From positions 151,751 to 215,750 of the forward strand of contig JAHJHG010000009.1 of NCBI GenBank assembly GCA_018823885.1: 64,000 bases of DNA, written 5' to 3'. The position numbers and the translations under genes are program-made. The notes beneath the pieces are model-generated. The model saw nothing but the letters and a program-made list of their open reading frames with translations. It was not told the DNA's origin and did no database searches. Below are positions 1 through 64,000 of this stretch, piece after piece. The DNA comes from Patescibacteria group bacterium. Lineage in GTDB: Bacteria > Patescibacteriota > Microgenomatia > UBA8517. Positions within the stretch are counted from its first letter, which is position 1. Each line of letters opens with the position of its first letter.

Positions 1-1076
1 CCAGCCTGCGTAATGTTATTGAGAGAAGAGTAAACCTTTTTGGTGTTTCAGAACCTAATGTTCAGTCTTCTTCATTTGAAGATAAGGATAGGATAATAGT
101 TGAGCTTCCCGGAGTTAAAGATACGGAAGAAGCAGTGGGCATTATTGGTAAAACTGCCCAACTGGTATTTGCTGAGTTAAGTGATGAAGAAGGAGGGGGT
201 TTAATTCCTACGGAGTTAACTGGTGCGTTCTTAAAAGATGCAAGTGTTGTTTTTGATAGAAATGTCGGTAAGCCAGCTGTGTCAATTGAGTTCACTCAAG
301 AAGGCTCAGAACTGTTTGCAGAAATTACCGGAAGAAATGTTGGTAAGCCACTAGCAATAGTATTAGATAATATGCCGGTTTCGGCACCCATGGTTCAGGA
401 ACAAATAGTGGGTGGTTCGGCCCAGATTACTGGAGAGTTTACTCAAGAGCAGGCCAGAGATTTAGCCATTCAGCTTAATGCTGGAGCCCTTCCCCTTAAT
501 ATAGAACTTATTGAACAAAGGACTGTAGGAGCTACTTTGGGAGGAGAATCTGTTGAAAGGAGCATTAAGGCAGGACTTGTAGGCTTATTAATGGTTCTTA
601 TCTTTATGGTTCTAGCCTATGGGAAATTAGGCTTCTACGCTGATTTAGCCTTGGTTGTTTTTGGGGTTTTAACCCTAGCCTTATACAAGTTAATACCAAT
701 AGTACTCACCCTGCCTGGTATTGCTGGATTTTTACTTTCCGTGGGTATGGCCGTGGATTCAAATATTCTAATTTTTGAGAGGTTTAAGGAGGAAAAGAAG
801 AGGCGTGATTATGCCAACGCATTAGAGATTTCCTTTGGAAGAGCCTGGGATTCAATTAGGGATGCAAATATAGCCACCTTGGTCACGGCGTTTATCTTAG
901 CCAATCCCCTCGATCTCTCTTTTCTTCACACTTCGGGTCCAGTGAGAGGTTTTGCTATCACTCTGGCCTTGGGAATCGGTATCAGTTTGTTTACAGGTAT
1001 AGTTGTTACCAGAAACCTACTTAGGGTGTTTGTTAGGGAAGGAAGAGAGGAAAAGGGAAAGGAAGGTAAAAAATAA
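1..1076 (+). CDS. secD: Protein translocase subunit SecD (5' end lies outside the window; reading frame is open from base 3)
   Basis: Frame 3 translates from base 3 as SLRNVIERRVNLFGVSEPNVQ...GKTAQLVF, typical SecD periplasmic and TM regions. It is followed by secF with a taATGa overlap. Confidence 0.85.
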   Translation, partial: SLRNVIERRVNLFGVSEPNVQSSSFEDKDRIIVELPGVKDTEEAVGIIGKTAQLVFAELSDEEGGGLIPTELTGAFLKDASVVFDRNVGKPAVSIEFTQEGSELFAEITGRNVGKPLAIVLDNMPVSAPMVQEQIVGGSAQITGEFTQEQARDLAIQLNAGALPLNIELIEQRTVGATLGGESVERSIKAGLVGLLMVLIFMVLAYGKLGFYADLALVVFGVLTLALYKLIPIVLTLPGIAGFLLSVGMAVDSNILIFERFKEEKKRRDYANALEISFGRAWDSIRDANIATLVTAFILANPLDLSFLHTSGPVRGFAITLALGIGISLFTGIVVTRNLLRVFVREGREEKGKEGKK

Positions 1077-1981
1077 TGATTAATTGGTTGAAATACAAAA
1101 AAATATATTTCACTGTTTCCGCGATCTTAATTGCGGTTTCTATCTATTCTCTTGTCACTTGGGGCTTAAAGCTGGGAGTTGATTTTAGAGGCGGGACAAT
1201 CATTGAGTATAAATTTGCCAACCAATTTTCAACAGAAGAGGTTATTAAAGAGATAGAAGAGAAAGGATTAGAAGTTACTTCAGTTCAACAAACAGGCGAT
1301 GATACTTATTTGTTTAAATTGCCTCCGATTAATACTGAAGACAAGATAACTATTGAAGGGGTGCTCCTAAATGTTACCAATGCGGAAGAAGAAACGGATG
1401 TGGATGAATTAAGATTTGAGACAGTTGGCCCTTCTGTTGGTCCGGAACTTATTAAAAAAACAGTCTATGCCATTCTGATTGCGGCAGGAGCAATGCTTCT
1501 TTGGATTGCTTATCAGTTCAAGAGTTTTAAATTTGGAGTATCAGCCATTCTAGCCATGTTCCATGACAGCTTCATCTTAATTGGCTCTTTTGCCATCCTA
1601 GGCCATTTCATGTCTGCCGAGATTGATTTCCTTTTTGTTACTGCTCTTCTGACTACTCTTTCGTTCTCGGTTCATGACACGATTGTTGTTTTTGACAGAA
1701 TTAGGGAAATTAAGAAAACACAAGGGGGAGAGATGGTTGATGTTGCTAATAGAGCCTTAACGGAAACAATGGTCAGGAGTTTGAATAATTCCTTCACCAT
1801 TGCCTTCATGTTGATGGCCCTACTTCTTTTGGGTGGAACAACAGTTAAATGGTTTGCAGCGGCACTATTAATAGGAACAATACTAGGAACATATTCTTCT
1901 CCTTTTGTGGCTACACCCCTTCTTATCAGTTGGGATGGGGTTGGTGAAAGAATCAAGTCGATAAAAATAATGAGAAAGTAA
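1076..1981 (+). CDS. secF: Protein translocase subunit SecF
   Basis: 301 aa with the conserved GVDFRGGT motif and multiple TM segments. Directly downstream of secD. Confidence 0.85.
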   Translation: MINWLKYKKIYFTVSAILIAVSIYSLVTWGLKLGVDFRGGTIIEYKFANQFSTEEVIKEIEEKGLEVTSVQQTGDDTYLFKLPPINTEDKITIEGVLLNVTNAEEETDVDELRFETVGPSVGPELIKKTVYAILIAAGAMLLWIAYQFKSFKFGVSAILAMFHDSFILIGSFAILGHFMSAEIDFLFVTALLTTLSFSVHDTIVVFDRIREIKKTQGGEMVDVANRALTETMVRSLNNSFTIAFMLMALLLLGGTTVKWFAAALLIGTILGTYSSPFVATPLLISWDGVGERIKSIKIMRK

Positions 1982-2189
1982 GGGAAACAAGAAATTTCAG
2001 ATCACGACTACGCCGTGAACGTTGTCTTATAAGCGTTGGGAAAGGATTGCGTAGAACTAGCAAACGTTAAAAAAGATTGCTAATTCTCCCAAGCGATTGA
2101 GAAAGAAAAGAAGTCAAAAGAGTAAAAATTTAGTGGATATTGCGCAAGGACTTTAAATTTGACATTATTATATAGAGAAGTGATAATAC

Positions 2190-2468
2190 ATGACCGCCCA
2201 GTCTAAAATGACACTATCAAGGTTTAATGTTGTTTTTAACTTGCCCACTAGATATATAACCGTTAATAAAAAAATATCAGGCGGACAACCCCTTTTGAGA
2301 GGCACTAGAGTCCCAGTTGATTTAATATTCGACTTCATTGTTAAAGGATGGAGCATAGGAGAACTTCCTGCACATTTTCCTGGAATAGACACTTCTTTGG
2401 TTGAAAAACTTGTACGATATCGTTCCATCGAATCCTCACGAGATGAACTCAAAGAGAAAAGAAAATAA
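2190..2468 (+). CDS. DUF433-family small protein (putative antitoxin-like)
   Basis: 92 aa with the GGQPLLRGTRVPVDLIFDFIVKGWSIGELPAHFP core typical of DUF433. Overlaps the next gene. Confidence 0.6.
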   Translation: MTAQSKMTLSRFNVVFNLPTRYITVNKKISGGQPLLRGTRVPVDLIFDFIVKGWSIGELPAHFPGIDTSLVEKLVRYRSIESSRDELKEKRK

Positions 2469-2823
2469 AGGAACACTCGTTTGGGATGCAGGCGCATCAA
2501 GATTACTACAAGAAAGCGCACGAAATGCTGGATATAAGATAATAGCAGTTAATCCTCTTGATAAAACATCGGGTGATCGACTTATTGCTTCCAAATATGC
2601 ACAGGGTAGATTTCCCGTTGTAACTAGCGATAGGACTGCATGGAAAGAGATGCTTGTTGAGAAAGGAGCTACAGCCATTGTGTGTATCAAGAATCCCAGA
2701 AAAGAAGATTTTGGAATAATCAAAAAAAAGCTGGAATCATTTTTAAAGAAAAGCACAGCAAATAGTCTAAGGGGATATATTTGGACAGTTTCTGTAACCA
2801 AAGTTGATAAAAAGAAAATATAG
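2443..2823 (+). CDS. DUF5615-like PIN-like small protein (putative toxin partner of DUF433)
   Basis: LVWDAGASRLL...VVTSDRTAWKEM pattern resembles the DUF5615/Mut7-C-like LVDENL...TxDxDF pattern. Overlaps the DUF433 gene by 26 nt with an ATG at 2443. The ORF track begins earlier, at a TTG at 2401. Confidence 0.5.
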   Translation: MNSKRKENKGTLVWDAGASRLLQESARNAGYKIIAVNPLDKTSGDRLIASKYAQGRFPVVTSDRTAWKEMLVEKGATAIVCIKNPRKEDFGIIKKKLESFLKKSTANSLRGYIWTVSVTKVDKKKI

Positions 2824-2962
2824 TCTTTTGTACCCTATGTATTTTACCCAGCCTATGATATTACATAGCTTTCATGAGTGTTACTATCATAAAACGAAAA
2901 ATGGGTGTCGCCCTCTCGGGCGCTCGCCGACTGATTGACCACCAAACAACCGATTTAAGGGG

Positions 2963-3268
2963 GTGAGTAGGATGATTAAATTTAATTCAACACAAGAATT
3001 TACAAAAACCAATATAAAGAAATTGCCTACCAACAAAGCCATTATTTACAAAATAAAAGACAGCAAAGGCAAAAATATATATACTGGCATAGCTGGAAGA
3101 GGGGAAAGTCAAAATAGATTACTTGCTCACAAGGAATTAAAAAAGGATAAAATTCCAGGAGCGAGTAAATTTCAAATTAAACAGGTTAAAAATAAGGATA
3201 TTGCCAGAAGAAGTGAGAAACAAATAATCAAGAGCGAAAGACCTAAATTTAATAAACAAGATAAATAA
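2963..3268 (+). CDS. Small GIY-YIG-like domain protein
   Basis: AIIYKIKDSKGKNIYTGIAGRGESQNRLLAH matches the GIY...YIG...R pattern. Basic C-terminal tail. Confidence 0.45.
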   Translation: MSRMIKFNSTQEFTKTNIKKLPTNKAIIYKIKDSKGKNIYTGIAGRGESQNRLLAHKELKKDKIPGASKFQIKQVKNKDIARRSEKQIIKSERPKFNKQDK

Positions 3269-3386
3269 CCCAACACGAAAGCCATCTGCAAGTTATGGCG
3301 ATTGAATAAGATTATTAGTGTTATCTAAAAAAATAAAGAGTGGAGTGGAATTAATGAATAAGAAGAAATTAAAAAAATAGAAAAGT

Positions 3387-4072
3387 ATGGGAATAAATAT
3401 GTCAAAGAAATACTGGAAACCCAATACAATAATAAACAGAACCTTAGACGCAACTGGTATAAGGGATTGGAATTTTTTTTCTCAAAAAGCTTTTATAGAG
3501 GAAGAAAAGATGAAATATCTGATGTATTTCAACAAAGAGCACTGGAAACAATTAAGGAATTTGACTTAAAAAAGAATATTGGAAAGTTTTCCTCTTCAAG
3601 TTTTACCAACTTACTTCAAAAAAACGGAGTAAATAACAATATGGATCGACGGATGGTTTGTGAAACGATCCAGTTAGTAAAAGGTGATGCTAATAAAAAT
3701 ATTGTTTCCTACTCGATCAATAAGATAAAAAAGGGAGAGGTTGGTGAAATTTATGAAGAATTGTGCAACATATATGGAATCGCAGATAAAATCGCATGTT
3801 TCTTTTTGAGAGATGTTTCTATTACTTTTAATTTAGATAAAATGATCGACGAAGAAGATTATAAATATTTTCAACCGATTGATACTTGGGTCAATCAAAC
3901 ATCCAGCAAGTTGGGGATCATCGGCCCAGAGTACAATAATGTTCAGGAAATCAAATCCAAAATTATAAACTCATGTCTTAATAACAAAGTATCACCTTTA
4001 CTGTTTAATGCTGGAGCTTGGTATGTAGGAAAACACGCATTTGACATCTTTTTTGAAGAACCATTTAGGTAA
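3387..4072 (+). pseudogene. HhH-GPD-type DNA glycosylase-like protein, reading frame broken at a T8 homopolymer (3473-3480)
   Basis: Two overlapping ORFs, 3387-3569 and 3467-4072 (TTG start), join into one ~229-aa ORF if the T8 run is read as T9. The downstream part carries a helix-hairpin-helix-like IYGIADKIACFFL followed by PIDTWV, resembling the EndoIII-family GxGxKxA...VDTHV signature. Confidence 0.35.
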
Positions 4073-4121
4073 CCCCTATTTATACTGTTTCATTTGTCTC
4101 GTTTAGTTTTAATGTGAGACA

Positions 4122-4424
4122 ATGGTGTTAATGTTTTATACATATATCATACGCACGACGGGGAACACTTTGTACACAGGTCAAACAAATAACCTTAAGC
4201 GAAGAGTAGAGGAACACACAATCCACGGCAAGCGGGCTTCTAAGTATTTGAAATCATTTTTAGGTTGTAAGCTTGTTTACTATGAAATTTATCCTATCCG
4301 AAGCGAGGCAATGCGCCGAGAGGCTGAATTAAAGAATTGGTCTCATGATGAAAAGGAGGATCTTGTTAAACAGTGTCAATTTCCGCTGACAGAATTTAAT
4401 GTGGAACAAAAAGTTCCAATATAG
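4122..4424 (+). CDS. GIY-YIG nuclease superfamily protein (YhbQ/UPF0213-like)
   Basis: FYTYIIRTTGNTLYTGQTNNLKRRVEEH is a classic GIY-YIG N-terminus. Paralogous to 25716-25973. Confidence 0.7.
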   Translation: MVLMFYTYIIRTTGNTLYTGQTNNLKRRVEEHTIHGKRASKYLKSFLGCKLVYYEIYPIRSEAMRREAELKNWSHDEKEDLVKQCQFPLTEFNVEQKVPI

Positions 4425-4434
4425 TCCCAGATGG

Positions 4435-4544
4435 TCAGCCCAATTAGGCACCCTAGCGACCCAGGTGTCTAGAATAACCCGGAAGTTTTTGTTAAAACGC
4501 CAGTTAAAACCTCAAACATTCGTACCACATCCTCACTGTCCGGA
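4435..4544. repeat. Copy A of a ~108-bp direct repeat family (GGCACCCTAGCGACCCA...AAACATTCGTACCACA...CCGGA)
   Basis: Roughly 80% identical by eye to 20853-20960. Shares both ends with 19300-19408. Same orientation in all copies. Confidence 0.6.
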
Positions 4545-4586
4545 AATTTCTATTAAAAATGGTAAAATTGATCGAAACAATCAATA

Positions 4587-7556
4587 ATGATGGAAAATAC
4601 TGTTAAAAACTATATTCAGTCAATCTCCTCAAAATTCTCTTACGAGGAAACTAGCGAGATGGGGTATCGTACTGATTTTGAAATATTGCTTAAAGAAATT
4701 TTCAAATCAATCAAGGTTACTCGCTTTGATCATGATGCGAGAGCCAGACAGGGCAATAAACCGGATTTTGTTGTAGTTAACAATAGCGTGCCTATTTTGT
4801 ATATAGAAACGAAAGATATTGGAAAGTCTCTAGATAAAGTTGAGAAATCAGAACAAATGACCAGATATTTTGGGTATGCCAATCTTGTTCTCACAGATTA
4901 CACAGAGTTTCGTTTTTACAGAAACGGTATTAATTATGGTGAGCCAATAAAAATTGCGGATTATGATATAAAAGATCGAACAATCACTCCGAACCCGAAA
5001 AATTATGAATACCTAGCAAAAACCCTACTTGATTTTACTAAGTCCCACAAAGAACCAATCCGTTCGGGTAAGCACCTTTCAAGAATTATGGGTGGCAAAG
5101 CTCAGAGAATTCGTGATAACACACGCCACTTTTTCTCCAATGGGTCGAAAAAAGATACAGATCTTGTCAAATTGTTTGAAACCTTTAAAAAACTTCTCTT
5201 ACATGATCTGACACCAGACTCTTTCGCTGACATGTATGCACAGACTCTTGTATATGGTCTTTTTGTCGCGCGCTATCACGATAAAACACTTGGTAATTTT
5301 TCAAGACAAGAAGCTCGTGAGCTCATCCCAAATTCCAATCCTCTTTTGCGTCACTTTTTCGATCATATAGTTGGAGCAGATTTTGATAAACGACTTAAAT
5401 ACATTGTTGATGAGTTGTGTGAGGTATTCTCACATGCCGACGTAGCCAAACTCATGGAGGAATATTTCAAGGAAGATTCCCAAAATGGACAAAAAGGCCC
5501 AGATCCAGTTATCCATTTTTATGAGGATTTTTTAAAGAAGTATGATCCAGATTTAAGAAAAAAGATGGGAGCTTACTACACTCCACAACCTATTGTGCAA
5601 TTTATCGTTTGCTCAATCGACTATTTACTCAAAAAAGAATTCGGACTTTCAACTGGCCTTGCTGATACTTCAAAAACGACAGATAATATTCATCGCGTTC
5701 AGATTCTTGATCCGGCAGTGGGAACAGGAACATTTATCAGTGCAGTTATCAGAACAATTTATAAGAGACTATTAAAAAAAGGGCAAAAGGGACGATGGCC
5801 TGCATATGTCCACAATGACTTGCTTCCACGCCTGCACGGTTTTGAGATAATGATGGCTCCATATACAATAGCCCATTTAAAATTAGGTATTGATTTTAGA
5901 AAGACTGGATTTTGGGATTTCCATCGTCGTTTGGGTATTTATCTTACTAATTCACTAGAGGAAAGTAGTATCCAACAGCAAGATTTATTTGCATTTGGTT
6001 TGGCAGAAAGTATCGCTGAAGAATCAAAAGAGGCATCAGTCATTAAGAACAAAACTCCAATTATGGTTGTAATTGGCAATCCACCTTATAGTGTTAGTTC
6101 ATCAAATGTAAATGCATATACAAAGAAATTAATAGAAGTATATAAAAGAGGCTTAAATTTAAGAAATACACAACCGTTATCTGATGATTATATTAAGTTT
6201 ATAAGATTGGCTGAAGTTTTAATAAATAAAAATAAAAGTGGAATAGTTGCGTATATTTCAAACAGATCTTTCTTGGAGGGTATTATCCATAAATCAATGA
6301 GAGCGTCACTTCTTGGTTCGTTTGATGATATATACATTGTTGACTTAAACGGTGATGCGACAATCAATCAAACAAGAGATAATCCTGATAATGATCAAAA
6401 TGTTTTTGATATAAAACAAGGTGTAGCAATATCAATTTTTGTGAAAAAGGTAAATAGTGTTACAGAGAAAAAATTAAATTATTTTAGTGTTCGTGGCAGT
6501 CGATTATCAAAGTTTGATTTTTTAAGTAGCACAAAATTAAGTGATATTGATTTTTCTGAACTCCAACCAAATTCAGAATTCAATTTTTTTGTTGAAAAAG
6601 ACTTAACTAATGATGAGTACGTAAAATTTATTTCTCTAGACGAAATATTTAATGTCCATTCAAGTGCAATAGCAACATCTGATGATAACAACTTGGTATC
6701 GTTTACAAAAAGAGACGAATATAAAATCCCGTTTTCGTACAGACCCTTTGATCAGAGATATATCAATTATGATTTGAAGAAAGTAAAAGGTAATCGTTAT
6801 AATCGTTTGGTTAAATTTTTAATAAATGAAGAATTTAGTGAACTTTTTGAAAATATAAGTTTGGCTTGCTCAAAAAATATCACAACAGAAAGTTTCTCTA
6901 GTGTTTTAGCTAGTAAATCACTTATTGAAAGGAAGTTTTGTGATTATTCAAGAGGCCCACATGTTTTTCCTCTTTACATATACAATGGCAAGGAATCACG
7001 TATCTCAAATGTGAACAATAATTTTACTGCTAATGTATCTCGAATAGTTGGTGATGTATATCCTGAAGATATTTTTGATTATATTTATGCAGTTTTATAC
7101 TCACCCAGCTACCGTGAGGAATACAGGGAATTTTTGAAAATTGATTTTCCAAGAATTCCATATCCTAAGAATAAAGAAGGTTTTAAAAAACTTGTTTCGC
7201 TCGGAAACGAATTAAGAGCACTTCATTTACTGGAATCGTCGAAGTTGAATCAATTCATTACTACTTATTCTATTGATGGGTCTAATATTGTAGAAGAAAC
7301 AAATTACCAAAATGGGAATGTTCGTATCAATGAAAATCAATATTTTGGGAATGTTCCAGAAATAGCCTGGAATTTTCATATCGGCGGGTATCGACCAGCT
7401 CAAAAATGGCTAAAAGATCGCAAAGGTCGAAAATTAATCAATAAAGACCTTGAACATTATCAGAAAATAATTGTTGTTTTGGTAGAGACGGTAAAGATTA
7501 TGGAAGAGATAGATAAATTTTACAATTTGGTAATAAGTTCCTCAAAAAGCCAATGA
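4587..7556 (+). CDS. Type IIG restriction-modification enzyme (fused PD-(D/E)xK endonuclease, gamma-class N6-adenine methyltransferase and C-terminal specificity domain; MmeI/Eco57I-like)
   Basis: N-terminal PDFVVV...ILYIETKD (PD...ExK). GAYYTPQPIV (Eco57I-family MTase signature). DPAVGTGTF (motif I). NPPY (motif IV). A long C-terminal domain ends in the GGYRPAQKWLKDRKG box typical of this family. Confidence 0.75.
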   Translation: MMENTVKNYIQSISSKFSYEETSEMGYRTDFEILLKEIFKSIKVTRFDHDARARQGNKPDFVVVNNSVPILYIETKDIGKSLDKVEKSEQMTRYFGYANLVLTDYTEFRFYRNGINYGEPIKIADYDIKDRTITPNPKNYEYLAKTLLDFTKSHKEPIRSGKHLSRIMGGKAQRIRDNTRHFFSNGSKKDTDLVKLFETFKKLLLHDLTPDSFADMYAQTLVYGLFVARYHDKTLGNFSRQEARELIPNSNPLLRHFFDHIVGADFDKRLKYIVDELCEVFSHADVAKLMEEYFKEDSQNGQKGPDPVIHFYEDFLKKYDPDLRKKMGAYYTPQPIVQFIVCSIDYLLKKEFGLSTGLADTSKTTDNIHRVQILDPAVGTGTFISAVIRTIYKRLLKKGQKGRWPAYVHNDLLPRLHGFEIMMAPYTIAHLKLGIDFRKTGFWDFHRRLGIYLTNSLEESSIQQQDLFAFGLAESIAEESKEASVIKNKTPIMVVIGNPPYSVSSSNVNAYTKKLIEVYKRGLNLRNTQPLSDDYIKFIRLAEVLINKNKSGIVAYISNRSFLEGIIHKSMRASLLGSFDDIYIVDLNGDATINQTRDNPDNDQNVFDIKQGVAISIFVKKVNSVTEKKLNYFSVRGSRLSKFDFLSSTKLSDIDFSELQPNSEFNFFVEKDLTNDEYVKFISLDEIFNVHSSAIATSDDNNLVSFTKRDEYKIPFSYRPFDQRYINYDLKKVKGNRYNRLVKFLINEEFSELFENISLACSKNITTESFSSVLASKSLIERKFCDYSRGPHVFPLYIYNGKESRISNVNNNFTANVSRIVGDVYPEDIFDYIYAVLYSPSYREEYREFLKIDFPRIPYPKNKEGFKKLVSLGNELRALHLLESSKLNQFITTYSIDGSNIVEETNYQNGNVRINENQYFGNVPEIAWNFHIGGYRPAQKWLKDRKGRKLINKDLEHYQKIIVVLVETVKIMEEIDKFYNLVISSSKSQ

Positions 7557-7844
7557 GGTACCAAGGTTGACTGGAGGCTCTTTTAGCGGAATGGACCAGT
7601 TGTATTTTGCTCACAAAAACCTTCTGTTAAAGAAAGTTAGGCAGCGAGAAAATAGCAGAAATATGGAAATAACGACACAAGCTAAAGATGGCTATGAACA
7701 ACGTATTGGTTGGATAGAATTTAAAAACAAGGTAATGACAAAAGAGAAAATTCTATTGTACAACTGGTTGCTTTAACAAAGAGCTGGAACGATGGGGGAA
7801 GCAGGTGATCATTATTATGAAGGCACTTGGCAGATGGTTTGAAA

Positions 7845-9203
7845 TCATGAAACCTTTTGTTTAAGGTGGGCCAATAAAGCTTTTTTCTTGTTTGGAATTT
7901 TCTTTTCTTCAACTTCTTCAAAAAGTTGTTCTAATATTTCTCCTACTTTTGGTCCAGGTTTTAAGTTTAATTCCTTCATGACATCATTTCCTGATATTTT
8001 TAGATCATGAATGGTGAATGGTTGTTTTTGAACTTCAATTATTCTTTTTTTGAATTCTTCTAATCTCCACGAGGTTTCTCTGGCTCCACCACCCAGTCTG
8101 TCTCCTACTCTTAAATCAATCATGTCTTTAATGTTTTCTTTACCTACATTTTTAATAAATCTTCTTATTGCTTTGTCCGTTTGTTTTTCATCAACAGTGA
8201 ATTGATGCCACTGAACAAGAGTGATTAGCTTTTCTGATTGTTTTTTTGATAATTTCAATCTTTCAGCTATTCTTTTGGCAATCCTGGTACTGACAACCTC
8301 ATGGTTATAGAAAGTAATTGTTCCATTTTCTAGTTTTCTGTATGTTTGCGGCTTGCCAATATCATGAATTAAAGTAGCGAACCTAACGATAGGGTCAGTG
8401 CTTTTACAATGTTTTAGAGAAAGGAAACTATGCGTACCAACGTCATGAACGTGGTGTCTGCCCGGTGATTTTTGTTCTACGCCAAAAGTTTTTTCAAGTT
8501 CAGGAAGAATTTCTTCCAACAATCCAACTTCTCTAAAGATAATCATGCCTTCATATGGATTAGTAGAGGCAAGAATTTTAATTAATTCATCTTTTGCTCT
8601 TTCTTTGGCTATCTTGTTAATGAGTGGGGCATTTGTTTTTATTGCTTCGAGTGTTTCCTTTTCAATTTTAAAATTAAGTTCTGTGGCAATTCTCACTGCC
8701 CTCATCATACGCAGGGCATCTTCCGAGAATCTTTCTGAAGCTTCTCCCACGGCTCTAATGAGTTTCTTTTCTAGGTCTTTTTGACCATCGTAGGGATCAA
8801 TAAGTTCATACTCATCTTTCTTGCCCTTTTTTCTTTTAAGAGCCATGGCATTGATGGTGAAATCACGTCTTTTAAGGTCTTCTTCTAGTGTTTTTCCCCA
8901 AACGACCTTGTCTGGACGACGCTTGTCTGTATAGCCTGATTCGTGCCTAAAAGTGGTTATTTCATACGGATGGGGCGATGATTCATGACTAATACCGACA
9001 GTACCGAAGGTATTGTCATAGAAACCGTCTGGAAAAATCTTAAGAATCTCTTTTGGAGTAGCGTTGGTGGTGAAATCCCAGTCTTCAGCGCTCTTTTTCG
9101 TCAATAAATCACGCACGGCTCCTCCTACAAGATATATTTCAAATTCTGCTTTCTCGAATTTTTTTAGAATTTCTAATACGAATTTTGGTAGCTGGACATC
9201 CAC
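7845..9203 (-). CDS. cca: CCA-adding tRNA nucleotidyltransferase with HD domain
   Basis: LVGGAVRDLL, a DxD nucleotidyltransferase core, RRDFTINAMA and a C-terminal HD domain (HDIGK). The ORF track extends to 9476, but that 90-aa hydrophobic extension overlaps recJ on the other strand. An in-frame GTG at 9203, 9 nt after a TATAAT box, is the more likely start. Confidence 0.7.
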   Translation of the reverse strand: MDVQLPKFVLEILKKFEKAEFEIYLVGGAVRDLLTKKSAEDWDFTTNATPKEILKIFPDGFYDNTFGTVGISHESSPHPYEITTFRHESGYTDKRRPDKVVWGKTLEEDLKRRDFTINAMALKRKKGKKDEYELIDPYDGQKDLEKKLIRAVGEASERFSEDALRMMRAVRIATELNFKIEKETLEAIKTNAPLINKIAKERAKDELIKILASTNPYEGMIIFREVGLLEEILPELEKTFGVEQKSPGRHHVHDVGTHSFLSLKHCKSTDPIVRFATLIHDIGKPQTYRKLENGTITFYNHEVVSTRIAKRIAERLKLSKKQSEKLITLVQWHQFTVDEKQTDKAIRRFIKNVGKENIKDMIDLRVGDRLGGGARETSWRLEEFKKRIIEVQKQPFTIHDLKISGNDVMKELNLKPGPKVGEILEQLFEEVEEKKIPNKKKALLAHLKQKVS

Positions 9204-9237
9204 TGCGCTACTATTATACTTCAAGAAAGGAGAACCA

Positions 9238-10920
9238 ATGAATACCCAAACTAAAAAATGGGAGGTATTAAACAAATTACCTAAGGGTAAAAAGAAAATT
9301 ACCAGTAATGATATTATTAACACTCTTCTTAAGAGTCGAGGGATAACAACCCCCGAAAAAAGAAAAGAATTCTTCAATCCGGTCCTGCCTGAAAAAATTA
9401 CCTTACGCACCTTGGGACTCAGCAAGGTGGCTGTTGAAAAGGGGATAGCGAGGATAAAGAAGGCCAAAAAGAACAAAGAAAAGATTATTGTCTATGGAGA
9501 TTATGATGCTGATGGCATAACCGGTACAGCTATTCTCTGGGAAACTCTTTTTGCCTTTGATAAAGAAACACTTCCATATATCCCTGACCGGTTTACTGAA
9601 GGATATGGTTTAAATCCCAAAACTATTATTAAGTTAAAAGAGGAATATCCCAATTTAGGATTAATAATCAGTGTTGATAATGGTATTGTGGCCAATAAAG
9701 CGGTCACTAAGGCCAATAAGCTAGGAATGGATGTCATTATTACCGACCATCACAAAAAAGCAAAAACAATTCCTAAAGCACTAGCCATCATTCACACAAC
9801 TGAGATCGGTGGAGCGGCCGTTGCCTGGGTTTTTGCCAGAGAGATTAGGAAAAAACTTCGAATGCCGAAATCTGAGTTTAAAATGGGAGACGGATTGGAT
9901 TTGGCCGCGATAGGAACAATTGCCGATCAAATTTCTTTACTAGGCTCAAATCGTTCTTTTGTGAAATATGGCTTGAGAGCTTTAAACAAAACTATTCGAC
10001 CCGGATTACTTTCTCTTTTTAAAGAAGCAGCTATTAAGAGAGGAGCGATTGGTACTTATACGGTTGGTTTTATTGTTGCCCCAAGAATTAATGCTATGGG
10101 TAGACTTGAACATGCGATGGATGCTTTAAGACTTCTTTGCACAAAAAAAAGAGTTCAAGCAGAAGAGTTTGCTCATTTTTTGGGAAAAACTAACAACGAA
10201 AGACGAAAAATAGTTGATGAAGTAACTATTCATGCAACCGAGGCCGTTAAGGAGACAATGGAAACATCAATCCTTGTTGTTCATGAAAGTTATCATGAGG
10301 GTGTCATTGGGCTTGTTGCTTCCCGTTTAGTGGAAACATTTTACAAACCAACCATTGTCATTTCTCGAGGAAAAGAAATTTCTAAGGCTTCTGCCCGTTC
10401 AATTCCGGGATTTAATATCATTGATGCGATTAGAAACCTGGATAAATTAACCATTGAGGCGGGAGGTCACCCAATGGCGGCTGGGTTTAGTATCAAGACA
10501 AGCAATATAGATAAATTTACTAAGGAATTTGAGAAAGAAACAAAACTTGCGTTAAACGGGGAACTATTAACAAAAAAATTAAAAGTGGACATGGAATTGG
10601 GTTTTGATTTGTTGAGTAAAGAATTAGCGGAGATAATTTCAACTTTTGAACCAACCGGAACAGGGAATTATGCTCCGGTTTTTGCGACCAAAGGAGCAAC
10701 GGTTATTGAAGCAAGGGTTGTCGGCAAAACAGGTACACATCTAAAGTTAAAGTTGCAAGAAAACGACAAGATACTTGATACGATTGCTTTTGGCTTTGGC
10801 CACTTGTCTCCTAAACTTTCTTTGGGAAGCCTTGTTGATGTTGCTTATAATCTAGAAGAAAATGAGTGGAACGGTAGGAAGAGTTTGCAGCTCAATGCAA
10901 GGGATATAAGAATAAAATGA
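9238..10920 (+). CDS. recJ: Single-stranded-DNA-specific exonuclease RecJ
   Basis: DHH family motifs (IVYGDYDADGITG, ITDHH), DHHA1 and a C-terminal OB-like region. ATG at 9238 is preceded by AGGAGAA. The ORF track begins earlier, at 9064. Confidence 0.85.
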   Translation: MNTQTKKWEVLNKLPKGKKKITSNDIINTLLKSRGITTPEKRKEFFNPVLPEKITLRTLGLSKVAVEKGIARIKKAKKNKEKIIVYGDYDADGITGTAILWETLFAFDKETLPYIPDRFTEGYGLNPKTIIKLKEEYPNLGLIISVDNGIVANKAVTKANKLGMDVIITDHHKKAKTIPKALAIIHTTEIGGAAVAWVFAREIRKKLRMPKSEFKMGDGLDLAAIGTIADQISLLGSNRSFVKYGLRALNKTIRPGLLSLFKEAAIKRGAIGTYTVGFIVAPRINAMGRLEHAMDALRLLCTKKRVQAEEFAHFLGKTNNERRKIVDEVTIHATEAVKETMETSILVVHESYHEGVIGLVASRLVETFYKPTIVISRGKEISKASARSIPGFNIIDAIRNLDKLTIEAGGHPMAAGFSIKTSNIDKFTKEFEKETKLALNGELLTKKLKVDMELGFDLLSKELAEIISTFEPTGTGNYAPVFATKGATVIEARVVGKTGTHLKLKLQENDKILDTIAFGFGHLSPKLSLGSLVDVAYNLEENEWNGRKSLQLNARDIRIK

Positions 10921-12467
10921 ACAGGAAATTAGAAAAAGAATTTCAAGATTTAATAAAAGTTGTTAAAGAGCATGATGAAAAAGCGAATATCGAAAAAATT
11001 AAATTTGCCTGGGAATTTGCCAAGATTGCCCATACGGATCAGAAAAGATTAAGCGGGGAGCCATTTGTAAATCATCCCTTGCAAACTGCCAAAATATTGG
11101 CTGAATGGAGACTCGATTCAACCTCAATTATCGCTGCCCTCCTTCATGACACGATTGAGGATGGGGGAGCCGTCAGAGCAGACATTGTCAAAGAATTTGG
11201 GGAAGAGGTTGCTTTATTGGTAGACGGAGTGACCAAAGTGACTGCTCTTCGTTTGAAGGGGAGTAAGGAGGAAGTGTATACCGAAAACTTAAGGAAACTA
11301 CTGTTGGTGATGGCAAAAGACCTGAGGGTTGTCTTAGTGAAGCTCGCCGATAGGTTCCACAACATGCGGACATTATCAGCTCTTCCTGCAAACAAACAAA
11401 ACGAAAATGCGATAGAAACGTTAGAAATTTACGCACCACTGGCCGAGAGAGTGGGGGTAGGAGAAGTCAAAGGACAACTTGAAGATTTAGCTTTTCCCTT
11501 TGCCTATCCTAAAGAATTTAAGAAGACGATAGAAACCTCAAAGACTCATTATAAGGAAGTGGAGAGTTATATAGGGAAGATGAGAAGAGTCTTGTTGAGG
11601 AAGTTGACCAAAGAAGGCATTAAGGCAAAAATTCACGGTAGGAAGAAACACCTCTACTCATTGTGGAAAAAACTTAATCGTCCAGAGATTAATTGGGACT
11701 TCGATAAAATACATGACGTTGTGGCCATGAGGATTATTGTCAACAGAATTCCTCAATGTTATACGGCCTTGGGGGTTGTCCATGGTACATACAGACCTGT
11801 TCCCAATATTGGGGTTTCGGATTTCATTGCCCAACCAAAACCAAGCGGTTATCGATCAATTCACACAAAAGTGTTTGGTCCGGGAAGAAGAATTGTTGAA
11901 ATTCAAATTAGGACAAACAAAATGCATGAGCAAGCCGAGTTTGGCATTGCTGCCCACTGGGCATACGGAGAAGCGAAGAGTAGAGGAGTGAAAGATGTGA
12001 TATTGGAAGCGATGGGGGTAAGAACAGATGAAAACAAACTTCTTTGGGTTAAGCAACTGATTAATTGGCAGAAAGAAATTACGGACTCGAAAGAATTTTT
12101 AGAGGCAGTTAAATTTGATGCATTTCATCATCGGAATTTTATTTTCTCTCCCATGGGGGATGTTTATGATCTTCCTGATGGTTCCACGCCTGTTGATTTT
12201 GCCTACGCAATCCATTCTGATTTGGGTAGTTACACTAAAGGTGCCAGAGCGGATGGTAAGATGGTCCCGCTTGATTACAAACTAAAAAGCGGACAGGTGG
12301 TTGAAATACTAAAATCAAAAACTCCGAATGTGAATGCAGATTGGCTAGGTTTTGCAGTAACTACAGTAGCTAGACGAGAAATAAAAAAGTTTATTCAAGG
12401 CAAGACGGAGGCTCCAAAGGTTGACGATAATAATAGGCATTTGAGCAACAAGGGTAAAAAAAGGTAG
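10917..12467 (+). CDS. rel: RelA/SpoT-family (p)ppGpp synthetase/hydrolase (short form: HD, synthetase, TGS)
   Basis: HD motif LHDTIEDG. Synthetase region with YRSIHT. TGS-like VYDLPDGSTPVDFAYAIHSDLG. 516 aa. Confidence 0.85.
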   Translation: MNRKLEKEFQDLIKVVKEHDEKANIEKIKFAWEFAKIAHTDQKRLSGEPFVNHPLQTAKILAEWRLDSTSIIAALLHDTIEDGGAVRADIVKEFGEEVALLVDGVTKVTALRLKGSKEEVYTENLRKLLLVMAKDLRVVLVKLADRFHNMRTLSALPANKQNENAIETLEIYAPLAERVGVGEVKGQLEDLAFPFAYPKEFKKTIETSKTHYKEVESYIGKMRRVLLRKLTKEGIKAKIHGRKKHLYSLWKKLNRPEINWDFDKIHDVVAMRIIVNRIPQCYTALGVVHGTYRPVPNIGVSDFIAQPKPSGYRSIHTKVFGPGRRIVEIQIRTNKMHEQAEFGIAAHWAYGEAKSRGVKDVILEAMGVRTDENKLLWVKQLINWQKEITDSKEFLEAVKFDAFHHRNFIFSPMGDVYDLPDGSTPVDFAYAIHSDLGSYTKGARADGKMVPLDYKLKSGQVVEILKSKTPNVNADWLGFAVTTVARREIKKFIQGKTEAPKVDDNNRHLSNKGKKR

Positions 12468-12479
12468 AATCAAGACTAG

Positions 12480-13886
12480 ATGGAAAGAATCTTAATAAAA
12501 GAAACAAAAGAAAAAGTAGGCGAAAAAGTTAAGGTGGTGGGCTGGATCAATAGCATTCGTGATCATGGCAAACTGACTTTTATCGATCTTCGAGACAGAA
12601 CGGGTTTGGTTCAGTTGGTGGGCAAAGAATTACCCAAGATAAGCAATGAAAGTGTTGTAGAAGTAGTCGGTAAGGTCGCTAAGCGTCCTGAGAAGCTGGT
12701 TAACTCGAATCTTGAAACAGGCGGGATTGAAATTCAAATTGAGAAATTTGAAGTAATATCCAAAGCTAAAGAGATACCTATTCCTCTTGATACGGATGGT
12801 TATGATATTGAGGAAGGGACAAGATTAAAATATCGCTACCTCGATCTTAGGCGAGAAAGATTAACGAAAAATATAAGAATAAGAAGTAAGGCCATTAATT
12901 TTATTCGTAACTGGTTAACCGAAAAGGATTTTGTTGATATTGAGACTCCAATTTTTACAAAGACAACTCCTGAAGGAGCCCGTGACTTTTTGGTTCCTTC
13001 TAGACTCCAGCCTGGAAAATTCTATGCATTACCTCAATCTCCTCAACAGTACAAACAACTTTTAATGGTTTCGGGGTTTGAAAAATATTTCCAGATTGCA
13101 CGCTGTTTTAGAGACGAAGATCCTCGAGCGGACAGAGCCTATGGAGAATTTACTCAATTGGATATCGAAATGAGCTTTACCGATCAGGAAGAGATATTAA
13201 AGCTTACAGAGCAACTTTTTACGGATTTAATTAAAAAGGTTTTTCCCGAAAAGAAAATAACCAAGGAACCCTGGCCTCGACTCACTCATGCTGAGGCAAT
13301 TAAAAAATACGGAAATGATAAGCCGGACTTGAGAAAAGATACGAAAGACCCCAACGAGTTGGCTTTTGTTTGGATAGTTGATTTTCCTCTTTTTGTAAAA
13401 CAAGAAAAAGAAGATTTCTATCATGGAATAGGTAAAGCAAAATATGCACCTTCTCATCACATGTTTACCGCTCCTCACCCTGATGATATTTCCATGTTGG
13501 ATAAAGATCCCTTAAAGGTTCGCGGATTACAGCACGATATGGTATTAAACGGACACGAAGTTGGAGGGGGAAGTATTAGGATTCATCAAGCAGAAATACA
13601 AGAAAAAATATTTAAATTGATTGGCTTTGATGACAAGCAAAAGAAGCAATTTGAACATCTTCTTCAAGCTTTTGAATATGGTGTTCCTCCTCATGGTGGA
13701 ATCGCTCCCGGCATTGATAGATTTTTGTACACCGTTTTGGGTGAGCGAAGTCTTAGGGAAGTGATGGCTTTCCCGATGACAGCCGGTGGAACCACGGCCG
13801 TTATGGATGCCCCCAGTCGGGCAGGAGAGGAACAGTTGAAGGAATTGGGAATTAAGGTTACAGAAAGCCGTGACAAGAAAAAATGA
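12480..13886 (+). CDS. aspS: Aspartate--tRNA ligase (compact bacterial type lacking the GAD insertion)
   Basis: QSPQQYKQLLM, FRDEDPRADR (motif 2), GGGSIRIH and PPHGGIAPGIDR (motif 3). 468 aa. Confidence 0.85.
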   Translation: MERILIKETKEKVGEKVKVVGWINSIRDHGKLTFIDLRDRTGLVQLVGKELPKISNESVVEVVGKVAKRPEKLVNSNLETGGIEIQIEKFEVISKAKEIPIPLDTDGYDIEEGTRLKYRYLDLRRERLTKNIRIRSKAINFIRNWLTEKDFVDIETPIFTKTTPEGARDFLVPSRLQPGKFYALPQSPQQYKQLLMVSGFEKYFQIARCFRDEDPRADRAYGEFTQLDIEMSFTDQEEILKLTEQLFTDLIKKVFPEKKITKEPWPRLTHAEAIKKYGNDKPDLRKDTKDPNELAFVWIVDFPLFVKQEKEDFYHGIGKAKYAPSHHMFTAPHPDDISMLDKDPLKVRGLQHDMVLNGHEVGGGSIRIHQAEIQEKIFKLIGFDDKQKKQFEHLLQAFEYGVPPHGGIAPGIDRFLYTVLGERSLREVMAFPMTAGGTTAVMDAPSRAGEEQLKELGIKVTESRDKKK

Positions 13887-14833
13887 AATCTCTTCTAGGT
13901 GGAAATCGTAATCTATTATTTTTGTCTCTATTTTCATTTGTTTTTATAGCATCAAGCGCACTTGCTATTTCAAAAGGACAGGAAATATATTTGGAGAAGA
14001 AAGCAACTGTTTCAAAATCCTTTACCCCAATCCCTGTTTTGTCTGAAGAAGCAGGCTTTCCGGTTCTTTCCGCCCAGGCGGCTTTAGCAATTGATATTGG
14101 TTCGGGAATAACTCTTTATGAAAAGAATCCGGAAAAACCTTTACTTCCGGCTTCTACTACAAAAATTGTTACGGCCCTTGTCGCTATGGATTATTATCCA
14201 ATGGATACGATTATCAAGGTAGGCAGAGTAAATATTGAAGGGCAGAAAATGGGTCTGGTTCAAGGAGAAGAGATAACAGTCCAAGATTTGCTTTATGGTC
14301 TTCTGATTTACAGCGCCAATGATGCGGCAGAAGTTTTGGCGGTCAACTTTCCGGGCGGAAGAGAAATGTTTATCACAGCCATGAATTTAAAGGCAAGTCA
14401 GTTACATTTGGAAAATACTTCTTTTTCAAATCCCTCAGGGCTTGACGGAAACGGGCATCACTCAACGGCAAAGGATTTAATTAGAGTGGCGGAAGTGGCT
14501 ATGAGAAAACCCGCATTTCGGGAGATAGTGGCTATCAGAGAAAAAGAGGTTGCCAGTGTTGACGGAAAAATAAAACACAAACTAGTAAATATAAATGAGT
14601 TGTTGGGAAAAGTTGAAGGGGTTTTGGGAGTAAAAACAGGCTGGACGGAAAGCGCCAGAGAAAACTTGGTTACTTACATTGAGAGGGATGGGAAGAAAAT
14701 CATGATTGTTTTGCTTTCAAGCCAAGACAGGTTTGGAGAAACAGAAGAGCTTATCAACTGGATATTTGAAAATTATGAATGGCAGGAAGTGAAACTGTCT
14801 TTTGAAGAAATTATTCTCCGTAGTAATCACTAG
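13883..14833 (+). CDS. D-alanyl-D-alanine carboxypeptidase (peptidase S11, PBP5-like)
   Basis: Signal peptide. SxxK (ASTTK), SxN (SANDAA) and KTG (KTGWT) motifs present. Confidence 0.75.
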   Translation: MKSLLGGNRNLLFLSLFSFVFIASSALAISKGQEIYLEKKATVSKSFTPIPVLSEEAGFPVLSAQAALAIDIGSGITLYEKNPEKPLLPASTTKIVTALVAMDYYPMDTIIKVGRVNIEGQKMGLVQGEEITVQDLLYGLLIYSANDAAEVLAVNFPGGREMFITAMNLKASQLHLENTSFSNPSGLDGNGHHSTAKDLIRVAEVAMRKPAFREIVAIREKEVASVDGKIKHKLVNINELLGKVEGVLGVKTGWTESARENLVTYIERDGKKIMIVLLSSQDRFGETEELINWIFENYEWQEVKLSFEEIILRSNH

Positions 14834-15857
14834 TCACTGCCGGTACGTAAGCTGAGAATCCTCTGTCTCCCTCAAAGACGATGATTGGTTGGTAAAATTC
14901 TGCTGAGACTCCCCCATCATAATAGGCGAGATAGACACGTCTGATAACAATATTGCTTTCGTTATCGACGCCTTGACTGGCAATAAATGCATTTCCAGCT
15001 TTAAGTTCTTCCCAGGCGGATTCGGCGAGTTTGATGGGATAAGTTGCGGATTTATCTTCGTCTACTGGGAAGTAATGAAATTCAGAGGCAATAATTTGTT
15101 TTTCCCGTTCTCTCGATCCGCTAACCATAAACCAAGTGTTGGCTTGACTCGGATTTGGTGTAAGGCTGGGGAAATTATCATAACTTTTTCTAAAAAGGTA
15201 GACCTTAACCAAGTCAGCTTCGGAAAGTGAAACTGCGTTGGCGAAACTTCCCTCCTCTATTTTAAGGAATTGGTGAGTGGTCGGGCCGGTTAAATCTACT
15301 GGCAAAAGGTTTGCAGAAGAAAGATATGACCTAATTTGAGATGCGGCTATTTCAGGTGAAGGCGGTCTTTGCTCTATTGGAGAAGAATCTTTAGATAAAT
15401 CATAACTAATAGAGAAAATGCCATTAATAATGTTCATATCTAAAGTTGAAGGTGCTCTTTGATGTTTAAAACGATAGAGTGTTTGGGAAACTTGTTCTCC
15501 GCTAGGGATAAAACCGAGATTAGTCGCTTTATCTTTCGCCAGCTCTAAGTTTAATTGGGTTTGAACAGGTTTTGGCATAAAGTATACCTTGGCCTGAGTT
15601 GAGAGAACGGGAATACTTCCTTCAGGCGTTTCAAGAGTATAACTAGGGTTTCCAGCAACTTCTTTTTTTGGGAAGGGAATCTTTGGTAATTTTCCAAAGG
15701 CAACTGTTGGCGGAGGAGGCGGTTCTGGGAAGAAGTGTCGATAAACACTAATACTTGTAGAGAGGGCAATTTTTCCGATAATTAAGGCAATCACCCCATA
15801 AAGGCCGTATCTTATTATTTTCCTGGTCATAATTGCAGTTTGAGTCAATGAGGCCAT
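14811..15857 (-). CDS. Hypothetical membrane-anchored secreted protein
   Basis: N-terminal TM helix, then a Pro-rich stretch (PEPPPPPT). 348 aa. No recognised domain. Convergent with the carboxypeptidase gene, 23-nt overlap. Confidence 0.5.
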   Translation of the reverse strand: MASLTQTAIMTRKIIRYGLYGVIALIIGKIALSTSISVYRHFFPEPPPPPTVAFGKLPKIPFPKKEVAGNPSYTLETPEGSIPVLSTQAKVYFMPKPVQTQLNLELAKDKATNLGFIPSGEQVSQTLYRFKHQRAPSTLDMNIINGIFSISYDLSKDSSPIEQRPPSPEIAASQIRSYLSSANLLPVDLTGPTTHQFLKIEEGSFANAVSLSEADLVKVYLFRKSYDNFPSLTPNPSQANTWFMVSGSREREKQIIASEFHYFPVDEDKSATYPIKLAESAWEELKAGNAFIASQGVDNESNIVIRRVYLAYYDGGVSAEFYQPIIVFEGDRGFSAYVPAVTSDYYGE

Positions 15858-15933
15858 TTTTAGTTTTTCCAGCTGTTTTTGCTTGTTAGGCTGCTTTGAG
15901 TATAGACTTTGTAGGTGGTAGAATTCAATTACA

Positions 15934-17223
15934 ATGGTGGCTTCTGAGGGTAAAAAAGTAAGAGTTAGGATTGCACCTTCTCCAACGGGATTTGCTCATG
16001 TGGGAACTGCCTATGCCGCTCTTTTTAATTACGCTTTTGCGAAAAACAAGGGTGGGAAATTTATTATCAGGCTCGAGGATACAGACGTAAAACGACATGT
16101 TAAAGACGCCGAGCAGGCCATTTACGATGGTCTTGCCTGGCTGGGTTTCTCTTGGGACGAAGGACCGGATAAAGGTGGGGAGTATGCCCCATATAAACAG
16201 TCGGAGAGGCTAGAGATATATAAAGAGAAAGCAAAAGAGTTACTAGAGAAAGGTAAGGCTTACGAGGAAGATGGCGCCATTAGGTTTAAGAACCCTGGAG
16301 ATGATGTTGGTTGGAAGGATATTGTGAGAGGAGATATAAATTTCCCAGGCGGTGAAGTAACCGATTTTGTCATTATGAAGTCCGATGGTTTCCCTACTTA
16401 TAACTTTGCGGTAGTAATAGATGATTTATTAATGAAAATAACCCATGTTATCCGGGGAGAAGAACACATTTCCAATACTCCCAGGCAACTTGCGCTTTAC
16501 AAAGCCTTGAATGAGAAAGCGCCGGAGTTTGCTCATCTGCCCACACTGAGAAACAAAGAAAGAAAAAAACTTTCTAAAAGAAAAGACCCTGTCGATTTAA
16601 GGATCTACCAAAAGGAAGGATATTTGCCGGAAGCATTAGTTAATTTCTTGTGTCTTCTCGGCTGGTCTCATCCGAAAGAAAAAGAAATATTTTCATTGAG
16701 TGAATTTGTTAAATCCTTCAGTTTGGAAAGGGTAAGAAAGGCGGGGCCAATCTTTGATAAAGATAAACTAGATTGGATAAATGGAGAATATTTAAGAAAA
16801 CTAGATGATTCAGAACTTGTAGATAAGATTTGGGAATTTTATAACGGAAAATATTCAAAAGGAGAAATTGCAAAAATAGTTCCACTCATTAAAGAAAGAA
16901 TTAAAACTTTTTCCGAGCTAGAAACATTGGCCGGATTTTTCTTTGAAGAGCAGAAGGTTGACAAAGAATTATTTGGTAAAGGTTATAAGGAACATATTGA
17001 CAAGGCCGTTGAAACATTGGAGAAAGTTGATGAGTGGAGTAAAGAAAATATCGACAAAATGCTTTTGGCTAATGTTAAGAAAAATAATTTTAAGACAGGG
17101 AACTTTTTTATGGATTTAAGAATTGCGATTACGGGAAAGAAATTTACACCACCGATTAATGATTCAATTGTCATCCTTGGGAAAGAAGAAACATTAAAGA
17201 GACTAAAGAAATATAATAAATAA
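15934..17223 (+). CDS. gltX: Glutamate--tRNA ligase (short class I GluRS)
   Basis: HIGH-type motif SPTGFAHVGTA, KMSKS-type KLSKRK, and a helical C-terminal anticodon-binding region. 429 aa. Confidence 0.8.
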   Translation: MVASEGKKVRVRIAPSPTGFAHVGTAYAALFNYAFAKNKGGKFIIRLEDTDVKRHVKDAEQAIYDGLAWLGFSWDEGPDKGGEYAPYKQSERLEIYKEKAKELLEKGKAYEEDGAIRFKNPGDDVGWKDIVRGDINFPGGEVTDFVIMKSDGFPTYNFAVVIDDLLMKITHVIRGEEHISNTPRQLALYKALNEKAPEFAHLPTLRNKERKKLSKRKDPVDLRIYQKEGYLPEALVNFLCLLGWSHPKEKEIFSLSEFVKSFSLERVRKAGPIFDKDKLDWINGEYLRKLDDSELVDKIWEFYNGKYSKGEIAKIVPLIKERIKTFSELETLAGFFFEEQKVDKELFGKGYKEHIDKAVETLEKVDEWSKENIDKMLLANVKKNNFKTGNFFMDLRIAITGKKFTPPINDSIVILGKEETLKRLKKYNK

Positions 17224-17224
17224 T

Positions 17225-18190
17225 ATGGGAAAACCTGCCTCTAAAAAAACAAAGAAAAAAATATCTTCTGAGGATCTGCGACAAAAACTAAAACTTAAAC
17301 ATTTAGAGACTAAAAGAAAGTTTTCAGAAAAATATCCTGATGTAGAAAAGTTTTTCGAAGACAAAGGGATTAAATTAGAAGATGTTAGAAAGCACTCAGC
17401 TAAAATAATCGGGGCAGGGGCGATAACCGGAACCCTTCTTCTAAACCCTTCCGGAGATCCGCAAATATTACCGACTCCAAATGAAGTAATTGAAAAGCTC
17501 AAAGATCAGGGTAAGGTAGAAGGGGTCGACACTCCGCAGAAATTATTGGTTGATACCCTAGATTCTGTTTTACCAAAGGAAGTACAGTCTTTAACTCGGG
17601 CAGAAGAAAAATTTTTAGAACAGCTTTTTCAAAACATATTGGGTGTTAACACTCGGGCAACACTAGAAGGTGAGCATTTAAATACGACATTTGGTCGCAT
17701 TGGGGCAGAACAGCACTTAAGAAGATACCCAGGAGATGTTCTTCTCAATCATGGCTCAGGGGATGTTCTTACGGAAGGAATTGCTCCCGGTCTTGGTGCT
17801 TGGGGATATTTTGCGCCTACTAAGGCTGCGTTTACCCCGGATTTGGAAGAAACCGAAAGATGGTATGCAGTTGTTCAAACTCTCTATTTACCAGACTGGA
17901 ACACAAGACAGCCATATTTAAGGGATTGGTACAAACACAGAAAGGTATTGATAGTTAATACCGATAATGGCAATGCTGTTATTGCCGCTATCGCCGATTC
18001 TGGGCCGGCCGCGTGGACGGGGAAGCATTATGGAGGCAGTCCTGAGGTAATGGACTACCTTGGCGGGCCAAGGTACAAGAAAGGTCCAGTTATTCTGTTC
18101 TTCGTTGACGATCCGGAAAACAATGTGCCATTAGGTCCAGTGGAATATAATAAATTAAACTTACCAGCAGGTTCATTGCACGAAATATGA
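17225..18190 (+). CDS. Hypothetical protein with a C-terminal RlpA-like double-psi beta-barrel (DPBB) domain
   Basis: The C-terminal stretch VLIVNTDNGNAVIAAIADSGPAAWTGKHYGGSPEVMDYLG resembles the RlpA/3D DPBB core (VxVTNxxNGxSVVVRINDRGP...DLSxAA). Confidence 0.4.
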   Translation: MGKPASKKTKKKISSEDLRQKLKLKHLETKRKFSEKYPDVEKFFEDKGIKLEDVRKHSAKIIGAGAITGTLLLNPSGDPQILPTPNEVIEKLKDQGKVEGVDTPQKLLVDTLDSVLPKEVQSLTRAEEKFLEQLFQNILGVNTRATLEGEHLNTTFGRIGAEQHLRRYPGDVLLNHGSGDVLTEGIAPGLGAWGYFAPTKAAFTPDLEETERWYAVVQTLYLPDWNTRQPYLRDWYKHRKVLIVNTDNGNAVIAAIADSGPAAWTGKHYGGSPEVMDYLGGPRYKKGPVILFFVDDPENNVPLGPVEYNKLNLPAGSLHEI

Positions 18191-18513
18191 GTAAAGTATA
18201 TTACGATCATTTAATTGTTCTTGATGATATCGAGAACAAAATTAAAGATATTGCCGAGACACGAGAAGAAAGAGAAGAACTTTGGCAATTAGTTGATGAC
18301 ATTATTCACCGCCGAGTATTGGCTTGTGTATTAGACAATCTTCCTAAGGGCAATCATGAAGAGTTTCTGGGAATGTTCCACGAAGCTCCGCATAGCTTAA
18401 GCTTGATGGATTACTTAAAAGAAAGAATTAAAGATAATATTGAAGAGTTAATTAAACAAGAAATTGGTGGTTTAGCCACGGAACTTCTAGAGGAACTTCA
18501 AGCAAAAGAGTAG
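18187..18513 (+). CDS. Hypothetical acidic small protein
   Basis: 108-aa ORF overlapping the upstream gene's stop (ATGA junction). No recognised motif. Confidence 0.4.
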   Translation: MSKVYYDHLIVLDDIENKIKDIAETREEREELWQLVDDIIHRRVLACVLDNLPKGNHEEFLGMFHEAPHSLSLMDYLKERIKDNIEELIKQEIGGLATELLEELQAKE

Positions 18514-18519
18514 TTGTTT

Positions 18520-18800
18520 TTCGAAGGTGGTACTGGGGACTGGCTAGGAATTGGTAAAGTTGTTGTGATGTTGATGCTGGTATCGGTCTCACTTGGATAG
18601 GTCTAGTCGCCGTTGATTGTTTGGAGCAAGGAGGTAGGATTTTTTATTAAACAGCATATGCTGTCCCTCCTCCTGCGCTTTGTTCGGCGATCCACCCACA
18701 CCCTTTACTTGATATTCAATTGTAGGAAACTTTAGACGCCCAAATCGTCATGTCTCCTGCTTTCTCTACAGATAAGCCAGTCCCCACCGGCTGTCAAGCT
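18520..18800. ncRNA. Candidate structured RNA of unknown class in a 375-bp intergenic region
   Basis: An 11-bp long-range complement joins 18534-18544 (TGGGGACTGGC) and 18777-18787 (GCCAGTCCCCA). There is an internal perfect palindrome ACAGCATATGCTGT, a GGAGG/CCTCC flanking stem, and a further hairpin GGCTG..CGAAC/GTTCG.CAGCC at 18790-18832. Strand and class are undetermined. Confidence 0.2.
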
Positions 18801-18889
18801 TCGAACGAATAAGCAATAATGGTTCGTCAGCCTGACTTCTAACTCATAATACCACAGCTAATATATTTTTCACAAGTAGTTGATATACT

Positions 18890-19201
18890 TTGAACATGGA
18901 GAGAAATTTTGGGGGAGTAGTTTGGACAAATCATGCCTTGAAAAGATTAACAGAAAGAAATATTTCTCAGGGTGATGCTTGGGCAGCCTTCAGGCGTCCA
19001 GAGCAATCAGAGTATGCGAAAGCAAAAGGTGCCTGGATATATTACAAAACCTATGGGAATCAAAGAATTGAAGTTGTTGCCAAGCAAAATGAAAAAAAAG
19101 AATGGATAATTCTTTCTGTTTGGTCAAGGCAAGTTTTCAAAAAAACAAAAAAAATGGATTCTCTTGCAAAACTGCTTTGGAAGAGAATTTTTAAGAAATA
19201 G
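18890..19201 (+). CDS. DUF4258-like small protein (putative BECR-fold toxin-like RNase domain)
   Basis: WTNHALKRLTERNIS matches the DUF4258 signature (TxHAxxRMxERxI). 103 aa. No adjacent partner gene recognised. Confidence 0.5.
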   Translation: MNMERNFGGVVWTNHALKRLTERNISQGDAWAAFRRPEQSEYAKAKGAWIYYKTYGNQRIEVVAKQNEKKEWIILSVWSRQVFKKTKKMDSLAKLLWKRIFKK

Positions 19202-19231
19202 CCTTATCTTTGGTATAATAGGGTTCTTCAA

Positions 19232-19302
19232 TGCGGGATGGTGTAATGGTAGCACGCTGCTCTCTGGAAGCAGAGATTGGGGTTCGAGTCCCTGTCCCGC
19301 AG
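19232..19302 (+). tRNA. tRNA-Gln (anticodon CUG)
   Basis: Manual cloverleaf: acceptor TGCGGGA/TCCCGCA with U1:A72 (typical of bacterial tRNA-Gln). D-stem GTGT/GCAC. Anticodon stem CTGCT/AGCAG with loop CTCTGGA. T-arm TGGGG-TTCGAGT-CCCTG. Discriminator G. CCA not encoded. Confidence 0.85.
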
Positions 19303-19408
19303 CTAGTTTGGGCACCCTATTGACCCATATGCCTCGAAAAGCCCATGTTTCTCTTCAAAACTATCGATCATACTCCCAAACATTCGTACCACACCCTCAG
19401 CTTCCGGA
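19300..19408. repeat. Copy B of the ~108-bp direct repeat family, immediately 3' of tRNA-Gln
   Basis: TTGGGCACCCTATTGACCCATATG...CCAAACATTCGTACCACACCCTCAGCTTCCGGA. Its ends align with copies A and C. Confidence 0.55.
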
Positions 19409-19452
19409 TTTAATACCCCAATTTCCATTGTTGTGTTAAAATCGGAATAAAT

Positions 19453-20352
19453 ATGGCGGATTTCAAAATAACTCTGATTCTTGGAACTGAACTGGCAGGC
19501 ATAAGAAATCTTATTGATCAACTCGAAGGCTTGCATTTCGGAATATTAATAAATAGCCTCAGATGGGAAAGTCAAATCGAAGGAGAAAAAAGAAAAAAAG
19601 AATACTATAAATCGATAAAGGAAAATGTAATAAAGATTAACAAAAGAATAAAAGACTTCAATATTCTTCTAAAAAGAGCATTTGATACCAAATACTACAC
19701 GTTCAGAAAACTTGAACAAATAAAATTAAGTAGTCTGGATAAAATAATTAAGGAACACCGTGGTGAATTTCCTCGTAACAAAAAGGAAGAAAGTTACATA
19801 AAATATGTAATGGCTGAAGACAGCTCACCTTCTTCCCTCGCTAGAAAACACACTTCTGTTCTCCTAAGTAACGCTCTCCTTCCGACCAAGTTGTCTATTT
19901 CAAATTTCGCAAAGGGATTTGACAAGCTTTACGAACCGTTTGGTGATTATAATAGTTTAAATATCCGTTCTAAAACTATTAACGACATCACAAAGGCTGA
20001 AGTTTGTTATACAAACGGGTTGGCAGAAGAAGCTGTTTTCATCCTCGGCAGGACAGTCGAGAGATTGTCAATAGATTGTCTAAAACATCTAAAAAAATTA
20101 GGTAGAGTAAATAAAACTTATAGTGAAATTGACGAGCTCAATTTTGAAAACAGTATTAACTTACTCTCAAGTCCTAAAATAAAAGTTTTTAGAAAAGATC
20201 AAAAACCCAAAGCTCTCGCATTAAAGTGGGATAGAAACATTTATGGACACAAACGATCTTCACCCTCAAAAATGAAGGAGAAAGACATGGATTCCATGAT
20301 TAAAATAGGTATTAATATAATTGAAAGATTAGAAAAAAAATTAAGAAGCTAG
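19453..20352 (+). CDS. Hypothetical protein with a C-terminal HEPN-like Rx4H motif (Abi/DUF4145-like)
   Basis: 299 aa. C-terminal ALKWDRNIYGHKRS fits the HEPN Rx4-6H motif. The helical region before it is predicted by eye. No other domain recognised. Confidence 0.4.
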   Translation: MADFKITLILGTELAGIRNLIDQLEGLHFGILINSLRWESQIEGEKRKKEYYKSIKENVIKINKRIKDFNILLKRAFDTKYYTFRKLEQIKLSSLDKIIKEHRGEFPRNKKEESYIKYVMAEDSSPSSLARKHTSVLLSNALLPTKLSISNFAKGFDKLYEPFGDYNSLNIRSKTINDITKAEVCYTNGLAEEAVFILGRTVERLSIDCLKHLKKLGRVNKTYSEIDELNFENSINLLSSPKIKVFRKDQKPKALALKWDRNIYGHKRSSPSKMKEKDMDSMIKIGINIIERLEKKLRS

Positions 20353-20371
20353 GAATACTGAGACAAATCGT

Positions 20372-20806
20372 GTGTACATGACTATTGGGGATCAAATAAA
20401 GGAAAATTTCTACAGAATAGCCTCATCACTGGCTCCTAATCCCGTTGTAAAACGTGTTATACCAGAAAAATTGAAAAATTATCATGTAGTATGGGACGCT
20501 GAAACAGTAGAAGAACTCTCAACCGGTAAAAAAATTTCACGAGATAACTGGGCGCGAAAGAAAGCGAAAATCAATGGCTTCTATGACGATTTTTTGAAAG
20601 GGAATATCGAAAAGACCCAGATACTTGTAGTAAAAGATTTGGATAATCCAACTATGTTGATTGTTGATGGTATTCATAGGTCAGTGGGTTTTTATACGGC
20701 TTACCTCGAAAATCCAGAAATTGCTTCAAAAACAGATTTCACATATAAACTTTTTGAGTCAAATAAAATAAGAAAGATGTATGATTACAAAAGGTTATTT
20801 AGTTAG
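20372..20806 (+). CDS. Hypothetical protein with a ParB/sulfiredoxin-like motif
   Basis: QILVVKDLDNPTMLIVDGIHRSVGFYTAYL resembles the ParB N-terminal / Srx motif (xxVDGxHRxxA). 144 aa. Lies 19 nt downstream of the previous gene. Confidence 0.4.
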   Translation: MYMTIGDQIKENFYRIASSLAPNPVVKRVIPEKLKNYHVVWDAETVEELSTGKKISRDNWARKKAKINGFYDDFLKGNIEKTQILVVKDLDNPTMLIVDGIHRSVGFYTAYLENPEIASKTDFTYKLFESNKIRKMYDYKRLFS

Positions 20807-20852
20807 AGTTCTATGGTTTAAATTATAAGGACTAGAGAGGCCTAAGCCCACA

Positions 20853-20960
20853 AGCTCAGCCAAATTGGGCACCCTAGCGACCCATGTGCTAAGAATAACC
20901 CGAAAGTTCTTGCTTAACCTCCGTATTATTTCCAAAACATTCAGTTTACAATGCTGAACC
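20853..20960. repeat. Copy C of the ~108-bp direct repeat family
   Basis: TTGGGCACCCTAGCGACCCATGTGCTAAGAATAACCCGAAAGTTCTTG...AAACATTCAGTTTACA. About 80% identical by eye to copy A. Confidence 0.6.
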
Positions 20961-20974
20961 TCACATTTTAGTGT

Positions 20975-21823
20975 TTAGAGGTTTGAAGAGATGATTTTGA
21001 AGCAGTCACCTGTTGAAACACCCAATCCATACTGAAATCCGTCTCCCTGGCTTTCACTGGAAGAAATCGGTAAATTGATCTCAAAAGCACTTCCGGGCTC
21101 GAATTCATATTCTGGACCAAGAACTGCAGGATTAATAGTCAACAAAGGAAGTTTTTTGTTAGGAAATACGGGCGACAAACTAAGGGTGATATATTTGTCT
21201 AAAGGAGCGTCACTCACAGATCTTTCAAATGTAACCTCATCATCATTGCGGTCACGAAGACGAATAGTGTTTAAATCTCCATCAAAAACATTGATTCTAT
21301 AAAAGGAGTCAGGAACGTCATTACTTTTATCTCCATAACTGATAAAAAAGGTTGGATTTTTATTGTTATCTGTTTTGTCTTTTAATGAGAAAGTTATGGA
21401 AACCTCTCTGTCAACTAAATATTTATTTGCAGTCCACATAACCCATGAGGGAAAAGCGGGGTTCTTGGGGGGGCAATAAAATCCCTCTTTATCAGGTGTC
21501 ATTCCACTTGCAAATAACCAGTTTACGATATCAAAACTTTTACCCAGCTCATTGCCAAATTCTCCCTCGTCGCTTACTGATAAAGTGGAGCCAGTCTCGC
21601 TAGTAATAACTGTTTGACTTTGTTTTTGAACATTTGAATTTTGTACTTGAAAATCAGACCTCAAGCTAGCTATGTGCGTGTTTGCAGTATTAATTGCTGC
21701 AAAGTAGGAGAAAAGCCCTGTTATCAGGGCTGGTATAATCGCGATAAACCATCGCGAGTTTATTAACTTCCGAATTTTTACTGACCACTTATTCTTTGAA
21801 CTTTTGGGGGCAGTGTTTTTCAT
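20975..21823 (-). CDS. Hypothetical membrane-anchored exported protein
   Basis: 282 aa with an N-terminal TM helix (WFIAIIPALITGLFSYFAAI). No recognised domain. Confidence 0.5.
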   Translation of the reverse strand: MKNTAPKSSKNKWSVKIRKLINSRWFIAIIPALITGLFSYFAAINTANTHIASLRSDFQVQNSNVQKQSQTVITSETGSTLSVSDEGEFGNELGKSFDIVNWLFASGMTPDKEGFYCPPKNPAFPSWVMWTANKYLVDREVSITFSLKDKTDNNKNPTFFISYGDKSNDVPDSFYRINVFDGDLNTIRLRDRNDDEVTFERSVSDAPLDKYITLSLSPVFPNKKLPLLTINPAVLGPEYEFEPGSAFEINLPISSSESQGDGFQYGLGVSTGDCFKIISSNL

Positions 21824-22159
21824 TTATCTCCAATATATTTTTACCTCGAAGAGTCCTTTCTTGAATTCTTCGAAATTACTTTTAACATTGTCGGAAAGAG
21901 TCCAGAGTTTATCTCTATCACCAGTCAATCTAATCAGAATTTCATTTCGAAGTAATCCACTGAGTGTGGCGCCAATGGACTTTCCATACTCTTCAGAGTC
22001 AGTAGAAAGGTAAGACTTTACGTAAGGACGGAAAACTTTAGCAAAATCTGAACTTGAAAAACTGAAGTTTTTTTCGCTAGAATCCTTCATTCTCAAAATG
22101 GCCCATAAGGCTACTTGTTGAGAAAGTGGAAAGGATGTTACCGTGTTTTTTATGTCCAT
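21824..22159 (-). CDS. Hypothetical small protein (possible regulator), first gene of a two-gene minus-strand operon
   Basis: 111 aa. Abuts the downstream gene with no gap. No confident motif. Confidence 0.4.
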   Translation of the reverse strand: MDIKNTVTSFPLSQQVALWAILRMKDSSEKNFSFSSSDFAKVFRPYVKSYLSTDSEEYGKSIGATLSGLLRNEILIRLTGDRDKLWTLSDNVKSNFEEFKKGLFEVKIYWR

Positions 22160-22267
22160 AGCTCATAAGTATACCATAGAACCACAAGCAAAACAAGTAC
22201 TGTTACCATGACCTCTCTTTTAGCCTCAACTGTGGTACACTCAGAGTAATTGGTTATGGGCTCGAAA

Positions 22268-22350
22268 GGTTCTAGACCGACATGCTCAATTATCTCGGAA
22301 TCAGAACCCCAGGCACGACATCCAGTTATGGGACTGGAAGGGTCTAGACC
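22268..22350. promoter_or_regulatory. Pair of palindromic operator-like sites (GGTTCTAGACC at 22268-22278 and a perfect GGTCTAGACC at 22341-22350), each followed by a (C/G)ATGCTCA-like half-box
   Basis: 10-bp perfect palindrome. The extended motif R-G-K-TCTAGACC-N3-RKGCTCA recurs at 23808-23818 and 23855-23864. Confidence 0.3.
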
Positions 22351-22438
22351 AGAGAGCTCAGCAAAGATTTTTAGTCTCTGTTTTACGGTAAAAGTCAAAA
22401 AATATATTTTCAATATTTGCTATAATTAACATAACAGT

Positions 22439-22831
22439 ATGCAAAGTGAATGGTATCAGCAACTAATTAGACCATCATGGTCACCGCCTTCTTGGCTTTT
22501 TGGCCCAGTTTGGACTTTTCTATATCTATTAATTGTTGTTTCCTTTTTTAAAGTATTTCAATTAACTTTTCAAAAAAGAATCTCATTTATTATCGCTCTC
22601 CCGTTTATTCTTAATCTCATTTTTAACTTCGCATTTACTCCTTTACAATTTGGGTTAAGAAGCAATATCCTGGCGGCCATTGACATTCTTCTTGTCCTGA
22701 TCACTCTTGTCTGGGCGATGAAGGCAATCTATCCTCATGCAAAATGGATTACTTATATCCAAATCCCATATTTGTTGTGGGTTAGTTTTGCGACTGTTTT
22801 GCAGTTAGTCATTACTTATTTAAACCGTTAA
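22439..22831 (+). CDS. tspO: TspO/MBR-family tryptophan-rich membrane protein (short)
   Basis: WYQQLIRPSWSPPSWLFGPVWTFLY matches the TspO N-terminal signature (W..L.KP.W.PP..F.PVW..LY). Four predicted TM helices. 130 aa is short for the family. Confidence 0.55.
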   Translation: MQSEWYQQLIRPSWSPPSWLFGPVWTFLYLLIVVSFFKVFQLTFQKRISFIIALPFILNLIFNFAFTPLQFGLRSNILAAIDILLVLITLVWAMKAIYPHAKWITYIQIPYLLWVSFATVLQLVITYLNR

Positions 22832-22832
22832 G

Positions 22833-23225
22833 ATGTTTTTAAAAGCATATTTAATCACCCTGCCAGTTTTTTTGGCAATCGACTTGGTTTGGCTCAGTCT
22901 AATCGCCAGGAAATTTTACGCTCAATACCTGGGTTATTTGATGAAGGCAAACGTCAATTTTATAGCAGCCGGTCTATTTTACTTACTGTTTGTGGTTGGC
23001 TTAGTGGTTTTCTCAGTTTTACCGGCTTTGGAGAAGAACTCTTGGACCCAGGCTCTTTTTTTAGGAGCTCTGCTTGGATTTGTATCTTACGCCACCTATG
23101 ATTTGACAAACTTAGCCACTATTAAAGACTGGCCGTTGATAGTCACGATTGTGGATATGCTTTGGGGGACAGTCTTGGGGGCTTCAGTCTCTCTGGTTAG
23201 TTATTTTATTGTCACAAAAATTTAA
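22833..23225 (+). CDS. Small integral membrane protein (DUF2177-like)
   Basis: 130 aa with four hydrophobic helices. Begins 2 nt after the tspO stop. Confidence 0.4.
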   Translation: MFLKAYLITLPVFLAIDLVWLSLIARKFYAQYLGYLMKANVNFIAAGLFYLLFVVGLVVFSVLPALEKNSWTQALFLGALLGFVSYATYDLTNLATIKDWPLIVTIVDMLWGTVLGASVSLVSYFIVTKI

Positions 23226-23306
23226 AAAGTTCCAATATCGCCCCACATTCTCAGCAAAAATTATATTATCTGCTATAATTTCCCCAGATTTTGCTCGGGA
23301 ATAAAG

Positions 23307-23780
23307 ATGCCATATTATTATGTTATTAAAGGTCATACGTATGTTGGAGGGCGGGAGGTTATACATGAGGTGCTCGATCGTCGTATTTCTTTTTTGGAAA
23401 AATTGAAAGTGGGCAGAAGAGAATACGGCCTTTTTGGCTCTAAGGAAGTGGAATTAGAAGTTGATAGTCACGATAGAGTGAGAGTTACAGCCCTTAGAGA
23501 TACAACCTTAATCTTAAAAATTCACGAAGAAAATCCAGATCAGGAGGATGTTGTTGATTTAAACCATCCTCTTGTCCCAATAGGTAGTGAGTCAGGCGGA
23601 AACCAAGAATATAAAGCAATTAGATTGACAAAAGGTTCTCAGCTTGCTTTATATAGAACCTCCTTTATGGTTGGAAATAAAACTGATAGACAGATTAGGT
23701 GGGCTTCAAGCGATGACGGCTTTCAAGATGAATTATTTTCGGAATTTTGTATAAAAACACTTAATGAAGGTGGTTTTTAG
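23307..23780 (+). CDS. Hypothetical soluble protein
   Basis: 157-aa ORF. No motif recognised. Confidence 0.4.
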   Translation: MPYYYVIKGHTYVGGREVIHEVLDRRISFLEKLKVGRREYGLFGSKEVELEVDSHDRVRVTALRDTTLILKIHEENPDQEDVVDLNHPLVPIGSESGGNQEYKAIRLTKGSQLALYRTSFMVGNKTDRQIRWASSDDGFQDELFSEFCIKTLNEGGF

Positions 23781-23807
23781 AATAATAACACTATTAGATT
23801 CTAGACC

Positions 23808-23864
23808 CACTCGTTTAACTTGCTGGGAATAGACTGTAAGTAAGGGATCAAGTAGTTCTAGACC
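23808..23864. promoter_or_regulatory. Second pair of TCTAGACC palindromic sites (ATTCTAGACCC at 23808-23818; GTTCTAGACC plus TGTATGCTCAGCC at 23855-23877)
   Basis: Same extended motif as at 22268-22350. Lies between convergent genes. Confidence 0.3.
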
Positions 23865-23898
23865 TGTATGCTCAGCCACATAACACACTGAGGATTTT

Positions 23899-24324
23899 TT
23901 AGCTAAACTCCTGCGCTAGCCACTTTTTAAATTTCTCTTTTCTTTCACCTTCTAAAACAGAATCTATTGTTTTTATTATTTCAATTACAAAGTTTGAATA
24001 TTCTTTTGATAGTTTTTCACCAAGGTACTCCTCACCCAATATCTCCTCGATCTTTTTAAGAGTTTCTAATGCCTCCTCAATCTCAATTTTCTTTTCTCCC
24101 TCTTGATCAAACAAGTTTTTTATTTGATCTTTTTTTATCTGGTCAAGCTGAGTATCTGAAAGAATTTCAGAAAAAACATTCGTGAAAAATTTCTCTTGGA
24201 GTTGATTGTTGAGTTTGGTTTTCGCCTCATCGTCACTAGCTGCCAAATCAACGAATACGGTAAGTAGCTTAATTACTGAATTATAAAAGCTTTTAGGTTT
24301 GTTATCCATTTTACTATTTCTCAA
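23899..24324 (-). CDS. Hypothetical acidic coiled-coil protein
   Basis: 141-aa ORF. Distal gene of a two-gene minus-strand operon. Confidence 0.4.
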   Translation of the reverse strand: MRNSKMDNKPKSFYNSVIKLLTVFVDLAASDDEAKTKLNNQLQEKFFTNVFSEILSDTQLDQIKKDQIKNLFDQEGEKKIEIEEALETLKKIEEILGEEYLGEKLSKEYSNFVIEIIKTIDSVLEGERKEKFKKWLAQEFS

Positions 24325-24786
24325 TCACTCTCTCGCTTGAAGCCATTTTTTTACGTCCTTTTCGGCACTTTTCATCATTTTGTGATGCTTAATATCTTCT
24401 GCCACATTTTTTACTAGATTGGCAGAATACTCACCAGTCATAGCTCCTAGACCCCCAATAAGTCCTACTCCCAGCGTCGTCAATGGAAATATAATCAAAG
24501 CAAACGCACCCCCTCTCGTACCTGCATGAACAATTTCTTCAAATATCTCAGGTTTTACGAGAGTGCCGTGAATCACTGCTCCTGCGGAAGCGATAATTCC
24601 TCCTACCAACTTGGCTTTCTCTATAACATCTTCACTGATTACGTCTTCTTTAAATCTTGTGTACCAATCTTTATTAAACACTTTTTCGCTCAGAGCTTTT
24701 CGAACTTGTTCACGATTTTCTCCAATAAAATCTTCTGGTATTATATGTTCAGGGATTTCAGTAAATTCTTTAGAATTAATATTCAT
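24325..24786 (-). CDS. Hypothetical protein with a Gly-rich membrane-associated segment
   Basis: 153 aa. GGIIASAGAVIHG...LGVGLIGGLGAMTG hydrophobic Gly-zipper-like region. Confidence 0.4.
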   Translation of the reverse strand: MNINSKEFTEIPEHIIPEDFIGENREQVRKALSEKVFNKDWYTRFKEDVISEDVIEKAKLVGGIIASAGAVIHGTLVKPEIFEEIVHAGTRGGAFALIIFPLTTLGVGLIGGLGAMTGEYSANLVKNVAEDIKHHKMMKSAEKDVKKWLQARE

Positions 24787-24915
24787 TTCTTCACTTGACT
24801 TAATATCAACATTTTACTATACAGATGAAATAGAAACAATCTAGTTACGTATTAAGTTCGAAAATCATCAATTAGTCTCAGCCAAATTGAATGTCTAAAT
24901 TAAGAAAAGGATTAT

Positions 24916-25197
24916 ATGACAACAGAAGATAGAGAAATTCAAAATTTACTACCTGAAGCAAAGGAGTTTGTTCACGAAGTTAAAGATGGGGTACATAAAT
25001 ATGCAAATAGAGAATATGGGCATGCTGCCAAAAACCTCGCACTCATATTAGACGGGTGTGCTGAAGAAGGTGTTTCTCGGGAAACCCAAAGAATATTAAT
25101 GAAAGAGTTTATAGAAAGACAAATAGAAGAATTTGGTCCAAACATAATTGATTTTTTAAGAGATGAGTTAAAACTTGTAATAGAGAATGAAGATTAA
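24916..25197 (+). CDS. Hypothetical small acidic protein
   Basis: 93-aa ORF 21 nt upstream of the SET-domain gene. Confidence 0.35.
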   Translation: MTTEDREIQNLLPEAKEFVHEVKDGVHKYANREYGHAAKNLALILDGCAEEGVSRETQRILMKEFIERQIEEFGPNIIDFLRDELKLVIENED

Positions 25198-25218
25198 AGG
25201 CAGCAAATAATTGGGGGT

Positions 25219-25710
25219 ATGACAATAAGAGTGCTTTGGCCGACCCGCTCAGCCAATCTTCCCAAAGATGACAACATCTTTGCTATAATTTTCATCATGC
25301 AAAAACTTCTTGCTTCAGACAAGGTATATATTAGTAAATCAGGAATTCTTGATGCCGGTAGGGGAGTTTATGCAAGACGTGATATTAAGAAAGGTGAAAT
25401 GATTGAAAGGTGTCCAATTATTGAAGTTTCCAAAAATGATACATCCAATCTGAAAGAAAGCGTTCTTGTAACTTATTTCTTCTATTTTGGCAAAAACAAG
25501 GAACGGTTAGCGATAGTTTTAGGTTTTGGATCAATATATAACCATTCATACAAACCTAACGCAACTTATAAAATGAAATCTCGAGAAAAGACAATTGATT
25601 TTATTGCCATAGACGATATCAAGAAAGATGATGAGATTACATTTAATTATTCCAATTGCAGCAACCCAAAAGGTAAGGAAAACCCATTGTGGTTTGAAGT
25701 AAATAAATAG
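25219..25710 (+). CDS. SET-domain protein (putative protein-lysine methyltransferase)
   Basis: GRGVYARRDIKKGEMI, then the NHSCxPN-type motif YNHSYKPNA, then the ELxFDY-type motif EITFNY. 163 aa. Confidence 0.7.
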   Translation: MTIRVLWPTRSANLPKDDNIFAIIFIMQKLLASDKVYISKSGILDAGRGVYARRDIKKGEMIERCPIIEVSKNDTSNLKESVLVTYFFYFGKNKERLAIVLGFGSIYNHSYKPNATYKMKSREKTIDFIAIDDIKKDDEITFNYSNCSNPKGKENPLWFEVNK

Positions 25711-25715
25711 TTTGT

Positions 25716-25973
25716 TTGCTAAAATGTATTGTGTTTACTGTATATATCTTAAGAACCGATAAGAACACTCTTTATACGGGGCAAACCAAAGACCTTGTGG
25801 CTCGCCTAGGAAAACATACATTAGGAAAGGGAGCAAAATACGTAAGAGGATTTAAATCTTTTGAGTTGGTTTACACAGAAAAATTTAAAACTCGTTCAGA
25901 AGCCTTAAAGCGAGAGCATGAGTTAAAGAAATTATCAAAACAAGAAAAAGAAAATCTAATAGCTGCCCTATAG
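25716..25973 (+). CDS. GIY-YIG nuclease superfamily protein (YhbQ/UPF0213-like), paralog of 4122-4424
   Basis: VYILRTDKNTLYTGQTKDLVARLGKH and the C-terminal RSEALKREHELK. Begins 5 nt after the SET gene stop. Confidence 0.7.
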   Translation: MLKCIVFTVYILRTDKNTLYTGQTKDLVARLGKHTLGKGAKYVRGFKSFELVYTEKFKTRSEALKREHELKKLSKQEKENLIAAL

Positions 25974-26146
25974 TTTCTTGACAAATGTTTTTAATCTGTT
26001 ACACTGACATCTGTTCCGTTAACTCGGAACCAAAGACTGTTTTTTTAATTTGATTTAAGTCGGTAAGTAAGGGTACCCCAGAAACTACTTTTAACACGTA
26101 TCTTTCCTTCAAACACTTGCATTCCCATTAATATAAGCAGTTTCGT

Positions 26147-27322
26147 TTGAAACTAATGTATAAACAAAGAAATCATTCGCGTTATTCGCGAAGAAGGAAT
26201 TTTGGGCCCAGAAAGGCCAATATTCGTAGCTTTGATCCAAGGACTGTTATTGGGAAAATAACCAGTCCTATTTCTGATGTCTGTGAAATTAAAAACAAAT
26301 TTTCAGACTTTGTTCTTGACGGGCGACTTTCTGGAAATATCGCAGCTCACAGATTTAATGCGCCTACTCCTATCCAAGATCAGGCGATACCTGAAATCTT
26401 ATCCGGTCATGATGTGGTTGGTGTTGCCAACACAGGTACGGGTAAAACAGCTGCTTTTTTAATCCCCCTTATTAATAAAATAGTTCTTAATGGAAGATCT
26501 AGAGTTTTAATCATTACGCCTACACGCGAGTTGGCTGTTCAAATCGAAAAGGAATTACAAGGTTTTTCCAGTGGTATGGGTATATATTCTGCCGTTTGTA
26601 TTGGAGGAGTTTCCATTCATGGGCAAATAAATAAGCTTCGAAGAGGCCCTCATTTTGTGATAGGCACTCCAGGGAGGTTGCTTGATTTAGAAAATCAAAG
26701 GAAGATTAATTTTAATAGCTTTGATTCAATTGTTTTGGACGAAGTAGATAGAATGCTTGATATGGGATTTATCAACGATATGAAAAAAATTATTTTAAAA
26801 CTTCCAAGAAATAGGCAATCACTCTTTTTCTCAGCTACTCTTGATGAGAAAGTAAAGGGCGTAATGAGTCAATTTGTTTCGAATCCGGTCATGATTTCAG
26901 TTAAAGTCGCAGATGCCAGCACAAACGTACGTCAAGATGTCGTTGAATTGAGAGGTAGAAACAAAGCAGACGTTTTATGTGAACTATTAGATACAAAAGA
27001 AGCGTCAAAAACTCTTATATTCATGAGGACTAAAAGAAGTGCGGACAAGCTGCACAGAAGTCTTACAGATGTTGGGTTTCATACAGCGGTTATGCATGGA
27101 AACAAGACTCAAAACCAAAGACAAAGATCTCTTGAGCAATTCCGTCATGGTAGGGTAAGCGCTTTGATTGCGACAGACGTTGCCTCAAGAGGAATAGACG
27201 TCGATGATATTACTCACGTTATCAATTACGATCTTCCGGAAGACTATGATACTTATATTCACAGAATTGGGAGAACAGGTAGAGTAGACAAAAAAGGAAT
27301 CGCTCTAACATTTATAGGCTAA
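26147..27322 (+). CDS. DEAD-box ATP-dependent RNA helicase
   Basis: Q-motif region. Walker A GTGKTAAF. DEVD (motif II). SAT. HRIGRTGR (motif VI). Confidence 0.85.
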   Translation: MKLMYKQRNHSRYSRRRNFGPRKANIRSFDPRTVIGKITSPISDVCEIKNKFSDFVLDGRLSGNIAAHRFNAPTPIQDQAIPEILSGHDVVGVANTGTGKTAAFLIPLINKIVLNGRSRVLIITPTRELAVQIEKELQGFSSGMGIYSAVCIGGVSIHGQINKLRRGPHFVIGTPGRLLDLENQRKINFNSFDSIVLDEVDRMLDMGFINDMKKIILKLPRNRQSLFFSATLDEKVKGVMSQFVSNPVMISVKVADASTNVRQDVVELRGRNKADVLCELLDTKEASKTLIFMRTKRSADKLHRSLTDVGFHTAVMHGNKTQNQRQRSLEQFRHGRVSALIATDVASRGIDVDDITHVINYDLPEDYDTYIHRIGRTGRVDKKGIALTFIG

Positions 27323-27592
27323 GTCTGATACAATAAATTTATCTTAAAAAACAACGACATGGGAGAAATTATTGAGAACTTCCTCAATAAGGGTGGAAGA
27401 ATCAATAAAAGGTATCTCAAAAATTCTTCAAAAGGACCAGTTTTGGTTTTTTATAAACAGTGGTTTCGTGGCAGAAATATACGTGAGGCAATCTCCAGAG
27501 CATTAGCAGGATAGTTAATATATTCTTCAGTTTCATTTCCGCGAAAACAAAACTACGCGCACTCTTTTTTCAAGATAACCCCTTTGCAATTT

Positions 27593-27985
27593 TTAGGCGT
27601 GGTCGTGCTCGTCTGCCATTGCCTCCTCTTTAGTCTTATGAATTGTTCCGTCTTTGTGTTCAGCTGGAGTATAAATGGTGTAAAGCTTTAACTCTTTTTC
27701 CTGAGATGTATTTATTATATTGTGTTTTGCTCCTGCGGGGATAACTGTGGCCCAGTCATCCTTAATTTCTGTTTCTTCTCCATCTAGAACAACCTTGGCT
27801 TCACCTTCTTCGATTCTAATAAATTGGTCGACATCACTGTGGATTTCTTCTCCAATGTCTTCGCCTGGTTTGAGACTCATGACAACTAATTGACTGTGTG
27901 GCCCCGTAAACAGAACTTTCCTAAAATTTGTATTTTCTTTAGTCTCTTTTTCAATGTCTGTTATATAGCCTGCCATACTGATCAC
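27593..27985 (-). CDS. Cupin-domain protein
   Basis: 130 aa. Cupin_2-like core (GEEIHSDVDQFIRIEEGEAKVVLDGEE...IPAGAKHNIIN). Confidence 0.55.
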   Translation of the reverse strand: MISMAGYITDIEKETKENTNFRKVLFTGPHSQLVVMSLKPGEDIGEEIHSDVDQFIRIEEGEAKVVLDGEETEIKDDWATVIPAGAKHNIINTSQEKELKLYTIYTPAEHKDGTIHKTKEEAMADEHDHA

Positions 27986-28181
27986 CTCTTTTCCTTAATA
28001 ATTTATAGCGCTAATAGAAATATTTATCAACTCCACAGGAAGTTTCTATTATGCGGATGAGTATAGACGGATATAAACGTGAGCGGCTTTTGAAGTTGGA
28101 ACTCAGGGATGAGAAGTTTGGTCTTTTTTTGACCGAACCTATTTATTCTCACCCCTGATCTTTTGGTACTTTCTTGGTAAC

Positions 28182-28706
28182 TTATATTTTAATCATCTCC
28201 TGAGGGTATTTGGGAATTAGCTTGTTTAAATATATTTGCAGGCTGTTGCCCCTAAGATCTTTTAAACACTCTAGAAGTCCAGGTTGAGCTTCGGGTCGGA
28301 TTTTTCGAGCCCACTTTCTAAAACTTTTTCTTTGCTTAGCGCTTAGTTGGGATCGAAAATGTTTGTCGGAATCGACATACTTAAGAAGAATAGTATATGT
28401 TGGTATCAAACCAAGTCCATGATACTTATTTATTGTCGCACATGACTTAGGGGTCAGATGAACTCCTCCACCTTTGTCTTGCTCGATAATCTCAAGTTCC
28501 AAGAGGGGACGAGTATCCGACCCATTTTTCAAAAGGTTTGCCCTACATATCATTCTGCCATTTTTCTTAAGAACCCTCCTGAGGAATACTTTTGAACAAC
28601 CGGGCACAGCATTATTATCAAGAATCGTGTACAGCTCTCTCAGACACTTCATGCCACCCTCCTCGGTGTGATGATGTTTCCCTTTCGGGACTGTGTAAAG
28701 GAACAA
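28182..28706 (-). CDS. Hypothetical basic protein
   Basis: 174 aa. His-rich N-terminus. No confident domain assignment. Confidence 0.4.
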   Translation of the reverse strand: MFLYTVPKGKHHHTEEGGMKCLRELYTILDNNAVPGCSKVFLRRVLKKNGRMICRANLLKNGSDTRPLLELEIIEQDKGGGVHLTPKSCATINKYHGLGLIPTYTILLKYVDSDKHFRSQLSAKQRKSFRKWARKIRPEAQPGLLECLKDLRGNSLQIYLNKLIPKYPQEMIKI

Positions 28707-28809
28707 TTATTACCAAGAGTTTAAAAAAGCAATCTTTCGATTGCGATGTGCCTATTATACATATTTTTCGATTTTTTTCAAAAAGATGTTATAAACTAAC
28801 TAATTAACG

Positions 28810-29484
28810 ATGTTTCTTTTAATAAACAAACCAAAAGGTATTACTTCGCACGATGTTATCTATTTTGTTCGAAAAGTAACAGGAGAAAAAAAAGTTGGGC
28901 ATGCCGGAACACTAGATCCTAACGCGACAGGCTTATTGATTGTGGGAGTAGGGCGCAATTCAACCAAAAAACTTGGTTGGATAGCAAAAGATACAAAGAA
29001 AATGTATGAAGCAGAAATATTTTTAGGTGAAGAACGAGACACTGACGATTCTGAGGGGCAGATCATTTCCAAAAAAAATGATTTTCCGGCCCCAAATATG
29101 GCTTTACTTAAAAAAACGTTGAAAGGCTTTAAAGGTAAACAAAAACAAAAGCCTCCTGCATACTCTGCTCTTAAAATAAAGGGGAAGAAAGCATACGAAC
29201 TTGCCAGGAAAGGAGAAAAGGTGTTTCTCAAAGAAAGAGACATAACAATTTACTCAATTGAATTATTTCAGTATAAATATCCTGTTTTGAAAATAAAGAC
29301 GACTGTTTCTTCCGGAACTTACATTCGGGCCTTAGCTCGGGATATCGGCGAGCAACTTGGTTGCGGTGCGTATTTAAGAAATCTCAAGAGAACAGGGATA
29401 GGCAACTTCGATCTTAAGGATTCTATAGAGATGGACAAGCTAACAGCTGATAACTGGAATAATTTTGCGATTGAGATAGATTAG
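28810..29484 (+). CDS. truB: tRNA pseudouridine(55) synthase TruB
   Basis: INKPKGITSHDV...GHAGTLDPNATGLLIVGVG, the catalytic-Asp motif of TruB. Confidence 0.85.
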   Translation: MFLLINKPKGITSHDVIYFVRKVTGEKKVGHAGTLDPNATGLLIVGVGRNSTKKLGWIAKDTKKMYEAEIFLGEERDTDDSEGQIISKKNDFPAPNMALLKKTLKGFKGKQKQKPPAYSALKIKGKKAYELARKGEKVFLKERDITIYSIELFQYKYPVLKIKTTVSSGTYIRALARDIGEQLGCGAYLRNLKRTGIGNFDLKDSIEMDKLTADNWNNFAIEID

Positions 29485-29499
29485 ATTAAAATATTTATT

Positions 29500-30240
29500 G
29501 TGAACCTAATATCTTCAATATTTCTAGGGATTCTTCAGGGGCTCACTGAATTTTTGCCCGTTTCTTCCTCAGGTCATCTGGTCATTGTTCAAAATCTAAT
29601 CCCTGGTTTCACTCAGGACGGTGTTCTTTTTGATGTGTTCCTTCACGCAGGAACGGTTTTGGCTGTACTGTATTATTTTAGAAAAACACTTTTAAAATTA
29701 ACCCCAAAATATTTGTTTCTCCTTTTAATAGGAACCATTCCAGCAGGACTCGTCGGTGTATTTTTGGGATCATCGATAGAGAATCTTTTCAATGGGGTAT
29801 ATATAGTGGGATTTGCCCTCCTTTTTACGGCTGTCTTGAATTTTCTTACAGATAGAGCAAAAACGGGATCTAAAGAAATTTCAATCAAGAAAACTATCTT
29901 GATTGGTATGGCTCAGGCCTTGGCAATAATTCCCGGTATTTCCCGCTCGGGTTCTACTATCTTTGCAGGAACTAGTTTGGGTATTAAAAGGAAGGAGGCG
30001 GCTCAATTTTCATTCCTGCTTTCTGTTCCAGCCATTGTCGGTGCCAATGCTATTCAGTTTCTAAAATATGGCTCCGAGGTAACTGGAAACATATTGTTTT
30101 ATAGTGTCGGATTTATAGCCGCTTTTATTTCAGGAGTAATTGCGATTAACTTCGTCCTCAAATTTTTACTGGCCGGTAGATTCAAATTATTTGCGTATTA
30201 CTGTGTAGTTTTGGGGGTATTGGTTTTAACTATTTTATAG
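29500..30240 (+). CDS. uppP: Undecaprenyl-diphosphatase UppP/BacA
   Basis: GILQGLTEFLPVSSSGHL and PGISRSGSTI motifs. Eight TM helices. 246 aa. Confidence 0.85.
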   Translation: MNLISSIFLGILQGLTEFLPVSSSGHLVIVQNLIPGFTQDGVLFDVFLHAGTVLAVLYYFRKTLLKLTPKYLFLLLIGTIPAGLVGVFLGSSIENLFNGVYIVGFALLFTAVLNFLTDRAKTGSKEISIKKTILIGMAQALAIIPGISRSGSTIFAGTSLGIKRKEAAQFSFLLSVPAIVGANAIQFLKYGSEVTGNILFYSVGFIAAFISGVIAINFVLKFLLAGRFKLFAYYCVVLGVLVLTIL

Positions 30241-30600
30241 AAAAAGGAATATTTTTGGCAAAAACAGAAAAGTCCCGACGATTATAGAAAAGAATGCCGC
30301 CATAAGGACCACTGCAGCTGAAACATCCTTCGCAATTTTTGCTTCAGGCCTTAACTCTGGACTGACCAGATTTACAAGGGCTTCGAGAGCGGTGTTTAAT
30401 AATTCGAAAGTCATTACTAAGAATATGGTGAAAACAAGAATGGTCCATTCAGAGAGAGTGAAATTTAGAAAATATGCCGCAACGATAGTTATGATGGCAA
30501 CAAAAACATGGATACGAAAGTTTGGCTCTCTTTTGACGGCACTTTTTAGTCCACTGAAGGCAAATCTGAAACTTTTTGTGATTGGATATTTTCTGCTCAC
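30235..30600 (-). CDS. dgkA: Diacylglycerol kinase / undecaprenol kinase family protein (DgkA)
   Basis: 121 aa, three TM helices. FELLNTALEALVN resembles the DAGK_prokar core. Confidence 0.65.
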   Translation of the reverse strand: MSRKYPITKSFRFAFSGLKSAVKREPNFRIHVFVAIITIVAAYFLNFTLSEWTILVFTIFLVMTFELLNTALEALVNLVSPELRPEAKIAKDVSAAVVLMAAFFSIIVGTFLFLPKIFLFL

Positions 30601-30668
30601 ATAACTATATTAACCTAAATAAGAGAGGTTGTTCAAAGAGAAATGTTTGTGTTAGCATAAATTAGATT

Positions 30669-31346
30669 ATGGCCAAGCGAAGAAGAAAGAAATTTTTCAT
30701 ATTTTTGGCTCCAGCACTAGCTCTTTTGGGGCTGTTTGTTATTACGACAACATCAAAAAGAGTAACGGCGCCAACAGGGTGCAACATAGATGATTACTCC
30801 GGGCAATTTAGCGAAGGAGAGAAAATTGCTGTCTTTGAAAATAAGACAATTTCTATTCCCGATCTTGCTACTATTCCTGAAGGAAAAGCAGTATTGGGTA
30901 CGGCTTCACCAAGTGAGCGTTGGATAGAAGTGGATTTATCAGAGCAAAAGCTAAAGGCTTGGGATGGAAATGCTCTATTTTTGGAAACGCCAATTTCTAC
31001 CGGTCTTCCGTGGTGGCCGACACCTAAAGGAGAATTCAGGATTTGGATTAAACTTCGTTTTACTAAAATGGAGGGTGGAGAAGGCAAATATTATTATAAT
31101 TTACCCAACGTTCCCTATGTTATGTTCTTCGAGAATGAAAGTGTGCCTGGGTGGATAGGATATGGACTGCACGGGACTTATTGGCATAATGCCTTCGGGA
31201 CTCAAAGAAGCCATGGGTGCGTAAACCTTCCGACCCCCATAGCGGAAAGGCTTTTTTATTGGACAACACCCGAGCTAGGACATAATAAATGGGCGGTTTA
31301 TGCCTCAGATAAGAATCCGGGGACAAGGATTGTTATTCACGAATGA
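30669..31346 (+). CDS. L,D-transpeptidase (YkuD domain)
   Basis: N-terminal TM anchor. The YkuD catalytic motif HGTYWHNAFGTQRSHGCVNL (His...Ser-His-Gly-Cys). Confidence 0.7.
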   Translation: MAKRRRKKFFIFLAPALALLGLFVITTTSKRVTAPTGCNIDDYSGQFSEGEKIAVFENKTISIPDLATIPEGKAVLGTASPSERWIEVDLSEQKLKAWDGNALFLETPISTGLPWWPTPKGEFRIWIKLRFTKMEGGEGKYYYNLPNVPYVMFFENESVPGWIGYGLHGTYWHNAFGTQRSHGCVNLPTPIAERLFYWTTPELGHNKWAVYASDKNPGTRIVIHE

Positions 31347-31855
31347 ACTTTTATTTAAATCAGCAGGCCGTGCTTGGAGCTACTAGTACGACTTTTATTA
31401 TCACTTTTTTGGCAAGTTTTCTGATTTGGTTTATGTTTGCCGGATTAATTATTCTCTGGTTTGTGGACGGAAGAGTAAAAAAAGAACAGGCGCTTCGTGC
31501 TTTTGCGGCCGCACTATTGGCCTGGGTAATTGCTCAGATGTTAAAAAGCCTTCTCCCGTCTGTTCGACCGTTCCTTATAAATGGGGAATTACCTTTAACT
31601 TTAACTTTTCATTTTGATAATGCGTTCCCCTCATCACATACAGCCATTGCTTTTGGCTTGGCAATTACACTTTGGTTGCATAATAAAAAATTGGGGATTG
31701 TGTATATAGCATTAGCATTCCTTGTTGCTGTAGGGCGAGTGTTTGCTAACGTTCATTATATTTTAGATGTTGTAATCGGAAGCATGATCGGAACAATGGT
31801 GGCTGTTGTTGTTAGCAAACTCCGCTTTTTTAGATTACTCAAGACAAAGAAATAG
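31343..31855 (+). CDS. PAP2-family phosphatase (type 2 phosphatidic acid / undecaprenyl-PP phosphatase-like)
   Basis: PAP2 motifs KSLLPSVRP, PSSHT and GRVFANVHYILD. Membrane protein. Confidence 0.7.
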   Translation: MNFYLNQQAVLGATSTTFIITFLASFLIWFMFAGLIILWFVDGRVKKEQALRAFAAALLAWVIAQMLKSLLPSVRPFLINGELPLTLTFHFDNAFPSSHTAIAFGLAITLWLHNKKLGIVYIALAFLVAVGRVFANVHYILDVVIGSMIGTMVAVVVSKLRFFRLLKTKK

Positions 31856-31906
31856 ATAGGTTAATTTATCTGGCAAGCCCAAGGCTGGTTAGCAGTAAGC
31901 TGGAGG

Positions 31907-31935
31907 TTGACTTCTAGCAGTTAAATTGTTAGACT
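31907..31935 (+). promoter_or_regulatory. Putative sigma70-type promoter of lon (TTGACT, 17-nt spacer, TAGACT)
   Basis: -35 at 31907-31912, -10 at 31930-31935, 20 nt upstream of the lon ATG. Confidence 0.35.
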
Positions 31936-31954
31936 GCTAAAACTGAATTCAAAA

Positions 31955-34414
31955 ATGGGAAAAAGCACAAAAATTATACGAAAAGTCCCAGTTGTTGCTA
32001 TCCGCGGGTCAGTGGTATTTCCTTATACGGATACGATCTTATCTTTTGGAAGGCAAAAGTCGGTAAAGGCTGTTAATGCGGCGTTTCAGGAAGATAAAGT
32101 CATTGCCGTATTTACTCAAAAGGACGCCAAAACTTCACATCCATCTCAAAGAGATTTATATGAAATAGGGACAATTGCCACGATTACACAAATGATGCAA
32201 TCCGATGGTGAAATTCACGCCATAGTCAAGGGACATAATAGAATCCGATTGAATAAAATAGTGCCTCATGAGGCTTATTTAATTGGAGAGGTGGAGGAAA
32301 TAAAAGAAGACAGAGTGATATCTCCAGAGGTTGAGGTTCTTGCAAAGAAACTTACGGAATTATTTAAAAAGGCGGTAAATCTCGGCAAACAGGCAGAAAT
32401 TGTAACAGTGATGAAACTTGTATCAGGACAGGTTGAGCCGGTTGAACTGGTTGATCAGGCGGCTTCACTTTTGGACATAAAGACAAACGAGAAACAAAAG
32501 CTTCTTGAAACACTTACCTTAAAATCAAGAATGAAAAAGGTTTTAGAAGCTCTTGCCCGCGAGATTAACATTTTGGATTTGGAAAAGACGATTTCGCAGA
32601 AAACACAAAAGAGATTTGAAGACCAAATGAGGAAGGCAATGCTCAGGGAGAAGAAGAAAACTATTGAAGAGGAGCTTGGTCAAGAGGGAGGAGAGTTGGG
32701 CTTGGAAGAAGTATCTGAATACAAGAAAAAAATTTTAGAAGCAAAAATGCCCAAAGAGGTTAGAAAAAGAGCCAAAAAGGAACTTAAAAGACTTTCTCAA
32801 CTTTCCCCTCACAATCCGGAGGGTGGTTATATTAGAAATTATTTAGATTGGCTTACCGACATGCCTTGGAGCATATCAACAGCCAACAATGTCTCTATAA
32901 AAGCGGCCGCAAAAGTACTTGAAGATGATCATTATGGTTTAAGGAAAGCAAAGGAAAGAATATTGGAGTATTTGGCTGTAATGAGGGTAAAAAAAGATGC
33001 CCTTGAAAAAATAAAGACAAAATTAAAAATAAAAGGAAAAGATAAAACAATAAAGAATGAAGAGAGTCAGCCAACCATTCTTTGTTTTATTGGCCCTCCA
33101 GGTGTGGGCAAGACTTCAATCGGTAAATCAATTGCAAGAGCCTTGGATAGAAAATTTGTAAGAGTGTCTTTGGGAGGAATTCGTGATGAGGCAGAAATAA
33201 GGGGACATAGAAGGACATATGTTGGTGCGCTTCCTGGACGCATTATTCAGGGAATTAAAAATGCTGGAACAAAAAATCCTGTTTTTATGCTTGATGAGAT
33301 AGACAAGATAGGCATTGATTTTAGAGGAGATCCATCTTCTGCTTTACTTGAAGCCTTAGATCCTGAACAAAACAGGGAATTCTCCGACCACTATCTGGAA
33401 GTACCCTTTGATCTATCAGAGGTTATGTTTATTGCTACGGGGAACGTTTTAGACACAATCCCTGTAGCCTTGAGAGACAGGATGGAAGTTATTAGTTTTC
33501 CAGGTTACACAGAGGAAGAAAAATATAATATTACAAAAAAATTCTTGTGGCCAAAGCAGTTAAGACTTCATGGTTTGGCGGATGAAAAGATTAAATTATT
33601 GAGCGAAGCAATTCGTGAAATAATCAATCGCTATACAAGGGAAGCAGGGGTTAGAAATTTGGAAAGAAATTTGGCTGGGGCTTGTAGAAAGATAGCGCGA
33701 CTAGTTGCCGAGAAAAAGAGATATACGAAAGAAATTAAAATAACTGATGTTCGAAAATTCTTAGGGCCTCAGAAGTTCTCCTCTCTTATTGCCGAAAAGA
33801 AAGATGAAGTAGGTATGGCAACCGGTTTGGCGGTTACTCCGACAGGGGGCGACATTATTTTTATTGAAGTGGCCTTAATGCCGGGTAAAGGAAAGCTTCT
33901 TTTAACAGGGCAATTGGGAGATGTTATGAAAGAATCAGCAAAGGCTGCTTTTACATGGACAAAGGCTCATTGGGAAGAATTGGGCTTAAAGGAGGATTTT
34001 GGTAATGCTTTAGATGTTCACATCCATGTTCCAGAAGGAGCTGTTCCCAAGGATGGTCCGTCGGCAGGAGTAGCCATGGCCACCAGCTTAGTCTCAGCCC
34101 TTGCGGGTATCCCTGTAAAAAGAGATGTTGGTATGACTGGTGAAATAACCTTAAGAGGGAGAGTTTTAGAGATTGGTGGAGTGAAAGAAAAAATTATTGC
34201 CGCTCATAGAGCTGGTTTAAAAACCGTAATTTTACCCAAAGACAATAAAAAAGATTTAGAAGATGTTCCAGCAAAGACTAAAAAAGATATTAAGTTTGTA
34301 TTTACGAACAGATTAGAAGATGTTTTAAAAACGGCGATAAAGAAGTGGCCTCCTAAAAATGTAAAAAAAGTTCGAAAAACCCTATCAACACCTTCATACA
34401 TAGCGGCAAATTAA
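31955..34414 (+). CDS. lon: ATP-dependent protease Lon
   Basis: LON N-domain. AAA+ Walker [10 protein letters not shown]. Protease domain with the catalytic PKDGPSAG. 819 aa. Confidence 0.9.
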
Positions 34415-34485
34415 TTATTCCTGGCTTTAGGTCTTTTTCTTGAAAATTGTATCTCAGCCTCAAATAGAGTAAAATATGTGATTCA

Positions 34486-34558
34486 GGCCCCATCGTCTAG
34501 TGGCCTAGGACACTGGGTTCTCATCCCAGAAACCGGGGTTCGATCCCCCGTGGGGTCA
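34486..34558 (+). tRNA. tRNA-Glu (anticodon CUC)
   Basis: Manual cloverleaf: acceptor GGCCCCA/TGGGGTC. D-arm TCGTCTAGTGGCCTAGGAC, as in bacterial tRNA-Glu. Anticodon stem CTGGG/CCCAG with loop TTCTCAT. T-arm CGGGG-TTCGATC-CCCCG. Discriminator A. Confidence 0.8.
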
Positions 34559-34622
34559 CAACAAAAATACCCGCCTTCAGTTAAACACTGGAAGGTGATA
34601 ACTTTTTACCGACTTCAACTAA

Positions 34623-35237
34623 TTAATACCCTGACAGGATGCGGTTTAACCAGCCAAAAAGGGAAAAGCCCTGAAGTTCCTGATTAAGTTCGGTTTCCAA
34701 GGCATCTGCCTCTCCTTCTAGGTTATCTATAGCATCTTGCATTTCTTCTTGGTCAGACGCGTAAGTTAACTCTTCTTTAAACTTTGCTAGATCCTCAGCG
34801 TCGCTTCTAAATTGAGCTGCTTGAGCCTTTACCTCTCCTGCGTTTTGATAATTAGCCCCAAAAACGAATTTTAGGAGTTTAGAACGGGAACGCATGCTAG
34901 ATAGTGCTGTGTTAATTTTTTCCTGAGATCGCGTATGGTTCTCAGTCATCGTTCTAACTTGTTCTCCAGTCTCTGGGTTATTAAAACGCTCAGACACTCT
35001 GGTCAAGGTTTGTATCGCATTTTCTAAACCAGCTCTAGGGCTTCCGGCTGAACCTTGCCCGTTACCAGTGCTGTCTAGATCTGCCTCTACCACGTCTCCA
35101 TCATGAGTTGTTGGATCCTGAACCCTATTTTGGTCTTGACCCTTTGCACTGATTGGAGATGAAATCCACAGGCCGAGAGTGACGATAAGGAATAAAGATG
35201 TTAATAAAAATTTAATATTTCTTTTCAAAGTTATCAC
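34623..35237 (-). CDS. Hypothetical secreted protein
   Basis: Signal peptide and hydrophobic anchor, then a low-complexity acidic coiled-coil region. 204 aa. Confidence 0.45.
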   Translation of the reverse strand: MITLKRNIKFLLTSLFLIVTLGLWISSPISAKGQDQNRVQDPTTHDGDVVEADLDSTGNGQGSAGSPRAGLENAIQTLTRVSERFNNPETGEQVRTMTENHTRSQEKINTALSSMRSRSKLLKFVFGANYQNAGEVKAQAAQFRSDAEDLAKFKEELTYASDQEEMQDAIDNLEGEADALETELNQELQGFSLFGWLNRILSGY

Positions 35238-35345
35238 CCCCTTTCAAGGTATAAATATATGATACAGAAAGAGAGAAATAATTACATCTCGAGTAAATAA
35301 TTTCACAATTTCAATGATGATAAGAAATGTGGAGTAAAATATTTC

Positions 35346-35375
35346 TTGACAAAAGAATTAGTAAAAAGATACAAT
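35346..35375 (+). promoter_or_regulatory. Putative sigma70-type promoter of greA (TTGACA, 18-nt spacer, TACAAT), with a ~120-nt structured leader
   Basis: -35 at 35346-35351, -10 at 35370-35375. The leader's CCTCCCTTCTTC (35395-35406) can pair with the SD region GAAAAAGGAGGG (35471-35482). Confidence 0.4.
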
Positions 35376-35502
35376 TCCCAAACGATATATTAATCCTCCC
35401 TTCTTCTCGTTTTACCACACGCTAAAAGGTTGGGTAAACGGAGAGAGCGAAATTTTTAACGCTCTTCCGAAAAAGGAGGGTAATTTTTTTGATAAAGAAC
35501 AC

Positions 35503-35976
35503 ATGAGTCAAGACAAAATAAATAATATACAAATAACAAAACAAGGTTTTGAAAACCTGGAGAAAGAGCTCGATGGATTGGTTAATACAAAAAGACCAAA
35601 ACTAGTCGAGAGACTTGCTAATGCAAGAGGTCAGGGGGATTTATCCGAAAATAGTGATTATCAAAACGCAAAAGAAGAGCTTGATTTTTTGGATGGAAAA
35701 ATATCAGAGCTCGAAGGTGTTATTCATAATGCAGAAGTCGTAAGTGGTAAAAATAATAATGGAGAAATTGCTGTCGGGGCTGAGGTAACGCTTAAAATAC
35801 AAGACGAAGAGCATGTCTATTATATAGTAGGCGAGTGGGAAGCTGATCCAATTAGCAAGAAAATTTCCCACAGTTCTCCTCTGGGTTTAGCCTTGGTTGG
35901 AAAGAAGATAGGAGAGAAAGTAGAAGTAGAAGCTCCTGCTGGAAAAGTGGTATACGAGATTTTGTCAATTAAGTAA
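35503..35976 (+). CDS. greA: Transcription elongation factor GreA
   Basis: N-terminal coiled coil with the GDLSENSDY acidic tip motif. C-terminal FKBP-like domain. 157 aa. Confidence 0.85.
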   Translation: MSQDKINNIQITKQGFENLEKELDGLVNTKRPKLVERLANARGQGDLSENSDYQNAKEELDFLDGKISELEGVIHNAEVVSGKNNNGEIAVGAEVTLKIQDEEHVYYIVGEWEADPISKKISHSSPLGLALVGKKIGEKVEVEAPAGKVVYEILSIK

Positions 35977-36023
35977 CAAACTTCTTTTTGTAACTCCTAT
36001 TAATCTTAAGTTATACTTAATCT

Positions 36024-37469
36024 ATGGCGGAACAAAGACTTGAAGAAATTCGAAAAATTAGATTTGAAAAAGCAAAAAAGCTGAGAAGTCTGGGCATCAA
36101 TCCTTATCCGTCTAAAGCTCCTAGTAAGCCCGAGAAGATAAGTAATGTGGTAAGTACACTTGGTAAAGAAGCAGTCGTTGCTGGGCGTATTTGGAGCGTT
36201 AGAGAGCATGGTAATTGCTGCTTTGCCGACGTTAAAGACGAAACAGGAAAAATCCAGCTATTTCTACAAAAGAAAAAATTAGGAGAAAAATTCAAATTAG
36301 TAGATCTTCTTGATATTGGGGATTTTGTTTGGGCTAAAGGGGAGGTAATTAAAACAAAAGCTGGTGAAATCTCACTTGATGTTGCTGATCATGGAATATT
36401 AACAAAATCTATTCGCCCTATCCCTTCAACCTGGTATGGATTAAAAGATATGGAAGAGCGTTATCGTCAAAGATATATTGACTTACTTCTTAACGATGAA
36501 CTAAAAGATCTTTTCAAGAAAAAGACTGTATTTTGGCAAAGCATGCGCGAGTTTTTATACGAGAAAGGTTTTTTGGAAGTAGAGACTCCTATTTTGGAAA
36601 ATACGGTTGGTGGAGCTGATGCCAACCCTTTTGTAACTCACCACGATGCTTTGGATATAGATCTCTATCTCAGAATTTCGATGGGAGAGCTTTGGCAAAA
36701 AAGATTAATGGTTGCCGGATTTGAGAAAACATTTGAAATTGGCCGTCAATTTAGAAATGAAGGGATTAGTCACGAGCATTTACAAGATTACACCCAAATG
36801 GAGTTTTATTGGGCCTATGCGAATTATGAAGACTCGATGAAATTAGTGGAAGAAATGTATAAATATGTGGCTAAAAAAACTTTTGGCAAACTTAAGTTTA
36901 AAATTAATGATTTCGAAATTGATCTCTCTAAGACTTGGAAGAAGATCGATTATACAAAGACTCTTTTAGAACAAACAGGTGTTGATATCTCAAAGGCAAA
37001 GACTGACGAGATTAAAGCGAAGTTGAAAGAACTTAAAGTGCCATTCGAAAAGAAAGCGGCAAAGGGAAGGTTAATTGATGCACTTTGGAAGTCAATTAGA
37101 AAAAACATAGCGGGACCGGCGTTTTTAGTTGGGCATCCGGTTGAAGTATCACCTTTGGCCAAAAGAAAAGAGGATGATCCAGATTTTACCGAAAGATATC
37201 AAGTCATTATTGCAGGAAGTGAGATGGGTAATGGATATTCAGAGCTTAATGATCCAGCAGACCAGACAGAGAGATTTAAAGAACAGCAAAAGATGAGGGA
37301 TGAAGGAGATAAGGATGCTCAGATGCACGACCAAGATTTTGTAAAAGCTTTAGAATACGGAATGCCGCCGGTAACTGGTTTTGGTGTTAGCGAAAGACTG
37401 TTTTCATTCTTAGCTGACAAGCCCATTCGCGAAACTGTACTGTTTCCTCTTCTGAGACCAAAAAAATGA
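36024..37469 (+). CDS. lysS: Lysine--tRNA ligase (class II)
   Basis: N-terminal OB anticodon-binding domain. Class II motifs FRNEGIS and GNGYSELNDP. C-terminal GFGVSERL. Confidence 0.9.
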   Translation: MAEQRLEEIRKIRFEKAKKLRSLGINPYPSKAPSKPEKISNVVSTLGKEAVVAGRIWSVREHGNCCFADVKDETGKIQLFLQKKKLGEKFKLVDLLDIGDFVWAKGEVIKTKAGEISLDVADHGILTKSIRPIPSTWYGLKDMEERYRQRYIDLLLNDELKDLFKKKTVFWQSMREFLYEKGFLEVETPILENTVGGADANPFVTHHDALDIDLYLRISMGELWQKRLMVAGFEKTFEIGRQFRNEGISHEHLQDYTQMEFYWAYANYEDSMKLVEEMYKYVAKKTFGKLKFKINDFEIDLSKTWKKIDYTKTLLEQTGVDISKAKTDEIKAKLKELKVPFEKKAAKGRLIDALWKSIRKNIAGPAFLVGHPVEVSPLAKRKEDDPDFTERYQVIIAGSEMGNGYSELNDPADQTERFKEQQKMRDEGDKDAQMHDQDFVKALEYGMPPVTGFGVSERLFSFLADKPIRETVLFPLLRPKK

Positions 37470-38023
37470 AGAAGAGATTGGTTAACTCGTTGTTAAAGGT
37501 TGGGAAATTAAAATCCTTAAAGCGCACGGGCTGGGTGCGGGAAGGTATGCCTGACCCCGAAAGTGTAGCAGAACATACTTTTAGAGTATGCCTATTGGTT
37601 GTCTTCTTGGGAGAAGAATTGAAGGTCTCGATGGACAAACTTCTAAAAATGGCTGTTCTTCATGATATAGAAGAAGCTGCAACAGAAGATCCTGTTACAC
37701 AGAGAGGGACAGAAGATATTGATGATCATGATCACGAGTCGGAGAAACATATTGTTAGAGACTTAGTTTCTGAAGCTTCGGCGCCACAAGAATTATATCA
37801 ATTATGGATAGAGCATTTGGGAAAGAATGCAAAAGGGGGTTCTCGAGAAGCAGATATTCTTTATCAATTAGGGAAAATTGCCACAGTATGGCAAGCTTTG
37901 GAGTATGAACTTGACGGAGCAGATCCTAAAAAACTTGATGAATTTTGGGAGAACGCACGAGAACATACAAAGGAACAATTGTTAATAAATCTATTAGATT
38001 CCTTAGAAAAAAGAAGAAAATGA
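37466..38023 (+). CDS. HD-domain phosphohydrolase (YfbR-like 5'-deoxynucleotidase family)
   Basis: H...HD motif (EHTFRV...LHDIEEA). 185 aa. ATGA overlap with lysS. Confidence 0.6.
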   Translation: MKKRLVNSLLKVGKLKSLKRTGWVREGMPDPESVAEHTFRVCLLVVFLGEELKVSMDKLLKMAVLHDIEEAATEDPVTQRGTEDIDDHDHESEKHIVRDLVSEASAPQELYQLWIEHLGKNAKGGSREADILYQLGKIATVWQALEYELDGADPKKLDEFWENAREHTKEQLLINLLDSLEKRRK

Positions 38024-38586
38024 TAATAAGAAAAAACGCCTTGGAACTTCTGCACAAAAACATGCAGAACATTAATCTAAGAAGACATTGTTATGCTGTG
38101 GAGGCGACGATGTGTGCTTTGGCAAAGCGGTTTAAAGAAGACGAAGAAAAATGGGGGATGGTTGGACTTCTTCATGATGGGGATTACGAAAAAACCAAAG
38201 AGATACCAGAAAAACATACTCTTTTAATGGCGGAATGGTTAAAAGAAGCCGGTGAGGGTGATAAAGAGATATTGAGTGCAATATTGTCTCATAACTACGC
38301 TCATACAGGGGAAAATCCTCCCAAGAACAAGCTAGAATGGTCTTTATACTGTTGTGATGAATTAACTGGTTTTATTGTTGCCGTAGCCCTTGTCAGGCCG
38401 GATAAGAAATTAGCTTCGGTCACAGCCGATTCTATTTTGAAGAAGTGGAATCAAAAATCTTTTGCCGCCGGCGTAAAAAGAGAGCAAATAGAAGAGTGCG
38501 AGCCTAGCTTAGGAATACCGTTAAGGGAATTTGTTGAAATAACTCTTAACGCTATGCAGGGAATTTCAAATGATTTAGGGTTATAA
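38020..38586 (+). CDS. Second HD-domain hydrolase
   Basis: RRHCYAVE...LLHDGDYEK HD signature. Start taken at the ATG at 38020 (ATGA overlap with the previous gene) rather than the earlier start in the ORF track. Confidence 0.55.
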   Translation: MIIRKNALELLHKNMQNINLRRHCYAVEATMCALAKRFKEDEEKWGMVGLLHDGDYEKTKEIPEKHTLLMAEWLKEAGEGDKEILSAILSHNYAHTGENPPKNKLEWSLYCCDELTGFIVAVALVRPDKKLASVTADSILKKWNQKSFAAGVKREQIEECEPSLGIPLREFVEITLNAMQGISNDLGL

Positions 38587-38593
38587 TAATTCA

Positions 38594-39820
38594 ATGATAG
38601 ACATTAACTATATTAGAGAAAATCCGGAAAAGGTGAAAAAGGGGATAGAGGCAAAACAGCTTGATCCAAAACGAGTTGACGAAGTTTTGGAGTTAGACAA
38701 AAAAAGACGAGAGCTATTGAGCGAAATTGAAACCTTGCGCGCAGATAGAAATAGGGTTGCGAAAGAACAAGATAAAGAAAAAGGTAAAGAGATAAAAACA
38801 AAACTTCAAAAACTAGAACCAGAATTGGCGAAAATTGAAAAAGAATACAAAGAAAAACTATACCAAATCCCAAATCTACCGGCAGACGATGTGAAGACGG
38901 GCAAGGATGAAAGTGAAAACGAGGTTATTAGGGAATGGGGAGAAAAAAAGAAATCTTCTGCTAAGGATTATTTGGAATTAGGTGAGGATTTAGACATTAT
39001 CGATATTAAGCGTGCCGCAAAAGTTTCCGGGAGTCGTTTTGGTTACTTAAAGGGCGATGGCGCTCTTCTTGAGCTTGCTCTGGTTCAGCTCGCAATGGAG
39101 TTTTTGGTTAAAGAAGGATTTACCCCTGTCATTCCTCCCTCCTTTATTAAAAGGGAGTCAATGCGAGGAATGGGATATTTAGAACACGGCGGAGAAGAGG
39201 ATATGTACGTATTTGAGAAAGATGATCTAGTCTTAGTGGGCACATCAGAGCAATCAATTGGACCGATGCATATGGACGAGGTTTTAGAAGAAAAGAATTT
39301 GCCCAAGAGGTATGTTAGTTTCTCTCCATGTTTTAGGCGGGAAGCAGGCTCCTACGGTAAAGACACAAAAGGAATATTAAGGGTTCATCAGTTTGATAAA
39401 GTAGAGATGTTTTCTTTTACTAAGCCGGGGGACTCTGAAAAAGAGCATGAATATTTGCTTTCTTTAGAAGAAAAGTTTTTTCAAGCCCTAGAAATTCCTT
39501 ATCAGGTAGTGAAAATGTGTTCAGGTGATTTGGGAGCGCCAGCCGCAAAAAAATATGATTTAGAGGCTTGGATGCCGGGGCAGGGGAAATATGTAGAGGT
39601 AACTTCGACCTCCAATGCAACTGATTTTCAGGCCCGAAGGCTTAATATTAAATACCAAGATAAAGGTGAAACAAAATTTGTACACACATTAAACGGTACG
39701 GCATTTGCTATCGGTCGCACAATAATTGCGATAATAGAGAATTATCAACAAAAAGACGGGAGTATTCTAATTCCTGATGTTCTTCAAAAGTGGGTTGGAA
39801 AAGAAAAAATTACTAAATAA
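38594..39820 (+). CDS. serS: Serine--tRNA ligase
   Basis: N-terminal coiled coil. Class II motifs FRREAGSYGKDTKG and GTAFAIGRTIIAIIENYQ. Confidence 0.9.
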   Translation: MIDINYIRENPEKVKKGIEAKQLDPKRVDEVLELDKKRRELLSEIETLRADRNRVAKEQDKEKGKEIKTKLQKLEPELAKIEKEYKEKLYQIPNLPADDVKTGKDESENEVIREWGEKKKSSAKDYLELGEDLDIIDIKRAAKVSGSRFGYLKGDGALLELALVQLAMEFLVKEGFTPVIPPSFIKRESMRGMGYLEHGGEEDMYVFEKDDLVLVGTSEQSIGPMHMDEVLEEKNLPKRYVSFSPCFRREAGSYGKDTKGILRVHQFDKVEMFSFTKPGDSEKEHEYLLSLEEKFFQALEIPYQVVKMCSGDLGAPAAKKYDLEAWMPGQGKYVEVTSTSNATDFQARRLNIKYQDKGETKFVHTLNGTAFAIGRTIIAIIENYQQKDGSILIPDVLQKWVGKEKITK

Positions 39821-39833
39821 ACCAGAAAATTAA

Positions 39834-41075
39834 TTATTCTTTTTCTTCGTAGTATTTTTTATCTTTTAATCTCTCTGGCAACAAGCTTTCTTCTGGATAA
39901 AGCTCATAATCTTTACCGTAATCAAGATCCTCCATTAATTTGGTAACAGGGTTTCTAATTTTTAAAGGAACGGGAAGATTGCCATATTGTTTTACATCCC
40001 CCAAAGCTTTCATGTAGGCTTCGTATGCTGATCTGTTCTTTTTTGCTTGAGCTAGATAAACAGTTCCTGCTGCTAAATTCTCTTGACATTCAGGGTAGCC
40101 AATCATTTCACAAGCTCTAAATACGGAGTTGGCGACCACTAAAGCAGTTGGCGAGGAAACATCTTCGGAAGCAAACACAACCATTCTCCTTGCTATATAA
40201 AGAGGATCCTGTCCCGCTTCAACCATTCTGGCTAGATAATAAAGGGCGGCATCAACATCGCTTGCTCTCATTGATTTTATAAACGCTGAAATTACGTTGT
40301 AATATTCTTCACCTTTTTTATCAAAAGTAAATTGTCTTCTTTGAAGAGCTTCTTCCAGGTCTTTCAATGTGATTTTCTTTGACTTAGAAAGATTAGTGGC
40401 AATTTCCAGAACATTTAACATTACTCTTGCATCACCATTTGAAGATTCAATAAGAAAAGTTTTCATTTCCTTATCTAGTGTGATCGTAAGGAATTTAATG
40501 GCTTTGTTAAGGATTTTATTTAAAGCCTTTTTGTCTAATTGATTAAGCGTTAAGATTCGGGATCGGGAGAGCATTGGTCCGATTACTTCAAAGGAAGGGT
40601 TTTCGGTCGTTGCCCCGATTAGTATTATTATTCCCTTTTCAACATGAGGAAGAAGTTTGTCTTGCTGTGCTTTATTAAATCTATGAATTTCATCGATAAA
40701 GATAATTGGAGCGCCTTTTTCTTTTTTCTTTTTCGTTTTTTTAACCAGTCTCATTTGCCCTGGTGCACCCCTTAATTGGATGATTTTTGTGATTATTTCT
40801 TCGACATCTTTTATTGAAGTGTTAACAGCTGAAAATTCAAAAAACTCTCGGTTTAGTTTATTGGCAATAATTCTTGCTAAGGTTGTTTTCCCTGAGCCGG
40901 GTGGTCCCCAGAAAATTAATGATGGGAAAAAACCCGTTTGCTTGGCACCAGTAATGAGTTTTTTAATGACTCCTTCTTTTCCAGTTAGATGTTCTTGGCC
41001 AACAAAACCGGTCAATGCGGGCGGTCTTAGCTTTTCAGGTAGAGGGATTTGGTCCATGGACATATAATAATCCAA
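39834..41075 (-). CDS. rarA: Replication-associated recombination protein A (RarA/MgsA AAA+ ATPase)
   Basis: Walker A GPPGSGKTTLA, Walker B IIFIDEIHRFNK, C-terminal MgsA helical domain. 413 aa. Confidence 0.85.
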   Translation of the reverse strand: MDYYMSMDQIPLPEKLRPPALTGFVGQEHLTGKEGVIKKLITGAKQTGFFPSLIFWGPPGSGKTTLARIIANKLNREFFEFSAVNTSIKDVEEIITKIIQLRGAPGQMRLVKKTKKKKEKGAPIIFIDEIHRFNKAQQDKLLPHVEKGIIILIGATTENPSFEVIGPMLSRSRILTLNQLDKKALNKILNKAIKFLTITLDKEMKTFLIESSNGDARVMLNVLEIATNLSKSKKITLKDLEEALQRRQFTFDKKGEEYYNVISAFIKSMRASDVDAALYYLARMVEAGQDPLYIARRMVVFASEDVSSPTALVVANSVFRACEMIGYPECQENLAAGTVYLAQAKKNRSAYEAYMKALGDVKQYGNLPVPLKIRNPVTKLMEDLDYGKDYELYPEESLLPERLKDKKYYEEKE

Positions 41076-41125
41076 ACAAAAGACGAAGAAAAGGGGTTTC
41101 TTGGTTAGCGTATAATAGTTTAATC

Positions 41126-41800
41126 ATGGGAAAGCTAGAAAATTTTCTCTCAGGCTCGAAAATATTAGAAGAGGTCGTGTCTCCTATTAATGGTAGGCTT
41201 ACGGTTATTCGTGATTTGGCATGGGGTGTCCACATCAAAGCTGGAGGGTTAACTCAATCGGGTGGGGTTGCCGAAAAAGTTTGGTACGCTTCGCTAAAGG
41301 AAGTGGAGAAAGCAAAAACAAAAGTTAATAAATGTCTCATCCTCGGGTTAGGGGGAGGCGGAGCGGTAAGAGTTGTTAGAAAATATTGGCCCAAGACGGC
41401 AATAACTGGTGTAGAAATTGATCCGATTATGATTGATCTCGGGGGAAAGTATATGGGACTAAAAGAGGGCGAAGTAGAGGTTGTAATAGAGGATGCGATG
41501 AAATATGTAAAAAGGCAGACAAAAAAGAAGGAAAGGTACGATTTAATTTTGGTGGATTTATATATTGGAGACACTATTCCGGAAAAGTTTGCATCACCTG
41601 CTTTTTATACTTTGATAAGAAAACTTTTAAGGAGAGGCGGAGCGGTAGTAATTAATAGGTTATATTATAGCGAAAAGAGAAAATTGGCCGACATAACTCA
41701 CCAAGAACTGAAAGAGATTTTTTCAGAAGTTGTGGCTGTTTACCCCGAGGCCAATATAATGTTTGTGTGCTCAGACTCTGATAAGATGAAGGTATGTTAA
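41126..41800 (+). CDS. Spermidine synthase-like class I methyltransferase-fold protein
   Basis: Gly-rich LILGLGGGGAVR loop, EIDPIMIDL, DLILVDLY. Start taken at the ATG at 41126, which avoids overlap with rarA. The ORF track begins at 41015. Confidence 0.5.
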   Translation: MGKLENFLSGSKILEEVVSPINGRLTVIRDLAWGVHIKAGGLTQSGGVAEKVWYASLKEVEKAKTKVNKCLILGLGGGGAVRVVRKYWPKTAITGVEIDPIMIDLGGKYMGLKEGEVEVVIEDAMKYVKRQTKKKERYDLILVDLYIGDTIPEKFASPAFYTLIRKLLRRGGAVVINRLYYSEKRKLADITHQELKEIFSEVVAVYPEANIMFVCSDSDKMKVC

Positions 41801-44514
41801 ATATATTTTCTAAACTATTAGATTTAAATCAAAGGGAGCTTGACAGGCTCTCCAAAATTGTTGGCAAAATTAATTCTTTAGAGCCAGAAATAAAAAAGCT
41901 TAAAGACGGCGATTTTATCAAAAAGACCGAAGAGTATAAAAAGCGACTTAAAGAGGGAGAAGTAATTGAAAATATATTACCGGAGGCTTTTGCTCTTGCA
42001 AGGGAGGCTTCATGGAGAGCGATTGGTTTAAAGCCGTATGATGTTCAACTTCAAGCTGCGATTGCTCTTTTTGAAGGTAAGGTTGTTGAACAAAAAACAG
42101 GGGAGGGAAAAACCCTGTCTGCTGTTCCCGCACTATATTTAAGGGCTCTTGTCGGGAAAGGAGTCCATCTTGTTACTGTTAACGATTACTTGGCTCGCCG
42201 AGATGCAGGTTGGAATGCGCCCGCTTTTGAGATGTTGGGGCTCTCAGTTGGAGTAATCGTTCAAGAAATGAAATCTTTTGTCTACGATACTAAACATGAA
42301 GACAAAAGTCATGGGGATGAGCGTCTTGCCCATTTAAAACCTGCCCAAAGGAAGGAAGCATATGAAGCTGATGTTACTTATGGGACGAATAACGAATTTG
42401 GATTTGATTATCTTCGAGACAATATGGTTCAAAGCCTCGAGCAAATGTCTCAGAGAAGTCACTATTTTGCCATTGTTGATGAGGTGGACTCTGTTTTAGT
42501 TGACGAAGCAAGAACTCCTTTGATTATTTCGGCCCCCGACGCAGAGCCAACCGATAAATATTACAAATTTGCGGGACTTGTTGAACAGCTTAATCCCGAT
42601 ACAGATTATTCAATGGACGAAAAAGCCAAAAGCGCAACTTTAACAGAGCATGGTATTACCAGGGTGGAAAAGATATTAAAAACACCCAATTTATACGAAA
42701 AAGACTTTGAATCGATACACCATATCGAAAATGCCCTTCGCGCCAAAACATTATTTTTGAGAGATAGAGAATATGTTGTTAAAGACAACAAAGTAACCAT
42801 TGTTGATGAATTCACGGGAAGATTGATGGTTGGCCGCCGTTGGAGTGATGGACTTCATCAAGCGGTTGAAGCAAAAGAGGGAGTTGTTATTCAACAAGAA
42901 AGTAAAACCTTGGCAACAATTTCTTTTCAGAATTATTTCAGGATGTATGACCATCTTTCCGGTATGACAGGGACAGCCGCAACCGAAGCAGAGGAGTTCA
43001 AGAAAATTTATGACCTTGATGTTATTGTTGTTCCCACAAATGACCCAATGGTCAGAAAGGATCGTTCTGATGTAATTTATAAATCTCTACGAGGGAAATA
43101 TGGAGCCATAGTAAAAGAGATTGAAGAGAAACACAAAAAGGGACAACCTATTTTAGTAGGTACCACCTCTATTGATAAAAATGAAATAGTTGATACATAT
43201 CTTAAGCGCAAGAAAATTCCCCATAACGTTCTTAATGCTAAGAACCACGAAAAAGAGGCATCGATCATTTCTCAGGCGGGAAAACCAGGTGCCGTTACTG
43301 TTGCGACAAATATGGCCGGTCGAGGTGTTGATATTGTTTTAGGAGGAACTCCTCCAGAGATACCTTCCGGTATGAGTAAAGAGAAATACAAGGAAACTAA
43401 AGGATACAAAGAGTGGCAGAATGCTCATGATGAAGTGATTAAGGCAGGTGGGCTTCATGTAATAGGAACTGAAAGGCATGAATCGAGAAGAATAGACAAT
43501 CAGTTGAGAGGTCGTTCTGGTCGACAAGGAGATGCAGGATCTTCTCTTTTCTATCTTTCATTAGAAGATGATTTGATGAGAATTTTCGGAGGAGAGCAAA
43601 TAGGGGGAATAATGGAAAAATTGAAGTTGCCTGAAGACCAGCCAATTGAAAATAAAATGGTTTCAAGAGCAATTGAACAATCGCAGGTTAAAGTTGAAGG
43701 ATTCAACTTTGACATGAGGAAGAGATTGGTCGAATATGATGATGTCGCTAACCAACAAAGAGAAATAGTTTATGGTTTGAGAAGAAGGATATTGGAGTCG
43801 AAAGATCTAAAGAAGGAGGTTCTTGAAAAGTTAGAACACAGGATTGACAGGATCCTATTATTGGCCTTTCCCGAAGACGGAGGGAAACCAAATCACGAAA
43901 GAATTATTGTTAGCCTTCTTGAGATAATTCCTTTTGATGATGTTTCCAAAGAAGCGGTTAAAAAACAACTTGCTAAATCAGATGACAAAGACAAAATTAG
44001 AACGCTATTAATAAAGGTACTAAATGATGTTCACAAAACGCGGGAGAAACAAGTGGGCGAAACAGTAATGAGACAGATTGAAAAGTATGCCTATTTGGGA
44101 TCGATTGATCACCTTTGGATCAATCATATTGACCACATTGATGGATTAAGAGAAGCGGTTACCTTAAGAGCTTATGGACAAAGAGATCCCTTGGTTGAAT
44201 TCAAGCAAGAGGCGTTTGATCTTTTTGAGGGATTGATAGATAAGATTGACGAAGAACTTTCAAGAAGAATATTTAGGGTAGGGGTGGCGGTTCCTCAACC
44301 GGAAATTCCTTTAGATCAAGCCAGGACAAATATAGATAAAACTGACGCCATGGGCTTAGCTCAGAAAGGTACTGATGAAACAGCTCAAAGTGGAAGTAAA
44401 GCCTTTTCTGGCAGTAAGGCTACAACAAAGAAAAAGGTAGGTAGAAACGACCCCTGCTGGTGTGGGAGCGGCAAAAAATGGAAGAAGTGTCACTATCCTC
44501 AGCAAGGGGAATAG
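41794..44514 (+). CDS. secA: Preprotein translocase ATPase SecA
   Basis: DEAD-like motor motifs. C-terminal zinc-binding CWCGSGKKWKKCH. 906 aa. Confidence 0.9.
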   Translation: MLNIFSKLLDLNQRELDRLSKIVGKINSLEPEIKKLKDGDFIKKTEEYKKRLKEGEVIENILPEAFALAREASWRAIGLKPYDVQLQAAIALFEGKVVEQKTGEGKTLSAVPALYLRALVGKGVHLVTVNDYLARRDAGWNAPAFEMLGLSVGVIVQEMKSFVYDTKHEDKSHGDERLAHLKPAQRKEAYEADVTYGTNNEFGFDYLRDNMVQSLEQMSQRSHYFAIVDEVDSVLVDEARTPLIISAPDAEPTDKYYKFAGLVEQLNPDTDYSMDEKAKSATLTEHGITRVEKILKTPNLYEKDFESIHHIENALRAKTLFLRDREYVVKDNKVTIVDEFTGRLMVGRRWSDGLHQAVEAKEGVVIQQESKTLATISFQNYFRMYDHLSGMTGTAATEAEEFKKIYDLDVIVVPTNDPMVRKDRSDVIYKSLRGKYGAIVKEIEEKHKKGQPILVGTTSIDKNEIVDTYLKRKKIPHNVLNAKNHEKEASIISQAGKPGAVTVATNMAGRGVDIVLGGTPPEIPSGMSKEKYKETKGYKEWQNAHDEVIKAGGLHVIGTERHESRRIDNQLRGRSGRQGDAGSSLFYLSLEDDLMRIFGGEQIGGIMEKLKLPEDQPIENKMVSRAIEQSQVKVEGFNFDMRKRLVEYDDVANQQREIVYGLRRRILESKDLKKEVLEKLEHRIDRILLLAFPEDGGKPNHERIIVSLLEIIPFDDVSKEAVKKQLAKSDDKDKIRTLLIKVLNDVHKTREKQVGETVMRQIEKYAYLGSIDHLWINHIDHIDGLREAVTLRAYGQRDPLVEFKQEAFDLFEGLIDKIDEELSRRIFRVGVAVPQPEIPLDQARTNIDKTDAMGLAQKGTDETAQSGSKAFSGSKATTKKKVGRNDPCWCGSGKKWKKCHYPQQGE

Positions 44515-44574
44515 ACACCAGAGATATCAAATTGCCTCTTGTGGCCGATTTGTTAATATGTAAAAATCGCACTT

Positions 44575-45114
44575 GTGGAAGAAGAAAATCAGGATAATGT
44601 TACCCAAAATAAAATAATGATTGGTTTGGGGGTCGTAGCTTTTGGGGTTTTTGCCTTAGTTTTCTTTGGAAATTTCGGTACGCCCAAGAAACTGGACGTA
44701 GAAGTAGAGGGAACTAAGACAGAAAAAGAAAGCTTGCAATTTGAGATTGAAGGGGAGGATGAAGAAATGACAGCAGAAGAATTACAAATAGAAGATATTG
44801 TTGTCGGCAAAGGAGAAGAAACAGCTTCTGGCGCCAAAATAACAGTTAACTACTCAGGGACATTAACTGATGGAACTAAGTTTGACAGTTCCTATGATCG
44901 AGGTGAACCTTTTACTTTCCTTTTTGGTGTTGGCCAAGTTATCCCTGGTTGGGATAAAGGATTGGTTGGAATGAAAGTTGGCGGAAAAAGAATATTAACA
45001 ATTCCTTCTGAAATGGCTTACGGAGAAGCAGGGGCAGGCGATGTTATTCCTCCTAACGCAACTTTAATTTTTGAAGTAGAACTTCTAGATGTGGAACTTC
45101 CAGAGACAGAATAG
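44575..45114 (+). CDS. FKBP-type peptidyl-prolyl cis-trans isomerase
   Basis: N-terminal TM anchor. FKBP core YSGTLTDGTKFDSSYDRGEPFTFLFGVGQVIPGWDKGLVGMKVGGKR. Confidence 0.8.
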   Translation: MEEENQDNVTQNKIMIGLGVVAFGVFALVFFGNFGTPKKLDVEVEGTKTEKESLQFEIEGEDEEMTAEELQIEDIVVGKGEETASGAKITVNYSGTLTDGTKFDSSYDRGEPFTFLFGVGQVIPGWDKGLVGMKVGGKRILTIPSEMAYGEAGAGDVIPPNATLIFEVELLDVELPETE

Positions 45115-45157
45115 CAAGAACATGCTCCAGTAGATAGAAAATGATATTATTGAGGTA

Positions 45158-45622
45158 ATGAACCTGCCTTCAGTTTTTAAACAAACGATAAATTTTAACC
45201 TTGGAAATATTTCGTTTTCCCCTTCATATATTCAAGCAGGTGGGATTATCTTCTTGCTTTTTCTTTTAGTATTAACTCTTGCCAGAGTCAGAAGGTTGTA
45301 TGTTAATTGGAATCTAAGTAGTGCAGGGTCAATGTTGTTCATAGGCTTTGTTTTAGCTTTGATATTGGAAGGATTTCTAATATTAGGTGGGAGAACGATG
45401 TTGACAGAAATACTAGGGTGGGAAAATGCCCCTAAGCCACTTCAGAATGCCTTGGTTGCAGGAAGGGAAAGAATGGCTGAAGTTTTGGGTATAACGGAGG
45501 AAATTCCTGATACTTATGCAGAGGGCACTCTTGATTTGTATGATGTTGTGACTGAATTTCAAAGCTTAAATTCCGAAGACGCGGAAGAATTTCGCTCCAT
45601 GATTTGTACTCCCGAAGAATAA
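45158..45622 (+). CDS. Hypothetical membrane protein
   Basis: 154 aa with two TM helices. No domain recognised. Confidence 0.4.
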   Translation: MNLPSVFKQTINFNLGNISFSPSYIQAGGIIFLLFLLVLTLARVRRLYVNWNLSSAGSMLFIGFVLALILEGFLILGGRTMLTEILGWENAPKPLQNALVAGRERMAEVLGITEEIPDTYAEGTLDLYDVVTEFQSLNSEDAEEFRSMICTPEE

Positions 45623-45662
45623 GGCTACGGATCGCTCCTCTTTTGATATACTTAAGCTTGTT

Positions 45663-46757
45663 ATGCAAGATCTAAAACAAAATATTAAGAGAATATCCTC
45701 TGATTTTAATAAAATTAAGGCATCGCTTAATTTAAAAGAAAAAGAGGAAAAATTATCAAAACTAGAAGCTGAATCAACAGATACTAATCTTTGGGATAAT
45801 CAAGAAAAGGCGAGGAAATTGATGCAGGAGATTGGAGATATTTCGCATGAAGTTAAAAAGATTAAAGATTTACAAAGCGAAATTGCAACCTTGAACGAGT
45901 TTGCTAAAGAAGGAGAATTGTCATCGGATCTTAAAAGTGACGTTGAAAAATTAGAAAAGCAAGTTGAAGAACTAAAGCTCTCCTCATTTCTTTCAGGAGG
46001 TTATGATGGAAAGAACGCCATTGTATCTATTCATGCCGGCCAAGGAGGAACGGAAGCAATGGATTGGACAAGTATGCTCTATAGAATGTATACGAAGTAT
46101 TGCGAGAAAAGGGGATGGAAGATGCAAGTTATAGATTTATCTTCGGGTGAAGAAGCAGGAATAAAAAGTGTCGTTTTTAAAGTTGCCGGACTTCATGCTT
46201 ATGGATATCTAAAGGGCGAAGCGGGGACACATAGATTGGTGAGGCAATCCCCTTTTAATGCTGACAAACTTCGTCAAACATCCTTTTCCTTGGTAGAGGT
46301 CCTTCCAGAAATAGATGAAGTGGATATGCCGGAATTAGAAATGAAAGATGATGACCTTGAGTGGCAGTTTTTTAGGGCCTCTACACAAGGAGGCCAGAAT
46401 GTCCAGAAAGTATCGACGGCTGTGAGAGTAAAACATAAACCGACAAATACAGTTGTGACTGCACAACGGGAGCGATCCCAAATACAAAATAGGCAGATAG
46501 CCCTTGATTTGCTTCGCGCAAAGCTTTGGGTATTGGAGCAAGCAAAAAAGGATGCCGAGGAAAAAGGATTAAAGGGTGAATATAAGCCGGCCTCCTGGGG
46601 AACACAAATCCGTTCATATGTCCTGCATCCATATAAAATGGTTAAGGATTTGAGAACCAAGGTAGAGACAGCTGATCCGGAATCAGTACTTGATGGGGGT
46701 CTAGATGAATTTATTGAAGCAGAGCTAAAATTATCAGAAAGGGCTATTGATACTTGA
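45663..46757 (+). CDS. prfB: Peptide chain release factor 2
   Basis: SPF tripeptide (RQSPFNA) and GGQ motif (GGQNVQKVSTAVR). Single uninterrupted frame, 364 aa. Confidence 0.85.
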   Translation: MQDLKQNIKRISSDFNKIKASLNLKEKEEKLSKLEAESTDTNLWDNQEKARKLMQEIGDISHEVKKIKDLQSEIATLNEFAKEGELSSDLKSDVEKLEKQVEELKLSSFLSGGYDGKNAIVSIHAGQGGTEAMDWTSMLYRMYTKYCEKRGWKMQVIDLSSGEEAGIKSVVFKVAGLHAYGYLKGEAGTHRLVRQSPFNADKLRQTSFSLVEVLPEIDEVDMPELEMKDDDLEWQFFRASTQGGQNVQKVSTAVRVKHKPTNTVVTAQRERSQIQNRQIALDLLRAKLWVLEQAKKDAEEKGLKGEYKPASWGTQIRSYVLHPYKMVKDLRTKVETADPESVLDGGLDEFIEAELKLSERAIDT

Positions 46758-46781
46758 TAGTTTTTCCCTGGCAATGATATA

Positions 46782-47309
46782 TTGAGAAATATGGATCCTC
46801 AAACAAAAGAAACTCAAAGCCAACCGGTAAGCTCAACCACTAGCCAACCAACTCAACCCACAGCAGGGCAGGCTGTGGCAAAGACTCCAGTACTTAAAAA
46901 ATTTCCTAAAAAGATATCAAAAAGAACTGCCTTTTATGCTTTAGCATCACTATTAGTAGTACTGCTTGGAGTGGGAACCGGTTGGGCTTTATCAGGTACG
47001 AAAAACACGGGTGAACCTACCTCAGCAGGAGCGCCAGGTGCTGAAACAGGGGCCAAAGAGGCAGGGATTGCTGATGAAGCTACTTTTAGAGACTCGGCGG
47101 AAGGATCTTTGGTAAAAGGAGGGATAGATGGAGAAGGTACACACCACCTTGAACGTGAGGGGGGTCCCACAAAGTATGTATATCTAACCTCAACCGTAAT
47201 TGACCTAGAAGCATTTGTTGGGAAAACCGTTACGGTATGGGGTGAAACTATTTCAGCCCAAACAGCTGGCTGGTTAATGGATGTGGGTAAAATTAAGGTT
47301 TCAGAATAG
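46782..47309 (+). CDS. Hypothetical membrane-anchored protein with a Pro/Thr/Gln-rich N-terminus
   Basis: 175 aa with one TM helix. Low-complexity regions. Confidence 0.4.
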   Translation: MRNMDPQTKETQSQPVSSTTSQPTQPTAGQAVAKTPVLKKFPKKISKRTAFYALASLLVVLLGVGTGWALSGTKNTGEPTSAGAPGAETGAKEAGIADEATFRDSAEGSLVKGGIDGEGTHHLEREGGPTKYVYLTSTVIDLEAFVGKTVTVWGETISAQTAGWLMDVGKIKVSE

Positions 47310-47398
47310 GTCCCCAGATTTTTCATATTTAAGAAACTGATTAAGAACTAGCGATATTTCGTTTAATTTGTTAATCTAAAGATTGAACTTAAACTGTC

Positions 47399-48166
47399 AT
47401 GATTAGCTTAAAAGATGTCACAAAAACTTTTGGAAAAATAAAAGCCATCGAAGATGCTACTTTCTCGGTCGATAAAGGAGAGTTTGTATTCTTGACGGGA
47501 CCATCTGGTGCCGGCAAGACAACCATCTTGAAGTTGATTTTAAGAGATTATCTTCCGGATAAGGGGAAGATCTTTTTTGAAGGTAAAGATATAGTGCGAT
47601 TGCCAGATAAATATATTCCTTCTCTTAGGCAGCAAATTGGCGTGGTTTTTCAAGACTTTAAAGTTTTGCCGGAAAGAACAGTTCGCGAAAATGTTGAAGT
47701 TGCTTTAGCAGTTAAAGGAACGCCGCTTTCAGAATGGAAGAAGCGCGTGGGTGATGTTTTGAATTTAGTAGGTTTAATTGAAAGATCTAGTCTTTTTCCT
47801 TCACAGCTTTCAGGAGGAGAGCTTCAAAGAGTTTCTCTTGCCCGAGCCTTAGTGATTAATCCTAAGATGATTTTAGCGGATGAGCCTACAGGAAATTTAG
47901 ATTGGGATACGGCAGATGAATTAATGGATTTATTTGAAAAGATTAGCAAAGAAGGGAAAACTGTCATAATGGCTACACATCATAGGGGAATTGTTGATAA
48001 ACTAAAGAAGCGGGAAATAAAGATAGATAATGGCAAGATTACCGGAGACAGCGAATCTCCTAAGAGAAAAGCGAAAGCTAAAGAAAAACCAGTAGAAAAA
48101 AAGGCTGAAGAAGAGAAAACGAAAGTAAAAGCAGAAGTTGAGGAGGTTAAAGAAAAGAAGGAATAA
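47399..48166 (+). CDS. ftsE: Cell division ATP-binding protein FtsE
   Basis: Walker A GPSGAGKTT, ABC signature LSGGELQR, Walker B ILADEPTGNLD. Lys/Glu-rich C-terminal tail. Confidence 0.85.
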   Translation: MISLKDVTKTFGKIKAIEDATFSVDKGEFVFLTGPSGAGKTTILKLILRDYLPDKGKIFFEGKDIVRLPDKYIPSLRQQIGVVFQDFKVLPERTVRENVEVALAVKGTPLSEWKKRVGDVLNLVGLIERSSLFPSQLSGGELQRVSLARALVINPKMILADEPTGNLDWDTADELMDLFEKISKEGKTVIMATHHRGIVDKLKKREIKIDNGKITGDSESPKRKAKAKEKPVEKKAEEEKTKVKAEVEEVKEKKE

Positions 48167-48172
48167 AATCTG

Positions 48173-49090
48173 ATGGCAAACATTCATTTTAGAACTGCTT
48201 TGGACTACGCAAGAAGGTCTCCATTTCAGGCCTTAGCAGCAATTTTCGTATTGGCGCTGACATTTTTTGTTGGCACTCTTTTAGCGGTATTGGTTTATTC
48301 ATCGGGCAAGGCCCTCTCTCATTTCGAGACAAGACCACAAATTATCGCATTTTTAAAGGATGACGTAACCGCAGAAGAGATTTCTTCTTTTCAAAATACA
48401 CTTAATAAAGATTCACGCGTAAAAGATGTTGCCTATGTTTCAAAAGAAGAAGCTTTGGAGATTTATAAAGATGCAACCGCCGACAACCCGCTTTTATCGG
48501 AGTTGGTAAGCCCGTCGATATTTCCTGCAAGCTTAGAATTTTCGTTGACCGACCTTAATTTTGCCGAAGAAGTTATAAACGAGGTAAAGAAAATAAGTCT
48601 CGTAGATCAAGTAGGTTTTACGGCAAGCTTAGGAGGAGAATCAACTTTGGGTGACGTTGTGACAAGGTTAAGGACAATTACTTGGTATGTCAGAATTGGC
48701 GGGGCGGTTTTTGTAGGACTTCTTGTTGGAACATCTTTATTGGTTCTTTTAGTCATTATCACTATGAGAATAACAACAAGAAGAGGAGAGATGGAAATTC
48801 TAAGTTTAATTGGGGCCACTAAAAAGTTTATTAGAAGTCCAATAATTATGGAGGCTTTAATTTATGCTTTTGTCGGTGTTTTCCTTGGCTGGATTTTTGC
48901 TTTGATATTAGTTCTCTACGCAACACCAGGCATTGTTTCATATTTTGGAGAAATTCCTGTTTTGCCAAGAGACACTGTACAATTATTCATTCTAATGGGT
49001 ATTATATTGGCGGTTGAGATTGTAGTAGGTGTATCGCTGGCATTATTCGGAAGCACCCTTGCAATCTCAAGAGTGCGCCGACGCAAATGA
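48173..49090 (+). CDS. ftsX: Cell division permease FtsX
   Basis: One TM helix, a periplasmic domain, then three TM helices. Directly downstream of ftsE. 305 aa. Confidence 0.8.
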   Translation: MANIHFRTALDYARRSPFQALAAIFVLALTFFVGTLLAVLVYSSGKALSHFETRPQIIAFLKDDVTAEEISSFQNTLNKDSRVKDVAYVSKEEALEIYKDATADNPLLSELVSPSIFPASLEFSLTDLNFAEEVINEVKKISLVDQVGFTASLGGESTLGDVVTRLRTITWYVRIGGAVFVGLLVGTSLLVLLVIITMRITTRRGEMEILSLIGATKKFIRSPIIMEALIYAFVGVFLGWIFALILVLYATPGIVSYFGEIPVLPRDTVQLFILMGIILAVEIVVGVSLALFGSTLAISRVRRRK

Positions 49091-50274
49091 AAAAAATTAA
49101 CCCCAAGAGGTTGTTCTTCGCAATTCTATTCTCGCTCCTATTAGCAGCGGGACTCTTTAAGGTTGGCTCCCATTTTGTTGTAGCTCAAACACCAGACGAG
49201 AAATTACAAGAACTGAATGATCAAATCAAGCAATATGAAGCCGAGCTTTCTCGTCTGAAAAGCCAATCAAATACTTTATCTAATCAGATTGCCCAATTTG
49301 ATGCCCAGATTAGGCTAACAACCCTTAAGATTCAGGAAACCCAAGAAAAAATATTATTACTTGGTGGCAGGATTGATCAACTCGAGGTTTCATTAGAAGC
49401 TTTAACCGAAGCTTTTTCTACTCGAGCCACAGAGATTTACAAGATGACTCGGTTGGGGGATTCTTTAATTTTACTTATCACTGCCTCTGATTTGAATGAA
49501 GCAGTATCCAGATATTATTACCTTCATAAAATTCAAGAGGCAGATAGGGATTTATTAGTAAGACTTCAAGAAGCACAAGATGTGTATGAAGAGGAAAAAG
49601 TGGACCAGGAGGATTTACATGCTCAGTTGGAACAACAAGGCCAAGTGTTGGGTGCCCAAAAAGCTGCTAAGGCTAATTTATTGGCTGTTACCAAAAATGA
49701 CGAGAAGAAATATCAAGATTTATTGTCTCAAGCGGTTGCACAGAAAAATGCGTTTTTAAGATTCGTTTCAGGACAAGGCGGGGCAAGTATCCTTGAAAAC
49801 CAAACTACTCACGATGACTGGGGTTATTATTACAACCAGCGGGATTCTCAATGGGGAAATAATTCTTTGGGCCTGAGTGGGCTCTCTGTTGCTAATTACG
49901 GGTGCTTAATTACTTCAGTTTCAATGATTGCCTCTCATCATGGAATAAATATTAAACCTTCAGACATTGCATCTAATCCGGATGCGTTTTTTGGTAGTAC
50001 CGCTTTTATGTTACACCAATATGAAGTGAATAATGTTGATGTCCGAGTACAGGTTCCCTCAGTGTCCATATTAGATAGTGAGTTGGCTGCAGGCAGGCCT
50101 GTGATAGCAGGTCTATATAACGAATATTCTCCTGAGCACTTTATCGTTATATTAAGAAAAGAAGGAGATCAATATATCATGCACGACCCTTTCTTGGAAA
50201 ACGGGGCTAACCGTCTATTAACAGACAGATATAATGTTTCAGACATAAAGACCTTGCGTCTTGTTAGTTTTTAA
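49087..50274 (+). CDS. FtsEX-associated coiled-coil protein with a C-terminal Cys/His papain-like (CHAP/C39-like) peptidoglycan hydrolase domain (PcsB/EnvC analogue)
   Basis: Signal peptide. ~200 aa of coiled coil. A C-terminal domain with YGCLITSVSMIASHHG (candidate catalytic Cys) and a downstream EHFIVIL...HDP. ATGA overlap with ftsX. Confidence 0.5.
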   Translation: MKKINPKRLFFAILFSLLLAAGLFKVGSHFVVAQTPDEKLQELNDQIKQYEAELSRLKSQSNTLSNQIAQFDAQIRLTTLKIQETQEKILLLGGRIDQLEVSLEALTEAFSTRATEIYKMTRLGDSLILLITASDLNEAVSRYYYLHKIQEADRDLLVRLQEAQDVYEEEKVDQEDLHAQLEQQGQVLGAQKAAKANLLAVTKNDEKKYQDLLSQAVAQKNAFLRFVSGQGGASILENQTTHDDWGYYYNQRDSQWGNNSLGLSGLSVANYGCLITSVSMIASHHGINIKPSDIASNPDAFFGSTAFMLHQYEVNNVDVRVQVPSVSILDSELAAGRPVIAGLYNEYSPEHFIVILRKEGDQYIMHDPFLENGANRLLTDRYNVSDIKTLRLVSF

Positions 50275-50293
50275 GTAACACAAAACCTGCCTG

Positions 50294-51151
50294 ATGCGGA
50301 ACATAATATTCTTTTTTCTTATTTTTTTTGTTTTTACTTTTATCTTTACTTCTAAAGTTTCCGCACAGGTTGAAATAAAAATAAATGAAGTTTTGCCGAA
50401 TCCTTCTGGGGACGATAAAGAAGGTGAATGGATTGAAATATATAATTCTAGTGATACGCCTTTTGTAATCGATGGATATAAGCTTAGTGATAGAAACGAT
50501 AAACAAATTGTTCTATCTGGCTCCGTGGAAAAATGGTTGGTAATTTATCCAAAAGGGGAGAGTGGGTTTGCTGTTGCGAATAGCGACAGCACAACGATTA
50601 CATTACTTGGGCCAGATGATAGCGAAATAGATAAATTTATTTATGTAGGATCAAGCGAGGATAAAAGTTGGGGAAGGATTCCAGATGGGGGTGGAATAAA
50701 TTCCGAGAAACTGAATCCAACTCCTGGTGGAGCGAATGAAGCGCCACCAATTCCAACTCCCACTTCAAATCCCACACCAAATCCAACATCAACCCCTGTG
50801 CCAACCGAGAGTCCAACACCAAAACCTACAGTTTTAGCGGTTGCTACCAAAAGGCCGACAATAACTCCACGACCTGTTGTTAATAATAATGAAGGAGATG
50901 ACGGTGATTATGTATTGGGTTTGAGAGATGGGTTATCATCTCCTTCTCCAGATCCCGAAGAGGAGGTTGAGAAAAAATTTCCTTTTATGGCCGGCCTTTT
51001 TCTTGTTGGTGGTACAGGCTTAATTGGTATTGCTGGATACACCTTTATTAAAAATGGGAAGAAAGAATATAATAAAGACAGCAAAAAAAAGAGAAATGAT
51101 GGATTCAATAAAATTGAAATCAAAGGAAACGATAGCAAGGAAAGTTCTTAA
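50294..51151 (+). CDS. Lamin-tail-domain (LTD) secreted protein with a Pro/Thr-rich linker and C-terminal TM anchor
   Basis: Signal peptide. The LTD signature KINEVLPNPSGDDKEGEWIEIYN. A PTPTSNPTPNPTSTP linker. A C-terminal hydrophobic helix. Confidence 0.55.
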   Translation: MRNIIFFFLIFFVFTFIFTSKVSAQVEIKINEVLPNPSGDDKEGEWIEIYNSSDTPFVIDGYKLSDRNDKQIVLSGSVEKWLVIYPKGESGFAVANSDSTTITLLGPDDSEIDKFIYVGSSEDKSWGRIPDGGGINSEKLNPTPGGANEAPPIPTPTSNPTPNPTSTPVPTESPTPKPTVLAVATKRPTITPRPVVNNNEGDDGDYVLGLRDGLSSPSPDPEEEVEKKFPFMAGLFLVGGTGLIGIAGYTFIKNGKKEYNKDSKKKRNDGFNKIEIKGNDSKESS

Positions 51152-51545
51152 GTATTGGTTTCCAGTTGTTGTTTGGTCATTAGTTATCTTCTATTTCTCT
51201 TCTTTGCCGACTGCACCAATAACAAAAGTGTATTGGAGAGAATTTATTATTAAAAAATCGGCTCATGTTTTTGAATATGCGATATACGCCGCATTAATGT
51301 ACCGTGCGTTGAAAGAAAGTGGAGTTGAAAAAAGAGAAGCCGGTGTTTATTCAATTATATTGGCCATCGTATATGGAATTTCGGATGAGTTTCATCAATC
51401 TTTCACTCCAGGAAGGGATCCGCGATTGCGCGATATCATTTTTGATACAATAGGAGCTTCACTGGCTATCTATACAATATGGAAACTATTACCAACAGCG
51501 CCCAAGAAACTAAAGACTTGGGCAAAAAGACTGCAGTTAATTTAA
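51096..51545 (+). CDS. VanZ-like family membrane protein
   Basis: VanZ-like motifs (SAHVFEYAIYAAL, DEFHQSFTPGR). Four TM helices. Start taken at the ATG at 51096, which overlaps the previous gene's end. Confidence 0.55.
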   Translation: MMDSIKLKSKETIARKVLKYWFPVVVWSLVIFYFSSLPTAPITKVYWREFIIKKSAHVFEYAIYAALMYRALKESGVEKREAGVYSIILAIVYGISDEFHQSFTPGRDPRLRDIIFDTIGASLAIYTIWKLLPTAPKKLKTWAKRLQLI

Positions 51546-51904
51546 AGGGTGGCGAGACGTTAGCTCTAACAGGTGAGCTGGGTAGCGGAAAAACAACTTT
51601 CATTCAGGGATTGGCGGAAGGCTTTGGAATAAAAGGACGAATAATTTCTCCTACCTTCATACTGATGAGAAAGTATGTGGCTTCAAAGTTTGACTTTTAT
51701 CATATTGATTTTTATAGACTTGAAGATGGTTTGGAAAACGAAGTTAAAAACTTAGGAGTCGATGATACTTGGGGAAAGAATGATAATGTTGTTGCGATAG
51801 AGTGGGCGGAGAAGATTGAGAATGCCTTACCGCAGGAAGTTATTTGGATAAGGTTTGAAAATTTAGGCGAGGATAAAAGAAAAATATTGATTGAAGGTAT
51901 ATGA
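51479..51904 (+). CDS. tsaE: tRNA threonylcarbamoyladenosine biosynthesis protein TsaE
   Basis: LTGELGSGKTTFIQGLA P-loop and the conserved FxHxDxYRL motif (FYHIDFYRL). Overlaps the vanZ-like gene's end by 67 nt unless an internal TTG start is used. Confidence 0.7.
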   Translation: METITNSAQETKDLGKKTAVNLKGGETLALTGELGSGKTTFIQGLAEGFGIKGRIISPTFILMRKYVASKFDFYHIDFYRLEDGLENEVKNLGVDDTWGKNDNVVAIEWAEKIENALPQEVIWIRFENLGEDKRKILIEGI

Positions 51905-52893
51905 AAAAAAAGATATTAGTAACAGGTGGAGCTGGATATATCGGGAGCTTCATTGTCCGGGAGCTTAAAAATGAGGGTTATGGCGTGGTTATTGTAGATA
52001 ATCTATCTCAAGGTCACAAGGAAGCCGTTCCGGGGTTTGAATTTCATAAAATTGATCTGGTAAGGGAAAAAATAAAACTAGAAACATTATTTAAAAAGAA
52101 TAAATTTGTTGGCGTCATTCATATGGCCAGTTTTATTCAAATGGGCGAGTCATTTAAAAATCCAAATAAATATTTTCAGAATAATTTAATTGGGGTGATG
52201 AATTTACTGGACGTAATGTTAGAAAACAATGTTAATAAAATAGTTTTTTCTTCCTCCGCTGGTGTCTATGGTAGCCCCAAAAAATTGCCTATCAAAGAAG
52301 ATGATCCTAAAAACCCTGAAAATCCGTATGGAGAAACAAAGTTGATGATCGAAGACATTCTTCGCTGGTTTGATAAAGCATATGATTTTAAATCCGTGAG
52401 CATTAGATATTTTAATGCAGCTGGCGCAGCTTTGGACGGATCAATTGGAGAAGCACATCCAAATGAGAGCCACATTATTCCTTTAATATTAAAGGCAGTT
52501 CTTGCAGGAAGAGAGTTTACTCTTTTTGGCGATGATTATGATACTCCGGATGGCACTTGTGTTAGAGATTATGTTCATGTTTTAGACTTAGCAAAAGCAC
52601 ATACGGCGGCTATTCAATATTTAATTAATGGAGGAAAAACTAATCAATATAATGCCGGGACAGGAGGGGGTTACTCAAACAAAGAAATTGTTGAGGAAGT
52701 TAAGAAAGTGGCTGGAGATTTCAAAGTCAAAATGGGGCCACGCAGACCAGGAGATGCCGATACTTTATATGCTTCAATAGATAAAATTAAAAAAGATTTA
52801 GGTTGGGAGCCAAAATATAAACTAAAGGATATAATCAAGACTGCTTACAAGTGGCACAAAAGCCATCCAGATGGCTACAAAGGTAAAAAATGA
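51901..52893 (+). CDS. galE: UDP-glucose 4-epimerase
   Basis: Rossmann VTGGAGYIGS. Catalytic SSSAGVYG...YGETK (S...YxxxK). 330 aa. Confidence 0.85.
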   Translation: MKKKILVTGGAGYIGSFIVRELKNEGYGVVIVDNLSQGHKEAVPGFEFHKIDLVREKIKLETLFKKNKFVGVIHMASFIQMGESFKNPNKYFQNNLIGVMNLLDVMLENNVNKIVFSSSAGVYGSPKKLPIKEDDPKNPENPYGETKLMIEDILRWFDKAYDFKSVSIRYFNAAGAALDGSIGEAHPNESHIIPLILKAVLAGREFTLFGDDYDTPDGTCVRDYVHVLDLAKAHTAAIQYLINGGKTNQYNAGTGGGYSNKEIVEEVKKVAGDFKVKMGPRRPGDADTLYASIDKIKKDLGWEPKYKLKDIIKTAYKWHKSHPDGYKGKK

Positions 52894-53198
52894 AACTATA
52901 TATAGACACATCGGACGGTAAAAAAATAATAGTTGGTGTTGATGATGAGAAGTTTGAAACAGAAGCAAGGAAGGAGAAGTCTCAAAAACTTCTTCCTTTT
53001 ATAGATGAACTTTTAAAGAAGCAAGGAAAGAAAATAAAAGATATAACGGAAATAGAGGTTAATACGGGACCAGGGTCTTACACTGGCCTAAGAGTAGGAG
53101 TATCGGTTGCTAACGCGATTGGGTGGGCCTTAGATATCCCTGTCAACGGTAAGGATATAAAAAAGGGTGATACGGTAGAAATAAAATACGAAACTTAA
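52890..53198 (+). CDS. tsaB: Truncated TsaB-like protein (N-terminal YeaZ/TsaB domain only)
   Basis: NTGPGSYTGLRVGVSVANAIG matches the TsaB/TsaD-fold signature. Only 102 aa, where canonical TsaB is ~230 aa. Confidence 0.5.
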   Translation: MKLYIDTSDGKKIIVGVDDEKFETEARKEKSQKLLPFIDELLKKQGKKIKDITEIEVNTGPGSYTGLRVGVSVANAIGWALDIPVNGKDIKKGDTVEIKYET

Positions 53199-53223
53199 TA
53201 ATAGGCTCCGTGAGTGGATTACG

Positions 53224-56200
53224 TTGACAAGTACCATAAGACAGTGTATACAGAGGGCACTACTCAATATAATGTCTGACAAGATTTTATTTAAAATATT
53301 GTCTGCTGTGGCTTGTGTCTCATTGCTTCTTAATTCTTTTTTGGGAATTTTATTATACCCACAAACCATTTTTGCTGAAGAGGTAATCGAGAGTACAGAA
53401 TTGGAATTGATTGAAGAGGTGGTGTCAACTCCTGAGGCAAACCCGACGTCGTTACCAGCTTCTGACACAGATGAAATAGAAAAAGAATTACCTGAAACAT
53501 TAGAGGTAGAATTAGAGGAAAGCCCTGTGGTGGAAGAATCAGCTAGTTTGGTAGTTTCACTTTGGATTGAAAACGAAGATGGTTCAGTTACTACCAGTTC
53601 AACAGTTGGTGAAGGGGTGGAGTACTATTATAAAGATACTCAAACAAAAGTTGTTTTTACAAAACTTACAGAACCCGGTTACTTAACTATTAGAGAATTT
53701 GATCCTGAGGATGCTGAAGAATTAGGAATTTTAGGAAAGGCCTACGAAATCACTTCCGATATGCAGAATGGCACTTTCCTATATGATTTGACGCTTCCTC
53801 TTTCTGAAGAAGTGGGGGATGATTTTGAAATTAAATATGCCGAGAATGGAGATAGTTTAGATAATGCGCAAGTTGTTGAAGAACTCAAAGAGGAAAATGA
53901 GAATACAGTAACAATACGAGGATTAGACCATTTTACTGTTTTTATTGTTACCGATGATGAAGCAGATTATGATGGCGGGACATGGATAGATTACGCTACA
54001 CAAGGTTATTATAGTGACGGCGTTCATTATCCACTTACGGTTCCGGTTGGGCAAACTGCAACCTGGACTTTTTCTGGGATCACACCAGGAATTTACTCTG
54101 TCTATATTAGCTGGTCAACTGATATTAACAGAACTACAGCAGCGCCTTATACCCTTAATTATAGTGGCAGCTCAACATCTTTTGAGATAAATCAAGAATT
54201 ACTTGCAGATCAATCAACTGTAGGGGGAGTGGGTGAATGGTCCGGCTGGTATTCTCTAGGGGAATACTCTTTAGATACTAGCTCAACACTTGTTTTAGCT
54301 TCGGTTGAGAACTCTTCCGAATTGGATTATGTAATTGCTGATGAAATTTTAATAAGCCAAGCACCGGTTATTGTTTCTCCTTTAAATAATTCTTTTCTTA
54401 AAACATCTGAATTACTAAAAATAGATTGGACAGACTCAGTTGGGAATGGACCTTTTACCTATCGATATCAAGCATTTTCTGATGAAGGTTATTTAGTAAA
54501 TCGGTATGGACCGACTGCCTGGTTTTCTGGCTCTGAAATACCGACTCCAAATACTCCAGAGGGTGTCTACTATGTTCAGATTCAGGCTAAGGATGCAAAT
54601 GGAAATGAGACTGATTGGAGCAATGGAGCGGGTGATCCTTATAAAATCACCGTTGACAATACTGCCCCGTTAATTACTTGGGATATGCCGATTGATGGCT
54701 CAACTCATAATGGGGCAATACATTTGAAAGCTCTTTGTAATGAAAATTGTGATTATGTGAATTTCTGGTGGAGAGAAGAAAGTGAAACATACAGTTCATC
54801 ATTAAAACGATACCACTATGTTTATGTAGATGGAACAGAATTTGAGTGGGACCTGAATACGCTGAATGCTGAAAGGGCGGACGGCACATTTTATCAAATG
54901 ACAGATGGGACATATTACCTATATGCGGCTGGAAAAGATATCGCAGGAAATTGGGCCAGAACGCCGGATATTCAAATTATTGTTGACAATACGGCTCCGA
55001 CAGCTGATTTAATTTTCCCGATTCCAGGAGCTTCTTCCACTTCTTTTGAGGTAACTTTTAGTGAAAATGTTGTTGTTAGTGAAGCAGAAAATCCTGCTAA
55101 CTACTTTTTGAATAATTGGCCTGGAGCTGGAGGATCAGGAGATCTCTCTGGAGATGTATCAATTGTTTATGATTCTTCAACAAAAACATCGACAATTATA
55201 TTTATGAATTCTTCGTGGTATATTTCAGCCGAACAAGAATGGGGTGTGCAGAATATTCACGATCTAGCGGGTAATTTGTTAAGTCCAAATCCTACGATCG
55301 AAACTTCGACACCAATGATTAATCCCGATATTCCTGGGTTACCAGTTACCCTACCCAATCCTACTAATAATATTAGCCAAACTTGGAATTGGATGCCATC
55401 AATTGACCCGGGAGGAGTTTTTGCTTCTGGGATAAAAGGATATTATTCACGAATTTATGATTCATTATTAAGTGGTTTTTCGGGTGATTGGGTTTATATA
55501 GGAAATGTTTTAGGAACAATAACAAATCTAAATGAAGGAAGCTGGAAATTCTATCTTAAATCCGAAGATAGAGCTGGCAATCAAAGTGGAGAAGTTGAAT
55601 CTGAAAACTTAGTGATAGATACCACTGCTCCAGCCATGCCGACTGGCCTCAAATTTCAATCACAAAACAGGACACAAAATTTTGCTTGTGGCGCGACCGT
55701 TCCACTGCAAGTTGCTATTCCGGACTGGGATGATATAACAGGGGATCCAACATTTTCTCATTATGAATACACTTCTTTTCACCCCAACGGAAGTATTGGA
55801 TTAAATGAGCAAGTTTTGACTGTATCCGAACTCAATAATTCATGGATGCCGCCGGCAGATGGTGCATATGGATACGCTGTTAGATCGGTGGATTTTGCAG
55901 GCAATAAATCAGATTGGGCACTTTCAGCAAAAACATTGGCGGGAAGTTGTCGGATAATTTATGATTCGACAGCTCCTACTAAGCCTGTATTTACTGCACC
56001 GGCAAATAATCTTTTCACAAATGTAAACTTTGTTACCTTAACCTGGTCTGAAGGTGATGATACAGGGATAATTCAATCAGGGATTAAGGGGTATACAATC
56101 CGTTACGATTTTGTTCCTATGGGTGGCGGATTTACAATTGCTTGGACTTCTAATCTCATAGCAAATGGTAATCCCAAAACACACAGTGGTATTTATGGAC

Positions 56201-57165
56201 ATGGACAAGGCACATATACTATCTATGTTTCCACGACAGACAATGCGGGAAACGTCAGTGCTGAGAGCAATCCTCTAACTCTGAACTATGATGCAACGGC
56301 TCCCGTTGTTACATGGACCAGTCCAGCCGAAGGCGTTGTCATTTCAGGTTCGACAGTTGTTGGTACTGATGCCACTGACAGTTTCTCTGGTGTTAAGTCT
56401 GTAACCTATTCTTATCAAAAAGTAGGTGAAGGTACCTGGTCTGCACTAGATATCAAAACAAGTTTTCCCTATGAGACCATTTGGGACACAACTGGTCTTC
56501 CACTTGGCGATTACACTTTAAGAGCTATTGCTGAAGATAATGCTGGTAACAACAGCACAGAAATATTCCGCTCTGTTGGTGTTGCTGCTGTTATCTCAGG
56601 TGAATTTTGGAGTCGGCCAGGATGGGGTGAAATTACTATTAATTGGACCACAGACAGACCAACTGATGGCAGAGTTGTATATGACACAGTAAGTCATCCA
56701 ATTAACCTTACTCATCCTAATTATGGATATGCCAACACCAGTGGTACAGTTGATACTTCTCCAAAAACTTTAAGTCACACAGTAATTCTATCTGGACTTT
56801 CAAATGGGGTGACATATTATTGGCGTACCGTTTCCGCTGGATCACCGACGGCAATTAGCGCCGAACGTAGAGGTGATACCTTCAGTATTCCAGGAGGAAG
56901 CACAGGCGGAGGAGGAACTGTGGTTGGGCTAGCCACAAGCACAACACCCTTTGCTTATGATGCATTTGAAGTAATTACCGCCACAGAAGAAGAGAATTCT
57001 GGAGATATACTAGGAGAAGAAGCAGAGATTGTTACAGAAGAGCCCGAAACAGCCTTTAATGAAGCCGTAGACACTTTAACAAGGACGACTAAGGGTAGAA
57101 TTGCAGCTATTGGTGCTTTTGTGATTGGTTTAATTCTTTTCTTCTTCACTAGGCGCAGGCGTTAA
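53224..57165 (+). CDS. Giant cell-surface protein (1313 aa) with repeated Ig-like/fibronectin-like modules and a C-terminal TM anchor
   Basis: Signal/anchor at the N-terminus. Multiple modules begin VDNTAP/IDTTAP/YDSTAP/YDATAP. C-terminal hydrophobic helix followed by RRRR. Confidence 0.6.
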   Translation: MTSTIRQCIQRALLNIMSDKILFKILSAVACVSLLLNSFLGILLYPQTIFAEEVIESTELELIEEVVSTPEANPTSLPASDTDEIEKELPETLEVELEESPVVEESASLVVSLWIENEDGSVTTSSTVGEGVEYYYKDTQTKVVFTKLTEPGYLTIREFDPEDAEELGILGKAYEITSDMQNGTFLYDLTLPLSEEVGDDFEIKYAENGDSLDNAQVVEELKEENENTVTIRGLDHFTVFIVTDDEADYDGGTWIDYATQGYYSDGVHYPLTVPVGQTATWTFSGITPGIYSVYISWSTDINRTTAAPYTLNYSGSSTSFEINQELLADQSTVGGVGEWSGWYSLGEYSLDTSSTLVLASVENSSELDYVIADEILISQAPVIVSPLNNSFLKTSELLKIDWTDSVGNGPFTYRYQAFSDEGYLVNRYGPTAWFSGSEIPTPNTPEGVYYVQIQAKDANGNETDWSNGAGDPYKITVDNTAPLITWDMPIDGSTHNGAIHLKALCNENCDYVNFWWREESETYSSSLKRYHYVYVDGTEFEWDLNTLNAERADGTFYQMTDGTYYLYAAGKDIAGNWARTPDIQIIVDNTAPTADLIFPIPGASSTSFEVTFSENVVVSEAENPANYFLNNWPGAGGSGDLSGDVSIVYDSSTKTSTIIFMNSSWYISAEQEWGVQNIHDLAGNLLSPNPTIETSTPMINPDIPGLPVTLPNPTNNISQTWNWMPSIDPGGVFASGIKGYYSRIYDSLLSGFSGDWVYIGNVLGTITNLNEGSWKFYLKSEDRAGNQSGEVESENLVIDTTAPAMPTGLKFQSQNRTQNFACGATVPLQVAIPDWDDITGDPTFSHYEYTSFHPNGSIGLNEQVLTVSELNNSWMPPADGAYGYAVRSVDFAGNKSDWALSAKTLAGSCRIIYDSTAPTKPVFTAPANNLFTNVNFVTLTWSEGDDTGIIQSGIKGYTIRYDFVPMGGGFTIAWTSNLIANGNPKTHSGIYGHGQGTYTIYVSTTDNAGNVSAESNPLTLNYDATAPVVTWTSPAEGVVISGSTVVGTDATDSFSGVKSVTYSYQKVGEGTWSALDIKTSFPYETIWDTTGLPLGDYTLRAIAEDNAGNNSTEIFRSVGVAAVISGEFWSRPGWGEITINWTTDRPTDGRVVYDTVSHPINLTHPNYGYANTSGTVDTSPKTLSHTVILSGLSNGVTYYWRTVSAGSPTAISAERRGDTFSIPGGSTGGGGTVVGLATSTTPFAYDAFEVITATEEENSGDILGEEAEIVTEEPETAFNEAVDTLTRTTKGRIAAIGAFVIGLILFFFTRRRR

Positions 57166-57239
57166 TTTTTTCAACTTGCATGTAGAACGATTCTAAAGAA
57201 GTCGAAAGAGCAGGTAAAAAGTATAGCTAACCCTCAAAA

Positions 57240-57269
57240 TTGACAACAAATTCTATTATGGGATATAAT
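57240..57269 (+). promoter_or_regulatory. Consensus sigma70 promoter of paralog 1 (TTGACA, 18-nt spacer, TATAAT)
   Basis: -35 at 57240-57245 and -10 at 57264-57269. An almost identical promoter sits upstream of paralog 2. Confidence 0.55.
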
Positions 57270-57346
57270 GTCGTGTTCATTAACAACTTGCGGAAAAGGT
57301 TGTTGTCAATAATCCGAGTAGTCACACACAAGACAAGGAGGAAACC

Positions 57347-58369
57347 ATGTCTGATAGAGGACCCAACTGGGTTGATTATGCAAATTTGGGAGCCAATATT
57401 GTTCAAGCAGGTCAGTTGGCGGGAGTGCGCGACAGGCTTAGTGAGTTGGCCCGCATAGAGACAAATCGAGAGAGACGGATTCAACTCGAAAACGAACTAA
57501 GGCAGTTTATCTTCGAGATAGAAGAGGGGATTGAACGTCTCACGGGTTATCTCCAAGAGGCACCTTTGGGTGTTTATATTACGGCGCACATACTAGAAAA
57601 TATTTTTGATGAAGTGGGCGTCGAGCCGGCTACTTTCCAGCAGTTTACGGATAAGGACCGAGTTAAGCAGGTTCGAGCAGCAAATTCCCTGATAACGGAA
57701 AATGCAGCAAATGAGTTAAGTGAAAAAGAAGTTGAAAAAGTGCGTTTTCACTTAAAACTCTCTGATCGTTTTTCTGATCTCGACTTGTTAATTTCTCATC
57801 TTAAGGCTTCCCAAAAACTACCAGATATGAAAAAGAAGTTGGAGAAACTTTCCGATGAAAAAAACAGAGGTGTGAAATATTGGGTATTGCTTATAATAGG
57901 GGGATTTCTTGTTCCGCTATTTGCACTTGATTATTTAGGTCCCAATGTCCTGTGTTGGATTGGTTTGATAGAAGTAATAGGGTTTGCTGGTCTACTCTAC
58001 TCGTCGTCGTCGGAAGAGTATAGAAAAGTAAAAAACGAGGGGGAAGAACTTCGAAAAAAGATTCTTTCATCAGAGAAACTTCATGTACTCTATGAGGTTT
58101 TTGGCGAAGGCTTAACGATCTCCCAATACGAAGAGATAGAGAAAGAGACGAGGGATTACATAGGCCAAGCAACAGAGAAGGATAAGGATGGGAATTCTCT
58201 CCCTAAGTCTTTGTTCGAATTAACATTTCCACCACAGATATTTGAGCCGGAAAAAAGCTTGGACAAAGTAGTACATACCCGTGAAAATTGGTTATGTCCC
58301 AAATGTGGTGGTGGTAACCCCGGCAATCGAACAACTTGTTTGGGTTGTAACACCGAGAGAAGATGGTGA
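57347..58369 (+). CDS. Hypothetical membrane protein, paralog 1 of a tandem pair (N-terminal conserved domain, central two-TM hairpin, C-terminal Cys4 zinc ribbon)
   Basis: N-terminus MSDRGPNWVDYANLGANIVQAGQL. TM region WVLLIIGGFLVPLF...IGLIEVIGFAGLLY. C-terminus CPKCGGG...CLGCN. 340 aa. Confidence 0.55.
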   Translation: MSDRGPNWVDYANLGANIVQAGQLAGVRDRLSELARIETNRERRIQLENELRQFIFEIEEGIERLTGYLQEAPLGVYITAHILENIFDEVGVEPATFQQFTDKDRVKQVRAANSLITENAANELSEKEVEKVRFHLKLSDRFSDLDLLISHLKASQKLPDMKKKLEKLSDEKNRGVKYWVLLIIGGFLVPLFALDYLGPNVLCWIGLIEVIGFAGLLYSSSSEEYRKVKNEGEELRKKILSSEKLHVLYEVFGEGLTISQYEEIEKETRDYIGQATEKDKDGNSLPKSLFELTFPPQIFEPEKSLDKVVHTRENWLCPKCGGGNPGNRTTCLGCNTERRW

Positions 58370-58453
58370 GGGATTTAAACGAGATGAATGGGAAAATGTT
58401 TATTTTGATTATTCCGTCACCAGATAGAGAAAGTAACTTTCCGCAAGATTTAA

Positions 58454-58540
58454 GCCCTCCAATCGTAAGAAGATTGCCTTACTGTTGCACACTTTGTGTG
58501 TTATTACAGATAGGTAATTGAGATTGGAGGGTTTTTTATT
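58454..58540 (+). terminator. Rho-independent terminator of paralog 1 (stem GCCCTCCAATC / GATTGGAGGG, long loop, T6)
   Basis: 11-bp GC-rich stem whose 3' arm (58522-58532) runs directly into TTTTTTATTT. Confidence 0.45.
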
Positions 58541-58647
58541 TGGATTACTTTTATGAACCACTAGCGCTCAATAATTATTTCTTCAGCTTATAGATAAACA
58601 AACATAGAGAGATCTTAAAGATGAGCAAGAAGGGTAAAAGCTCTAAA

Positions 58648-58677
58648 TTGACAACAAATTCTGTTATAGGATATAAT
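58648..58677 (+). promoter_or_regulatory. Consensus sigma70 promoter of paralog 2 (TTGACA, 18-nt spacer, TATAAT)
   Basis: -35 at 58648-58653 and -10 at 58672-58677. The TTGACAACAAATTCT.TTAT.GGATATAAT block is shared with the paralog 1 promoter. Confidence 0.55.
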
Positions 58678-58752
58678 ACAACGTTCTTTAAAACTTGCGG
58701 AAAAGATTCGATCCGAATACGCGGAAAGCCCATATTAAAAAGGAGAAAGCCA

Positions 58753-59649
58753 ATGTCTAACAGAGGATCCGACTGGGTCGGTTACGCAAATTTGGGAGCC
58801 AATATTGTCCAGGCAGGTCAATTGTCTAGAGTGCAACGAAATCTTGAAGGCTTAGCCTTGATAGAAATCGCCAGGGAGGAACGCGTCCGACTTGAAAATG
58901 AATTAAGGCAATATATCTTCGAAACAGAAGAAGGGCTCAAGCGCCTGAGGAAATATATTGACAAAGCTCCCTTAGGAGTTTTTACTGTTACTTCGCAATT
59001 AGATAGTTTCTTCAGGGAGATACGACTTGAACCCGAAGCTTTCCAGCAATTTGTCGATAAAGACAGGGTACAAAGTTTGTTTAGATCAGTTGAGGAGATC
59101 TTTGAAGAAACATCAAAGTTTTTGGACCAGAATGTAATGGAAGAGGTAAGAAGCAAGGTTGAACTTGTTCAGAAACTGCTTGGTTATCTGAAGATTTTAC
59201 CTAAACTGACCGAAACTACCAACGAAGACAAGAAACTGGAGAAAAAAAGAGCTTTTGTCATCACCATGTTGTTGGGAGTAGCGATATTTACATTGATCGC
59301 TTTTGGTTTTGATACTCCTGGTAATTGTATCTGTGGTGGGTCGGGCGTGGTGTATTTAGCAATCTTGATGTTCGCACTCGCCAAAGGTCCATATGGAGAT
59401 AAGAAACGGGGAGTGAGAATTAAACAGCTTGAGGAACTTCAGAAACAAGTGAGCTTGCTAGCAAAAGAAATTAATAGTATTGCTGGTAAAGAATTGACGG
59501 AGAAGAAGGAATACGAGCAAGTTCTTGATGAGGCGCAGACGCGTTTGAAAATGTTGACACAAGAAGATAAGGATGGAGAACAGTTCGTTGAATCTTTGTC
59601 TACGATTCTTTTTCAACCGCAGTTCTCGAAAACAGCGCAAGACGAGTAG
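58753..59649 (+). CDS. Hypothetical membrane protein, paralog 2 (lacks the C-terminal zinc ribbon)
   Basis: MSNRGSDWVGYANLGANIVQAGQL aligns with paralog 1. ATG at 58753 is preceded by AAGGAG. The ORF track's start at 58621 would read through the promoter. Confidence 0.55.
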   Translation: MSNRGSDWVGYANLGANIVQAGQLSRVQRNLEGLALIEIAREERVRLENELRQYIFETEEGLKRLRKYIDKAPLGVFTVTSQLDSFFREIRLEPEAFQQFVDKDRVQSLFRSVEEIFEETSKFLDQNVMEEVRSKVELVQKLLGYLKILPKLTETTNEDKKLEKKRAFVITMLLGVAIFTLIAFGFDTPGNCICGGSGVVYLAILMFALAKGPYGDKKRGVRIKQLEELQKQVSLLAKEINSIAGKELTEKKEYEQVLDEAQTRLKMLTQEDKDGEQFVESLSTILFQPQFSKTAQDE

Positions 59650-59667
59650 TGATTTTCCGCAAGGAAT

Positions 59668-59720
59668 GAGCCCTCCAAATCATCGTTATGATGATATGTT
59701 TTGAGGGCTCTTTTTCTTTT
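59668..59720 (+). terminator. Rho-independent terminator of paralog 2 (GAGCCCTCCAAATCAT / ATGTTTTGAGGGCTC, then T5CT4)
   Basis: Imperfect 12-14-bp stem followed by a T-run. Confidence 0.5.
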
Positions 59721-59813
59721 TCGCCAGACACAGATAGTAATTTCTCCAGCTTGCAGACAGCTTCTGAGGCGTTTAAGATGAAATAGATACAGTTATACCC
59801 TTATTGGGGTTTA

Positions 59814-60776
59814 TTGAGTATGCCTAAGAAACTAGATAAAGTAATAAATAGAGCAATTCACTTATTTCTTCCTTGGCATACCAATAATCAGAAGGCCAGA
59901 CTTATTCATCCTCAGATAATAATACTGTTTGTAATAAAACTTATTGTTCTCCAAGTAGGCCTTCAATTTATACCTGCATCTGGACTAAAGATACTTGGAT
60001 ATGCTGCCAATATTTCACCAGATGAAGTGATAAGGATTACTAATGAACAACGGGTTTCAGTTGGGCTTCTTCCTCTTGAAGCGAACCCGACTCTAGCCCA
60101 GGCAGCCCAAGCCAAAGGTGCAGACATGTTAAATAATAATTATTGGGCTCATGTTTCCCCTGATGGAACTCAACCCTGGAGCTTTTTTGTAAATGCTGGC
60201 TACAGTTATCGCTACGCTGGCGAGAATCTTGCCCGTGATTTTACGAATCCGGCATCTGCAGTTGAAGCTTGGATGGCCTCTCCAACCCATAAAGACAATC
60301 TTCTTTCTGCGAATTACAGAGATATAGGTATCGCTGTAATTGAAGGAGATTTAGATGGGGTCGATACAACCATAATAGTTCAGTTTTTTGGTACTAAATA
60401 TACAGATACAGTTCCTTCTGTTCCAATTGCGGAAGCCCAGCCTGCATCAACAGAAGCGCCACAATTTAGCCCATCTCCTGCTCCAGTTGCAGCAACTTTC
60501 CCAAGTCCATCACCAGAGAGTTCATTAGTAGCCGTACAAACACCAATTGCGGAAGCAGGGCCAATAGGAGGACGAGTGTTGATTTCTCCATTTAGTACAA
60601 CTAAAGGGGTTTCTCTAGTTGTAGTGGGCCTTCTTCTAAACGTGCTGGTTTTTGATGGTCTTATTACCAGGCGAAGAAGGATTGCTAGGATTGGAGGGCG
60701 CACTTTTGCCCACCTCTCTTTCCTTGGAATGGTTTTGGCGATAGTATTAATATTAAAAGCAGGGCAAGTTATATGA
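59814..60776 (+). CDS. CAP/SCP/PR1-like (YkwD-type) domain secreted protein with a Pro/Ala-rich linker and C-terminal TM anchor
   Basis: N-terminal signal anchor. CAP-domain motifs HVSPDG, YAGENLAR and SPTHKDNLL. 320 aa. Confidence 0.6.
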   Translation: MSMPKKLDKVINRAIHLFLPWHTNNQKARLIHPQIIILFVIKLIVLQVGLQFIPASGLKILGYAANISPDEVIRITNEQRVSVGLLPLEANPTLAQAAQAKGADMLNNNYWAHVSPDGTQPWSFFVNAGYSYRYAGENLARDFTNPASAVEAWMASPTHKDNLLSANYRDIGIAVIEGDLDGVDTTIIVQFFGTKYTDTVPSVPIAEAQPASTEAPQFSPSPAPVAATFPSPSPESSLVAVQTPIAEAGPIGGRVLISPFSTTKGVSLVVVGLLLNVLVFDGLITRRRRIARIGGRTFAHLSFLGMVLAIVLILKAGQVI

Positions 60777-61036
60777 TGAAAAGAATAGCAAAACACTTAC
60801 CTCACTATTTGTCTCTTGCGGGCATACTTATTGCGGGAGTTGTCGGCTTTTTAGTTTTCTCATATGAGAGAGCCTTTCAGATAGCCGTAGCCATAGGGCT
60901 GGCCTTAGCTTATGTAGCTTGGGGGATTATTCATCACGCAATCCATAGAGATCTTTATCTCTCTGTTGTTGTGGAGTACATAGTGGTTGCTTCCTTGGGC
61001 TTGGTTGTTATTCTCTCATTGATCTTTCGAGCGTAG
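60773..61036 (+). CDS. Small membrane protein
   Basis: 87 aa with two TM helices. ATGA overlap with the previous gene. Confidence 0.35.
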   Translation: MMKRIAKHLPHYLSLAGILIAGVVGFLVFSYERAFQIAVAIGLALAYVAWGIIHHAIHRDLYLSVVVEYIVVASLGLVVILSLIFRA

Positions 61037-61090
61037 CAAAATAGCTTCGAAAAAGTTAATTTTTCCTCTAAATGGTGGTATAATTCGCTC

Positions 61091-61594
61091 ATGGCTAAGG
61101 CTAAGAACAGGATTTTTATCAATCCAACCAAGGGAAAAATATCGAGCACAAAGATGGTGGAAGCGATTGCTGATTTCGTGGAAGAAGAGCCAGATAGTTT
61201 ATATCGACTAATCATCGGTACCGACTCTCAGGCACGAAGGAAGAATGGGAAAGCTGAAATAGATTATGTAACCGCCGTTGTTGCTCATAGAATCGGTAGG
61301 GGAGCTCGTTATTATTGGAGAAAAGAGAAAAAGAATAAAATACCAGTACTTCGGGATAAAATATACACAGAAACTTTAATGTCGCTTGATGTAGCTCAAG
61401 AAATCGTTCCTTGTCTTCGAGAAGCAATTTCCCCGACAAAGTATGATTTCGAAATCCATATTGACGTGGGACCACTGGGACCGACAAGGGATATGATAAA
61501 AGAGGTTGTTGGTATGGTAAATGGCAGTGGATTTGAAGCTAAAACTAAACCTGAATCGTGGGGAGCTTCTTCAGTTGCAGACAAACACGCTTGA
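61091..61594 (+). CDS. YkuK/DUF458-like RNase H-fold protein
   Basis: LIIGTDSQ motif and overall size (167 aa) fit the YkuK family. Confidence 0.45.
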   Translation: MAKAKNRIFINPTKGKISSTKMVEAIADFVEEEPDSLYRLIIGTDSQARRKNGKAEIDYVTAVVAHRIGRGARYYWRKEKKNKIPVLRDKIYTETLMSLDVAQEIVPCLREAISPTKYDFEIHIDVGPLGPTRDMIKEVVGMVNGSGFEAKTKPESWGASSVADKHA

Positions 61595-61603
61595 ACTAAA
61601 AAA

Positions 61604-62089
61604 TTAATTACTTGAGTTTATTTCGTAAGGAAATTCATCATCCTCAACATTTGGAGCAGTGGCTACAACCATTAAGATAGCATTGCGATCTTTCGCAATA
61701 ACTTTGTGAGCAATTCCGGGCCGAACAGAAAGGGCCACATGATCTTCAGCTTTTAGTTCAACAATTTCATGCTTCTTGTTTTGTGGATTTTGCATGTGAA
61801 TCTCAAAACTACCAAAGATAGGATAAAAAAGTTCAAACTTAACTTTATGATAGTGGTTACCGGCTTGATTGCCTATTTTTTCGAAGATAACTGTATAGAG
61901 ATACTCTGACTTGAAATCTTCAATAAGAGGAAAGCGCGAGTCAAAAAGTACACGCAAAGACCTACCAGGCTTTTCTGGTCTTTGTCTTGGTTTGAGAATG
62001 AATAATCGTCCTAATTCTGTATTTCTTGCACTTATCGGATGTGAATATTCATCCATTGGATTAGATGATTCTTGAGATTTTTCTTTCAT
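61604..62089 (-). CDS. Cupin protein resembling the WxcM/FdtA-like sugar 3,4-ketoisomerase C-terminal domain
   Basis: GNHYHKVKFELFYPIFGSFEIHM resembles the RGxHAH...GS motif of WxcM-like cupins. Lies near the nucleotide-sugar genes. Confidence 0.35.
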   Translation of the reverse strand: MKEKSQESSNPMDEYSHPISARNTELGRLFILKPRQRPEKPGRSLRVLFDSRFPLIEDFKSEYLYTVIFEKIGNQAGNHYHKVKFELFYPIFGSFEIHMQNPQNKKHEIVELKAEDHVALSVRPGIAHKVIAKDRNAILMVVATAPNVEDDEFPYEINSSN

Positions 62090-62221
62090 GTTATTTGTAT
62101 TTCACTTAATACGTTTTTGATATTATATACTTTTGCGCTGATGTGGAAAAACGATTGGTTACCACCAGTTGAGGGTTATGGCCTCATAAACTGGTGGTAA
62201 CCATCTGCAGGAAAACAGAAT

Positions 62222-62995
62222 TTAGTTATCGGGTTCGAGTAAGGATGCGGGGAGAATACCTTGAGCAACCGCTCGGGTCACCAAGATGTGGAAATACGCA
62301 TCGTCATTCGCCATGACTGTGTCGCGCATCCTCTCCACGGGCATGATGGTTGGACCTATGGAAAGTTCCCACGGATCCGGATTCGGAAGTTCACCAATCA
62401 ACTCAGCTTGGCTGGCATCAATGATGGCAACAAATAGCTGAGGATGATTGTTGGTCATACCCGCATCAGGAAGAATTCTGCCGAGATTGTGGATTTTTTT
62501 AACGATAAGATTTTCCGACAATCCCAATTCTTCCTTAAATTCCTCCTCGAATCGAGCGAGCATGCCGCTTACGCCTTTTTCATCGGGGGAAGCAAAACCT
62601 CCCACAACATCGAAGGCGTCGCCGCCAACAGCAAATTTGCTGCCGCGCAGAATCACGAAGTGGGTGATGCGATCTTCAGCATCAGCGATAAGAACCAATC
62701 CTTTGGCCCCACTCAATGGTCCATTTTTCCAGCTGACGTACTCGTAAGTGTAGACCTTTTCGGCTTGAGGCTGGCTGACTTCGAAGAGAGTGATGATGGC
62801 GAAATTTCCTCTCTTCAGGTCAACGATCTTATGAATTTCCAAATTGCCGATTTGATCAGGTCGGTTTGCCAGGTCCTCCAGATACCCATCGTGATCTTCG
62901 GGCATGGTGGTAAGCTCAACCCATAGATTGTGATCAGTTGCTTTAATCCACGACCGTTGTTCCAGTAAATCAAGAACCTCGTCTCTAGTGAGCAT
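62222..62995 (-). CDS. Nudix-like hydrolase domain protein; by eye it is about 50% GC, well above its surroundings
   Basis: GGFASPDEKGVSGMLARFEEEFKEELGL approximates the Nudix box Gx5Ex7REUxEExGU. 257 aa. Confidence 0.4.
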   Translation of the reverse strand: MLTRDEVLDLLEQRSWIKATDHNLWVELTTMPEDHDGYLEDLANRPDQIGNLEIHKIVDLKRGNFAIITLFEVSQPQAEKVYTYEYVSWKNGPLSGAKGLVLIADAEDRITHFVILRGSKFAVGGDAFDVVGGFASPDEKGVSGMLARFEEEFKEELGLSENLIVKKIHNLGRILPDAGMTNNHPQLFVAIIDASQAELIGELPNPDPWELSIGPTIMPVERMRDTVMANDDAYFHILVTRAVAQGILPASLLEPDN

Positions 62996-63241
62996 GTCTC
63001 TTCTCCTTTGATAAGATTTTTCCTGCAGGGTTCACTTTTAATAAAAGTGACCACAACAGAGCAAAAGATGTAAAAGTACTAAGTGATTTATAGTAATTTA
63101 CTATAATTGTTCTATTATGTCAAACGGAACGGGGTATCTGCGTAATTCTAGGAGATACATCTTATTATAGGTTTAATAGGTTTTATAAAAGATTTGATTT
63201 TCTTTAACTCTTGTGATATATTTCAATCTGTTAAAAATATT

Positions 63242-63982
63242 ATGAAAGGAATAATTTTAGCAGGCGGTTTAGCCACAAGGCTTTACCCCCTAACTCACGC
63301 AACCAATAAACATCTGTTGCCGGTCTACGACCAACCGATGATTTATTATCCTATAAAAACCTTGCTAAAAGCTGGGATAGACGAGATATTGATAGTCACT
63401 GGAGGCCCACATGCAGGTGATTTTATTCGAGTTTTAAAAGATGGTAAGGATTTGGGAATAAAACATTTGGAATATACTTATCAAGAAAAAGCTGGAGGAA
63501 TAGCTGATGCCTTATCTTTGGCAAAGGACTTTGCAGATAACGAGCCGGTTGCAGTTATTTTAGGAGACAACACAACGGATATTGACATCAAACCTTATGT
63601 TGAATCATTCAAGGATGGCGCGATGATTTTTCTTAAGAAAGTCGCTGATCCCCAACGTTTCGGCGTGCCTGTCTTTACAAAACCTCGAAAAGGAGCAAAA
63701 AAGAAAATAACAAAAATTGAGGAAAAACCAAAAGAACCACAATCAGATTATGCAGTTACCGGGTTGTATTTTTATGACAATGAAATTTTTGATATTATAA
63801 AAACGATTAAACCTTCAGATAGAGGACAACTTGAGATAACAGATGTCAACAATATTTATCTAAAAAAAGACAAACTTAATTGGACAGAGATAGATGGCTT
63901 CTGGACGGATGCCGGGACTCCCGCCTCGCTATTTAAAGCAAATGCTTATTGGTCAATAAGAAAAGGAGTTAACTTAGAATGA
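63242..63982 (+). CDS. Sugar-phosphate nucleotidyltransferase (glucose-1-phosphate thymidylyltransferase-like)
   Basis: MKGIILAGGLATRLYPLT matches the N-terminal G(x)GxRL signature. Start at the ATG at 63242. Confidence 0.7.
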   Translation: MKGIILAGGLATRLYPLTHATNKHLLPVYDQPMIYYPIKTLLKAGIDEILIVTGGPHAGDFIRVLKDGKDLGIKHLEYTYQEKAGGIADALSLAKDFADNEPVAVILGDNTTDIDIKPYVESFKDGAMIFLKKVADPQRFGVPVFTKPRKGAKKKITKIEEKPKEPQSDYAVTGLYFYDNEIFDIIKTIKPSDRGQLEITDVNNIYLKKDKLNWTEIDGFWTDAGTPASLFKANAYWSIRKGVNLE

Positions 63983-64000
63983 ATATATTAATTACTGGAG
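63979..64000 (+). CDS. Start of a downstream gene (MNILITG..., probably an NAD-dependent sugar epimerase/dehydratase); 3' end lies outside the window
   Basis: ATGA overlap with the previous gene. Only 7 codons are visible. Confidence 0.3.

Follow-up and report, generated by a model that had tools for sequence, protein, structure and literature searches.

A glycosylase-like gene with a homopolymer-associated frame break in a restriction-modification island of a Patescibacteria group bacterium

A gene resembling a DNA glycosylase lies close to a restriction-modification (RM) system on a 64,000-nt stretch of DNA from a Patescibacteria group bacterium (GCA_018823885.1, JAHJHG010000009.1:151751-215750), referred to below as the window. 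The gene appears as two overlapping open reading frames. The initial annotation, made from the sequence alone, joined them at a run of eight T (T8) and read them as a helix-hairpin-helix (HhH)-GPD glycosylase-like gene that was possibly phase-variable or decaying. The locus raises the questions of where the gene is broken, whether the break is a switch or a lesion, and what an intact enzyme of this kind might do.

Reading frames and position of the frame break

Much of what had been read directly in the sequence was correct. T8 is present, ORF1 (ATG start, 60 aa; Table 1) and ORF2 (TTG start, 3467-4072, 201 aa) overlap at it, and an extra T in the run (T9) makes the frame continuous over 228 aa plus a stop, as against the ~229 aa given earlier. 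The motifs GIADKIACFFL and PIDTWV were found in the translation. However, the gene is not split at T8. The ORF2 frame is open upstream to position 3365, and the N-termini of homologues match there and not in ORF1. In the alignment, the upstream extension EEIKKIEKYGNKYVKEILETQYNNKQNLRRNWYKGLEFFF matched homologue N-termini; upstream of the TTG the ORF2 frame reads EEIKKIEKYGNKYVKEILETQYNNKQNLRRNWYKGLEFFFSKSFYRGRKDE, which aligned with the N-termini of the relatives (MNIKKVGEYGQRYKEEFL...DWYxGLxFFFxKSFYRGRKDE). The ORF1 peptide did not align. It had been considered that ORF2 alone might start at the TTG with an N-terminus conserved in homologues; in fact, the homologues reach 38 residues upstream of this codon.

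Candidate products were scored with an HMM whose training set consisted of 34 intact homologues (230-255 aa) and left out the window protein. ORF2 from TTG 3467 scored 299.0 bits over HMM positions 39-236. ORF1 alone scored 1.0 bit and is unrelated to the family. The T9 fusion scored 298.7 bits; fusion of ORF1 to ORF2 thus brought no gain, and the 229-aa fusion is not a real product. Extension of the ORF2 frame upstream to 3365 gave 338.7 bits, and translation from ATG 3354 with one extra A in a run of seven A (A7) gave 342.5 bits and a full-length match (HMM positions 1-236). These scores, together with the conserved Phe-Phe-Phe encoded at T8, indicate that T8 is an ordinary in-frame stretch of Phe codons. 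It is also unremarkable by itself, since homopolymers of at least seven bases are common in the window (62 in 64 kb, at 38% GC). A gene split at T8, in which T9 or slippage fuses ORF1 to ORF2 into a 229-aa phase-variable glycosylase, is mechanically possible, and T8 is a homopolymer inside the overlap of two ORFs. However, in view of the above scores, the match of the homologue N-termini to the ORF2 frame on the 5' side of T8, the conservation of FFF in the family, and the invariance of T8 in seven assemblies, we regard such a split as extremely improbable.

The gene starts at ATG 3354 and is broken eight codons later, at A7. A homopolymer-associated frame break therefore does exist in this gene; the initial annotation had the two frames right but set their junction ~100 nt too far downstream. 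The A8 version from ATG 3354 reads MNKKKLKKIEKYGNKY... and has 239 aa. Its N-terminal MNKKKLKK aligned with mlkeklkk, the N-terminal consensus of the HMM made from homologues alone, and homologues start with MNIKK, MNLKQ, MNKIKA or MNKLKK. The spacing of a Shine-Dalgarno (SD)-like sequence fits ATG 3354, whereas every in-frame codon of the ORF2 frame is too far away from it. In relatives the gene is one intact ORF, both in a protein search that returned 35 relatives and in all 11 homologues from species-representative genomes, in which the ATG lies 8-10 codons before the conserved YG. The public gene annotations of this locus, with products of 201 and 143 aa, are N-terminal truncations caused by the frameshift.

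Table 1. Features of the glycosylase-like gene and its island (window coordinates).
Feature	Position	Strand	Basis and remarks
DUF433 gene and overlapping 126-140-aa gene	2190..2823	+	Pfam DUF433, E 9.3e-13; gene calls on an identical contig (L001)
Small ORF with weak GIY-YIG similarity	2963..3268	+	Pfam E 8.7e-4, below the curated cut-off
SD-like sequence GGAGTGGA (GGAG)	3342..3349	+	8 nt upstream of ATG 3354; read directly
Ancestral start and 8-codon leader MNKKKLKK	3354..3380	+	Ends at TAG 3378-3380
Open frame, glycosylase-like body	3365..4072	+	Residues 5-239 of the restored protein; stop 4070-4072; homologue alignment
A7 run, actual frame break	3371..3377	+	A8 joins ATG 3354 to the 3365-4072 frame
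ORF1	3387..3569	+	Incidental ORF in the frame of ATG 3354, past its TAG; not the gene product
T8 run	3473..3480	+	Codons TTT TTT TTC, conserved Phe-Phe-Phe (FFF column); no break
HhH-GPD core, hairpin IYGIADK	3716..3922	+	Lys146 (AAA 3788-3790)
HhH-GPD core, QPIDTWV	within 3716..3922	+	Pro175, Asp177 (GAT 3881-3883)
Small GIY-YIG nuclease-family gene, directly downstream	4122..4424	+	PF01541, E 1.7e-15; not a conserved partner
Type IIG RM enzyme (N6_Mtase and Type_ISP_C)	4587..7556	+	PADLOC REase_MTase_IIG, E 1.1e-237; Pfam domains

State of the A7 tract and explanations of the break

The 5.7-kb island that includes A7 and T8 was base-for-base identical in six other contigs (one JGI metagenome contig, two NCBI MAGs, and three Logan assemblies of different runs). 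Together with the window this gives seven assemblies, drawn from no fewer than five different samples or runs, and all have A7 and T8. One of the six contigs differed from the window by a single base, located elsewhere. The earlier proposal of phase variation was not borne out, as no difference in tract length was seen at the consensus level in any of the seven assemblies. The A8 protein was not found in a collection of ~15 billion proteins. Because the contigs are all identical, they are silent on the long-term conservation of the frameshift.

In the closest homologue (~60% identity), the corresponding position is occupied by an in-frame A7 (ATG AAT ATA AAA AAA GTT), which indicates that the tract in the window is the ancestral Lys-codon sequence minus one A. 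The lesion appears to be recent, since the remainder of the gene is pristine and its conserved residues are all intact. One A would have been lost from the Lys-codon run (A8 to A7) eight codons past the start; translation from ATG 3354 would then end at TAG 3378 and leave the remaining 235 codons out of frame. We hold with fair confidence that 3354-4072 is one gene, that it encodes a 239-aa Ogg/EndoIII-like glycosylase of an unannotated family, and that this recent loss silenced it. We infer that the frameshift most likely silences the gene in this genome, and that the window copy is probably inactive or only leakily expressed. At most, a trickle of full-length protein may arise by polymerase or ribosome slippage on A_AAA_AAA or from rare A8 revertants.

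Several other explanations of the break were weighed. If the real genome had A8 and the A7 were a sequencing or assembly artefact, the otherwise perfect gene would be accounted for, and homopolymers are error-prone in some chemistries. However, the same A7 was present in all seven contigs, from JGI, NCBI MAG and Logan sources, and the 64-kb window yielded no further gene broken at a homopolymer; an artefact is therefore very improbable. Genome-wide decay at poly(A) runs was also considered and rejected, as the three other sites at which a homopolymer indel could fuse long ORFs were ordinary adjacent genes. Another explanation dispenses with frameshifting: initiation, or termination-reinitiation, at a near-cognate codon in the ORF2 frame (ATT 3368 or ATA 3377) would yield a protein that lacks only a few non-conserved N-terminal residues. 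This frame is open from 3365, the conserved positions (from the YG motif on) all lie downstream of ATA 3377, and the stop of the leader overlaps that ATA (AATAG). However, the frame contains no ATG, GTG or TTG before 3467, ATA and ATT are very poor initiation codons in bacteria, the SD-like sequence is placed for ATG 3354, and the homologues all use ATG. Such a start is improbable.

The break might instead be functional, with programmed -1 ribosomal frameshifting, transcriptional slippage or on/off switching through slipped-strand A7/A8 mutation holding a potentially self-toxic glycosylase at a low, tuned level. A simple-sequence tract that sets the frame is indeed present in the 5' coding region (A7, codons 6-8; A8 restores the frame). 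It forms a perfect slippery heptamer, A_AAA_AAA (X_XXY_YYZ), at 3371-3377, in register with ATG 3354 and directly followed by a stop, and a -1 slip on it restores the 239-aa frame as A8 does. The 235 codons downstream are intact, with all conserved residues kept, and A7 is fixed in every assembly of the population. There are also precedents: the slippery sequence behind the dnaX and IS frameshifts is A_AAA_AAG, genes frameshifted at poly(A) tracts occur in AT-rich reduced genomes, and homopolymer contingency loci occur in RM genes. Poly(A) slippage is said to rescue frameshifted genes in AT-rich reduced genomes, as Tamas et al. reportedly found in 2008. The window gene resembles the poly(A)-frameshifted genes and RM contingency loci in that its frame is lost through a one-base length change in an A-run near the 5' end of the coding region, and in its place next to an RM system; however, its tract is short, shows no length polymorphism in the seven assemblies, and is not conserved. 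No stimulatory RNA structure was found downstream of A7 (the fold of 3366-3460 had -5.9 kcal/mol and z 0.25), and programmed frameshift stimulators were accordingly rejected. None of the 11 genome homologues is frameshifted, so the shift is not a conserved feature. The 0-frame product is a meaningless 8-aa peptide, efficient slippage takes a longer tract than A7, and neither the seven assemblies nor the ~15 billion proteins contained an A8 allele. With all contigs identical, fixation may reflect a single clone. The missing stimulatory structure, the lack of a homologue that shares the shift, and the lack of tract polymorphism also weigh against a trickle through slippage or revertants. A functional A7 is thus unlikely, although continued use of the gene, through slippage or a non-canonical start, would likewise be consistent with an intact 235-codon body that keeps every conserved residue and is fixed in all seven assemblies. 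Recurrent N-terminal frameshifts in short members of the family were considered as well and rejected; one such member (P0090) probably has a TTG start, another (P0148) is truncated beside a transposase, and no pattern emerged.

Predicted fold, catalytic residues and family

The proposal of an HhH-GPD glycosylase-like product was upheld by the predicted fold and by a profile alignment in which the HhH Lys and the Asp fall on their counterparts in an Ogg of solved structure. An AlphaFold2 model made on the exact window translation (3365-4069) was all-helical (pLDDT 92.3, pTM 0.90), with a two-lobed all-alpha fold containing a helix-hairpin-helix. The top Foldseek matches were SsOgg, CacOgg, MjOgg and OGG1; in a viral structure library, the only good match was an "endonuclease III" of a haloarchaeal virus. 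The family profile matched the 8-oxoguanine glycosylase of C. acetobutylicum (CacOgg, 3f0z) with E 1.2e-3 and paired ygigdKla...lqPvDtWv with mGVGPKVA...fPVDTWV. In this alignment, K146 corresponds to CacOgg K222, the residue changed to Gln in sister entries 3i0w/3i0x, and D177 corresponds to D241. At E about 1e-3, the sequence link to Ogg is marginal.

The window protein had no match in Pfam (none at E <= 10), NCBIfam, PADLOC, PHROG or PDB sequences, and did not reach the gathering score of PF00730 or PF22175. Among 150 diverse members of the family, weak sub-threshold Pfam matches were to HhH-GPD (15/150), DUF2400 (8/150) and Ogg-HhH (3/150); the best E values were 2.6e-4 for PF00730 and 5.4e-4 for PF22175. 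The 35 relatives from the protein search came from Patescibacteria, Omnitrophota and unassigned contigs, had 230-271 aa save for one fragment, and lacked a Pfam domain. An exhaustive profile search revealed 1,160 representative clusters (50% identity), of which 853 matched below 1e-10. In a pattern-limited scan of ~185,000 species genomes, 11 family loci were found. Members are called "endonuclease III" in some JGI records.

Alignment with the 34 closest homologues showed that the window protein keeps 22 of 22 invariant columns. Lys146, at the catalytic-Lys position in the second HhH helix, is invariant among close homologues. Across the 150 diverse members, Asp177, Pro175, Arg153 and the Asp of DRxM are invariant, and Lys146, Trp179 and the FNxGAW motif are conserved in at least 90%. 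The C-terminal Cys-X6-Cys-X2-Cys-X5-Cys motif of a [4Fe-4S] cluster is absent, and the family has one near-invariant Cys. We conclude that this is a distinct family of the HhH-GPD superfamily, most like Ogg, with the Lys/Asp pair of bifunctional glycosylase/lyases. Judging from these residues, the restored enzyme probably has base excision and AP-lyase activity through Lys146 and Asp177. It would flip the target base into a pocket lined by family-specific motifs, Asp177 and Lys146 would cleave the glycosidic bond, and the strand would be nicked by beta-elimination.

The family was compared with characterised glycosylases. Ogg enzymes (CacOgg 3f0z/3i0w; Ogg2 of Sulfolobus 3fhg, Methanocaldococcus 3knt, and Thermotoga Tm1821 3n0u; human and mouse OGG1) share the HhH Lys followed by P-[VI]-D-T-W-V. 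Like the window protein, they have no Fe-S cluster motif, and the Ogg2 enzymes are of similar size. However, identity is only 12-16%, with a profile E of about 1e-3; FYRGRxDxxS, VNNxxDRxM and FNAGAWYxG, invariant in the window family, are absent from Ogg; and the Lys-to-Asp spacer is 12 residues longer in the window family. Ogg genes lie in the core genome, whereas the window family lies in variable islands. Endonuclease III/Nth enzymes (E. coli 2abk, Deinococcus EndoIII-1/-3, human NTHL1) differ in that the window protein lacks their [4Fe-4S] Cys cluster, has no PF00730 match, and has different pocket motifs.

Genomic contexts and possible role of the family

The gene lies in an RM/defence island, as the initial annotation stated; this was confirmed by PADLOC and by Pfam analysis of the neighbours. 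The island is bounded by secDF and the gene of the CCA-adding enzyme. It consists of the DUF433 pair, a weak GIY-YIG-like ORF, the glycosylase gene, a GIY-YIG gene, and the type IIG RM enzyme, in that order. The DUF433 pair, at the left edge, is toxin-antitoxin-like. The weak GIY-YIG-like ORF also matched an endonuclease family (phrog_16880, E 2.4e-5).

At about 10-11 of 14 annotated homologue loci, RM, Abi, CBASS, GmrSD, recombinase or transposase genes were found within 6 kb (a raw count). One homologue directly follows a type I RM operon and is overlapped by a PDDEXK gene; another adjoins GmrSD, methyltransferases and a reverse transcriptase; AbiEi/AbiEii adjoin a homologue twice. Others lie between an nSTAND gene and CoiA, CBASS and integrases, beside serine recombinases and a type III RM system, or beside a transposase. 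A few members, e.g. in Beckwithbacteria and Saccharibacteria, have housekeeping-like surroundings.

No conserved partner gene was found in 62 non-redundant loci, where BLAST neighbour clusters had only 2-3 members, and no Pfam family recurred among 100 immediate neighbours beyond three serine recombinases. The gene thus acts as a stand-alone cassette in variable regions. A two-gene module of glycosylase and nuclease was rejected as a rule, since no neighbour cluster exceeded three members among the 62 loci. The idea came from nuclease-type neighbours, namely GIY-YIG in the window and PDDEXK_1, DUF2779 and CoiA_N downstream in three loci. A NucS-like gene overlaps upstream of the homologue in loci L005/L007. 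A link to queuosine/7-deazaguanine through an adjacent QueD-like PTPS gene was also rejected; both occurrences were in the same genome and count as a single instance. These findings depict the family as patchily distributed and stand-alone, in variable regions where defence and mobile-element genes are often abundant.

That HhH glycosylases can reside in defence islands has been published before. Dag1-Dag17 are single-gene HhH-fold defence glycosylases of Vibrio integrons that defend Vibrio, E. coli and Pseudomonas from phages whose DNA contains 7-deazaguanine (Getz et al., 10.1101/2025.10.29.685425). They have a Lys/Asp/Trp active site, are polyphyletic within the HhH superfamily, with some clustering near Ogg/AGOG, and are enriched near defence and mobile elements and in AT-rich regions (10.1101/2025.10.29.685425). 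By description only, Dags and the window family are both unannotated single-gene HhH proteins whose Lys/Asp pair has a Trp close by, and the defence/mobile contexts of Dags look similar in kind to those of the homologue loci. Their catalytic spacing differs (Dag1 K118, D184 and W188 vs K146, D177 and W179 in the window protein). So do their hosts: Dags are from Vibrio, whereas the window family is from Patescibacteria, Omnitrophota, Bacteroidota and unassigned metagenome contigs, and no Vibrio protein occurred among 102 family profile matches. In END nucleases, a PLD nuclease is fused to an inactivated EndoIII/Ogg-like sensor and defends against hypermodified phage DNA (PMC12191111). By analogy, the window family may likewise represent an HhH/EndoIII-like domain recruited to anti-phage defence; however, the glycosylase domain of END nucleases is dead and nuclease-fused, whereas the window protein is stand-alone and keeps its Lys/Asp pair.

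An antiviral role analogous to that of Dags is our tentative best guess for the family, because Dag-type HhH glycosylases protect against modified-DNA phages and appear similar to it in type of active site and in kind of genomic context. A repair role is possible but on the unlikely side; it is kept in play by the members in housekeeping-like contexts. The family would then be a housekeeping Ogg-like enzyme for oxidised purines in reduced genomes, and its adjacency to RM genes would be coincidental. The closest structures are 8-oxoguanine glycosylases, two examined loci have housekeeping-like neighbours, and the "endonuclease III" labels in JGI records point the same way. However, the distribution is patchy (the 11 loci of the pattern-limited scan), the neighbourhoods are highly variable, and a population that thrives with the gene frameshifted shows that it is dispensable here. 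Housekeeping glycosylases are moreover conserved and syntenic, unlike Dags (10.1101/2025.10.29.685425). The boldest combination, in which the family consists of new single-gene antiviral glycosylases that excise phage-modified bases and A7 is a slippage gate that keeps a self-toxic enzyme near-silent beside the RM system, is rather improbable.

The advance is incremental: the fold, the chemistry and the theme of defence islands had each been described before, and the window copy is probably inactive. What is new is an unannotated family, mostly from uncultured lineages, together with a corrected gene model. Members come almost entirely from uncultured lineages such as Patescibacteria. The family is a sizeable HhH-GPD group with a conserved Lys/Asp pair and has no Pfam, NCBIfam, PADLOC or PHROG model. 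In light of the 2025 demonstration that HhH glycosylases are widespread anti-phage effectors against modified DNA, it may be regarded as a reasonable candidate anti-phage effector, by analogy, in candidate-phyla-radiation bacteria, whose defence biology is poorly known.

Organization of the islet around the glycosylase gene

The glycosylase gene lies in a segment between secDF and cca in which a toxin-antitoxin-like pair, a GIY-YIG ORF, the glycosylase gene, a second GIY-YIG ORF and a restriction-modification (RM) gene follow one another, with housekeeping genes on both sides (see table). Seven assemblies (the window and six further contigs), made from different samples, agreed at every base of this sequence, which therefore looks like a defence islet of one clonal Patescibacteria population. 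When the window was aligned with contig L001, which carries the same island, the sole mismatch in 10,072 aligned bases was at window 8417, inside the CCA-adding enzyme gene.

The left edge of the islet is occupied by a DUF433 gene, with secF on one side and the glycosylase gene on the other. The gene overlapping it had no family match; together the two resemble a DUF433-type toxin-antitoxin pair. The RM gene encodes a type IIG enzyme with an HSDR_N-like N-terminus, an N6_Mtase/Eco57I/MmeI-like methylase and a Type_ISP_C specificity domain. A 988-aa variant was present in related contigs (L030, P0195).

Each side of the glycosylase gene is flanked by a small GIY-YIG-type ORF of about 100 aa. 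The start of the downstream ORF differed between gene callers (84, 92, 97 or 100 aa). Examination of the neighbours of 62 non-redundant loci showed that these two ORFs are not conserved partners of the glycosylase family.

Positions and matches of features in the window and in other loci with family members
Feature	Locus	Position	Match or remark
secDF	window	135-1981	
Islet	window	2100-7800	
DUF433 gene and overlapping 126-140-aa gene	window	2190-2823	DUF433, E 9.3e-13
Upstream GIY-YIG-type ORF	window	2963-3268	weak, 8.7e-4; phrog endonuclease, 2.4e-5
Downstream GIY-YIG ORF	window	4122-4424	clear, PF01541, 1.7e-15
Type IIG RM enzyme	window	4587-7556	989 aa; PADLOC, 1.1e-237
cca	window	7845-9476	
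A7/A8 runs at gene junctions	window	19139-19154, 37460-37466, 51083-51090	1-nt indel would fuse neighbouring ORFs
Member in type I RM operon	L018 / L003 (OZ246419.1)	6001-7453	
Remnant member	L012	6518-6886	C-terminal about 120 residues only
Member after QueD-like PTPS gene	L024	2367-3615	same genome as L065
Kazan/Patescibacteria subgroup	L005	6820-8001	
	L007	5253-6323	
	L037	1678-2748	
	L043	4817-5998	

Other homopolymer junctions in the window

A frameshift reading was also considered for the A7/A8 runs at three other sites, where a fusion would join, for example, LysRS to an HD-domain protein or an LTD-like to a VanZ-like protein. It was rejected; these appear to be normal adjacent or overlapping genes.

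Family members in other genomic and viral contexts

In L018 / L003, only 3 nt separate the start of the family member from hsdR in a type I RM operon, and a PDDEXK_1 nuclease gene shares 8 nt with the member, suggesting that the member and the RM genes are co-transcribed there. The remnant in L012, which lies immediately before a type I hsdR gene and overlaps it, is a decayed family copy in another RM context. In L024, the member directly follows a QueD-like PTPS gene and LuxC/LuxE-like genes; its product, called as 204 aa, probably begins earlier, at a TTG. Because this adjacency comes from a single genome, a link to 7-deazaguanine metabolism is unproven.

BFVD entry R4T712 from Halogranum tailed virus 1, a 240-aa protein annotated 'Endonuclease III', aligned over its full length with the AlphaFold2 model of the window protein (TM 0.66, 18% identity). 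A haloarchaeal virus hence carries a relative of this fold variant.

In the Kazan/Patescibacteria subgroup, an upstream gene of 356-393 aa, which weakly matches a NucS-like nuclease (NCBIfam, 1.1e-5), runs 4 nt into the glycosylase gene, which is followed by a large serine recombinase. The NucS-like and glycosylase genes may form a two-gene cassette that is specific to this lineage and carried by an integrative element.

Follow-up and report, generated by a model that had tools for sequence, protein, structure and literature searches.

Does the repeated proximity of a small GIY-YIG nuclease gene to a methyltransferase gene reflect a common function of the two proteins, or the place in the genome where both genes are found? 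The question is raised by a Microgenomates genome of the Patescibacteria (CPR), of which a stretch of 64 kb, here called the window, was analyzed. An initial annotation had described two paralogous YhbQ/UPF0213-type GIY-YIG genes in the window (here GIY#1 and GIY#2), one of them upstream of an N6-adenine methyltransferase/restriction-modification (RM) gene with a repeat, copy A, as the spacer, and the other downstream of a SET-domain gene. It had proposed either a modification-dependent nuclease or a homing-like mobility of the cassettes. We compared the window with approximately 110 related loci, among them 32 species-level loci with GIY homologues and 80 metagenomic loci with SET homologues, many of them on short contigs. 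The survey from the GIY side covered the Microgenomates; the diverse alignment of 28 GIY sequences contained no conserved stretch fit for a genome scan, and a set of closer homologues was therefore used as the query. The comparison revealed a feature that the earlier reading had overlooked, namely that both methyltransferase adjacencies are located at tRNA-Gln 3'-end sites or at relics of such sites (Table 1).

Table 1. Features of the window, with the evidence for each assignment.
Feature	Position	Strand	Evidence and remarks
Doubtful third GIY-YIG-like ORF	2963-3268	+	Pfam E=8.7e-4, 20.0 bits, below the 22.6-bit cut-off
GIY#1, UPF0213-type minimal GIY-YIG protein	4131-4424	+	97 aa from ATG 4131; Pfam, family HMM, orthologue alignments; NCBI record P0086 has 97 aa
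GIY#1 3' flank, tRNA-Gln T-arm/acceptor-like head of copy A (AAAAAGTTCCAATATAGTCCCAGATGGTCAGCC)	4408-4444	+	Kept after orthologues L050, L042 and L046; matches head D and the head pattern
Trailer of copy A	4445-4544	+	Same ~100-nt sequence found 3' of tRNA-Gln at 19304-19408
Type IIG restriction-modification enzyme, predicted to be self-contained	4587-7556	+	Pfam; PADLOC REase_MTase_IIG, E=1e-237
tRNA-Gln(CTG) with trailer (repeat copy B), anchor of the neighbourhood	19232-19408	+	tRNA at 19232-19303
Repeat copy C, tRNA-3'-like head and trailer, between cassettes	20847-20942	+	Repeat comparison, head pattern
Relic D, head only	23224-23260	+	Repeat comparison, head pattern
Head-like relic E (GGCCGACCCGCTCAGCCAA) and SET upstream flank	25238-25296	+	Hairpin 25263-25282; TGCTATAAT box 25281-25289
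Minimal SET-domain lysine methyltransferase	25297-25710	+	137 aa; Pfam PF00856; NHS and FNY motifs
GIY#2, UPF0213-type minimal GIY-YIG protein	25731-25973	+	80 aa, GTG start; TGCTAAAAT box at 25717-25725
Promoter (TTGACA-16-TACACT), conserved leader (~140 nt) and DEAD-box (CshA-like) RNA helicase gene	25978-27322	+	Helicase gene at 26147-27322

Both small proteins matched the Pfam GIY-YIG domain PF01541 well above its cut-off of 22.6 bits (GIY#1, E=1.7e-15, 57.5 bits; GIY#2, E=1.9e-19, 70.1 bits), and a pairwise alignment showed 48% identity over 80 aa (E=2e-24), in agreement with the paralogy described previously. A family HMM retrieved exactly these two genes from the window. Alignments with homologues moved the start of GIY#1 from position 4122 of the earlier ORF to the ATG listed in Table 1, and placed that of GIY#2 at GTG 25731, where the earlier ORF began at 25716. 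The 80-aa form of GIY#2 is on record according to an exact-sequence look-up, which gave no match for the 85-aa form with a TTG start. GIY#1 exceeds all of its orthologues by five C-terminal codons, with a CAA codon in the position of their TAA stop.

A profile built from 28 homologues, including both window copies, matched the UPF0213 structures 1zg2 (BH0048, 5e-27) and 1ywl (EF2693, 9e-23), and the sole other matches were to SLX1 (1.6e-4 and 1.8e-3). Among these 28 sequences, the catalytic residues Y15, G17, R25, H29 and E62 are invariant and Y5 is nearly so; the conserved set in the UPF0213 alignment comprises the tyrosine of GIY, Tyr-x-Gly, Arg, His and Glu. Each protein represents a single Pfam domain of 80–97 aa in total that ends 5–20 residues past the core, and neither Pfam nor the homologue alignments displayed a second domain or a DNA-binding module. 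Searches of PHROGs, PADLOC and homing families produced no match to either protein, and the NCBIfam group I intron endonuclease model reached just E=0.0075. Judged by their sequences, GIY#1 and GIY#2 are thus anciently diverged paralogues of the UPF0213 family (YhbQ/YazA, bacterial Slx1-like) that consist of the core only.

The initial annotation had also listed a third GIY-YIG-like gene at 2963-3268. Its similarity to GIY-YIG falls below the Pfam threshold, the family HMM missed the ORF, and hhalign assigned it a probability of 4.7%, so that it may possibly be a divergent GIY-YIG gene. The product of u201 (3467-4072) resembles an HhH-GPD glycosylase by eye, with no match in Pfam, NCBIfam or PADLOC. 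The idea that the small proteins represent a defence system was considered and rejected, as they had no PADLOC matches.

The position of GIY#1 upstream of the RM gene was confirmed, with copy A filling the spacer at 4426-4544 and its trailer beginning directly after the conserved GIY#1 3' flank. The RM gene has a TGgTAAAAT box of its own at 4560-4568 and encodes a protein of 989 aa that matches the PADLOC profile REase_MTase_IIG from residue 5 and the Pfam families N6_Mtase, Eco57I and Type_ISP_C (2e-62). Its layout comprises an N-terminal PD...ExK-like region, in which a PDF...ETK motif is visible, a GNPPY N6-adenine methyltransferase domain and a Type ISP-like specificity domain. The protein is predicted to be a complete single-chain Type IIG enzyme with no need of a separate nuclease. 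The orthologues of GIY#1 (84%, 75% and 69% identity) adjoin RimK or NUDIX/GNAT genes, and none of those examined is located next to an RM gene; an RM homologue is absent from all 32 GIY loci. Because the orthologues have no RM neighbour and the enzyme appears complete by itself, the pairing is probably incidental, that is, species-specific and positional only. No head-like repeat that might mark the right end of a putative RM island was observed within 7557-7845.

The strongest partner of the GIY genes is an upstream tRNA-Gln gene. It was observed in 20 of the 32 species-level loci, 19 times on the same strand as the GIY gene, and none of the 32 has one in the 6 kb downstream; tRNA-Gln made up 33 of the 67 tRNAs across approximately 707 kb of comparison loci. 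The ATG of the GIY gene in L014, and that of the SET gene in L131, follow tRNA-Gln after a spacer of only 3 nt, and in L016 the GIY gene begins 4 nt after a tRNA-Gly. Contexts otherwise vary widely, and L131 displays the order tRNA-Gln, SET, DEAD-box helicase with no GIY gene. The linkage to tRNA-Gln could also represent inherited synteny without any function.

Within the window, approximately 6 kb of cassettes with tRNA-3'-like relics at their borders separate the tRNA-Gln gene from SET and GIY#2. Direct repeats of the tRNA 3' end are located at the far borders, namely heads C, D and E between 19.3 and 25.3 kb and head A at the RM segment; the weak and short relics D and E escaped detection by nhmmer. 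Relic E and the SET flank align with the tRNA-Gln 3' end and SET flank of L122, where the SET upstream flank directly follows an intact tRNA-Gln gene. Neither the repeat/trailer nor the leader of the helicase gene had a match in Rfam, even at E<=1, or a significant fold on the + strand. No integrase or recombinase family was found among the called genes of the 19-26 kb region, and it is therefore the anatomy of the repeats that points to integration.

The SET gene was likewise given a new start, ATG 25297 in place of 25219, from homologue alignments. Its product matched PF00856 with E=3e-17 (63.3 bits) and contains the motifs GSIYNHS and ITFNY, the positions of which are invariant in 22 homologues. 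Among solved structures, it is closest to S. pombe Set7 (5h6z, 2e-14) and PBCV-1 vSET (1n3j, 1e-13). The family is strongly conserved in the CPR, with 703 matches, the best 120 of which have 71–100% identity. GIY#2 is indeed located downstream of this gene, but the gap is 20 nt instead of the 5 nt reported earlier, and the proposed operon is doubtful, since a separate TGnTAWAAT box precedes the start codon of either gene by 5–7 nt. The TGCTAAAAT box, located 5 nt before the GIY#2 start, is also present before the GIY gene of L062, where SET is not upstream.

In the 80 metagenomic SET loci, GIY-YIG was the commonest neighbour of SET; of the 53 loci that had room to either side, 12 showed this adjacency, as compared to approximately 2–4% expected (chance expectations presuppose genomes of ~1 Mb with about two tRNA-Gln genes each). 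Among the 139 genes directly next to SET, 16 were GIY genes, as compared to 2 of 107 one position further out (Fisher p=0.005, uncorrected for the shared tRNA-Gln anchor). The adjacency was found in both gene orders, in several GIY clades and at six or more separate positions in the SET tree (trees were built by neighbour-joining from 80–135 aa and are poorly resolved). In L062, a swap of the two genes has left relics of each, and they are still neighbours. In-frame GIY::SET fusions were identified in L070, at 3743-4441, and in P0253, which we treat as one lineage; they are approximately 75% identical by eye over the N-terminal ~100 residues. With P0253 as the query, no further fusion was found in the top 150 representatives of 50% clusters, and the two-stretch matches in such representatives were tandem SET-SET proteins only. 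No GIY gene is adjacent in 77% of the SET loci with room, and, where upstream sequence was available for the GIY loci, only 1 of 31 contained SET.

Other methyltransferases contributed little to the neighbourhoods. Split Pfam scans identified SAM methyltransferases in just 2 of the 58 immediate neighbours of the 32 GIY homologues; screens with regular expressions for SAM-binding motifs were dropped, as they overlooked known methyltransferases such as RsmB. These scans suggest that there is no general coupling of GIY-YIG and methyltransferase genes in the clade. The recurrent coupling claimed in the initial annotation thus stands for SET, with its 12 of 53 loci, two gene orders and fusion, but not for methyltransferases in general or for the RM gene, which has no counterpart beside any orthologue examined. 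Downstream of GIY#2, the conserved neighbour is a DEAD-box RNA helicase gene; in 8 of the 32 loci, a gene of this type is found no more than three genes away from GIY. The identity to L011 is 81% for GIY#2, as compared to 81% for the helicase, 85% for a cupin, 73% for TruB and 70% for SET. Because this value resembles those of its neighbours, GIY#2 has probably been inherited vertically.

Based on this analysis, we consider it probable that the two adjacencies result from the geography of the tRNA-Gln flank, and that the nucleases are neither restriction partners nor homing endonucleases. The UPF0213 family in Microgenomates would reside directly 3' of tRNA-Gln genes, in the ancestral order tRNA-Gln, (SET), GIY-YIG and DEAD-box RNA helicase gene. 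Because the first ORF may start just 3–4 nt past the tRNA, it would be co-transcribed with the tRNA, and 3' processing of the tRNA would release an essentially leaderless mRNA in such genomes. SET would be a second resident of the flank, and SET and GIY#2 may be neighbours in the sub-clade because both reside there. The tRNA-Gln 3' end would also be a local entry site for foreign cassettes, presumably gained by integration. In the window, ~6 kb of cassettes would have become wedged between tRNA-Gln and SET, and the RM gene would have come with a copy of the left-end trailer of the island, into the tRNA-Gln-like relic 3' of GIY#1 in all orthologues. The nucleases probably act, together with partner proteins, on structured RNA/tRNA or on DNA.

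Against geography alone, the enrichment of SET-GIY pairs exceeds what the shared anchor can be credited with, and SET-GIY is the sole pairing for which the sequence comparisons make a direct functional tie plausible. It is conceivable, if rather doubtful, that SET and GIY-YIG form a genuine two-protein module, as a complex or in one pathway with a nucleoprotein or RNA substrate and possibly with the DEAD-box helicase, so that the adjacency is selected. The rank of GIY among SET neighbours, the dispersed positions in the trees, the two gene orders, the pair that survived a swap and the fusions are all consistent with such a module, as is the fusion or pairing of UPF0213 proteins with two other methyltransferase folds, COG4123 and TrmH (PMC1564403). 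However, most SET loci have no GIY gene and nearly all GIY loci no SET, a promoter-like box of its own precedes each gene, and both fusions are close relatives. Moreover, a local swap by its nature leaves the genes adjacent, and SET and GIY are each tied to tRNA-Gln independently, which makes adjacency possible without function.

Two further explanations fit the data less well than the tRNA-Gln flank. The UPF0213 genes might be selfish or mobile cassettes that home into tRNA 3' flanks and drag RM and SET genes along as cargo, or encode a nuclease that makes tRNA-Gln flanks recombinogenic. This we regard as improbable, although the GIY genes follow tRNA-Gln(CTG) or tRNA-Gln(TTG), and once tRNA-Gly in a tRNA array; contexts are variable, with a gap of <=16 nt to unrelated upstream genes in ~13 of 30 cases; 5 of 32 loci have extra GIY copies at a distance of up to 6 kb, and L041 contains a frameshifted copy; and tRNA-3'-like heads are located at the cassette borders with no integrase nearby. 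An analogy is provided by the GIY-YIG endonuclease SegB of phage T4, whose gene lies in a tRNA gene region that the enzyme also cleaves. On the other hand, proteins of 80–97 aa with no DNA-binding domain and no match to phage, defence or homing families beyond the intron endonuclease score are poor candidates for homing; the paralogues are just 48% identical and near-identical copies were not seen; GIY#2 diverges in step with its neighbours; and duplication of a tRNA 3' end is characteristic of recombinase att sites rather than of homing repair. Homing-like mobility, one of the two mechanisms proposed initially, is thus disfavoured. The other, a restriction-like or modification-dependent system with the GIY-YIG protein as the nuclease to the methyltransferase beside it, was suggested by two such adjacencies in one 64-kb window and recalls a hypothesis from 2006 on COG4123-GIY-YIG operons (PMC1564403). 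The comparative data largely refute it, and we consider it very unlikely. The RM enzyme has a nuclease region of its own and is predicted to be complete in a single chain, its adjacency is kept in no GIY#1 orthologue, no GIY protein matched a PADLOC defence model, and the large insertions by which known GIY-YIG restriction enzymes recognize their sequences (PMC1564403) are absent here. Because SET methylates protein lysines and not DNA, a nuclease that discriminates methylated from unmethylated DNA does not follow from the SET pairing either.

Returning to the tRNA-Gln flank, a bolder extension, which we offer as tentative and somewhat unlikely, is that UPF0213 in Microgenomates represents a tRNA-Gln-linked module, expressed from leaderless mRNA and directed at RNA/tRNA, together with SET and the DEAD-box helicase. 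In a variant of this idea, the nuclease would make the tRNA-Gln 3' flank a hot spot for the capture of cassettes that have no integrase, such as the RM gene. If so, SET would be the third unrelated methyltransferase fold recruited by UPF0213 nucleases, after COG4123 and TrmH. COG4123 has since been identified as the tRNA m6A37 methylase TrmN6. Members of the UPF0213/YhbQ family occur widely in bacteria, and structures have been solved; the guilt-by-association link of the family to methyltransferases dates from 2006. The present analysis places the family in three testable contexts in a phylum with minimal genomes, with tRNA-Gln upstream, sometimes with no room for a promoter, a DEAD-box helicase downstream, and a minimal SET protein that is occasionally fused to it. 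This shifts the focus away from restriction, to RNA/tRNA substrates and the partnership with SET. It also shows that two striking nuclease-methyltransferase pairs in one genome can stem from a shared insertion site and not from a shared function, a caution for the discovery of defence systems from gene neighbourhoods.

With regard to known systems, UPF0213 proteins such as YhbQ in E. coli and YazA in B. subtilis (COG2827) resemble GIY#1 and GIY#2 in their size of 80–100 aa, the single GIY-YIG (URI) domain and the conserved residues. Here, in contrast, the genes are tied to tRNA-Gln, to the DEAD-box helicase and, in a sub-clade, to SET, with several copies per small CPR genome; we found no paper that links YhbQ/UPF0213 with SET, Patescibacteria or tRNA-Gln. 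Associations of Slx1-like GIY-YIG proteins with methyltransferases have been described for the COG4123 N-methyltransferase in Lactobacillales, a fusion to a TrmH SPOUT domain and an insertion into HsdR (Dunin-Horkawicz et al. 2006, PMC1564403). Readings in terms of RM-like systems and of RNA metabolism were both raised there, along with the warning that the mobility of GIY-YIG domains can yield meaningless fusions (PMC1564403). As in those cases, the same nuclease family recurs beside or fused to a methyltransferase, whereas GIY#2 is paired here with a protein lysine methyltransferase of the SET fold, and the RM gene next to GIY#1 encodes an entire Type IIG enzyme instead of a lone methyltransferase.

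The catalytic core of the eukaryotic Slx1-Slx4 nuclease is homologous to that of GIY#1 and GIY#2, as reflected in the SLX1 matches, although neither a RING/PHD finger nor an Slx4 homologue is present here. Slx1 by itself is nearly inactive and requires its partner (PMC7017083), and this dependence is a useful model for a GIY protein that consists of the core only. The homing endonucleases I-TevI and the Seg proteins share the GIY-YIG motif, sites beside tRNA genes and variable contexts with the genes studied here, but they contain DNA-binding modules (NUMOD, HTH) and at least 200 aa, whereas GIY#1 and GIY#2 have no such module and display no clear sign of recent spread. The RM protein is similar to MmeI-type Type IIG/IIL enzymes, with the REase-MTase profile extending over the N-terminal and methyltransferase parts, the GNPPY motif and a Type ISP-like C-terminal specificity domain, and there is nothing unusual about it. 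The window SET protein resembles PBCV-1 vSET and S. pombe Set7 in having a core of ~120–170 aa without pre- or post-SET domains, but its host is a CPR bacterium without histones, in which the SET gene often abuts tRNA-Gln and GIY-YIG genes. Finally, tRNA-targeted integrative islands display the same architecture as the window, in which an intact tRNA is followed by partial direct copies of its 3' end that split blocks of lineage-specific genes. The window differs from these islands in that no integrase is present and that the ~100-nt trailer has been copied along with the head, in the case of copy A over a distance of 15 kb.

The two open reading frames at 4122-4424 and 25716-25973, in the genome of a member of the Microgenomates group (CPR/Patescibacteria), both matched the Pfam GIY-YIG model well above threshold. 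Alignments with homologues moved their starts to an ATG at 4131 (GIY-1) and a GTG at 25731 (GIY-2), and that of the neighbouring lysine methyltransferase gene, which ends at 25710 and contains a SET domain (Pfam), to an ATG at 25297. The two GIY-YIG proteins share 48% identity across 80 residues (E=2e-24), and the initial annotation of two paralogous genes was thereby borne out. The third GIY-YIG-like gene that it proposed, at 2963-3268, is present as an open reading frame but fell below every threshold, and the family HMM detected exactly two copies in the 64 kb, GIY-1 and GIY-2. The family profile, built from both proteins and 26 homologues, matched the solved UPF0213 proteins 1zg2 (5e-27) and 1ywl (9e-23) and, weakly, eukaryotic SLX1. 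The GIY-YIG active-site Tyr, Tyr-x-Gly, Arg, His and Glu are kept in the homologue alignment. Based on the structure matches and the conserved active site, GIY-1 and GIY-2 are predicted to be YhbQ/YazA-type, bacterial Slx1-like, core-only nucleases; neither carries a DNA-binding module or matched the PADLOC defence models. Neither gene stands out within this known family.

The neighbours of this family were surveyed by scanning one genome per species, which yielded 32 loci of Microgenomates type whose homologues show 51-84% identity; this survey and that of the SET gene cover Microgenomates only, and many contigs are short. Pfam identified one SET protein and one RsmB/F protein, and no other SAM methyltransferase, among the 58 immediate GIY neighbours. 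Recurrent coupling of GIY-YIG genes to methyltransferases, as first proposed, thus fails in this clade (2/58). The SET neighbour belongs to L011, the closest relative that has the window's order SET-GIY-DEAD-cupin-TruB (DEAD, the DEAD-box RNA helicase gene). The remaining neighbours encode Dus (3), DEAD-box helicase (4), hydrolases, DAG kinase, transporters and others, and a DEAD-box helicase gene lies at most three genes from GIY in 8/32 loci. A second conserved arrangement, Dus/GIY-YIG/DEAD, was seen in Woesebacteria-type genomes (L024, L038 and L040, ~5033-6250), where the Dus gene overlaps the GIY-YIG start by 1 nt. At L041:1880-2541 the UPF0213 gene is divided between two overlapping frames, a split that probably reflects either pseudogenization by frameshift or an error in the sequencing.

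The restriction-modification (RM) gene beside GIY-1 (4587-7556) encodes a Type IIG enzyme of 989 aa (Pfam; PADLOC E=1e-237), complete within one chain. The adjacency is real, but it is absent from the orthologues of GIY-1: a RimK-type ATP-grasp gene precedes those of 84% and 75% identity, that of 69% identity is flanked by NUDIX and GNAT genes, and none of the three has an RM gene nearby. Nor were RM homologues present in the 32 further GIY loci. The orthologues have in common the coding sequence and about 25-35 nt of 3' flank, and their TAA stop codon is CAA in the window. Similarity stops a few bases past this flank, where a repeat that we call the trailer starts. The orthologues without an RM gene and the break in homology at the trailer together argue that the adjacency is a junction made in this species and not a conserved pair. 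At the left edge of this small island, which continues with the doubtful GIY-like frame, a 201-aa gene, GIY-1 and the RM gene, a DUF433 gene overlaps a 140-aa frame with a weak DUF5615 match (2190-2823), and the two look like a toxin-antitoxin-type pair.

Within CPR, the SET protein (137 aa) is highly conserved, with 703 matches, of which the best 120 are at 71-100% identity; a metagenome scan provided 80 SET loci. Counting same-strand UPF0213 genes no more than 150 nt away, 13 loci have one downstream of SET and four have one upstream, and 12 of the 53 SET loci having room on both sides showed the adjacency. By far the most frequent SET neighbour family was UPF0213 GIY, with 16/139 immediate as compared to 2/107 second neighbours (p=0.005; chance expectations for adjacency are rough). 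In neighbour-joining trees of these short proteins, the pair occurs at no fewer than six separate places of the SET tree, with GIY genes of several clades. One of the 703 matches, P0253, is a GIY-YIG::SET fusion, and L070:3743-4441 encodes a similar in-frame fusion, with an N-terminal UPF0213 GIY-YIG domain and a C-terminal minimal SET domain. The two are about 75% identical over the N-terminal ~100 residues, as judged by eye, and no further fusion was found among the best 150 representatives, so they were counted as one lineage. Locus L062, whose GIY protein is 90% identical to GIY-2, has the order GIY-SET-DEAD. Here, a remnant of the 3' end of SET (ATAAATAG) precedes the GIY promoter box (L062:880-1700 against window 25660-26060), and a remnant of the 3' end of GIY (GCCCTATAG) precedes the DEAD promoter, which indicates a swap that would have arisen by local tandem duplication followed by deletions.

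Other genes also recur beside SET (in L125, L064, L106, L011 and others): cold-shock-domain proteins on either side in six loci, 100-aa proteins with the MGMT/ATL DNA-binding domain alone directly upstream in L011, L064 and L106, a TehB-like methyltransferase and RimK-type ATP-grasp genes. Many public proteins of ~250-320 aa (P0298, P0305, P0306, P0313, P0314 and others) are made up of a tandem pair of minimal SET domains.

Analysis with ARAGORN revealed that 33 of the 67 tRNAs in all fetched loci are tRNA-Gln. A tRNA-Gln gene lies upstream of GIY in 20/32 species-level loci (CTG in 12, TTG in 8), in 19 of them on the same strand and between 6 nt and 5.3 kb away; none lies downstream of it within 6 kb. 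SET directly follows tRNA-Gln in L122 and L068 too. The spacer between tRNA and start codon is only 3 nt for a GIY gene at L014:5439-5530 and a SET gene at L131:3927-4010, and 4 nt between tRNA-Gly and GIY at L016:2801-2900, which leaves no space for a promoter. These three tRNA genes are CCA-less; in the processing of such pre-tRNAs, a cut after the discriminator base would free a near-leaderless mRNA. The arrangement implies tRNA-mRNA co-transcripts, from which leaderless mRNAs would be released by tRNA 3' processing.

In the window, tRNA-Gln(CTG) (19232-19303) lies 6.4 kb upstream of GIY-2 and is followed by a trailer (consensus GGGCACCCTAGCGACCCA...CAAACATTCGTACCACAyCCTCA, ~100 nt). The same trailer follows tRNA-Gln in L013, L032 and L037, and occurs without the tRNA in L010 and L046. 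A segment resembling the tRNA-Gln 3' end (the head) has been copied together with the trailer, minus the tRNA body, to the borders of gene cassettes. The repeat matched nothing in Rfam and did not fold significantly, no integrase is present near its copies, and a right boundary of the RM segment was not found.

Copies and relics of the repeat with a tRNA-Gln 3'-end-like head in the window and in related loci
Feature	Position	Composition
tRNA-Gln + trailer (copy B)	19232-19408	trailer ~100 nt
Repeat copy A	4426-4544	head + trailer, RM gene next
Repeat copy C	20847-20942	degenerate tRNA 3'-end head + trailer
Relic D	23224-23260	head only
Relic E	25238-25259	head only
Repeat family in relatives	L010:3147-3284, L010:1668-1751, L013:2158-2296, L046:2559-2689	

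Relic E and the upstream flank of SET align with the intact tRNA-Gln 3' end and SET flank of L122. We infer that 19.3-25.2 kb arose as insertions that piled up in the 3' end of tRNA-Gln: an ancestral block tRNA-Gln-SET-GIY-DEAD would have been split by insertions stacked ahead of SET-GIY-DEAD. Copy A is placed on a tRNA-like flank found after GIY-1 in all its orthologues, suggesting that the RM gene may be cargo of the same island family that landed at a secondary site. Elsewhere in the window, direct repeats at 57233-57428 and 58641-58834, 1.4 kb apart and 82-84% identical, span a promoter-like region and an ORF start, and suggest tandemly duplicated paralogous genes.

A TGnTAWAAT-type box is located 5-17 nt ahead of the start codon of SET, GIY-2, the GIY-1 orthologues and the RM gene (TGgTAAAAT in the latter). 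SET and GIY-2 are adjacent, as annotated, but with a box before each gene they need not form one operon. Within the region, DEAD has the promoter that best resembles a sigma-70 one, and its leader is conserved. At 25978-26146, a canonical TTGACA-16-TACACT promoter is followed by a ~140-nt leader that is highly conserved between species and holds a hairpin and then a T-run (GTTCCGTTAACTCGGAAC...TTTTTTT). This leader had no match in Rfam and may be regulatory.

The best-supported explanation, which we consider probable, is that the GIY genes owe their methyltransferase neighbours to a geography shared at tRNA-Gln flanks. A direct partnership of SET and GIY stays a serious, if tentative, rival because of the neighbour enrichment and the GIY-YIG::SET fusion. 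That the nuclease is itself mobile or creates the hot spot is possible but weak, since GIY-2 co-diverges with its neighbours, the two copies are old (to judge from their identity) and a targeting domain is lacking. The restriction-like reading, in which a modification-dependent nuclease acts with the methyltransferase, is essentially excluded by the self-complete RM enzyme, the GIY-1 orthologues without it and the lack of a defence-model match.

The company of GIY is in part RNA-related: tRNA-Gln, Dus, DEAD-box helicase, RsmB, cold-shock protein and TruB. Together with the published fusions to TrmH and COG4123, the latter a tRNA methylase, these neighbours would tip the balance somewhat towards an RNA- or tRNA-directed role over DNA repair of the Slx1 kind. 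ATL/MGMT-like genes adjoin both SET and GIY, and DNA repair is thus still an option. Slx1-like GIY-YIG domains fused to, or in operons with, methyltransferases (COG4123, TrmH), and one inserted within an HsdR, have been described, with RM-like or RNA roles proposed and a caution that the GIY-YIG domain is mobile (Dunin-Horkawicz et al. 2006, PMC1564403). We found no literature report of SET pairing, tRNA-Gln anchoring or a CPR context for this family. The SET, tRNA-Gln and CPR context is new, while the association of GIY-YIG with methyltransferases is itself already known.

What the first reader, a model, noticed from the sequence alone, without database searches (positions are those of the whole stretch)
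4587..7556. 989-aa fused Type IIG restriction-modification enzyme in a compact defence island of a reduced genome
A single polypeptide carries a PD-(D/E)xK nuclease (PDFVVV...IETKD), an Eco57I/MmeI-type gamma N6-adenine methyltransferase (GAYYTP, DPAVGTGTF, NPPY) and a long C-terminal specificity region. No separate methyltransferase or S subunit is present. MmeI-like enzymes have programmable specificity; one in a CPR-like lineage is of enzymological interest. Its neighbours are a DUF433/DUF5615 pair, two GIY-YIG genes and a glycosylase-like gene.
Basis: partly seen in the sequence, partly recalled or inferred. Interest (0 to 1): 0.6.

Follow-up and report, generated by a model that had tools for sequence, protein, structure and literature searches.

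The report
Ordinary single-chain restriction-modification enzyme gene
This gene encodes an intact one-protein restriction-modification enzyme (DNA cutter, DNA methylase and sequence reader fused together) of a very common, horizontally spread family, so it is a correct but ordinary find, and only its unknown recognition sequence could be new.

Summary
The 989-aa ORF at 4587-7556 (+) is real and all the quoted motifs are present. [quoted passage not shown]

The TRD is the Type ISP/DrdV kind (Pfam Type_ISP_C, 2e-62), not the MmeI kind. MmeI is found only by fold comparison, and weakly. The closest solved structure is DrdV. The closest genetically studied relative is the Borrelia burgdorferi lp56 enzyme (bbq67), at 33% identity end to end.

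The family is very large: at least 7,998 protein clusters and at least 591 species genomes, including 11 CPR genomes among the best 80. It has no conserved partner gene. Its TRD core is swapped freely between members. The exact protein is already in NCBI as 'N-6 DNA methylase [Patescibacteria group bacterium]'.

The gene lies in a 5.9-kb low-GC insertion at a variable secF-cca junction. The 'defence island' label is only partly justified, and the 'glycosylase-like' neighbour is unconfirmed. Verdict: a new member of a known kind, of low interest.

The parts
4587..7556 (+). Complete gene for a 989-aa single-chain Type IIG/IIL restriction-modification enzyme. The alternative start at 4590 gives the 988-aa protein deposited in NCBI.
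   Evidence: ORF list and translation. PADLOC REase_MTase_IIG at 790 bits. Exact match to P0001, 'N-6 DNA methylase [Patescibacteria group bacterium]'.
4587..4991 (+). N-terminal PD-(D/E)xK endonuclease domain (aa 1-135). Catalytic candidates are D60 (4764-4766), E74 (4806-4808) and K76 (4812-4814).
4992..5501 (+). All-helical connector (aa 136-305) between the nuclease and the methyltransferase.
   Evidence: Helices 137-295 in the AF2 model. Same domain order as DrdV (10.1101/2021.01.06.425610). No ATPase or helicase family hit.
5502..6506 (+). Gamma-class N6-adenine DNA methyltransferase domain (aa 306-640). Motif X GAYYTP is at 5568-5585, motif I DPAVGTGTF at 5709-5735 and motif IV NPPY at 6078-6089.
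   Evidence: Pfam N6_Mtase at 40.4 bits and Eco57I at 33.3 bits, both above cut-off. Residue-by-residue alignment to DrdV, LlaBIII and LlaGI. Motif residues are invariant in the family.
6507..7061 (+). Variable core of the target-recognition domain (aa 641-825), the presumed reader of the DNA sequence.
   Evidence: It is the least conserved stretch of the family. Identity is 84% and 68% to P0002 and P0003, but only 23-35% to 33 other homologues whose remaining regions are mostly about 60-80% identical. At 55% identity the TRD cores of 76 sequences fall into 64 clusters.
7062..7553 (+). Conserved C-terminal part of the TRD (aa 826-989).
   Evidence: Pfam Type_ISP_C covers aa 710-973. Column conservation reaches 0.77-0.88 at aa 826-850 and 926-975.
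1982..7844 (.). A 5.86-kb low-GC variable segment between secF and cca that carries the RM gene. It also holds DUF433 (2190-2468), a DUF5615-like gene (2443-2823), two small GIY-YIG genes (2972-3268, 4122-4424) and a 201-aa ORF of unknown function (3467-4072). These genes are context, not parts of the enzyme.
   Evidence: GC is 0.342 against 0.384 for the window, and only 2 of 123 3-kb windows have a lower GC than the RM gene. In many relatives secF and cca lie about 90-140 bp apart, and other relatives hold different cargo there. None of the neighbours recurs next to family members elsewhere.

Best explanation
The gene encodes a stand-alone, ATP-independent Type IIG restriction-modification enzyme, of the Type IIL sort if its site is asymmetric and methylated on one strand. 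It belongs to the DrdV / Borrelia BBQ67 lineage.

Inferred mechanism, by analogy with DrdV and MmeI: the C-terminal TRD together with the methyltransferase domain binds a short, probably asymmetric, recognition sequence. The target adenine is flipped into the NPPY pocket and N6-methylated with AdoMet, which protects host sites. Unmethylated incoming DNA carrying several sites lets DNA-bound molecules assemble. Their N-terminal PD-(D/E)xK domains (D60/E74/K76) then cut both strands at a fixed short distance to one side of the site.

Shown here: the domain architecture, intact catalytic motifs, family membership, the lack of any partner gene, and the location in a horizontally acquired variable segment. 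Inferred: enzymatic activity, one-strand methylation, the multi-site requirement, the cut distance and the recognition sequence. The recognition sequence is unknown; it is probably shared with P0002 and P0003 only.
For: - Family models: PADLOC Type IIG at 790 bits. Pfam Type_ISP_C at 2e-62, plus N6_Mtase and Eco57I above cut-off.
- Conservation: D60, E74, K76, YTP, DPAxGTGTF and NPPY are invariant in 36 close and 76 more distant relatives.
- Whole-protein fold: Foldseek places DrdV first over the full length (E 4e-35), then LlaGI/LlaBIII (1e-27). BrxX (9e-10) and MmeI (7e-9) are far behind.
- Studied relative: 33% identity end to end (E 8e-147) with the only homologue on B. burgdorferi B31 lp56. 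That plasmid carries bbq67, which restricts transformation and is needed for single-strand m6A at CGRKA (10.1101/375352; PMC4466376).
- No partner gene: no conserved neighbour in 80 loci and no second amino-methyltransferase motif in the 64-kb window.
- DrdV mechanism and its shared origin with Type ISP MTase-TRD units: 10.1101/2021.01.06.425610.
Against: - There are no biochemical or methylome data for this protein or for any relative above 33% identity.
- The full-length AF2 model is only moderate (pLDDT 69.5, pTM 0.49), so domain packing is not informative.
- Pfam HSDR_N and MmeI_Mtase hits are below their curated cut-offs.
- Expression is not shown, and promoter and terminator scans are at chance level.
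- The identification of the lp56 gene as bbq67 rests on the plasmid and on it being the only match there, not on a locus-tag label.
Confidence: 0.87

Rival explanations
1. It is effectively an orphan DNA methyltransferase whose nuclease domain is no longer active. It would then act in epigenetic regulation, or simply persist after loss of restriction. NCBI names it only 'N-6 DNA methylase'.
For: The NCBI name mentions only the methylase. In Borrelia, loss of the homologous enzymes changes the transcriptome, and the paralogue bbh09 gives no detectable motif. Nuclease activity cannot be read from sequence alone.
Against: P59-D60, E74 and K76 are intact and invariant across 76 relatives, and the nuclease domain is 70-80% identical to close homologues, as expected under purifying selection. 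The ORF is full length, with no frameshift or simple-sequence repeat.
Confidence: 0.08
2. It is a BREX/PglX-like or other methylation-based defence methyltransferase that needs partner proteins and has no nuclease role of its own.
For: There are weak PADLOC hits to PglX (22 bits), DrmMI (19.5 bits) and NCBIfam MADS MAD2 (17 bits against a cut-off of 720). BrxX is found by Foldseek at E 9e-10.
Against: These scores are dwarfed by Type IIG at 790 bits. No brx, pglZ or drm genes lie in the neighbourhood. No neighbour is conserved across 80 loci. PglX has no counterpart to the N-terminal nuclease domain found here, which matches DrdV and BpuSI.
Confidence: 0.02
3. It is a Type ISP enzyme (LlaGI/LlaBIII type) or a decayed remnant of one. 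Several databases label relatives 'type ISP restriction/modification enzyme' or 'predicted helicase'.
For: The MTase-TRD part matches LlaBIII and LlaGI strongly (profile E 1e-66 and 2e-58), and the TRD Pfam family is named after Type ISP. Source names appear.
Against: No helicase or ATPase domain is present. The whole family keeps a uniform length of about 960-1,090 aa with a helical connector instead. The nuclease domain resembles DrdV and BpuSI. The labels are carried over from the shared MTase-TRD module.
Confidence: 0.02

Closest known systems
DrdV (Type IIL, Deinococcus wulumuqiensis; PDB 7LO5/7LVV)
   Different: Structure-based identity is only about 20%. The nuclease and connector are not alignable by sequence search (the alignments start at about aa 284-311). 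The TRD core is unrelated in sequence, so DrdV's site (CATGNAC) and 10/8 cut position cannot be transferred.
Borrelia burgdorferi BBQ67 (lp56) and BBE02 (lp25) bifunctional RM enzymes
   Same: The lp56 enzyme aligns end to end with the query (33% identity, E 8e-147) and has the same Type_ISP_C TRD and the same catalytic motifs. Both Borrelia enzymes are genetically shown to restrict incoming DNA and to be required for single-strand m6A at short asymmetric motifs: CGRKA for BBQ67 and GNAAYG for BBE02.
   Different: The Borrelia lp56 protein is about 100 aa longer, plasmid-borne and has a different TRD core. Its cleavage position has not been characterised biochemically.
Type ISP enzymes LlaGI / LlaBIII
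   Same: The MTase-TRD module is homologous (profile E 1e-66 and 2e-58; Pfam Type_ISP_C).
   Different: Type ISP enzymes carry an SF2 helicase-like ATPase and an Mrr-type nuclease. They cut far from the site after translocation and collision. This protein has no ATPase.
MmeI family (Type IIL) and BpuSI (Type IIG)
   Different: There is no significant sequence relationship. MmeI_Mtase scores 26.1 bits against a cut-off of 27. No MmeI_N, MmeI_hel, MmeI_TRD or MmeI_C hit was found. Neither protein is found by the family profile at E<=1.

Membership tests
Single-chain Type IIG/IIL RM enzymes (DrdV/BBQ67-like; PADLOC REase_MTase_IIG PDLC03610) | N-terminal PD-(D/E)xK endonuclease domain with intact catalytic residues | tested here: met
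Single-chain Type IIG/IIL RM enzymes (DrdV/BBQ67-like; PADLOC REase_MTase_IIG PDLC03610) | Gamma-class N6-adenine methyltransferase in the same chain (motif X, then I, then IV NPPY) | tested here: met
   YYTP at 330-333, DPAVGTGTF at 375-383 and NPPY at 498-501, in that order. N6_Mtase and Eco57I Pfam hits are above cut-off.
Single-chain Type IIG/IIL RM enzymes (DrdV/BBQ67-like; PADLOC REase_MTase_IIG PDLC03610) | C-terminal target-recognition domain in the same chain, with no separate S or M gene | tested here: met
   Type_ISP_C at 2e-62. No conserved neighbour in 80 loci. No other methyltransferase motif in the window.
Single-chain Type IIG/IIL RM enzymes (DrdV/BBQ67-like; PADLOC REase_MTase_IIG PDLC03610) | Full-length match to the family model | tested here: met
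   PDLC03610 at 790 bits, E 1e-237.
Single-chain Type IIG/IIL RM enzymes (DrdV/BBQ67-like; PADLOC REase_MTase_IIG PDLC03610) | [quoted passage not shown] | not testable with these tools
   This needs biochemistry or a methylome. It is known for DrdV and, for one-strand methylation, for BBQ67 and BBE02.
MmeI family sensu stricto | Detectable sequence homology to MmeI across the nuclease, helical, MTase and TRD domains (Pfam MmeI_N, MmeI_hel, MmeI_Mtase, MmeI_TRD, MmeI_C) | tested here: not met
   Only MmeI_Mtase is hit, at 26.1 bits against a cut-off of 27. The family profile does not find 5HR4 at E<=1. Foldseek reaches MmeI only at E 7e-9, rank 40.
Type ISP (LlaGI/LlaBIII) | SF2 helicase-like ATPase between the nuclease and the methyltransferase | tested here: not met
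   No ATPase family hit. Residues 136-305 are a helical connector. Alignments to LlaBIII and LlaGI begin at their MTase domains.
Type ISP (LlaGI/LlaBIII) | Type ISP-type MTase-TRD module | tested here: met
   Pfam Type_ISP_C at 2e-62. Profile E 1e-66 to LlaBIII.
BREX PglX/BrxX | Match to PglX models and co-location with brxA/B/C, pglZ and brxL | tested here: not met
   PglX scores 22 bits against 790 bits for Type IIG. The neighbours are secDF, small ORFs, cca, recJ and relA. No PADLOC hit for any neighbour.

The most novel reading that the evidence does not exclude
The TRD core (aa 641-825) is shared only with two metagenomic proteins (84% and 68% identity) and is at most 35% identical to every other relative examined. 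It may therefore specify a recognition sequence not yet catalogued for any restriction enzyme. If so, this compact enzyme would add one new specificity to the DrdV/BBQ67-type scaffold. That scaffold's free TRD exchange (64 TRD clusters among 76 sequences) might make it as useful for specificity engineering as the MmeI family.
Probability: 0.4. Interest if true: 0.3.

Novelty: new member of a known kind. Interest (0 to 1): 0.15.

Why it matters
It matters little beyond correct annotation. The protein is deposited as 'N-6 DNA methylase', and relatives are mislabelled 'type ISP' or 'predicted helicase'. All of them are really helicase-less nuclease-methylase fusions.

Restriction systems are already known to be well represented in CPR bacteria (PMC4742961). 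Type IIG is reported as the most prevalent RM subtype in groundwater microbes (PMC12259885).

There are two modest points of value:
- The family's conserved scaffold with freely exchanged TRD cores is a natural library of specificities.
- The secF-cca junction is a recurrent site for accessory and defence cargo in this Patescibacteria lineage.

Tried and rejected
- **MmeI-based inference of the recognition motif.** Rejected, because the TRD is a different Pfam family and MmeI is not a detectable sequence homologue.
- **Functional link with neighbours** (GIY-YIG genes, the DUF433/DUF5615 pair, the 201-aa ORF). Rejected. All-against-all comparison of ORFs flanking 80 family members found no neighbour family in more than 3 loci, and none included the window's neighbours. 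The two proteins sharing the TRD sit in other contexts.
- **Glycosylase identity of ORF 3467-4072.** No hit in Pfam (E<=5), NCBIfam, PADLOC or PDB sequences. By eye only, I see an HhH-like 'GIADKIACFFLRDV' and a 'PIDTWV' stretch. This is not a test.
- **Mobile-element signatures.** No flanking direct or inverted repeats beyond chance-level short matches, no simple-sequence repeats for phase variation, and no integrase or transposase match among the segment's ORFs.
- **Promoter and terminator scans.** At shuffle expectation, so uninformative.
- **Literature search for PF18135/Type_ISP_C.** Nothing found.
- **Site-avoidance analysis.** Not attempted; 64 kb is too little sequence for an unknown asymmetric 5-7-nt site.
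Full report
**Observation.** The ORF is exactly as described. It runs from ATG at 4587 to the stop at 7554-7556 on the + strand and encodes 989 aa. The quoted motifs are all present:
- PDFVVV at aa 59-64
- IETKD at aa 73-77
- GAYYTP at aa 328-333
- DPAVGTGTF at aa 375-383
- NPPY at aa 498-501

The same protein, read from the second ATG (988 aa), is already in NCBI as 'N-6 DNA methylase [Patescibacteria group bacterium]' on a 238-kb contig. The window has about 91% ORF coverage and 38% GC.

**What the protein is.**

Family models:
- Pfam gives Type_ISP_C (E 2e-62, aa 710-973), N6_Mtase (40 bits) and Eco57I (33 bits), all above cut-off.
- MmeI_Mtase (26.1 bits against a cut-off of 27) and HSDR_N (21.8 against 25.1) fall just below.
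- PADLOC's Type IIG model PDLC03610 matches at 790 bits (E 1e-237). PglX reaches only 22 bits.

Solved structures by sequence:
- A single-sequence search finds DrdV (7LO5, E 1e-48), LlaBIII and LlaGI.
- A 36-sequence family profile raises these to 4e-69, 1e-66 and 2e-58. It still does not find MmeI or BpuSI at E<=1.

Fold comparison:
- An AlphaFold model of the whole protein is of moderate quality (pLDDT 69.5).
- Foldseek places DrdV first over the full length (E 4e-35), then the Type ISP enzymes (1e-27). BrxX (9e-10) and MmeI (7e-9) are far behind.

Predicted secondary structure:
- A helix is followed by three strands, with D60 at the start of the second strand and E74/K76 in the third. Short helices and a further strand follow.
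- Residues 137-295 are all helical, as in DrdV's connector.
- No ATPase or helicase domain is present.

**Conservation.**
- In 36 close homologues (61-79% identity), D60, E74, K76, the motif I residues (DPAxGTGTF) and NPPY are invariant.
- In 76 sequences that include species-representative genomes, P59, D60, E74, K76, G328, Y331-T332-P333, most of motif I and N498-Y501 are 100% conserved.
- The nuclease is therefore under the same constraint as the methyltransferase, which argues against a dead nuclease.

**Family size and distribution.**
The best 120 are essentially all full length at 58-79% identity.
They span Bacteroidota, Proteobacteria, Spirochaetota, Cyanobacteria relatives and others.
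- Eleven of the best 80 are CPR genomes: WWE3, Saccharibacteria (four loci), Wildermuthbacteria, Taylorbacteria, Peribacteria (two loci), Dojkabacteria and Parcubacteria.
- A CPR copy is therefore not unusual. [quoted passage not shown]

**Stand-alone gene.**
- I compared all ORFs within 3.5 kb of the gene across 80 loci. No neighbour family occurs in more than 3 loci, and none includes the window's neighbours.
- The RM gene is the only ORF of 100 aa or more in the 64-kb window with an amino-methyltransferase motif IV, and no ORF has a PCQ motif.
- This fits the Type IIL logic, in which the enzyme's own one-strand methylation protects the host. That logic is documented for DrdV. For the Borrelia enzymes BBE02 and BBQ67, methylation is likewise on a single strand at about 100% of sites.

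**Experimentally studied relatives.**
- A tblastn search of plasmids found 157 records, 35 of them covering at least 80% of the query. They include Borrelia and Borreliella linear plasmids.
- The only match on B. burgdorferi B31 lp56 is a 1,086-aa gene labelled 'type ISP restriction/modification enzyme'.
- It aligns with the query end to end (33% identity, E 8e-147). PD, ExK, YYTP, the motif I core (A.GTGTF) and GNPPYS line up, and it has the same Type_ISP_C domain.
- lp56 carries bbq67 (PMC4466376). I equate the two because it is the only homologue on that plasmid, not from a locus-tag label.
- bbq67 and bbe02 limit transformation by foreign DNA. They are required for m6A on one strand at CGRKA and GNAAYG respectively, at about 100% of sites (10.1101/375352).

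**Specificity.**
- The least conserved stretch of the family is aa 641-825.
- Region-by-region identity shows a sharp pattern. With P0002 and P0003 the TRD core is 84% and 68% identical. With 33 other homologues it is 23-35% identical, although their nuclease, connector, MTase and C-terminal parts are mostly about 60-80% identical.
- Among 76 sequences the TRD cores fall into 64 clusters at 55% identity.
- So TRD cores are exchanged on a conserved scaffold, and this enzyme probably shares its recognition sequence only with P0002 and P0003.
- The sequence itself cannot be inferred here. MmeI contact-residue rules do not apply because the TRD is not an MmeI_TRD.

**Genomic setting.**
- Upstream lie secD and secF (135-1981). 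Downstream lie cca (7845-9476, minus strand), recJ, relA/spoT, a class II aminoacyl-tRNA synthetase (AspRS/AsnRS type) and a D-Ala-D-Ala carboxypeptidase.
- The order secD-secF-cca is conserved in most of the ~30 longer metagenomic relatives, and many also keep relA, aspS and dacA downstream (recJ is detected in only a few). In many of them secF and cca lie only about 90-140 bp apart. In the window the gap is 5,863 bp.
- The junction holds other cargo elsewhere:
  - an AAA_15/AAA_21 ATPase in the closest relative, L084
  - a clear DUF433/DUF5615 pair in L109
  - a staphylococcal-type nuclease in L095 and L096
  - an ASCH protein in L101 (its L102 counterpart is similar in sequence)
- The inserted segment has 34.2% GC against 38.4% for the window. 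Only 2 of 123 3-kb windows have a lower GC than the RM gene.
- No flanking repeats, integrase match or simple-sequence repeats were found.
- The segment is therefore a horizontally acquired variable region. However, only the RM gene matches a defence model, so 'defence island' is generous.
- DUF433 is confirmed (48 bits). Its partner is only weakly DUF5615-like (14 bits, though over the whole profile). GIY-YIG is solid for 4122-4424 and sub-threshold for 2963-3268. The 'glycosylase-like' 201-aa ORF has no database support.

**Mechanism.**

Shown:
- the architecture and intact motifs
- family membership
- the absence of any partner gene

Inferred from DrdV, MmeI and the Borrelia enzymes:
- The MTase-TRD unit binds a short asymmetric site and flips the target adenine.
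- It then either methylates that adenine (host DNA) or, when several unmethylated sites allow DNA-bound molecules to assemble, cuts through the N-terminal nuclease domains at a fixed offset.
- No ATP is used.

**Verdict.** The family assignment needs shifting from MmeI to the DrdV / Type ISP-TRD / BBQ67 lineage. The claimed special interest of a CPR copy does not hold. This is a new, uncharacterised member of a well-known and very abundant kind. I put interest at about 0.15. The only open point with some value is its unknown, possibly uncatalogued, recognition sequence.

Noticed in passing
window 1982-7844; L084:2143-4467; L109:10874-16620; L095:6598-8434; L101:2010-2556: The secF-cca junction is a recurrent variable spot in this Patescibacteria lineage. 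It is about 90-140 bp wide in many relatives. Elsewhere it holds an AAA_15/AAA_21 ATPase, a DUF433/DUF5615 pair, a secreted SNase-type nuclease or an ASCH protein.
   Followed up: partly
window 6507-7061 (aa 641-825) compared with P0002-P0120 and L002-L081: The TRD core is exchanged on a conserved scaffold. There are 64 TRD clusters at 55% identity among 76 family members. Only P0002 (84%) and P0003 (68%) share this gene's TRD core.
   Followed up: yes
L013, L023, L051, L072, L080: In 5 of 80 species-representative genomes the homologous gene is not one continuous frame. In L051 (labelled Flavobacterium psychrophilum) the match spans 4.3 kb. These could be pseudogenes, insertions or assembly errors.
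   Followed up: no
database labels of P0006, P0007, P0023, P0032, P0042 and others; plasmid hits H1-H12: Helicase-less members of this family are widely labelled 'predicted helicase' (JGI) or 'type ISP restriction/modification enzyme' (NCBI). The window's own protein is labelled only 'N-6 DNA methylase'. All of these labels miss the nuclease-methylase fusion without an ATPase.
   Followed up: partly
window 3467-4072 (+): This 201-aa ORF has no hit in Pfam, NCBIfam, PADLOC or PDB sequences. By eye it has an HhH-like 'GIADKIACFFLRDV' and a 'PIDTWV' stretch reminiscent of HhH-GPD glycosylases. This resemblance is untested.
   Followed up: partly
window 4399-4587 (+) and 7567-7776 (+): The 62-aa and 69-aa ORFs abutting the RM gene have no family hits. 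The 62-aa ORF is not called as a gene on the independent Logan contig of the same sequence, which ends before the 69-aa ORF. Both are probably spurious.
   Followed up: partly
window 9064-10920 (+) versus 7845-9476 (-): The mechanical recJ ORF overlaps the 5' end of cca by about 400 bp. The DHH domain starts at aa 140 of that ORF, so the true recJ start is probably near 9480.
   Followed up: no
plasmids collection: Full-length relatives sit on 35 plasmid records, including Borrelia and Borreliella linear plasmids and Acinetobacter, Pseudomonas and Agrobacterium plasmids. This fits horizontal spread of the family.
   Followed up: partly
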